A stretch of DNA of 28,638 bases. It comes from a virus (Duplodnaviria; Caudoviricetes). The notes beneath the pieces were generated by a model. It made no database searches. It was not told the origin of the DNA and saw only the letters and a list, made by a program, of their open reading frames with translations. Below are positions 1 to 28,638 of the stretch, in pieces (within the stretch, counting starts at the first letter, position 1; every line of letters begins with the position of its first letter). A program made the position numbers and the translations under genes. The stretch covers positions 1 through 28,638 of the IMG/VR virus record IMGVR_UViG_3300035164_000372; one strand, given 5' to 3'.

Positions 1-1347
1 CCATTTTTTGAGTAACATTTCTTTCAGCTGCGACGACTCTTCTGTGACCAGCGAACCCATAAAATCCGGGAGTCGGTCCGTGCCATCCCAAGGCTCACTG
101 TCGATCCATTCTTTCACCGGATTGTATTCTCTGGCCAACACCTTGAGGTAATCTCTAACTTTAGTATGTGGGATCCCCATGTTGATACAGCGATCTTCGA
201 TCTCAATCAAGCTGGCTTCCTCGTGCATGTCCATAATAAAGGTCATGTCCGGGATGTCGATCTCCATCTTTTTTTTAATTACGTTGTAGCGCACATCCAC
301 GTCATGCACTTTCAGTACGCCAGCAACGTTGTCTTTCGTGTTCAAGAAACGTCCGTTTGCATTGCGCTGAAAATCGTACTCAACAGGCACGCTAATATTT
401 TGCAAAATGACTTCGCCCTCCAGCGCTTCCTCATTAGCATGGTCATTGTAATCGCCTTTAGTTTCTGGCATTTGCACCTCAGCATAGCCACCACTTTTCT
501 GTATGAAGGCCGCGGCTTTTTTGGCTTCGAGTTCACCGGTTTTACTATCATCATTATCGGCTACAAAGACGTGCTTATGGTCCGGAAAATACTTATACAT
601 GACCTCTGCTACCTTGATTAAATTATAGGCGTCAAACGCGACGACAACGGGCTGAGAGCGGTCAGCGTATATAGAAGCAGCGGTGGCGTAACCCTCCGCA
701 TAATTTAAACTGTCGCTACTATTGAAGATCTCTCTACCGAGTAGAAAAAAGCTACCGCTTTTTTTAGAACCAGTGAGGAAACGTTTTTCTCCCTCGTCAC
801 TAATATATTGCAAACCAACTATTGTGCCTTGACCATCTTTCAAAGGTATCACCAAATTATCATGTTTGTCTTTACGTAGGCCATACGAAAGCACTTGTTT
901 CTTTTCCAGGTACGGATGTTTTTCTACCGGTTCGCATTGGTCCCAGATAGATTGAGATCGCACGGCTGCTTGAGTGTACTTCTCCTGGCTTTTTACTTCT
1001 GCCTTACGTCGGAGCTCTTCGATCTCGGCCTTCTGGGCCTTGGTCAATTTGTACTGTCCGCTGTTTTCTGGTTTCCAGGTCGCCGTGGGTTGATCCGCAC
1101 TGTAACGATAATCGCCGATGCGGCCAAATGGGGAAGATTGATCTAACCACGCTTGATACCAACCCACGAGCTTCCTCTGATTGCCGATGTTGATGTACGC
1201 CCGACCGACGGAGCCATCGACTACCAAACCTTTTTTCGGATCCGGTTCATAACCATTACTGGCTAAGAAATCTCTAAATTGTGAAATGTAATCTTTGGTG
1301 AAGGGTTTGCTTTTATTTTTATTCGGTCCGGTTATTTTTAATGACAT
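1..1347 (-). CDS. Toprim (TraC/P4 alpha-like) primase fused to VapE/VirE-like helicase domain; 3' end outside window
   Basis: Manual translation from ATG at 1347 is open to base 1 (449 codons): MSLKITGPNK...HPYLEKKQV...LVIPLKD...GLQYISDEGEKRFLTGSKKSG...YAEGYATAASI...VVAFDAYNL...FVADNDD...GDYND (Toprim motifs), then YNPVKEWIDSEPWDGTDRL (VapE-like). AGGA upstream. Not in the ORF track. Confidence 0.85.
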   Translation of the reverse strand, partial: MSLKITGPNKNKSKPFTKDYISQFRDFLASNGYEPDPKKGLVVDGSVGRAYINIGNQRKLVGWYQAWLDQSSPFGRIGDYRYSADQPTATWKPENSGQYKLTKAQKAEIEELRRKAEVKSQEKYTQAAVRSQSIWDQCEPVEKHPYLEKKQVLSYGLRKDKHDNLVIPLKDGQGTIVGLQYISDEGEKRFLTGSKKSGSFFLLGREIFNSSDSLNYAEGYATAASIYADRSQPVVVAFDAYNLIKVAEVMYKYFPDHKHVFVADNDDSKTGELEAKKAAAFIQKSGGYAEVQMPETKGDYNDHANEEALEGEVILQNISVPVEYDFQRNANGRFLNTKDNVAGVLKVHDVDVRYNVIKKKMEIDIPDMTFIMDMHEEASLIEIEDRCINMGIPHTKVRDYLKVLAREYNPVKEWIDSEPWDGTDRLPDFMGSLVTEESSQLKEMLLKKW

Positions 1348-1375
1348 CAATCATTCCTATTCTTTTCTGATTTAC

Positions 1376-1404
1376 TTGCTTTGCAAAAGTCTATAAGATA
1401 TTAT
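1376..1404 (+). promoter_or_regulatory. Sigma70-like promoter for the replication operon
   Basis: TTGCTT (1376-1381), 17 nt spacer, TATTAT (1399-1404); AAGGAG RBS before ATG 1450. Confidence 0.55.
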
Positions 1405-1449
1405 CCAAGTTTATTAGAATTTGCAAACACATTAAGGAGCTAAACAAAA

Positions 1450-2211
1450 ATGAGTTTAACAATCACTGACAAAGGGGGAAGTGCTGACTTCCCAAAACTT
1501 GAAAAAGGGATCTACGAGGGCACATTGTATTCCATCGTTGATCTAGGAACCAGGCTTGAAGCTTTTGGTAATGACGAACCAAAACCTAAACACCAGGTAA
1601 CGCTGGCTTTTGAAATTACCGCAGCGGTAAGACCTGAAAATAATCAAACCCTCATGGAAGACGGCCGACCTTTTGCGGTTTCAAAAAAATACACTCTGTC
1701 TTTACATGAAAAAGCGGCCTTACGTTTGGACGTTGAATCCTGGCGCGGCATGAGCTTATCGGATGAAGAGCTCAGAGGTTTTGATTTAGTAGGTTTATTA
1801 GGCATGACTGCAAAAATAGAAGTGGGTCACACGAACCCAATGCCAGACGGCACCGGCGGCGGTAATCCAAAAATAATTGCCTTACGTGAACCAGCGGGTG
1901 GCAGTCAAAAGGTCCCGACTAAGAACGAACAAAAAGCTTTTGATTTAGAAATATATTGTGAAGAGTTCAATGGCAACTCCTCACCAAAAACTAAGGCCAT
2001 GTGTGATGTGTTTGACAGTTTGCCCGAATGGCAACAAAAACAGATACAGGAAAGTTTCGAATATTTAGCAGCTAACGACGGCGAGCCCGTGCAAAATACA
2101 ACAGCTGCGACCCATGAAGATTTAGGCAGACTTTCCGAGACAGCTGTGGCAGCTCCAGAAGTACAGACACCACAGCGAAAGAAGTTCGAAGACGACGAGA
2201 TTCCTTTTTGA
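1450..2211 (+). CDS. Phage single-stranded DNA-binding/replication protein
   Basis: 253 aa, beta-rich N-terminus (GIYEGTLYSIVDLG, SKKYTLSLHEKAALR) and acidic SSB-type C-terminal tail FEDDEIPF; strong RBS. Confidence 0.7.
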   Translation: MSLTITDKGGSADFPKLEKGIYEGTLYSIVDLGTRLEAFGNDEPKPKHQVTLAFEITAAVRPENNQTLMEDGRPFAVSKKYTLSLHEKAALRLDVESWRGMSLSDEELRGFDLVGLLGMTAKIEVGHTNPMPDGTGGGNPKIIALREPAGGSQKVPTKNEQKAFDLEIYCEEFNGNSSPKTKAMCDVFDSLPEWQQKQIQESFEYLAANDGEPVQNTTAATHEDLGRLSETAVAAPEVQTPQRKKFEDDEIPF

Positions 2212-2218
2212 TTTCACC

Positions 2219-2271
2219 GGTGGGCGGCCCTTCTCCATTTGTCTCACAACCAAGGTCTAAGGCTGCTCACC
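2219..2271 (+). ncRNA. Putative structured RNA hairpin between the SSB-like and DUF6378-like genes
   Basis: GGTGGGCGGCC(C)TT pairs with AAGGCTGCTCACC (13 bp, two G-U pairs that only form on the + strand transcript); about 26 nt loop. Confidence 0.5.
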
Positions 2272-2282
2272 ACCCAGTAGGT

Positions 2283-2564
2283 ATGTATTTAGAAAAAGCA
2301 CAACAGATAGCAGATCTCCTAGATCAAAAGGGCGCAGACTATGCCACCCCCGATAAATTTTTTATACAGCTGGCTAACGCCTGGAGCGGCCTCCTGGGCG
2401 TAAAACTAACGCCATCGCAATGTTGTTCAATGATGATAGTTTTTAAGGCCTGTCGCATGGTAGCTAACCCTAAGCATGAAGACAGCGCCGACGACCTCGT
2501 TGGCTACTCATTGATTTGTACGGAGCTGGCCAAGTTACAAAGAGAACATGAGCAACCAGATTAA
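2283..2564 (+). CDS. DUF6378-like all-helical protein (possible nucleotide pyrophosphohydrolase-like fold)
   Basis: Pattern KGADYATP..F..LANAWSGLLG..LT...CSMMIVFKACR.....HEDSADDLVGYS; likely start ATG 2283 (AGGT upstream) rather than 2208. Confidence 0.65.
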   Translation: MYLEKAQQIADLLDQKGADYATPDKFFIQLANAWSGLLGVKLTPSQCCSMMIVFKACRMVANPKHEDSADDLVGYSLICTELAKLQREHEQPD

Positions 2565-3258
2565 CTACGAAGTTCACACGCTCCCAGCTGCTTTAATGAT
2601 TGGACACCAGTTGACCGACCAGGTAGTGACCACTCTCAACGATTACCTGGACGCCTTAAAAAAAAACAAGGAGCGCGTATCAGCGGCCAACAATCTAGTT
2701 GGCCAGATTCACCAAGGCGAGCAACTTGTCATGGATTTTAAGGATGATTCTCTGACACCCTTTGTCAGAATTGTTGAGAGTCTAGCCTCAGCTTATCTTA
2801 GACATTTCGTGGAGCAAACACACTCTCCATTAAGGCCCAAGAAAATATCTATAGATAAGCTGTGGTCCGTGCATAGCTATGAGGGAGATTACAACCCAAT
2901 ACACGATCATCTGACCACAGCGCCCACGGGTTTGTCTTTTACCACTTGGACCATGGTTCCGGAACAAATACGCACCAATCAAAAATCAATCGATTTGTAT
3001 AATAACTCTGGAGCAATAGACGGCTACATAAATTTTACTTACGGCTTGAATCAATTAGGCGATCCGGAGCGACTTAGGCCGTCGCAAGCTCGTTATATAA
3101 AACCCGAACCAGGAAAGCTTTTGTTGTTTCCCTCTTGGATGCAACACTGCGTTTATCCTTTTTTCGGTGAAGGTGAACGTCGCACTGTTGCTGGTAACTT
3201 AAATTGTTTTGATCTCACCGAAGAAGAAATAAAGGAGCTATCTAATGAAAGAATTTAA
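2548..3258 (+). CDS. 2OG-Fe(II) oxygenase, TIGR02466-like family
   Basis: YNPIHDH, PEPGKLLLFPSWMQHCVYPF and RRTVAGN motifs of the DSBH fold. Confidence 0.85.
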   Translation: MSNQINYEVHTLPAALMIGHQLTDQVVTTLNDYLDALKKNKERVSAANNLVGQIHQGEQLVMDFKDDSLTPFVRIVESLASAYLRHFVEQTHSPLRPKKISIDKLWSVHSYEGDYNPIHDHLTTAPTGLSFTTWTMVPEQIRTNQKSIDLYNNSGAIDGYINFTYGLNQLGDPERLRPSQARYIKPEPGKLLLFPSWMQHCVYPFFGEGERRTVAGNLNCFDLTEEEIKELSNERI

Positions 3259-4021
3259 AGTAGGCGTTTACGAGGATCTAAGTTACGAACAATACGCTGA
3301 GATCCCAGCACGCAGATCTCACGATTTAACAGCAGTTATCAAATGTCCTTACACCTGGAAGAACAGAAAAGAGTTAGAACAAACACCAGCCTTATTAGAG
3401 GGACGTGTGCAACACACAGTATTTTTAGAGCATCATAAATTTGCAGAGGAGTTTGTGATCCAACCCGCAGTGGACCGAAGAACCAAAGCTGGTAAAGCAG
3501 ATTACGAAGATTTTTTAGCGTCCGTTGGAAATAGGACACCGATAACACAAGACATGTATGACACTTGTATGCAACGCCGTGAAATAGTTAAGGACTACAT
3601 TCCCAAAACAACCGACAAGGCAGAGCTCACTTTGGTTTTTGAGTGGCATGGAGAGCCATTCAAAGCCAGATTTGATTGGTATGATGGTGAATGTATCTGG
3701 GACCTTAAAACCTGTCGTGACGCCTCACCAAGAGGTTTTAAACAGGCTATCAACGCCTTCAACTATCACATGCAAGCAGCGCTATATATTGACGCTGCTA
3801 GAGCTTTAGGCTTAACAGCTAAGGCCTTTAATTTTCTGGCCCAAGAAAAACAAGATCCGTATCCGTTTGTGATTTATACACTACACCCGGAGGCCATAAA
3901 ATACGCACAGGCCAAAAACCAACAAGCGCTACGTTTGATACAAGAATGTGAGGCCAGCCAAGATTTCAAACCTTACAATTTAGAGGGCATACAAGAAGTA
4001 GGATTGAAGGATCTATACTAA
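3245..4021 (+). CDS. RecE/exonuclease VIII-like PD-(D/E)XK nuclease (DUF3799-like)
   Basis: ALLEGRVQHTVFLE, DRRTKAGK, FKARFDW, IWDLKT and YHMQAALY motifs. Confidence 0.88.
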   Translation: MKEFKVGVYEDLSYEQYAEIPARRSHDLTAVIKCPYTWKNRKELEQTPALLEGRVQHTVFLEHHKFAEEFVIQPAVDRRTKAGKADYEDFLASVGNRTPITQDMYDTCMQRREIVKDYIPKTTDKAELTLVFEWHGEPFKARFDWYDGECIWDLKTCRDASPRGFKQAINAFNYHMQAALYIDAARALGLTAKAFNFLAQEKQDPYPFVIYTLHPEAIKYAQAKNQQALRLIQECEASQDFKPYNLEGIQEVGLKDLY

Positions 4022-4051
4022 AAAAAAAGGAGGCTTTCGCCTCCTCTTTTT
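4020..4051. terminator. Bidirectional intrinsic terminator
   Basis: A-run, AGGAGGC-TTTC-GCCTCCT stem-loop (4028-4045), T-run; lies between convergent genes. Confidence 0.88.
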
Positions 4052-4063
4052 CTTGTTAATATT

Positions 4064-4348
4064 TTAGAAACCAGCCATCAAAGTTCCTGAATCATAAGGC
4101 TCCCAATACCAACCCTCATATTGGCTTAAGACTTTTTCTATGATGGGATGGACTTGCTGGTCACACTCGTTGTATGTGTCGTAGATCGGCAAACCATCTG
4201 AGGCAATCTCTTCACTACCTGTAAACCAAATTCCGATTCTTTCATCATCATCATAAAATTTTGAAACAGGCACTGCACCACACTCAGGTAACAACTTATT
4301 AAGTTTCTTAATAATATTTGTTTCTTCTCTTTTAAATGATCTTCTCAT
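4064..4348 (-). CDS. Hypothetical phage protein (cassette A)
   Basis: 94 aa, ATGA overlap with the upstream gene, GAGGTG RBS. Confidence 0.8.
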   Translation of the reverse strand: MRRSFKREETNIIKKLNKLLPECGAVPVSKFYDDDERIGIWFTGSEEIASDGLPIYDTYNECDQQVHPIIEKVLSQYEGWYWEPYDSGTLMAGF

Positions 4349-4626
4349 TTTACACCTCTTCTTTTGTTAATAATTTTATCGTGATATTCGGAGAAATTTT
4401 GTGAATCATCGAGCATGAATTCAAAAAATTTATCTTTTATATCTGGATTCAAATTCTGATAAAAATAATCTAAATTATCTTCATCCACATATTCTGTAAC
4501 AAGGTCGTAACATCCTCTGCAAACAACCCCGCCTTCAACACCTTTATCGCAAGCGCCACAACAAGAAGAAAATTGTCTTTTGTATTCACCACTTGGTAAA
4601 GGTCTTTCTAAAATTATTGCCATCAA
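4345..4626 (-). CDS. Hypothetical protein with putative Cys4 zinc ribbon (cassette A)
   Basis: SSCCGAC...VCRGCYD; start coupled to the upstream stop; GGAGGTGG RBS. Confidence 0.78.
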   Translation of the reverse strand: MMAIILERPLPSGEYKRQFSSCCGACDKGVEGGVVCRGCYDLVTEYVDEDNLDYFYQNLNPDIKDKFFEFMLDDSQNFSEYHDKIINKRRGVK

Positions 4627-5081
4627 GCCACCTCCTTAACTAAATCTTTAACCTCATCCCAAGCAACAAAGTCGTCTCTTCCGTAGAGCAAGTCGCCCGC
4701 TAATCTTTTGTATTCCCAGTCGGGGTTTTGGGAGTAACCTAAATTGACCTTGCCTCTGACAAACTCTTCAAGTTTTTCTAAGGCCTTGTCTTGTACTTCC
4801 CAAGCGTACTCAACGAACAAGTATTTAGTTTGTGGTATGTTCTCTATAACGTTGTTATATTCGTAAATGTCTTCCATACCATTGAAATTACCATATTTAT
4901 ATTTAGCCAACTCATCTTTTAAAGTCTCGTAAACAGCTGGATCAAGTATCTCTTTGATCTCAACACGCACGCTACTACCCCCGCTGAATAGTTCGGACCT
5001 TACGCTAGCCTTGATATTCATGTCTTTTAAGAGCTTTCTTATCTCAGCTGCGCACTTAGCTACTATACTTTTATAAGCCAT
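4623..5081 (-). CDS. LPD29-like (large polyvalent protein-associated domain) protein (cassette A)
   Basis: ASVRSELFSGGSSVRV and YKYGNFNGMEDIYEY motifs; start ATG 5081 follows GGAGG; the ORF-track extension to 5165 overlaps the promoter. Confidence 0.7.
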   Translation of the reverse strand: MAYKSIVAKCAAEIRKLLKDMNIKASVRSELFSGGSSVRVEIKEILDPAVYETLKDELAKYKYGNFNGMEDIYEYNNVIENIPQTKYLFVEYAWEVQDKALEKLEEFVRGKVNLGYSQNPDWEYKRLAGDLLYGRDDFVAWDEVKDLVKEVA

Positions 5082-5165
5082 TTTTCCTCCTTTTTTTTGA
5101 TTAATTAAATGTCTCACATAGTTATAATACCAGATGTGCAAATTTTTGCAACTATTTGCAAACAT
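5081..5165 (-). promoter_or_regulatory. Cassette promoter/leader, copy 1
   Basis: TTGCAA-16 nt-TATTAT with TG extension, leader TGTGAGACATTTAATTAATCAAA, GGAGG RBS; 63/80 identical to 25131-25210. Confidence 0.8.
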
Positions 5166-5174
5166 TATTTTTAA

Positions 5175-5891
5175 TTAATTTTGAGAGGCTTCGTACAAAT
5201 TTAAGGTGCGGTTTTTGTCATATAACCAGAAAACCAAAAGGTATCTGTCCCCGGAGTCCACAGGCAAACCCTTATGTAAATGAGTGAAGCTAGGAAAAAT
5301 CAAAGCGTGGCCAGTAGGTAAGGGAGCAACCTCGCCATAACTGTGAAAAGCTGTACCGCCACCTTTATATTTACCTGTGTTCAATGGGACCACCACCGAT
5401 ATATCTGCGCTTTCATCGTGATGCCAAAAGCCTTGTTTTTTGTCCACTAAATTATAGTTAGCAATTTGTATCGACGCTGGGTCCTTACAATCCCTTTGCC
5501 AAATAGCATTAAATATAGGATTCAAAACTGTTTGCACTACAAACCACATGCTGCGATAAAGCTCCGGCACATGTTCACGCAAAACAATTTCAGGGATCTG
5601 TCTAAGTTCATCTTCATCTGTGTTAGGCTCGAATCCTATCTCTCTTTGCATGTGCTCGATTTCTTTTAATAACATCTTGCAAAATTTTCTACGAAATAAA
5701 GGAACACGATAAATATCAGGATGGATTTTTTTTATTACATTATGCACAGCCGTTTTATCCATGTCGTTCAAACCGCGGTTTGCTTTGAATCTAATTATTT
5801 CAGGCACTGAATCTTGCACTGCCTGGTACGTTGTATGATTTATCATCCAATGTGATTGCATGCTTAACAGGTAATTTTTAAGTTGGTACAT
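5175..5891 (-). CDS. 2OG-Fe(II) dioxygenase, lysyl hydroxylase (PLOD)/OGFOD2-like
   Basis: PDIYRVPLF..KFC..LLKEIEH, WHHDES (HxD), YKGGGTAF, GHALIFP, THLHKGLPVDSGDRYLLVFW. Confidence 0.85.
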   Translation of the reverse strand: MYQLKNYLLSMQSHWMINHTTYQAVQDSVPEIIRFKANRGLNDMDKTAVHNVIKKIHPDIYRVPLFRRKFCKMLLKEIEHMQREIGFEPNTDEDELRQIPEIVLREHVPELYRSMWFVVQTVLNPIFNAIWQRDCKDPASIQIANYNLVDKKQGFWHHDESADISVVVPLNTGKYKGGGTAFHSYGEVAPLPTGHALIFPSFTHLHKGLPVDSGDRYLLVFWLYDKNRTLNLYEASQN

Positions 5892-5962
5892 GGCCCCGAT
5901 TATAACAGATACAGGTCAATATTTATTTGTATATTTCTCCAAACTTTTATAGAATGGAGCAA
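5892..5962. promoter_or_regulatory. Back-to-back promoters, both apparently leaderless
   Basis: Minus: TGtTATAAT (5907-5899), 7 nt from ATG 5891. Plus: TTGTAT (5927-5932), 17 nt, TAGAAT (5950-5955), 7 nt from ATG 5963. Confidence 0.6.
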
Positions 5963-6163
5963 ATGATTACAGAATCTAGTACAAAACAGACAAAAAAAGA
6001 TGGCAAAGAAATCAGGAAGAGTCTTGCTGTAGATCCGGCTACTTATGATCTTTTGCAAGAAATTTGCACTATGGAACATAGATCCAAAATAGACCAGCTG
6101 AAAGTTTTGATTCAAAAAGAACACAAAAGACTTACTAATGAGCAAGAGGCCGAAGTTGTTTAA
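5963..6163 (+). CDS. Putative ribbon-helix-helix DNA-binding protein
   Basis: RKSLAVDPATYDLLQEICTMEHRSKIDQLKVLIQKE fits the strand-helix-helix pattern of the Arc/CopG type; start placed at ATG 5963. Confidence 0.65.
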   Translation: MITESSTKQTKKDGKEIRKSLAVDPATYDLLQEICTMEHRSKIDQLKVLIQKEHKRLTNEQEAEVV

Positions 6164-6383
6164 TAAAATTAAAACCAAGGAAAAGTCGGTCCCTCAATCT
6201 TACAAACCAGTATTAGAAGCTCAGGAAGTCATTGATTTATTTAGCCGTTTAACACTACATCAACAAGCTGCGCTTATGAGGCTCATATCGCGTAATCTAG
6301 AGATAAATGTAGGTGGAGATACCTATATGGGTTATGAGCTCGATTATGACGTCATAGGGGCTATAATTAGCGCTCACGAATAA
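6138..6383 (+). CDS. Hypothetical protein
   Basis: 81 aa ORF overlapping the RHH gene and filling the gap before the convergent HNH gene. Confidence 0.7.
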   Translation: MSKRPKLFNKIKTKEKSVPQSYKPVLEAQEVIDLFSRLTLHQQAALMRLISRNLEINVGGDTYMGYELDYDVIGAIISAHE

Positions 6384-6386
6384 AAC

Positions 6387-6638
6387 CTAAACTCTTTTCT
6401 TTCCAGCAGTGGCGGTCCTAGCAAAAGATCTATTTTTGTTTTTAATTAAAAGTTTTAAATTACTTTTTTTGTTGTTCATGGGATTGCCATCTTTATGATG
6501 TACGTCTTTCCCATCCCCTTTTTTAGCCTTGCCCAGTTTCATTAATAAACGCCTGGCTTTATTACGAGAGGATCTCTTTTTTATTTGCTCCGGGCGTGAA
6601 TGATAGTTTTTGTATTCTTTAGCGTAATCTCTAGCCAC
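6387..6638 (-). CDS. Small HNH endonuclease-like protein
   Basis: DGKDVHHKDGNPMNNKKSNL...KNRS motif; GTG start right after the upstream stop. Confidence 0.82.
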   Translation of the reverse strand: MARDYAKEYKNYHSRPEQIKKRSSRNKARRLLMKLGKAKKGDGKDVHHKDGNPMNNKKSNLKLLIKNKNRSFARTATAGKKRV

Positions 6639-6639
6639 A

Positions 6640-9063
6640 CTAAACCAAAGCTCCTATACCGCCCATTTCGCGCATAGCAATCTCTCGATCTTTTTCATTA
6701 GGCAATACAGCTGGTGACACCGCTACCTCTTGTGTTTCTGAGGTTATAGTGGGCAGATTGAAATCTTCTATTTGCGACTCTAACTTTGTATCAGGTAATA
6801 ATTTGCCGGCCACTTCTTGGTTAGCTACCTCGCGGAACGCTCTTTCATTAGGAGCAGAAGTTTCTACTGGTAAAGCTGAGGTAGAGTTATGCTCAGGTAA
6901 AGGCTCTATCGTTTCGACCGACAGGCCCTCGGTTATAGCTCTGACCTCTTCTCTAATATCTGGATTTAATTCGAAGATCTGATAAAGACGTCTTACGTGT
7001 TGACCAAAGCTATTCGGGTCATAAGCGGCTTTTTGGACTCCCTCAGTTAACCACTTAACAAAAGACTTATTAGTTAACAATTTAGCAGATACATAAGGCG
7101 CTACCACAGCGCTCAAGCCGTACTCAAAACCTTCACCGCCAAAAGCTCGGAAGCCAACATCAGCTGTTCCTATACCAAAAACACCCAAAGCACTCAATAC
7201 TCTAGCGGTACCACTTGGGTTAGCCATTTGATCTGCTGACCTACCTATTCTTTCAACTGTTGAAACTAAGGCGTCTAGTTCTGGCACTAGATCAGCATGT
7301 TCCGTTTGTTTGAAAAGAGCCTCTTTTGCTTCTTTACTTAAATTATTCCAGTTTGATAAAAATCTTCTGGGCGAGAAACCTTGTTCTGCTATGTACTCAG
7401 AACCCTCTCTAACAGCAGCCTCGCCTAATTCAGCAGCACTTGCCATACCAGGGGTTGGTAATCCCATACGGCCTAACATGTACCCAGATAAAACATTGTA
7501 TTCATCCGCGTCTAACATCTGACGTAATTTTATTAAATCTTCTCCACCATCTTTAGCTCCTCTTAACACATAATTAAGAGCATCTGTTGTTCTTGCTCCG
7601 CCTTTGTCAATTACATTGTTTAAATATGCAAGGCCACCTTTTTTTGATGTGTTTTCTTTCACAAAACGATTTGCAGCATTATAAGCAGCTTTAGCACCAC
7701 GTCCGCCACGGGCCACTAAATTGTCTAGATCTTTTGTAACGTAACCATACAACTCTTTTATTTTTTGTCCGGGTGCGTCCAACTTAGCACCAGCAGCCTG
7801 AGCTGAACGTAAGTTGTGTCCTAAACTGCTTCTAAACTCTTTGAGTTGTTTGTAAGTAAGCACGCCGTCTTTTGCGTCTTTAACGACTTTTTCTGCTAAA
7901 CGTAAAGCCGGATCCACTACATCTTTGCTTGTCGCTCTTGTAGAAGCGGCTAAATATTTATTAACAAACTCGACTGTGGCCGAAGCGTCTGAAACTAGAT
8001 TTTCCGGCATAAGATCATCAACTTTGTTATACATCAGGTCCACTTTGTTGTCGTATCTGATACGAGCAGCTCTGGCGCCATCCATTAATGCTTCTGCGGC
8101 CTCAGACGTAGTTCTAACACCGCCAAACTTTTCAGCTAATTCTTTAGTGAAAACATCCATTTGTTGTAAGGCTTGCGCTGCGTTGTCATGCATAATTTTT
8201 GTAGAAGATGGTGCGGCGGCCAATCCTTGCTCCATCAGTTGCAAAGTAACGTTACCAGTAACCATGCCAGCGCTAGGGTCAGTTACGCCAATAGTTTCCA
8301 TATTTTTTAAAGCTTTTGTAGCATCTGGAGCAGTTGCACCTGACATGTATCTGATTGGTGCGCCAGAAACATATTTAACACCTCGTATAACACCGCTTGC
8401 AATAGGACCACCTACTGCATTGATTCCAGCAGTTGTCGTAAAATCAACCAAACGTTCAGAAGCAATCCTGTTATCCTCTGTTTCACCAAAAAAATCTAAA
8501 ATACCAATGTAAGCCTCTCTTGCCAAAGCGCTACCCGCGGCCTCACCCGCTATGAAGCCAGCCGTTCCACCAGCAATAGTCCCGCCTATGGGTAAAGCTA
8601 ACGTCCCGCCAGCAGCTCCGACCTTAGCTCCTACAATTCCTCCGCCTATGGCACCAGCAGTCTCTGCTATTTCTGGGCCAACATCTACAAAATCTCTTAA
8701 ACCAGGCACAGAAAATCCAAACAATTTCAGATCCTCGTCAAACAAAGTTAGCTGGCCAGTTTCTGGATTTGTAAACACAAAATTACCTCGACCAAATCTA
8801 GTAGCTCCGTTATCTGGATCAAAAGCCTCAACCGGTAAAGCATCCGGAAAAAAGTTTTTTAAGGTAGCTAATCTATCCTCTGGTGATTGTGCTGCGCTCA
8901 CTGCGGCTCTTACATTAATAGGCGCACCGGTTTTCGTATCAACGGAAGCAACTAATCTTTCCGCGGCTATTTTATCTAATAAAGCATCTTCGTATGAACC
9001 AGGCTCGTCCTCCGGTAACATTGATAGTAGTACGTCAGTTTCAAGATCCTTAAATCCACTCAT
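6640..9063 (-). CDS. Large internal virion/DNA ejection protein (putative)
   Basis: 807 aa, Ala/Gly-rich hydrophobic glycine-zipper segment, MANPSGTA motif, last large gene of the virion module. Confidence 0.65.
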   Translation of the reverse strand: MSGFKDLETDVLLSMLPEDEPGSYEDALLDKIAAERLVASVDTKTGAPINVRAAVSAAQSPEDRLATLKNFFPDALPVEAFDPDNGATRFGRGNFVFTNPETGQLTLFDEDLKLFGFSVPGLRDFVDVGPEIAETAGAIGGGIVGAKVGAAGGTLALPIGGTIAGGTAGFIAGEAAGSALAREAYIGILDFFGETEDNRIASERLVDFTTTAGINAVGGPIASGVIRGVKYVSGAPIRYMSGATAPDATKALKNMETIGVTDPSAGMVTGNVTLQLMEQGLAAAPSSTKIMHDNAAQALQQMDVFTKELAEKFGGVRTTSEAAEALMDGARAARIRYDNKVDLMYNKVDDLMPENLVSDASATVEFVNKYLAASTRATSKDVVDPALRLAEKVVKDAKDGVLTYKQLKEFRSSLGHNLRSAQAAGAKLDAPGQKIKELYGYVTKDLDNLVARGGRGAKAAYNAANRFVKENTSKKGGLAYLNNVIDKGGARTTDALNYVLRGAKDGGEDLIKLRQMLDADEYNVLSGYMLGRMGLPTPGMASAAELGEAAVREGSEYIAEQGFSPRRFLSNWNNLSKEAKEALFKQTEHADLVPELDALVSTVERIGRSADQMANPSGTARVLSALGVFGIGTADVGFRAFGGEGFEYGLSAVVAPYVSAKLLTNKSFVKWLTEGVQKAAYDPNSFGQHVRRLYQIFELNPDIREEVRAITEGLSVETIEPLPEHNSTSALPVETSAPNERAFREVANQEVAGKLLPDTKLESQIEDFNLPTITSETQEVAVSPAVLPNEKDREIAMREMGGIGALV

Positions 9064-9069
9064 AATATT

Positions 9070-9681
9070 CTAATCCTCAAGCAAGCCTCTAGCTTCTAAT
9101 TTTTTTCTTAGCACCTCGTCAGTACGCGCTCTTTTCCTGAGCTCTTCTAAAGCCTCCTCGTTTGTTGCTGATCCACCGCTGGCCGTAACAATTTCTTTTG
9201 TTCTTGTGTAGGCTTCTCCAGCTTGACCACGCATTGCGGCTAAAGCATCCCTCCTAGCTTGTCGTTTATTGACTAAAGTTTCGGCATCGTCACCAAACTG
9301 TGGGAAATAAGTTCGATCAATCCAATCAATTTCAGATTCGTTAATAACGGCACCAGTTTCTTGTCTTAACTGCGCTGTCGAAAAATCTATCTTAGCCCTT
9401 TCGTATTGTTTAAATTTTGGACTATTAAAAACACGCTCTACGGCGTCTGGTACAATCGGTAAGTTGCTAATAACCATGTCATAGACATTGACTGGGTTAA
9501 AACCAGAATTTTCTAGCTCTTCTAATTGTTTTACGGCATTTTCCATACGCACCGCAAACCCAGCTTGTTTCTTCTGTTCTCCAGTAAAAGGATCTTTTAC
9601 TTTTTCAAACCCACTTAATGGTTCTATAACTATATTAGATCTCTCTCGATCTTGTGAGGTCTGTATTGGTGTGAAAGCCAT
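9070..9681 (-). CDS. Putative internal virion protein
   Basis: 203 aa, LRQETGAVINESE...YFPQFGDD motif; lies among ejection-protein genes. Confidence 0.6.
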   Translation of the reverse strand: MAFTPIQTSQDRERSNIVIEPLSGFEKVKDPFTGEQKKQAGFAVRMENAVKQLEELENSGFNPVNVYDMVISNLPIVPDAVERVFNSPKFKQYERAKIDFSTAQLRQETGAVINESEIDWIDRTYFPQFGDDAETLVNKRQARRDALAAMRGQAGEAYTRTKEIVTASGGSATNEEALEELRKRARTDEVLRKKLEARGLLED

Positions 9682-10515
9682 TTAAAAGGTCCCCTCTACC
9701 CCTTCTGGAGATACATAAATCGGCTTACCATCTGCTGTATATCTACCTGTAAAACTGTAAGAGACGCCATCTTCTTGAATGACCGATAAAGGCGGCTCTT
9801 TAGTAGATTCATCTTCAACACCAGCTGTTTCTTCGGTACCAGGTGCTTTTGCTTCGTCAGAAGGCGGAGCTTTTTTCAAAATACCCTCGATGTCTAAGCC
9901 AGGCACTGTAACGGCACTTGCACCTTGCTCTGTTTGTACTATGCTAGTTTTATCTTGTTGAGCAATCGCCACGGCTATTTTATATTCAGGGCTTTCTTTT
10001 AACTTAGGATTTTTCTCAGCTCTTACAATATAAGCCAAAGCTTTACCCAAAGTAGATGAGCCAAAATTAACCTCTTCGCCGCTCTCTAAAGCTAAATCAT
10101 ATTTTTTTTCTAATAAATCTTGAGCTAAAGCCATTTGTTCATCACGGCGTTGTTGCACTTGTTTGTAAGCCAGCGTTGTCAATTCTTGTCGCATTTTATC
10201 TCGCTCTGCTTCTCTCTTGGCGACGCTCTCGTTAAAAGCTTGTAAACCAGCAGTTAGACCTACACCAAAGCCCCCAGGACTTGAAGCACCCGAAACTAAG
10301 CCGGCGCCTATTTCAGAGGCCAGATCAAAAAAATTTTTTTTCCTAGGCTGCGGAAAAATTTTTGCTAACTCTTGTTGTTCTTTTAGCACATCAGCTGCTG
10401 TTACCGGATCTTTTTTTAAGTCAGACATCAAAGCAATTATGTCAGCTGGACTTACTTCTCCACCCGTTGCGAAGACATCTATCTGTTCTGGAATTTGTGC
10501 CCTAGATATTGTCAC
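9682..10515 (-). CDS. Putative internal virion protein
   Basis: 277 aa, N-terminus MTISRAQ, FATGG motif, Gly-rich hydrophobic segment followed by coiled coil. Confidence 0.6.
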   Translation of the reverse strand: MTISRAQIPEQIDVFATGGEVSPADIIALMSDLKKDPVTAADVLKEQQELAKIFPQPRKKNFFDLASEIGAGLVSGASSPGGFGVGLTAGLQAFNESVAKREAERDKMRQELTTLAYKQVQQRRDEQMALAQDLLEKKYDLALESGEEVNFGSSTLGKALAYIVRAEKNPKLKESPEYKIAVAIAQQDKTSIVQTEQGASAVTVPGLDIEGILKKAPPSDEAKAPGTEETAGVEDESTKEPPLSVIQEDGVSYSFTGRYTADGKPIYVSPEGVEGTF

Positions 10516-11609
10516 TTGGCCCCTCCGTAAAGATTACCTAAAGCTCCTAAAGTCGATAAACCCGTACCAATGCCTACTTGCATAGCGCTAGGCGCCGGAG
10601 CAAAATCCGTAAAAGTCTGAAACTGTCCCGCTGGGGCCAACTGCACAAAAGGTGCCAAAGCTTGAAACTGTGCTAATGGAGCTTGTTGCGCTTGCAGCAA
10701 GTTTCTTCTTTGAGCGTCTAATTGTCTTTGTTGTAATGTTTGTTGTTGTGTTCCAATGCCAAAGAGTTGACCTATATCAGCAGCTCTAGCGGCTTGTGCC
10801 TGGGTTCCTAGATTTTGTAAGTTAGAACCCAAACCAAACAACCCTCCTTGTAAGGCTTGTTGGCCTTGGAAAGCCGTGCCCGTTAAACCAGCTAACCCGG
10901 TAGCGGCCGCTCTCTCCGCTGCTCTTTGTCTAGCAAATTCACTTAAACCAGTTCTTTGAGCCTCTGTAAAGCCTCTAGACCTTATCCCGCTTATTGCTTC
11001 GCCTAAACCTCTACCCAGAGCTCTTTGACGCTCTGCGGCCCCTAATCTCGCTCTGGAGCCAAAAGCAGATTCACCGCCTCTGCCTATATCGCCAGCCCTT
11101 GCTGCAATGTCAGCTTGAGCGCCTTGCTCCATAACGTCTCTGATAGTTTGTTGCACTACTCGATCTTCAAATGGATCAAAAAACATGCCAGTCATTCTAG
11201 GATCATAGCCACTCGTGGTTCGACGAAATAAATCTGCTGATTCACCTAGACCTGTTTGCAGTTGTCCTACGCCAGCTCTTAAAGCACCAATACCTTGTCC
11301 ATAAGCTGATTCAGCGTCTTGTAAAAAACGTTGTTGTTGACCTACCGCTTGTCTAGTAAGCTCTTGTGCTCTTAATTGATCTGGAGAAAAGCCAGCAACT
11401 TGTTCTGGAATTACTACAGGCTTGCCTTCGGCATCAAAAAAAGTCCTCTCGGCAGCACGCATAGCGCCCGGTATAAAACCTCCTTTGCCGTCTAAACCAA
11501 ATAATAATTGTTCAGTTAAAGGATCTAGACCAGTGGCAACTTGTTTAACGCCAGATACAAAAGGCATGGTTGGAGGCGTAGCTGGCAAAATTGATTTTAC
11601 CATAACCAT
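10512..11609 (-). CDS. Putative internal virion/pilot (ejection) protein
   Basis: 365 aa, Gln/Ala/Gly-rich helical protein, AFGSRA motif, hydrophobic Gly-rich C-terminus; AGGAG RBS. Confidence 0.65.
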   Translation of the reverse strand: MVMVKSILPATPPTMPFVSGVKQVATGLDPLTEQLLFGLDGKGGFIPGAMRAAERTFFDAEGKPVVIPEQVAGFSPDQLRAQELTRQAVGQQQRFLQDAESAYGQGIGALRAGVGQLQTGLGESADLFRRTTSGYDPRMTGMFFDPFEDRVVQQTIRDVMEQGAQADIAARAGDIGRGGESAFGSRARLGAAERQRALGRGLGEAISGIRSRGFTEAQRTGLSEFARQRAAERAAATGLAGLTGTAFQGQQALQGGLFGLGSNLQNLGTQAQAARAADIGQLFGIGTQQQTLQQRQLDAQRRNLLQAQQAPLAQFQALAPFVQLAPAGQFQTFTDFAPAPSAMQVGIGTGLSTLGALGNLYGGAK

Positions 11610-11629
11610 AAATCACACTCCTGTATTGT

Positions 11630-11671
11630 AAATGGTGCCCCCGGTGCTCGCCCGGGGGACATTTGGGGGGG
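11630..11671 (-). promoter_or_regulatory. GC-rich stem-loop and C7 tract in the 5' region of gene 11609
   Basis: AAATG..CCCCCGG-loop-CCGGGGG..CATTT inverted repeat (11630-11664) and G7 run on + strand (11665-11671); no U-tract. Confidence 0.55.
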
Positions 11672-11690
11672 AGAATTAAATATTATCATA

Positions 11691-14204
11691 TCACGAAGGT
11701 TTAGCTTGTTCACTGAAAGTATCCATAACCTTATACATAACGTCCATGCCTCTTTCCCTGTCCTCTTCTAAACTAGGTATTAAATTGATGATTCCACCTG
11801 GCTCTGTTTTCATTTCATAAGAACCAGCGCCTCTCACTGCTCTAGCTGTCATTACAAACTCACCATCCGAAAGCATTGCTGGTATGTCGTCACTTTGTTC
11901 TGTGCCTGGACCATTGATGTCGCCGTCCATCGGTGGAAAGTTGTTAGGATCCATTTCGCCGCCTTCTTGCATAGCCACGGCCCCGCCTTGTGCAAAAGCC
12001 ATAATGCCACCGCCCATGGCTCTTTGAACCACATCTGTTTGTCTGAACGGATTATTATATAATTGGCGAGCGCCAAAATGGTCAAATCCATTAGCTAATT
12101 GATCTAAACCTACGTTACGCGCTTCTGCTAAATCATTGTCATAAGCATCTGCCATAGCAGCTCTTTGTTCTGGTTTTAAAGTATCGACAAGCTGAGGCGC
12201 TAATATTAAAGTTCTTAAAAGGCTAGTCAATCTCGGATTACCGCGCACAAACTCTCTGCTTTCTTTTACCATTATGTTAGATGGTTGGCTGATAAAATCA
12301 TCTACGACCTTATCGTAAACCGCTCCTCCCTCTTGCATGCCTTGAGCCATACCGCCCTCTAATTCTTCTATAGCGCCTCCCAATGAAGCCATCACCGGCG
12401 GATCTCCTACTACAGAATATTCGCTTAAGTTGACGGGAGACATGCTAGGTTCACCTGTTGAAGCTACAGCTGGATTAGCTCCTGAGAGCTCAGGAAAAGT
12501 GTTTGCCGGAGCCAAACCAAATTCTATCGGGTTGGGTATAGGCTGGCCTGTTCTTCTTGCTATTTCAGCCTCTATATTGTATCTACCCGTGGGACTCATT
12601 GTAGTAAGTGGAGTCAAAGGCACACCTTTTTGTTTTTGCGCGTCTTTGTAAGCTAATCTTCCCAAACCATAAGCTAACCCACCTATGCCAAGATTCCTAG
12701 CTAAACCACCAAAACCGCCAAAACCGCCCCCACCTCCGGCGCCTCCGCCTCCGCCTGTTAAACCTAAATTAGCAAACAAACCTCTGTTATCCTGTCCTGG
12801 TAAAATAAACTCTCCAGCTCTACGGAAAAATCCGCCTATACCGCCGCCACCAGTGCCAGGAATAGCTAAGTTTTGTCCAGCAAAAATCATATTCCTGTTA
12901 GCTATGCTTGGATTAGCTTTTACTAATGCGTCTACAGTGGTGCCAGTCCTAGAAGCTATTTGACTGAGAGTGTCACCAGGTTGGATCGTGTAATTTGCTC
13001 CTGGGTTAATACCAGGCGTAGTTGGGCCACCAAAAAAAGATCCTATGCCTTTTCTGATGTTGCCGAACAAACCTACCTTATCGGTGCCAGGCAAAATAAA
13101 TTCTTTAGCTCTATTAAAAAATCCGCCTATGCCTCCAGCTCCGCGTATACCACCAGCTACCGCAGAACCTATGCCTCCTAAAGCCGCACCTTTAAGCGCG
13201 CCTTTTATACCGCCACCACTTACAGCTCCGCCAAGACCACCTATTAAAGCTGCTGTGGCACCACCAGTAAATGGAGCTGCAATCAAACCAGCGTAAGGTG
13301 CTACTTTTTTTACTACTTTTTTTATACCTTTGAAAACTTTTTTTAAGAAAAATTGTTGTAAGCCGGTTGTTGGATTCAAAGAGCCTATACCACCGACCAC
13401 AGCCTCTTCCGGATTTATGCCGCTTTCATCAAACTTTTTTTCTACTTGATCTGCAAACTCATCATCTTCTAAAAATTCAGGCGGCAAGACTACTTCACCT
13501 AGTCTAAGGTGTGCTAATTCTGTATCTTCTTTTAAGCCTTGCTCCCTTAATGCTTTTGCTAACCCACCTAATGGAGCAGCCTCTAAAGCAGCCTCTTGTT
13601 TCAACAGCCTATCTATTGTTTCTTGTTCCTCTTCATCTGGACTCTCTATTAATGAATCCAAGCCTTGGGCCATAACCCCACCTTCTAGTATAGTTTTTGC
13701 TTGTTCCCTAAGAGCTGGATCCACCGCAGAACCCATATCCATAGGATCCACCGCAGAACCCATATCCAAATCAGGCAAACTACGAGGCATAAGCATAGGG
13801 TCAGGCATAGGTACTGACCTAGGAATTGAGTTAGGATCTAGCCTGGGCGTAGGCATAGGTACTGACCTAGGAATTGCGTTAGGATCTGGCTCGGGCGAAG
13901 GCATAGGCACTGACCTCGGAAATTCTGATCCCTCTGGCGGTATCAGTTCTAAATCTTTTGGCCTATAAATACCCTCAGCTCTATCCTCAATACCATTTCG
14001 ATTTACGTCTCTAAACTCTAAAGTCTGTGCTGATTTAGGCCTCATGTTTGAAGGGATAGGTGTGCCGTCTATAAATCTATTAGGATTTTCTTCTGCTCGC
14101 CTTAAAAAATCCGTCGCCGCATCTATTTCTTGGAATCGTTCTCGAATTGGGCTTACTCTTTGCAACTTGAAAACTTTTCTTAAACTTTCTTCTAATGCAC
14201 TCAT
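11691..14204 (-). CDS. Multidomain virion protein with LysM domain, Pro-rich repeats and tape-measure-like C-terminal motif
   Basis: LysM YTIQPGDTLSQIASRTGTTVDALVKANPSIANRNMIFAGQNLAIP (about 12858-12992); GPGTEQSDDIPAMLSDGEFVMTARAV; multiple xxGG motifs. Confidence 0.8.
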   Translation of the reverse strand: MSALEESLRKVFKLQRVSPIRERFQEIDAATDFLRRAEENPNRFIDGTPIPSNMRPKSAQTLEFRDVNRNGIEDRAEGIYRPKDLELIPPEGSEFPRSVPMPSPEPDPNAIPRSVPMPTPRLDPNSIPRSVPMPDPMLMPRSLPDLDMGSAVDPMDMGSAVDPALREQAKTILEGGVMAQGLDSLIESPDEEEQETIDRLLKQEAALEAAPLGGLAKALREQGLKEDTELAHLRLGEVVLPPEFLEDDEFADQVEKKFDESGINPEEAVVGGIGSLNPTTGLQQFFLKKVFKGIKKVVKKVAPYAGLIAAPFTGGATAALIGGLGGAVSGGGIKGALKGAALGGIGSAVAGGIRGAGGIGGFFNRAKEFILPGTDKVGLFGNIRKGIGSFFGGPTTPGINPGANYTIQPGDTLSQIASRTGTTVDALVKANPSIANRNMIFAGQNLAIPGTGGGGIGGFFRRAGEFILPGQDNRGLFANLGLTGGGGGAGGGGGFGGFGGLARNLGIGGLAYGLGRLAYKDAQKQKGVPLTPLTTMSPTGRYNIEAEIARRTGQPIPNPIEFGLAPANTFPELSGANPAVASTGEPSMSPVNLSEYSVVGDPPVMASLGGAIEELEGGMAQGMQEGGAVYDKVVDDFISQPSNIMVKESREFVRGNPRLTSLLRTLILAPQLVDTLKPEQRAAMADAYDNDLAEARNVGLDQLANGFDHFGARQLYNNPFRQTDVVQRAMGGGIMAFAQGGAVAMQEGGEMDPNNFPPMDGDINGPGTEQSDDIPAMLSDGEFVMTARAVRGAGSYEMKTEPGGIINLIPSLEEDRERGMDVMYKVMDTFSEQAKPS
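13717..13922. repeat. In-frame tandem repeats (27 bp x2 and 48 bp x about 2.5)
   Basis: GGATCCACCGCAGAACCCATATCC twice (DMGSAVDP); GGCATAGG[T/C]ACTGACCT[A/C]GGAA three times (PRSVPMP). Confidence 0.9.
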
Positions 14205-14512
14205 GGTGTACTCACTGTAACTGTACCTAAACTCATTGTAACAGACAATCCAGACAAGTATGTTTGATGTTCGTATAAGTTTCTAAACTCGGTCCCATCA
14301 AAAGCTTGGTGAACCTCTATTGTAGAGTTAAATATAATCGCTCCAGTAGCAAATTGCAATTCGCTAATCTCTGTGGAGCTAAAAACCGGTATGGCGTCCG
14401 GATCAGAGGATCCTAGATTTATTTCCAAGACTCTAATTAATCTGTTAAAGGTGTCAACACTTACAGTCTGTCCCTCAGCTATTGGCAATCTAGTTGGTAA
14501 TAGTTTACTCAT
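14201..14512 (-). CDS. Small putative virion protein
   Basis: 103 aa, coupled to both neighbours, beta-rich C-terminus SLGTVTVSTP. Confidence 0.7.
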   Translation of the reverse strand: MSKLLPTRLPIAEGQTVSVDTFNRLIRVLEINLGSSDPDAIPVFSSTEISELQFATGAIIFNSTIEVHQAFDGTEFRNLYEHQTYLSGLSVTMSLGTVTVSTP

Positions 14513-16405
14513 TTATCTCCTTCCAGATGGCTGTATCTCAACTCTTGTGCTACCTAACCTCCACTTGAAATTTTTTCTGTCTATTTCTGAGTTGTCGTCG
14601 TCTGATTCAAAACGTAATACGAATTGTCGAGTGCGGGATCTTAACGAACCAAAAGTGCTATTTGTAGTTATTTGTGAAGTAGAATCAGTAGACAAAGTTT
14701 GATTATTAAAATCACGTCTTTTTACCACTATATTTAAGGCCGGATTTTGGCTAGTACCAGGATCGTTGACAAAAAGAATATCTGGTAAGATTTTACTCAA
14801 AAATACAAAATTGTCGCCATCGCCTACATCTAAATCTGCTGATTCAACAAAAACTCCGTCCATGCTGCCAGTATCGTCATTGAAACCTCTTTCGTGTTCA
14901 AAAATAAATTTAGAGGAAGAGATTTCACCGGCAGCCAAAGGCCTGTTTTGTATTCCAGAAGCCAGCCAACTATATCTCTCTAATGTGCCAATACTCCAAG
15001 TATTTTCTTCATAGTTGTAAATAACGTATCTGGAAATTTCCCTTTCATTATCAGTAGTAGATGGATAAAAAAACCAAATTTCAGAAAATTCTTCATTCAA
15101 ACCAGCAAAACATTTAAAAGCCTGTGATTCGTCTAAATCTGAAAAAACATAATCTTGCACAGAACAAGGTAACTTTTGCACAGACCCGTTATAAAAATAA
15201 AATCCTTTTTTTGACATAAAAAATACGCCTTTTGGACTATTCACTGCTGACTTTGGACTAAGCAGCCCTACACCCTCATTTATAAGATTTAAAGCAAAAG
15301 TAAGCGGCGGTCCTATAAAGTTCATGGAGTACAACGAAGTATCTGTCCAAATTAATATTTCTTGTCTTGATTTTATGCCGCCAATAATTTGGGAACCAGA
15401 TGATAAACGCAAAGATCCAGCTGTGTTTGTGCTCAAAGGCTCAAATTCTAAGGGATTTTCTTGGTCACTGAAAACTACTAACATTGGATCAATTAAACCA
15501 GTTCTTGCCCCACTGTCGATTGGATCTGCTCCTAATACTATCAAATGTCTGTCCACCTCAGATGTAATAACTTGTAACGCTTTTGTTGGTACCAGGTTTG
15601 CTCCAGACGTTGTTGAAAGCTGTACCGATCTATTATTTGTACCATTGTTTTCTACCCATCTAAAAATACCAGAACCTCTGGGGTTTATTATCAAATCCTC
15701 TCCATAATTATCGTGTGTCCACAAACGTAATTGACTTGTTCCACCCAATGATGAAGCGCTACCCCAGCCACCAGCACCCCAAGTGCTCGCACCCCAACCG
15801 GTGGACTCAACAAAAAAATCTAAACCTGAATTTTCTTGATATGCCGCATCTGTTGCAGAACCTCCGTCACCTGTATCGCTTGAATTAGCTGTCACTGCAA
15901 CTCCAGAAGTATTTTTAGCTGTAATTTCGTATGTATTTGTACCCGATACTAAATCAACTTGATACTCTTGATTCAAGACCGCAGAGTTTATATTACCCCC
16001 TAAAGAAACAGCGCTTGAAAAAGTAACAAAATCTCCGTTCACTGCTCCATGATTTGCGTCGGTAACAGTTAGTGTAGATGAGCCATTAGTGGCTGCAAAA
16101 GTAGCAGTATTAGTTGTGTTTTTTCTGATAGGCGTAATATCGTAATATGTGCCACCTTCCTCAACATAGTATTTATTAGTAGTGCCTATACCTAAGTATT
16201 TTGATCCAGCTAATGAGATCCAGGAATGTAAAGCTCTAGCAGAACCAATTATTGAAGAGGGTGAAAACTTTTGCCAACCGCCAATCTTTTCAACATTTCC
16301 CTTACGAAAACGTATTTTGTCTCCGTCTACCCAACCACCTTCATTAGAGTAATCGGTTTCTTCTTTATTTATTCCAGGCTTAAAATTTAATTTGGTTAGA
16401 GGCAT
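14513..16405 (-). CDS. Putative tail nozzle/packaged-DNA stabilisation protein
   Basis: 630 aa beta-rich protein, MPLTKLNFKPGINKE...WVDGDKIRF...EKIGGW N-terminus; lies between adaptor and ejection genes as in P22/T7-like podoviruses. Confidence 0.68.
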   Translation of the reverse strand: MPLTKLNFKPGINKEETDYSNEGGWVDGDKIRFRKGNVEKIGGWQKFSPSSIIGSARALHSWISLAGSKYLGIGTTNKYYVEEGGTYYDITPIRKNTTNTATFAATNGSSTLTVTDANHGAVNGDFVTFSSAVSLGGNINSAVLNQEYQVDLVSGTNTYEITAKNTSGVAVTANSSDTGDGGSATDAAYQENSGLDFFVESTGWGASTWGAGGWGSASSLGGTSQLRLWTHDNYGEDLIINPRGSGIFRWVENNGTNNRSVQLSTTSGANLVPTKALQVITSEVDRHLIVLGADPIDSGARTGLIDPMLVVFSDQENPLEFEPLSTNTAGSLRLSSGSQIIGGIKSRQEILIWTDTSLYSMNFIGPPLTFALNLINEGVGLLSPKSAVNSPKGVFFMSKKGFYFYNGSVQKLPCSVQDYVFSDLDESQAFKCFAGLNEEFSEIWFFYPSTTDNEREISRYVIYNYEENTWSIGTLERYSWLASGIQNRPLAAGEISSSKFIFEHERGFNDDTGSMDGVFVESADLDVGDGDNFVFLSKILPDILFVNDPGTSQNPALNIVVKRRDFNNQTLSTDSTSQITTNSTFGSLRSRTRQFVLRFESDDDNSEIDRKNFKWRLGSTRVEIQPSGRR

Positions 16406-16420
16406 GGAATGATTCTAACA
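16406..16420 (-). promoter_or_regulatory. Extended -10 promoter, leaderless start
   Basis: TGtTAGAAT (16420-16412), 6 nt before ATG 16405; no SD sequence in between. Confidence 0.5.
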
Positions 16421-16434
16421 TATCTAAAGGTGCT

Positions 16435-16860
16435 CTAAGCCAATCTAATAATGGCTCCAGTTGCAGTTGCCGCTGGAAATACTATAGTGAAGTCACCAGC
16501 AGTAGAAGTCTTATCGCCTCCAAAATCTATAGCAGCAATAGCCTTGTTTGAATTAGTTGAGTTGTAGAGTAAACATCCTCTGGCTGTTATTGTGGCCGTA
16601 CCAAAAGTTAAATCAGCAAAATCCACTATTGCCGTAGTACCGGAAGTAGTTGGAGTTACATTAGTTAAAGCGCTACCTCCAGAAGTGTAATTAGTTCCTG
16701 ACGCTTGGCCAGTAGTCACAAAAGCTGTGGTTGTCGCGCCTAAAGTTGCCGAGCTGGTGTATAAAGCTAATTTAATGCTATCCGCACCATTCGTAAGATT
16801 ATGTCCTTCTACAAGAAGTTCCTGTTTAAAACTTGTGCATATTGCCGATGTTATTGCCAT
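16435..16860 (-). CDS. Conserved phage structural protein
   Basis: 141 aa Thr/Ala/Gly-rich beta protein (IKLALYTSSA, YTSGG..L, DFGGDKTST.G.FTI.FP); AAGGAG RBS. Confidence 0.75.
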   Translation of the reverse strand: MAITSAICTSFKQELLVEGHNLTNGADSIKLALYTSSATLGATTTAFVTTGQASGTNYTSGGSALTNVTPTTSGTTAIVDFADLTFGTATITARGCLLYNSTNSNKAIAAIDFGGDKTSTAGDFTIVFPAATATGAIIRLA

Positions 16861-17147
16861 TATAGCTCCTTCAATATTTTGGCCATGTCTTCATGGCCTT
16901 GTTCTCTTAACAAATTTGAATAAGTCGTATTTTTAGACTTAATCGCGTTTTTAATAGTATATAAGATTACAGTATAAACTTGATTTTGAAAAGCTACCGC
17001 TTGTTGTTTTATGTGTTCAGGAGCATTTTCAGAAATGCTAACAATTTTTTTTGTAGCCTGAGCGGCCCAAAACTCAGGATCGTGGCCTTTGTTTTGTGTC
17101 GAATGTACCTCAATGTTGCCTAAAACAAAATCGCTCTTATTACTCAT
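16860..17147 (-). CDS. Hypothetical phage protein
   Basis: 95 aa, coupled to neighbours, VHSTQNKGHDPE motif. Confidence 0.75.
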   Translation of the reverse strand: MSNKSDFVLGNIEVHSTQNKGHDPEFWAAQATKKIVSISENAPEHIKQQAVAFQNQVYTVILYTIKNAIKSKNTTYSNLLREQGHEDMAKILKEL

Positions 17148-17149
17148 AA

Positions 17150-17866
17150 CTACCCCTTATATGGTTCTGGTGGCACTACATCTTCATTTATTTTCAAACC
17201 AAACTCTTCTAGTTTTTCATTTATTTCGTCGAATGGTCCTATTATAAACTGTCCTTCGTGTGGCACTGCTACTAAAGGTTTATCTAGTCTATGAAAACCA
17301 TAGAGTTTTTCAGTTGCTGGCACGTTGGAATCTAAAACAGTAGATCTACCGCTAATCCCCACAATAATATCCTCGCTCATACATTTACTTATCCAAAACT
17401 CAACACAAGCTCTCCCAGCCTCTGCAAAGTGCATATTCTGTTTGTAAGAAAAATCAATACCAAATAAATCTATTCTTCCGACTTTGTTATAAAGTGCATA
17501 AGCTATCGCATAAGCCACAGTAGTGTTCATGTAGGCACACTTAGTAGCGTTACAAACTTTTTCAACTGGAAAACGTACAGGGTTTTTGATTCTAGGATCT
17601 AATTCACAAGTATAAATTGGCACGTCAGATGTTGACATGAGTTTAATCATGGCCTGTGTTTGTTTACCAGCGTCGTCAGAATCAAAAAATCGACTAGCCG
17701 GGTCCAAAGCAAAAATTCTGTCGGCCGGGTAAACTAATCCAGCTGAGTTGATACACCAAACCTCATCCCATTCTTGTGAGTTCTCTAAGCCTATTGCAAA
17801 ATCGACCTGTGACACACCCAGGCCTATGATTGCAACTTTTTTACCCTCTAGATGTTCTAAAACCAT
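17150..17866 (-). CDS. Rossmann-like protein, glycosyltransferase family 29/MAF-like (putative)
   Basis: KKVAIIGLG.S, EVWCIN, NTTVAYAIAYAL, IDLFGIDF motifs resemble sialyltransferase-like motifs. Confidence 0.5.
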   Translation of the reverse strand: MVLEHLEGKKVAIIGLGVSQVDFAIGLENSQEWDEVWCINSAGLVYPADRIFALDPASRFFDSDDAGKQTQAMIKLMSTSDVPIYTCELDPRIKNPVRFPVEKVCNATKCAYMNTTVAYAIAYALYNKVGRIDLFGIDFSYKQNMHFAEAGRACVEFWISKCMSEDIIVGISGRSTVLDSNVPATEKLYGFHRLDKPLVAVPHEGQFIIGPFDEINEKLEEFGLKINEDVVPPEPYKG

Positions 17867-18510
17867 TAAGTCACGCTAGAGCGGACTGAATCGTATCTAT
17901 ATTCGTCGCGTGTGCCACGACCTTCTGATGTATTTTTCATACGAGCTATCGCCTCCTTAAATCGGCCCTCTAATTGGGCAACGACATCTACCGGTTCTTT
18001 GAGGAAGATAGCTGCTTCCACTAAAGCTCCGTACAACAACGCATCTGGATATTCAGAAGATAGGGTCGTTGTACCACTGTCACTACCACTGGTTAAAGAG
18101 CCTGGTTTGTTTAAATAATGTAATTCTATTGTGTAGTTTGCATCTGGGATTGGCGATAACTCAAAAGATGTTTCGTCAAATAAAGAGTAATACTTTGGCG
18201 TGCCTTGTGTAGTACCTGATGAAAACTCTTTTATAAATGATGGATGTTTGTAATCTAAATAATCATAAGTATTAGAGTTAATAATTGCTAGACTCATAGG
18301 CGCATAGAAATCAGTTGGAGTTGCTAAAAATCTATTTCCAGAAGTGACATTGCCTTGCACGTTTTTTCTCTGGTCGGGAAGTTGCACAAAAGAAAAAATC
18401 CTATCTTCTGACTCCTTTATGAAAGTTGGTAACTGATTCGTAAAAGTAGTTTCTGAAACTTGCAGATAATCTTGTACTGCTGTTTTTAAAGTTGCTAATG
18501 TAAAACTCAT
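17866..18510 (-). CDS. Putative head-tail adaptor/tail tubular protein
   Basis: Helical ends and beta core, GTPKYY, ELSPIPD..YTIELHY, YPDALLYGALVEA. Confidence 0.65.
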   Translation of the reverse strand: MSFTLATLKTAVQDYLQVSETTFTNQLPTFIKESEDRIFSFVQLPDQRKNVQGNVTSGNRFLATPTDFYAPMSLAIINSNTYDYLDYKHPSFIKEFSSGTTQGTPKYYSLFDETSFELSPIPDANYTIELHYLNKPGSLTSGSDSGTTTLSSEYPDALLYGALVEAAIFLKEPVDVVAQLEGRFKEAIARMKNTSEGRGTRDEYRYDSVRSSVT

Positions 18511-18818
18511 GTTGTTACTGTGACCTCTCCCACATTAGTTGTTACCTCAAAAGTAGTTAACACAGATCCTAATTTACCATCACCTACATTTGTGTAAACT
18601 AAAAAAACCGAGTTATCGTCTACCACGTCGGGCCTTGCGTTTTTTAATGCTTGTGGATCTTGCGGAGCTGGTTTGGGCATCAACTGCGGGTGTTTAGCGT
18701 CCCACTGATCTGGGCCCACTAATAAACCATCCCAGGTTCTACGCATATCTTTCAACTTGTATCTAAAACCGGTTATGTCACAAATTCCGTAAGAGTTTTT
18801 TCCTGATGCAAAAGCCAT
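18507..18818 (-). CDS. Small conserved phage protein
   Basis: GICDITGFRYKL...WDGLLVGPDQWD.KHPQL...DPQAL.NARP. Confidence 0.75.
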   Translation of the reverse strand: MAFASGKNSYGICDITGFRYKLKDMRRTWDGLLVGPDQWDAKHPQLMPKPAPQDPQALKNARPDVVDDNSVFLVYTNVGDGKLGSVLTTFEVTTNVGEVTVTT

Positions 18819-19513
18819 TATGCGTTGTTGTAATTTCTTAAACTTGGTGAAACTTTAAACGAAGCTCTATCTTCATCTTGGGCTAAAGCCCTAGCAAATT
18901 CGTCTTCGTAAATAGCCTTTAAAGTGTTTGTTCTTTCCGGAGCTCGCTTCATGGATATGTAATAAGCGAGGCCAGCTGCCAAACAAGGGTAAAACCGGAA
19001 CGGCAGATCTAAAGTATTTGCGCCCGCATCTGCATCATCCATCCGGGTTAACACATTCATGTGCACTGTATACGTGCTATTTTTGTCTGGTGCTGGCCAA
19101 ACTGAAATAGTAGGTGTTAACTGTTTATTGATAAAGTATTGATTTGGTTTGCCTGTGGTAGATTTTGTTGTGATATGAGCATACTCGGCCCTACTTAATC
19201 TAGTCATGGGTATGTCTGTGGTTTCTGAATTGACAGTTTCTCTTATGAATACATCAAGAACATCTATAGGCGCAGTCGCGTTAGTGCTGTCAACATTATA
19301 TGTTTTGGTATCCTTTACCATGGCAACTGTTTTTTCAGTTATGGTCCACTGATTAAGGCCTCTGTTTGCCCACTCTGCCAACATAAGATTTAAACTTCTA
19401 TTAGCAGATTTAAGATCATAGCCAGTACGCAGTTCCAAACCACAGCGTTCGAAAGCCTCTTCGACATAATCAGCTACGTCTAGTTCAAAATCTTTACTGC
19501 CTGATGTTGCCAT
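18818..19513 (-). CDS. Putative head-tail adaptor/connector protein
   Basis: EEAFERCG, RSLNLMLAEWANRGLNQW, GKPNQY, WPAPD, PFRFYPCLAAGLAYY; architecture similar to 17866-18510. Confidence 0.68.
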   Translation of the reverse strand: MATSGSKDFELDVADYVEEAFERCGLELRTGYDLKSANRSLNLMLAEWANRGLNQWTITEKTVAMVKDTKTYNVDSTNATAPIDVLDVFIRETVNSETTDIPMTRLSRAEYAHITTKSTTGKPNQYFINKQLTPTISVWPAPDKNSTYTVHMNVLTRMDDADAGANTLDLPFRFYPCLAAGLAYYISMKRAPERTNTLKAIYEDEFARALAQDEDRASFKVSPSLRNYNNA

Positions 19514-20202
19514 TAATCTTCTTCAACTCCATCACTGTATAAATTATCGAAAGTTATATTTGGATCCATATAACTTTCGTGTCCCTCTGCTGTGTGTACC
19601 CATTGACTAGGAGAAAAGTCTGGTGCTCCTTCTCCTACTCGCCACAAAGCTGGATTTGTAGCTCTCACTCTGTTGTTAGGTAGAGCGACAAAATTACCAG
19701 TGTACTCACCAGCGTCAGTTAAATATAACACATGTGACTGTTTATGTTGAGCCGGATCGTCTGCGATACTGTTTTCTGTATAGTCAACAGTGAACATGTA
19801 TTTGCCGGTATAAAACTCACCGCCAATTTTGCAAATCCAGGGTGAAGAGCTGACTCTATCTAAAACTACCACAGAATGATCGTGAGCTAAACAATCCCAG
19901 GGTTGAGCTAAGTGATCCTCCATTGGTTTTGGCCAGTCTTCTAAAGGAATATCAGCTACGAGCGCCTGTATTGGCATCCTTGCCCACATAGCTCCGCCGT
20001 GCACGTTTTCGTCTGGGTACCCTTCAAAATCGGTTTCACAGCCTGTAAAAACCACTTGAAAAGACAAAGATCTGTCAGGAATTGTGTTAACTGCAAAAGC
20101 TAAAGCATGAAGATACTCTCCATGATATTTTTGGTGATTTGCCGTAAATTCTTTACGGACCCAGCATTTAAACTGAGGAATGTTTGAAATTAAATACGCC
20201 AC
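19513..20202 (-). CDS. Conserved hypothetical phage protein
   Basis: 229 aa, GTG start with AGGAG RBS; GGAMWARMPI, AQPWDC, HKQSHV, ALPNNR motifs. Confidence 0.78.
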   Translation of the reverse strand: MAYLISNIPQFKCWVRKEFTANHQKYHGEYLHALAFAVNTIPDRSLSFQVVFTGCETDFEGYPDENVHGGAMWARMPIQALVADIPLEDWPKPMEDHLAQPWDCLAHDHSVVVLDRVSSSPWICKIGGEFYTGKYMFTVDYTENSIADDPAQHKQSHVLYLTDAGEYTGNFVALPNNRVRATNPALWRVGEGAPDFSPSQWVHTAEGHESYMDPNITFDNLYSDGVEED

Positions 20203-20226
20203 TTAATTTAACTCCTGTGTAATTAT

Positions 20227-20709
20227 CTATTTGCCGTATAAGCCGCCTCTTCTACTTTTTCCATACTTGTAAGCACCTTTAGATCCTGTCTGTGGGTTTC
20301 TTGGTCTTCTGGGCTTAGGCTTAGATTCTACTAAAGGTTCTTGTTTAGCAATACCTCCAGTGAAAAACCCTTTAACACCTTTAGCCATACCGCCACCCTT
20401 GGCCATGCCTTTAGTGCCTTTCATAGCTCCACCTTGCGCCATGCCTTTTGTTCCTTTTAGCATCGGCTTAGATCCAGCTGCTCTTGTGCCTTGGCCCATC
20501 AAAGCTGACATAACTGATTTAGGCATATTGCTCATTCCAGGATTAGCTTGCATTTCTGCTTGAGCTGCGCCGCCCATGGACATATATTTAGTGCCTTTCA
20601 TGGCACCGCCTTGAGCCATACCTTTAGTTCTCTTCATAGCACCGCCTCCAGCTCTATATTTAGTGCCCTTCATAGCACCGCCTCCAGCTCTATATTTAGT
20701 ACGTTTCAT
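20227..20709 (-). CDS. Lys/Gly/Met-rich repeat protein
   Basis: 160 aa with 12-aa repeats MK[RG]TK[YG][RM]A[GQK]GG; AGGAG RBS. Confidence 0.8.
   Translation of the reverse strand: MKRTKYRAGGGAMKGTKYRAGGGAMKRTKGMAQGGAMKGTKYMSMGGAAQAEMQANPGMSNMPKSVMSALMGQGTRAAGSKPMLKGTKGMAQGGAMKGTKGMAKGGGMAKGVKGFFTGGIAKQEPLVESKPKPRRPRNPQTGSKGAYKYGKSRRGGLYGK
20388..20709. repeat. 36-bp in-frame tandem repeats, two blocks (about 20388-20465 and 20575-20709)
   Basis: e.g. TTCATAGCACCGCCTCCAGCTCTATATTTAGT repeated at 36-nt period. Confidence 0.88.
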
Positions 20710-20711
20710 AG

Positions 20712-21026
20712 TTATCTCCTTCCGTATAAACCCATGTTACCTTTTGATCTTATCATACCACCCTCAGCAGCAAAAGTTTTAACGTTTGTGGGTTTTCCAC
20801 CCACTCCTTGCGGCTTGGCTCTTTTTCTGCTGACAGCTGATTTAATTTGCGATTTACTCATGCGCCTAGCTTTGGCTGCGGGCACACATTTTGGATACTT
20901 TCTTTTTCTATCTGCTTTCAATTTGGTTCTACCACATTTAGCAAAACCGCCTCCTTTTTTTGGCGCTCCTATGTCAACCCAGTCTTGTTGGAACCATTTA
21001 GTAAGTCCGCCGCTAGTTTTTGCCAT
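20712..21026 (-). CDS. Small basic protein, DUF5872-like
   Basis: GLTKWFQQDWVDI...CGR...YPKCVP..KA..MS. Confidence 0.65.
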   Translation of the reverse strand: MAKTSGGLTKWFQQDWVDIGAPKKGGGFAKCGRTKLKADRKRKYPKCVPAAKARRMSKSQIKSAVSRKRAKPQGVGGKPTNVKTFAAEGGMIRSKGNMGLYGRR

Positions 21027-21336
21027 GTTGTTTTCTTATCTGTTGTTTACCTTTTTTGAATATATTAGCTATGCTAGTTTTGCCCATAACTTTAGCTCTT
21101 TGTTCACCCACTGTTAATATTTGTATTTTGCGAGCAAAAGGCTTGTTTATCCTTTTTACTTTGTTGACAGTTGCATTAGCATCTTTCATGGTAGCAAATT
21201 TTATACTTACTGTGTCTTTAGGATTTTCGTCCGTGTAAAGTCTTCGGCCAGATCCTTTTGGTTTTTTACCCGTGCCAACTTTAGGATCTCTTTTCTTTTT
21301 ACTTCTTGTATTTAGGGCTTTTATGTTTTGTACCAT
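21013..21336 (-). CDS. Small basic conserved phage protein (start uncertain)
   Basis: DPKVGTGKKPKGSGRRLYTDENPKDTV...QILTVGEQRAKV. Confidence 0.7.
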   Translation of the reverse strand: MVQNIKALNTRSKKKRDPKVGTGKKPKGSGRRLYTDENPKDTVSIKFATMKDANATVNKVKRINKPFARKIQILTVGEQRAKVMGKTSIANIFKKGKQQIRKQHGKN

Positions 21337-21442
21337 CTGCTCTTTTTATTAGACCTCTAGCTTTTGCGCTTGCCTTTTCACTAAAACCTAGTTTTTTGCC
21401 TTGTTTTATTTTTTTCTTGATTGTGCTTACTTTTGCAACCAT
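21299..21442 (-). CDS. 47-aa Lys-rich protein (below ORF-track cutoff)
   Basis: MVAKVSTIKKKIKQGKKLGFSEKASAKARGLIKRADGTKHKSPKYKK; ATG overlaps the upstream stop (TAATG); fills an otherwise empty gap. Confidence 0.7.
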   Translation of the reverse strand: MVAKVSTIKKKIKQGKKLGFSEKASAKARGLIKRADGTKHKSPKYKK

Positions 21443-21909
21443 TAGACTCTCGGCACCTTAGTTTTTTTACGTTTACTATCTAGCATAGCTCCACAACCTC
21501 TGCCTTGGACCATCATAACTGGACCGCCCTGGCGCATGAAACCCATTTTATTTCTAACCTTTTTAGGGAGTTTAGGTAGTCCTTTATTATCAGCGGGTAT
21601 GGGCTTGAGGCTTTTCATTTCACCTCCCTCTGCTGCTTTTTTAGCGCCTTTATACTTACCGCCCATCCTTTTGTACTCTTGGACCATATACGCATTTGCA
21701 TAAGCAGATGGATAAACATCAAACTTAGCTTTTGCTTTGGCTTTAGCTCTTGCATAAATAGAAGGATTAGCCACATTTGCCGGAGTTTTTGATTTAGCGC
21801 CGCCGCCGTTTTTCATTTTTATAGACTCTAGCGTTTTTGCTTGGCCCGCGTGTGTTTTGCTTGCTTTTTTTAGTTGTCTTACAACTTTATTTATTTTTTC
21901 TTTTGCCAT
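21442..21909 (-). CDS. Basic protein, DUF5872-like segment plus xxGG motifs
   Basis: PANVANPSIYARAK.KAK.KFDVYPSAYAN..MVQEYKRMGGKY; AEGG, RQGG, GRGCGA. Confidence 0.7.
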   Translation of the reverse strand: MAKEKINKVVRQLKKASKTHAGQAKTLESIKMKNGGGAKSKTPANVANPSIYARAKAKAKAKFDVYPSAYANAYMVQEYKRMGGKYKGAKKAAEGGEMKSLKPIPADNKGLPKLPKKVRNKMGFMRQGGPVMMVQGRGCGAMLDSKRKKTKVPRV

Positions 21910-21915
21910 AATAAT

Positions 21916-22209
21916 TTACCAATTTTTGCAAGACCAATAACCAGCTGTAAATACATCTTTCTTTTTTTCTACTGCATCACAGTTATGTCTTGCTCTAAAA
22001 CTTTTTCTACGTCCTGGCTGATCTTTTTTGATAGACAAATTAGGATCTCCATAACGCACTATTTTAACTTGATCGCCTTTTTTGGCCAAAACTGCAAACT
22101 TTTTGTTTTTACCAGGAGTTCTTTTTTGTTTGTTATATCCTGGAAAAGACTCCCCGCGGTAGGTTAATCTACCGCTTGGAGTTCTTGTGACGTCTTTTAT
22201 AGTCGCCAT
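21916..22209 (-). CDS. Small basic protein, DUF6321-like
   Basis: KKFAVLAKKGDQVKIVRYGDP...RRKSFRARHNC...AGYWSCKNW. Confidence 0.7.
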   Translation of the reverse strand: MATIKDVTRTPSGRLTYRGESFPGYNKQKRTPGKNKKFAVLAKKGDQVKIVRYGDPNLSIKKDQPGRRKSFRARHNCDAVEKKKDVFTAGYWSCKNW

Positions 22210-22611
22210 CTAGTAGTTTTTAGTCAAAACCAAAATTATGGAATAGGCGTCGCCATTGCTATGACCCACTGTTGTGAAGTCAATATCACCGGTAACACCA
22301 GAGCCCGCATTGTTAGGAATACCTGTAAACAAATCGTAATATTCGTCACCGGTACTATCAGCCGGCAAAGGTATTGCTAAAACATTTGTGGAAGCGTCAA
22401 ACTCAATATCGACTCCCATTCCACGACATGCCCAATATATTCTTGAAATAGAAACCGACGTACAGGTTTCACCCGCGCTGTTTGTAGCTAACGCTGATAC
22501 GTCAACCTTTTTGACGGAGGCTTCGCCTGTGCCATCGCTTTCATTTGTAAATTTCAAGATTGCGGTTTTCTCGCCATCCTGTATGGTTTGACTGGTTACT
22601 GTATCAGCCAT
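22210..22611 (-). CDS. Putative virion structural protein
   Basis: 133 aa beta-rich acidic protein, MADTVTSQTIQDG...SDGTGE...TGDIDFTT; AAGGAG RBS. Confidence 0.72.
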   Translation of the reverse strand: MADTVTSQTIQDGEKTAILKFTNESDGTGEASVKKVDVSALATNSAGETCTSVSISRIYWACRGMGVDIEFDASTNVLAIPLPADSTGDEYYDLFTGIPNNAGSGVTGDIDFTTVGHSNGDAYSIILVLTKNY

Positions 22612-22621
22612 ATTTCACTCC

Positions 22622-23332
22622 TTACAGTTCAGTATTAGCTGTACGTTCTTTGCTCGCGCCAATATAATCGACTGTCAAAGTTTTTGCAGCAGCCTCTCCG
22701 TTTTGTATTCCAAAAGAAACTGTCAACTCCTCATCATCTGGTGCATTGGTGCTAACTACTGTGCCAGCTAAAACATTGTTTTGAAAGACGTGAAATTTCT
22801 GATCTTTGGGATCATAAACGAAACCTAGTGTCATAAAAGTGTCGTCAGCTAATGAATTAGGCAAGGTCAATGTTGACTGTGTGCTATCTTTTTCAACGAC
22901 AAAACTAATAGACGTAGCTCCATCCGATTTCAAAAAGAAAATACCATCCGTAACATCTAACGGAGTAGTATCTGTCAGTTGTAATCCAGCCACAATATCA
23001 GTTTGGGTTGCGTCGCTAGTTTTTAATCTAACGTGAAACGCTAACTGCTTGCCAGACTCAAACTTGAAACCTTCTTTTACAAGTTGCAAAAAGTCTAGGT
23101 CATTATCGCCAGCAGCATTGGTAAGTAAAAGTAACCCGCCATCGCCGTCAGCTAACGCTTCTGTTGCCGATCCTGTACCAGCTTCGGTTGTAGTAATTGT
23201 CCAATCGGACGCCAAGTAAGTATCAAAATCATTAAAATAAGTATGATACTTGTGGGGTGCGGGTGCTTTGAATTTACCTAACGTAGAGTCGGTCCCAACG
23301 TTAGTAACACCCGAAGTAAAGTGTGTAGTCAT
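22622..23332 (-). CDS. Putative virion structural protein, beta-sandwich (lectin-like)
   Basis: Start ATG 23332 (MTTHFTSGV) after AAGGAGG; YFNDFD, DGIFF, LTVDYI; the ORF-track extension to 23380 lies in a hairpin leader. Confidence 0.7.
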   Translation of the reverse strand: MTTHFTSGVTNVGTDSTLGKFKAPAPHKYHTYFNDFDTYLASDWTITTTEAGTGSATEALADGDGGLLLLTNAAGDNDLDFLQLVKEGFKFESGKQLAFHVRLKTSDATQTDIVAGLQLTDTTPLDVTDGIFFLKSDGATSISFVVEKDSTQSTLTLPNSLADDTFMTLGFVYDPKDQKFHVFQNNVLAGTVVSTNAPDDEELTVSFGIQNGEAAAKTLTVDYIGASKERTANTEL

Positions 23333-23356
23333 AATCAGCCTCCTTATAAATAGCCA

Positions 23357-23377
23357 TTGCGGGCACCATGCCCGCAA
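23357..23377 (-). promoter_or_regulatory. Perfect 9-bp hairpin in the leader of gene 23332
   Basis: TTGCGGGCA-TGG-TGCCCGCAA; a -10-like TAGTAT lies upstream at about 23401-23406. Confidence 0.55.
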
Positions 23378-23406
23378 CAATTAGTTCTACAAGATTGATG
23401 ATACTA

Positions 23407-23916
23407 CTAGGCTATTTCTTTGGCAACAATAGGGTCCTCTCTAGATAATAAATACTCTAGTTGAGCTAGAGTGCTAGTCATGCTGGTGTGATGAATGGCA
23501 ATGCCGCCGGCGTTTTGCCAAGCATTACAATTTGATTTTTTATCATCTACCAAAACATGTCCTGGCTGCGCAAAAACAGATTTGTGTTTGCCTTTTAAAG
23601 TACCTGTAACTACTACGTGAGGATCTACATATCTTTTTATCCAAGCCATTTTGTCAGCCATTACTAAAGATCTATTGATCTCTCCGGTTGCTGTAAGGAC
23701 CTCCCAAGGCAAACCGGTATCTTTGACAAAAGCCACAAGATCTAACATGCCTGGCATTACTGGCAAGTTTCTAAAAAGTCTTTTGTTAATGTACTCAGCT
23801 TTTTTATTGTCGTAGTGATTTTCATCTTGTAGAGGCCCGTTTATGTAATCTGGGCCTTCTACACCCGTGACAAAATCTGCCAGAACGCCATCCATGTCTA
23901 AATATATTTTATTCAT
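23407..23916 (-). CDS. HAD-superfamily 5'(3')-deoxyribonucleotidase (NT5C-like) (cassette B)
   Basis: IYLDMDGVLADF motif I, VLTA motif II, K..W, LVDD...N...W...GG..I.H. Confidence 0.88.
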   Translation of the reverse strand: MNKIYLDMDGVLADFVTGVEGPDYINGPLQDENHYDNKKAEYINKRLFRNLPVMPGMLDLVAFVKDTGLPWEVLTATGEINRSLVMADKMAWIKRYVDPHVVVTGTLKGKHKSVFAQPGHVLVDDKKSNCNAWQNAGGIAIHHTSMTSTLAQLEYLLSREDPIVAKEIA

Positions 23917-24251
23917 TCTACTCTATCGAATATTGGTACCGGCCCTAAGCCATAAACATTGCCAAGATCTTCACCCATTAACTCTCTGCATTTGTCACCA
24001 AACCTAGAGTCTGAGGTGTAAGCAAAATTACCGCCAAACATTGCGTCCTTATCTGATTTTGATTCCGGCATTAAATATAGAGAACATCCAAACCCAAACT
24101 TTTGTTTGATTAGTTTAGCTGCTGGATAGTCCTCACAAGGCTCAAAAGGACCTCTAATATCTGTTATTGTGAAACCTTTTTTTGTAGCAGACTCACCATT
24201 TATGGTGCAATCTTCTCCCTCGCGTCTATATACATTTACAAGAATTCCCAT
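23913..24251 (-). CDS. Hypothetical phage protein (cassette B)
   Basis: 112 aa, DCTINGES, GPFEP, MFGGNFAYTSDSRF, PVPIFDRVE; TAATG coupling. Confidence 0.8.
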   Translation of the reverse strand: MGILVNVYRREGEDCTINGESATKKGFTITDIRGPFEPCEDYPAAKLIKQKFGFGCSLYLMPESKSDKDAMFGGNFAYTSDSRFGDKCRELMGEDLGNVYGLGPVPIFDRVE

Positions 24252-24700
24252 TACGCCACCTCCTCAGCTGGCACATATTTTTTAACAGCCTCGTCGATAC
24301 TGCCAGAGAATATCAACTCAACTTTTTCTTCATACTCATTGTCTAAGAAGCTCTCTTGCTCTTCACCAACCAAAACATTAGTATGGCTAAACACTTCAAC
24401 ATAATTGTCGTCAGTAATTTCGTAGTGATAGGCTAGGTCCCCATGTCTTTTATAATCATCAGTAAACTCTTTGGCCCTGTTTGTAATTAGTGGAGAAGCC
24501 ATAAACCCAGTCACCATTTTGTCACTTTCATGGCTCAGGTTTTCCCCAAACTCATCTGCCGGTAACTGGTCCCCATAATCTTTGGCGGCCTTAATAAAAC
24601 TAATACCGCCAGCTGGATAGCCATCGTGATGTTTATAGATGGTTATATCTTTGCGATACGGACCACTTTGTTTAAATACGTAACAAGCTCTAGTGCTCAT
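24251..24700 (-). CDS. Hypothetical phage protein (cassette B)
   Basis: Start ATG 24700 after GGAGG; MSTRA...IYKHHDGYP.G...HGDLAYHYEI. Confidence 0.8.
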   Translation of the reverse strand: MSTRACYVFKQSGPYRKDITIYKHHDGYPAGGISFIKAAKDYGDQLPADEFGENLSHESDKMVTGFMASPLITNRAKEFTDDYKRHGDLAYHYEITDDNYVEVFSHTNVLVGEEQESFLDNEYEEKVELIFSGSIDEAVKKYVPAEEVA

Positions 24701-24739
24701 ATTTACCTCCATTTATTTGATTAATTAAAAGATTTTTCA

Positions 24740-25129
24740 TTACGCCACCTCCTCTTCTTGGTTAAGTAAATCATTAAGTTTTTTTAAAAAATACAAAGCA
24801 GCCTGTGCTTTACCTTTATCTTTATAAAAGATCCTTTTAGTTGAGCCGTGTCTAGGATAGTCAGCTAAACTTTCGTCGTGGAGAAGATCGTAATCCTCAA
24901 GCAAGTTTAAATAAGCGTTGGCATCATAATGAGCTTGTATGCCATCCATATAATCAACAAGTCTCATGCCTGTCATTTTGTTTGGTAACTTGATGCTGTA
25001 CTCCGGGAAATTGTCTTTTCTCCCGTTTTTTTCATCATAATTATAAGCGTCTTTAACTATCTCTAATTCGACGTTCATAAACTCGTCATATTCATCAGAA
25101 TATTTTGTAACACATAAAAAATTTTTCAA
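24740..25129 (-). CDS. Hypothetical acidic phage protein (cassette B)
   Basis: 129 aa, TTG start 6 nt after GGAGG, ends EEEVA. Confidence 0.75.
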   Translation of the reverse strand: MKNFLCVTKYSDEYDEFMNVELEIVKDAYNYDEKNGRKDNFPEYSIKLPNKMTGMRLVDYMDGIQAHYDANAYLNLLEDYDLLHDESLADYPRHGSTKRIFYKDKGKAQAALYFLKKLNDLLNQEEEVA

Positions 25130-25130
25130 T

Positions 25131-25215
25131 TTTTACCTCCATTGATTTGATTAATTAATTGTCCCACATGGTTATGATACCAAAGTTGCTAAAAATTGCA
25201 ACTATTTATAAACAA
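25131..25215 (-). promoter_or_regulatory. Cassette promoter/leader, copy 2
   Basis: TTGCAA-16 nt-TATCAT with TG extension, leader TGTGGGACAATTAATTAATCAAA, GGAGG RBS; homologous to 5081-5165. Confidence 0.8.
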
Positions 25216-25235
25216 ATAATTTAATAAAATTAGAC

Positions 25236-25262
25236 AAAAAAAAGGGCCCCGTAGGGCCCTTT
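25236..25262 (-). terminator. Intrinsic terminator downstream of the major capsid gene
   Basis: AAAGGGCCC-TACG-GGGCCCTTT plus T-run on the minus strand; UNCG-type tetraloop. Confidence 0.9.
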
Positions 25263-25298
25263 GTAACACTGAGTAAAAAAGTGTGTTACGACTTCAAA

Positions 25299-26216
25299 TT
25301 ACGCGCCTTGAGATCCGTAGATTCCTCTCCAATCAGAAAAACCAAACGAATATCTTTCTCTAGCTTTATATCTAATATTGCCTGTTGAAAAGTCTGGCTC
25401 CATAGATGTCTCCATTGGAGATCTTTGGAACATTTTTAGACCTTCGCCCATACTGTTAACAGATGTAAGAATGAAAAAAGCATCAGGATCAGATAGGTAA
25501 TGATTGACAACGTAACCGCCAGGTAAAACACCTGTGTTTCTGATTGCGTTGATGTCATTATCTGCTGTTCCAGATCTTTGAGTTGAGCTTAATATTCTGT
25601 CTGCAACGAAGACTAATTGTGGTGGTATCACCAGTTTGTCTGCTTGCACAGAAATAGTTAAACCTCTATCGTCTGTGAACGTAGATATATCAATTAAAGC
25701 ATCCTCTAACGAAGCTTCATTAAGGTCTGCCATCGTAGTTGCTCTATTCGCAGCTGTTCCACCACCAGCTAAGGGGTGAGCAGTGTTGATAAGAGATACG
25801 CCATCACCTCCAGTAAAACTAGATGAAAAAGCGTTATTTAGTACGTCAGCGCCTTTGACTTCTTTGGTGTTAGCCATAGATTTAGCCAATGCTTTAACAT
25901 ATCTTTTACCTAGAGAGTCATAAAGGTTGTCCTCGACCGCTTCTTCTGTAAGTGCAAAAGCCAACGCAACTGTGTCGTGCGTGTATCTTGCGCTAAAACT
26001 TTCAGAAGCATTGTCAAATTCAACGCCTTGTCCCTCTGATTTTACGGGTGCGCCGCCAAAACCAGTGACTAGCACTTCTTCTTCAAACGCCCTGTTTGAA
26101 TCCTCAATCACAAAAATATCTTCATATTCTTGGTCGTAAGAATCATAGGACATACCAAAAAGTGCATTAAGTCCTGGTTCAAGCTCTTTCGCTAATTGTG
26201 CTCTTGAAATTGCCAT
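25299..26216 (-). CDS. Major capsid protein (Mu gpT-like family, HK97 fold inferred)
   Basis: MAISRAQLAKELEPGLNALFG, LTEEAVEDNLY, GGDGVSL..TAHP, KLVIPPQL, YKARERYSFGFSDWRG; AAGGAG RBS and downstream terminator. Confidence 0.92.
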   Translation of the reverse strand: MAISRAQLAKELEPGLNALFGMSYDSYDQEYEDIFVIEDSNRAFEEEVLVTGFGGAPVKSEGQGVEFDNASESFSARYTHDTVALAFALTEEAVEDNLYDSLGKRYVKALAKSMANTKEVKGADVLNNAFSSSFTGGDGVSLINTAHPLAGGGTAANRATTMADLNEASLEDALIDISTFTDDRGLTISVQADKLVIPPQLVFVADRILSSTQRSGTADNDINAIRNTGVLPGGYVVNHYLSDPDAFFILTSVNSMGEGLKMFQRSPMETSMEPDFSTGNIRYKARERYSFGFSDWRGIYGSQGA

Positions 26217-26228
26217 TTAATTAACTCC

Positions 26229-26816
26229 TTATGCTAAACCAGCACCTTTTTGTCCCATGATGTGATTCTGTATCACGCATAGTACATTGGTGTTGGACGA
26301 TGCAACATCGTCGTTATTCGGATCCTGGGAAATGTCAATACATTTAAGAGGTAACGTTGCGGTGGTAGCACCGGTGGTTACGTCTAGCTCTGCATTGGAT
26401 CTTCCAGACTTAGTGTCGCCTACTGGTGATCCGTCAACGATGTCAAAATTTCCGAACAAGTCGGCGACAGGAAAAGTGTCGTCTGCTTGTACTTCAAAAA
26501 CAACGTTAGGATCATCAATAACGCTTGCGATTATATCCGAAGCAGCAATACTGCCAGGATAATAGTTATTAAAAACTTGCTCGCCCGTAGTGGGATCGGT
26601 GTATTGAACACCATTAAACACTCCGACAATGGGAACAGTACCAGTGGCCGTATGACGCCCCAATACACCGGCTGTTAGTTGTGTAACTAAATCGCCTTGA
26701 AATATTGGTGTAGTAGCGCCACTAGCAATCCTGTACCTGGATTGTCCTCCAGAGTATGGTGCTCCGCCCATTTGACGAACAGGTTTTAAACCAAAAGCGG
26801 CATCTTTATTTGCCAT
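26229..26816 (-). CDS. Putative capsid decoration/minor capsid protein
   Basis: MANKDAAFGLKPV, IFQGDLV, GVFNGVQYTDP, VIDDPNVVFEVQ; directly upstream of the capsid gene. Confidence 0.7.
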   Translation of the reverse strand: MANKDAAFGLKPVRQMGGAPYSGGQSRYRIASGATTPIFQGDLVTQLTAGVLGRHTATGTVPIVGVFNGVQYTDPTTGEQVFNNYYPGSIAASDIIASVIDDPNVVFEVQADDTFPVADLFGNFDIVDGSPVGDTKSGRSNAELDVTTGATTATLPLKCIDISQDPNNDDVASSNTNVLCVIQNHIMGQKGAGLA

Positions 26817-26840
26817 AAGATTTACTCCTATTTATCTGTG

Positions 26841-27320
26841 TTACTTTTTCCCAAAAGTAACATTAGACTTTCGATCAGAGTCATACTTAACGTAACGGCC
26901 GTCTTTTCTAGTTTCGTTAAACATATTATTGTCTAACGCATCTTTTTTTCGGGCAGTTTGATCCTCATAATAAGCGTTACGCTCCTCACGAGTTTCTGTT
27001 GGTATTTTCGCCAATAAAAGTCCTTCACTATAAACTAAGCCAGCATGTCTACCAGTTTCAGCAATGGGGTAGGAGTATTCATCAGGTAAATCGGAACCTC
27101 TTACGAGCTCCCAACCTTCTCTAATTCTCCTGGCCACATTAGCTTTATCCTCTACTCCCAACATGGATTCTCTTATCCAACGATATTCGTATCCTTCTGG
27201 TGGTTGAGGAGTCTCTAGTTTCCTTACAGGCCTCCATGGTTGTCTACGAGCTTGTTTATCGTGAGTCTCGGATTCACGGGATTTTCTGGTATGTGCATTA
27301 TCGCTATTTTGCTCAGTCAT
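26841..27320 (-). CDS. Conserved head-module protein
   Basis: PPEGYEYRWIR, REGWELVR, GLLLAKIP...ERNAYY; lies between scaffold and capsid genes. Confidence 0.75.
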   Translation of the reverse strand: MTEQNSDNAHTRKSRESETHDKQARRQPWRPVRKLETPQPPEGYEYRWIRESMLGVEDKANVARRIREGWELVRGSDLPDEYSYPIAETGRHAGLVYSEGLLLAKIPTETREERNAYYEDQTARKKDALDNNMFNETRKDGRYVKYDSDRKSNVTFGKK

Positions 27321-28231
27321 TTTGCCTCCCTATTCGCTATACGTTGTTTTTCTTTAGCAACAGATTTTAACCACGCTTCATCTGTCATGCCGTGTGGTTT
27401 CAATCCTTGTAGAGTCTCGACTTCACTTTTAGTAAAACGCACGCCGTTCTCTTTGCCTTGTGTTTTTTGCCGACTCCCTACGGAAGCTGAGGCGACTCTT
27501 TGCACAGCGGGCCTATCCTCTTTTTTTTCGGCATTATCAGATCTTAGATCTGGATAAACTTTGTAAATTCTACTACTTAACTCATCGTAGTATTCATCTG
27601 ATTCTAAATCATAACCCTCTCCCGCTAAAGTATTATGGACATGTTCTGCCCAGGCAGTAGCTTCTTGATTTTGGTCAAACCAGGGATTACTTTCCTTCCA
27701 CTCCAGAGCTTTTGTTGATGGCTGTACTTGTTGCGGCTGTTGCTGCAACTGTGTCGGTACTTGCTCTTGACCAGGTGTAGAGCTCTGTTGTGTTAATTGT
27801 TCTTGTCTTTGTTGTGCTATGCGTACTCTTTCTTTTTCCAGAGCGACTTCACCTTTTAGTGTATCGGCTTTAGATAAAAGCTCTGCATCGCCAGAAGCGT
27901 GAGCTTTTTTATAAAGTTCGTTGGCTTCTCTCTCTTTAATTTCTACAGTTTCAGCCTGTTTAGCTAACAAAGACTGTTGAGCTTGCGAAGCTTGCTGATA
28001 GTAAGCATGAACCTCAGCCTCTCTTTGTTTTAGAGCTGCCTCTAGTTGCGCAGCCCTTTCCTCAGTTTCTCTGTTTCTTTGATTTAATTTATTTATACGT
28101 TTAGAAACACTTTTGGTGTAATTTTCTAACTCTTCATCACTGGACGCTTCTTGTTCTGGCGTATCAGTAACTTCTACCTCTATATCCTCAACCTCTGGTT
28201 GATTCGTATTTACGTCGTTTTCTGGTGTCAT
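27317..28231 (-). CDS. Putative capsid scaffolding protein
   Basis: Acidic N-terminus, long coiled coil (YTKSVSKRINKL), W..SNPWF, basic C-terminal helix; position upstream of capsid genes. Confidence 0.72.
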   Translation of the reverse strand: MTPENDVNTNQPEVEDIEVEVTDTPEQEASSDEELENYTKSVSKRINKLNQRNRETEERAAQLEAALKQREAEVHAYYQQASQAQQSLLAKQAETVEIKEREANELYKKAHASGDAELLSKADTLKGEVALEKERVRIAQQRQEQLTQQSSTPGQEQVPTQLQQQPQQVQPSTKALEWKESNPWFDQNQEATAWAEHVHNTLAGEGYDLESDEYYDELSSRIYKVYPDLRSDNAEKKEDRPAVQRVASASVGSRQKTQGKENGVRFTKSEVETLQGLKPHGMTDEAWLKSVAKEKQRIANREAK

Positions 28232-28638
28232 AAGCTTACTATATCATCAGGATTAAGAATCGTGGCTATTACCTCATCATCATTTATGATTCGGACCTCC
28301 GCACCATCCTCAAGTTTAAACCTAGAGCCAGAGTAGCGCCCTATTAAAACCCATTGTTTTTCTTCACACCAAGGTTTATCTCCAAATCTTGCGCTGTCGT
28401 TATAGCACTGTGGGCCCATTTTCACTACATAAGCCACCACAGTTGCCAGGGCCTCGCGATCTTTTGTCTCTTTTGCTAAAACTATTCCGCCTTTTGTTCT
28501 CAATTTACCCGCGTAAGGCAAAACCAAAATTCTCCATCCTGTGGGTTGAGGCATGCGATCTAATATGGACGCATCTAACTTTTCAGGATCTAAAACTCTA
28601 TCTTCCGGATTTATGTATGCTTCTGCTACTTTTTTTGT
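28228..28638 (-). CDS. groES: GroES/Cpn10-like co-chaperonin; 5' end outside window
   Basis: PQPTGWRILV, TKGGIVL, VVKMGP, WVLIGRYSG, RIINDDEVIA; frame is open from 28554 to the window end. Confidence 0.9.
   Translation of the reverse strand, partial: TKKVAEAYINPEDRVLDPEKLDASILDRMPQPTGWRILVLPYAGKLRTKGGIVLAKETKDREALATVVAYVVKMGPQCYNDSARFGDKPWCEEKQWVLIGRYSGSRFKLEDGAEVRIINDDEVIATILNPDDIVSL

Follow-up and report, generated by a model that had tools for sequence, protein, structure and literature searches.

What does an RNA hairpin do when it lies directly behind an SSB-like gene and displays a loop complementary to the beginnings of messages encoded elsewhere in the same genome? We addressed this question in the window, the whole stretch of 28,638 nucleotides analysed here, which is the entire 28.6-kb virus record IMGVR_UViG_3300035164_000372 (estimated completeness 54%) and encodes a major capsid protein with 61-64% identity to its counterparts in phage DSL-LC04 and Pelagibacter phage HTVC023P. 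Comparison with relatives indicates that the hairpin is very probably a trans-pairing antisense RNA that matches no described family. We also consider it likely that this RNA represses early gene cassettes in the manner of the C4 and CI RNAs. The features at the hairpin locus are as follows.

1376..1404, plus strand: candidate ssb-operon promoter TTGCTT-17-TATTAT, recognized by eye (the promoter scan did not flag it)
1427-1400, minus strand: primase promoter, flagged by the promoter scan
1450..2211, plus strand: SSB-like gene, 253 aa, C-terminus DDEIPF, stop 7 nt 5' of the hairpin start
2219..2271, plus strand: RNA hairpin, 11-bp stem 2219-2229/2261-2271, 31-nt open loop 2230-2260
2231..2239, plus strand: anti-SD block and linker UUCUCCAUU, complementary to the SD of genes 5081 (6 bp) and 25129 (7 bp)
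2239..2248, plus strand: anti-5'-end block UUGUCUCACA, complementary to the predicted first nucleotides of both cassette transcripts
2272..2274, plus strand: ACC tail directly 3' of the stem, a candidate RNase P determinant
2283..2564, plus strand: DUF6378 gene, starting 11 nt 3' of the stem, without SD
2548..4021, plus strand: 2OG-Fe(II) oxygenase and RecE/exonuclease VIII-like genes, the remainder of the hairpin's operon

The hairpin thus sits inside an ssb-DUF6378-2OG-RecE operon. An earlier note on this DNA had placed it in the replication operon; the primase gene lies on the opposite strand. The product of 1450..2211 is likely an SSB: it has an acidic C-terminal tail and a beta-rich predicted model (pLDDT 78.5), and its top match in the fold search was PrgE (E 0.004), an OB-fold DNA-binding protein. 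We call the label likely rather than proven because the fold search gave nothing at E<=0.001. By eye, the ssb-operon promoter appears to be of the host type, like the cassette promoters described below. The candidate ssb and primase promoters point in opposite directions with overlapping -10 boxes (1376-1427), and relatives have a comparable layout.

The stem contains two G-U pairs (2223/2267 and 2226/2264), as previously claimed, but its contiguous length is 11 bp and not 13 bp: C2230 stands opposite A2260, and the remaining pairs of the MFE structure are weak inner pairs. For this genome alone the fold signal is modest (z = -1.16 for 2200-2300), and as DNA the hairpin folds at -9.8 kcal/mol. 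An Infernal comparison with the Rfam 15 covariance models, proposed in the earlier note, matched no family at the locus and gave only a truncated chance match of 7.8 bits at 2262-2320. An intrinsic terminator was ruled out by the 31-nt loop, the ACCC tail and the absence of a flag in the terminator scan. One RNA run (X1), available only as contigs that give neither strand, ends nor levels, includes a 151-nt contig across 2185-2333 at depth 8.2, with other contigs at depth 7-9 over ssb-operon and late genes. Cover is low and scattered, and these contigs count neither for nor against transcription of the hairpin.

The messages to which the loop points belong to two gene cassettes on the minus strand.

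4064..5081, minus strand: cassette A, three small genes, the first with a weak LPD29 match under the cut-off
5081..5119, minus strand: cassette A leader, target blocks 5118-5110 and 5090-5085 with an AU-rich spacer in between
5124..5151, minus strand: cassette A promoter TTGCAA-16-TATTAT with extended TG, from the promoter scan
23407..25129, minus strand: cassette B, four genes, the final one a 5'-3' deoxyribonucleotidase
24706..24716, minus strand: ribosome-binding site of gene 24700, third candidate target, 11 bp with 2 G-U, rank 4 of 42 starts
25129..25169, minus strand: cassette B leader, target blocks 25168-25159 and 25143-25137
25174..25201, minus strand: cassette B promoter TTGCAA-16-TATCAT with extended TG, from the promoter scan

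The promoter-leader regions of the two cassettes are 76% identical across 104 nt, and in both the target blocks follow immediately 3' of the matching promoters. The first G of GUG(A/G)G falls 7 nt past the -10 box in the cassette leaders, which is the usual +1 by sigma-70 geometry; the cassette transcription starts used here are predictions from this spacing.

Several further features of the genome were recorded. TTGCA/TGCAA motifs recur near the -35 boxes of early and replication promoters (5135-5166, 25189-25209, 1376-1428) and are possible operators. A 70-aa gene at 5951-6163 (plus strand), with its own promoter and ribbon-helix-helix features, is found in most long relatives and is a candidate repressor of the early promoters that carry these repeats. 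Hairpins between A and T runs at 4020-4050 (ssb operon/cassette A) and 25236-25262 (capsid gene/cassette B) are, from their pattern, likely two-way terminators. A 30-nt module encoding EVA-stop ends three cassette genes (4608-4637, 24236-24265, 24725-24754) and also serves as the following gene's SD, which hints at modular gene exchange. Gene 24700 bears at 24699-24728 a duplicate of the cassette leader's 3' half that lacks both a promoter and the 5' block, and tandem coding repeats with units of 36 nt and 48 nt occur in virion-region genes at 20391-20702 and 13792-13935.

In outline, the loop is the anti-SD block plus CUCACA, and the pairings that the earlier note had proposed were largely recovered. 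The 9-nt complement to the cassette A leader, TGTGAGACA, is present solely at 5118 (minus strand) and in the hairpin, and the partner of the 10-nt pairing in the cassette B leader, TGTGGGACA, is found solely at 25168 (minus strand). AATGGAG at the ribosome-binding site (RBS) of gene 25129 is located at 25143, and the UUCUCC/GGAGGA pairing at gene 5081 at 5090-5085. The match to gene 24700, AAATGGAG at 24714, is present and longer than the 8 bp claimed: the anti-SD block plus 2240-2241 pairs over 11 bp with two G-U. This gene carries no 5' block. For the cassette B leader each of the proposed 10-bp and 7-bp helices exists, but the two blocks share U2239 and therefore cannot both form completely.

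A two-block score over 42 hand-listed gene starts ranked the cassette A leader first and the cassette B leader second. The prediction that both would rank top genome-wide held for leader B, first of 8,120 windows, whereas leader A ranked sixth. In an unconstrained duplex scan leader A was 26th of the listed sites, with the self-match counted. The window's own ssb RBS pairs with the loop over 4 bp only (rank 34/42). The helix at the 5' end is computed at -12.5 kcal/mol, compared with -6.0 to -7.3 kcal/mol for the SD helix; opening costs are 1.7 kcal/mol for the loop (for the 9-10-nt block) and 3.2-4.1 kcal/mol for the targets, and the cassette leaders are nearly unstructured. The single-genome signal is modest to moderate, and the case rests on relatives.

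SSB searches, including two scans that covered the best 80 of 567 and the best 80 of 254 relatives, yielded 213 records with the window among them; after removal of 6 that lacked a stop codon and 8 that were duplicated or read in the wrong frame, 199 loci remained. A gapless stem of at least 8 bp, 2-20 nt after the SSB stop, is present in 196 of them, the exceptions being a bulged stem (L104) and two loci without a stem (L271/L272). The 103 distinct hairpins have a median stem of 11 bp, loops of 15-48 nt and a median distance of 7 nt between stem and SSB stop. In a search tolerant of both mismatch types, G-U outnumbers A-C by 117 to 10, with a preference for the plus strand in 57 hairpins and for the minus strand in none; thus the plus strand folds. 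Plus-versus-minus MFE alone was uninformative (59 versus 44). In an alignment of 58 of the 59 distinct CUCAC-loop hairpins, chosen for that loop, 92.3% of stem cells are paired and double changes occur at 10 of 11 pairs. None of 500 shuffles, which ignore relatedness, paired as highly, and slid controls reached 35-53%. The gene 3' of the hairpin differs among relatives, and the hairpin therefore travels with the 3' end of ssb. On this comparative evidence, the hairpin is a real, conserved structured element under structural selection, folded from the plus strand.

The genes after the hairpin lack an SD in 64 of 91 cases and mostly start 8-12 nt past the stem, a possible sign of translational coupling across it. 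In some lineages (L026, L031, L027, L093) the loop's 3' half forms an additional inner hairpin, with compensatory changes noted by eye, and others (L040-L042, L053-L056, L067, L214) have a second small GC-rich hairpin behind the main stem.

The reach of the element was explored in several collections. An estimated ~1,100 stretches of the viral collection match the pattern, and 567 of the 600 examined were relatives. The exact loop pattern had 0 matches in viral contigs, and blastn against annotated phages gave no match. In the isolate EXVC032P Baldr, one of nine tblastn records, the SSB homolog abuts the next gene and leaves no space for a hairpin, so that record provides no cultured carrier. 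A scan for the promoter plus GUGAUGAU leader gave 120 loci, of which 119 were read and 2 were promoter-like, with no new hairpin-bearing record. No record showed a second hairpin copy with model R1 (33 matches in 1.56 Mb); because this model is insensitive to distant hairpins, divergent paralogs may exist.

If the loop is a guide, it should change together with its targets, and in relatives it does so. To call early promoters we used a matrix derived solely from their -35 and -10 regions; 96 of 196 loci contain one or more with a score of 17 or higher. A quick tree was divided by hand into 21 clades, across which loops pair with their own leaders at -15.85 kcal/mol and with those of other clades at -11.99 kcal/mol (p<1e-5). 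This clade permutation (double-centred diagonal -3.68, sd 0.56; same p with a single-helix score) treats clades as exchangeable and ignores the tree. Tree-aware tests found 1-4 independent pairs per trait, nearly all in the predicted direction and none significant, and they cannot reach significance because there are too few independent events. The covariation that the earlier note had called for is therefore seen in the stem and, across clades, between loop and leader, with the tree-aware tests non-significant.

The agreement extends to single bases. By locus, a CUCAC loop and a GUG(A/G)G leader occur together in 58 cases, with 1 and 7 discordant and 30 with neither; the corresponding counts are 15, 0, 0 and 44 for AUCUCAC with GUGRGAU and 18, 4, 0 and 37 for GUCUCAC with GUGRGAC. 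SD variants are followed as well: CCCUCC loops face a GGAGGG SD in 8/8 cases, and a UCACCUUU loop accompanies a AAAGGUGA leader. Among 37 distinct loop/leader combinations the second flanking position is Watson-Crick in 31 (G-C 10, A-U 8, U-A 12, C-G 1) and the first in 29, with 8 mismatched to their own loop. The core loop U stands opposite A 27 times and G 10 times; beyond the core the wobble bias is weak (G-U 14, A-C 13 over five trans-pair positions).

In 21 of 36 whole records the top-ranked start among all ORFs belonged to an early-promoter gene, where 1.5 were expected (21/27 in the near group, 0/9 in the distant group); several of these records are near copies, and 21 of the initial 57 were dropped with the early gene absent from the ORF set. 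In the near group the mean z is -2.79 for early leaders (17/28 below -2), -0.94 for the own leader (12/65), -0.21 for primase (1/29) and 0.18 for the downstream region (2/63); the mean z of the distant group is -0.74.

The stem persists in distant lineages, where the loops mostly match different start regions, the primase and ssb RBS among them. These matches were found by looking across lineages, and single cases therefore carry a multiple-testing risk. A lineage with a GGUGA-type SD (G042) bears its complement in the loop plus a match to the altered 5' end. Loops elsewhere pair over 11 bp with their own leader (L214), over 13 bp across the SD region of a leader (L183, G037), over 12 + 9 bp across the start codon and SD of a promoter-led gene (G034), and over 10 bp with another promoter-led gene (G044/45/58); in G015 (L081) the loop matches the leader 5' end plus the start region with the block order reversed. 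In the group with UCAUCA loops the primase RBS is matched at z<-2 in 11 of 20 distinct pairs, with helices of 8-12 bp, and 6 of 9 match the ssb RBS as well; in distant lineages one block fits the primase RBS and the next block the ssb RBS. A cis pseudoknot with the downstream start was set aside for the distant group, where the block is kept even if the downstream start lacks its match and the primase RBS fits better. Among sister lineages the linker tracks each lineage's own ssb RBS, with 8-11 bp paired, and such matches reach 10-11 bp in L004/5, L006, L008/10, L012/13 and L021; the corresponding cognate test over 29 clusters was not significant (p=0.057). No clear target was seen on the available sequence of L099, L100, L266, L256/259/267, L222, L226 and L086/088. 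The proposal of a plus-strand hairpin pairing in trans with leader 5' ends and SDs is thus supported by complementarity and covariation, and the target set is wider than claimed.

We propose that the hairpin is transcribed together with the ssb operon and would act either inside the ssb mRNA or once released, possibly via host RNase P at the ACC-tailed stem. CUCAC would pair with GUG(A/G)G at the free 5' end, and this end could wind into the closed loop; the anti-SD block would cover the SD while the AU-rich spacer loops out. Such pairing at the SD would block 30S binding, and it is from this overlap alone that we infer repression; with a rising RNA level the cassettes would be turned down jointly, which may or may not mark the early-to-middle switch proposed in the earlier note. 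The stem would serve as a fixed scaffold and the loop as a changeable guide, elsewhere matching primase, ssb or other early starts.

The sequence next to the stem bears on the release step. RCC directly follows the stem in 42 of 99 distinct hairpins, whereas none of 24 other offsets has it in more than 8 (38/69 in near and 4/30 in distant hairpins; 4 of the 103 were too short to count). For this count stems were trimmed to begin with a G-C pair, and the 5' G therefore partly reflects the trimming. RNase P relies on a 3' RCCA together with a 12-bp ruler, according to PMC11143913, and releases C4 at a stem beginning GGT, according to PMC5320573. By analogy, release by RNase P would be a reasonable step. 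More tentatively, and this may well prove too strong, a host-processed tRNA-acceptor-like scaffold with a reprogrammable loop could act as a master regulator that grips the first nucleotides and the SD of several unlinked transcripts simultaneously, its targets (early cassettes, primase, ssb) rewired between lineages.

Pairing in trans could also serve mainly as feedback on the phage's own replication genes, or for carrier or prophage maintenance through immunity or copy-number control, rather than to shut off early cassettes at a set time in a lytic cycle. Plasmid copy number can be controlled by antisense RNA plus a CopG-type repressor, and here a ribbon-helix-helix-like gene is conserved, sister-lineage linkers track their own ssb RBS over 10-11 bp, distant loops fit the primase RBS and then the ssb RBS, and a resolvase-family serine recombinase is present in 5/5 records at least 84% complete. 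C4 and CI themselves serve lysogeny, as far as their accessible descriptions go. The recombinase (262 aa; 13551-14336 in L122, G001) occurs in that and 20 other records (21/60), often 3' of a further early promoter; it is absent from the window, itself incomplete. Together with the ribbon-helix-helix gene, it makes a carrier or prophage state possible beside early shut-off. As the main role, however, we consider feedback or maintenance unlikely: pairing with the window's own ssb RBS is limited to 4 bp, the cognate test for own RBS fell short of significance, near-group z scores favour early leaders over the own leader and primase, and the species-genome collection holds no close SSB relative (one 32% match among 111 candidate stretches). 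It is distinctly unlikely that pairing instead activates or stabilizes the leaders, shielding the 5' end from decay, or triggers premature termination. Decay from the 5' end is sensitive to pairing, and the strongest helix does cover the predicted 5' end; P4 CI also works through termination (PMC4825925, in its available text). Yet the anti-SD block is kept and follows SD variants, several lineages pair solely over the SD and start codon, and the leaders, being almost free of structure, offer an RNA little to open.

Two readings dispense with trans pairing. In one, the stem acts in cis by bringing the ssb stop near the SD-less next start or by protecting the mRNA, and the loop match would be left over from a copied leader. 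The frequency of SD-less downstream starts just after the stem (64/91) and the close distance between stem and ssb stop would suit it, but it leaves unexplained why loops track leaders base by base, omit the AU spacer, occur with reversed order and switch to other genes; moreover, the near-group loop is unpaired with the downstream region, and the loop logic stays when the downstream gene changes. As a full account it is highly improbable, although a cis role may exist alongside the trans role. More improbable still is a protein-binding site common to hairpin and leaders, whether as an operator in DNA, as a hairpin of single-stranded DNA or as a minus-strand RNA that decoys a translational repressor. 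The minus-strand loop does resemble a compressed leader, the hairpin adjoins an SSB-like gene and folds as DNA, and DNA, too, tolerates G-T better than A-C. The G-U excess nevertheless speaks against a minus-strand hairpin, and the minus-strand decoy was rejected on these counts. The blocks are 0-9 nt apart in loops and ~12-28 nt apart in leaders, which does not resemble an operator. Opposite the core loop U stands A or G, as wobble permits, and the anti-SD block has no meaning at the DNA level. We therefore retain a trans-pairing antisense RNA that likely represses the early cassettes.

Most phage antisense RNAs described in the sources consulted belong to temperate phages that infect enteric bacteria, and they act on a single operon. 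If our reading is true, the hairpin adds an RNA regulator with several targets, carried by a family of marine phages known without culture, and a route for shutting off early genes read by host polymerase without a phage polymerase or sigma factor. Natural variants already supply cognate as well as non-cognate pairs, and from each loop one can predict the uncharacterized genes that its lineage regulates together. With its exchangeable guide, the 56-nt single-stem scaffold would moreover offer a compact means of controlling genes in bacteria.

Literature searches, with most subscription papers outside their scope, found no description of this hairpin RNA, but several known systems share parts of its design. 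Among phage RNA structures beside gp32/SSB genes, some of them marine, the candidates of Fremin et al. 2023 are similar in setting; as described in the accessible text, theirs lie upstream with a proposed cis role, whereas ours lies downstream. Overlap with the 10,006 candidates is possible, and term searches of four supplement files gave no match (PMC10690425). The RNAs sar and sas of P22, OOP and aQ of lambda, and 24B_1 are likewise made by phages and tune phage genes by pairing; in the portion of the source available, sar, sas, OOP and aQ have one target gene each, unlike the short seeds directed here at several unlinked messages (PMC12197685). The stem resembles RNase P substrates in having ~11 bp followed by RCC (PMC11143913, available text), but unlike tRNA substrates it has no T-loop, and its tail has C or U at the fourth base in most cases.

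The closest parallels are the P4 CI and P1/P7 C4 RNAs. From what the accessible text of PMC4825925 describes, P4 CI RNA is a processed antisense RNA with two target sequences that limits the phage's own genes, including replication genes. Its targets flank CI on its own transcript and lead to termination, whereas here they lie on other transcripts and the SD is covered; flanking targets are not found in the window, and some relatives match their own ssb RBS. C4 (RF01695), in the available part of PMC5320573, is a short RNA inside a longer transcript with an RBS block and an upstream block, its block sequence varies with the target, and both stems begin GGU/GGT. The pairing of an RBS with an upstream site recurs here in computed complementarity and covariation. 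The hairpin differs from C4 in having one stem and one large loop (with an inner hairpin in some lineages) rather than three stem-loops, in its length of ~56 nt rather than 77 nt, in targets located at the predicted 5' ends of separate transcripts, as much as 23 kb distant, and in target genes without antirepressor annotation. The C4 covariance model at E<=10 had matches in 0/5 records and none at the hairpin locus. Thus, with no model match, one stem instead of three and targets on separate transcripts, the RNA is a member of neither family, though it would function like C4 and CI.
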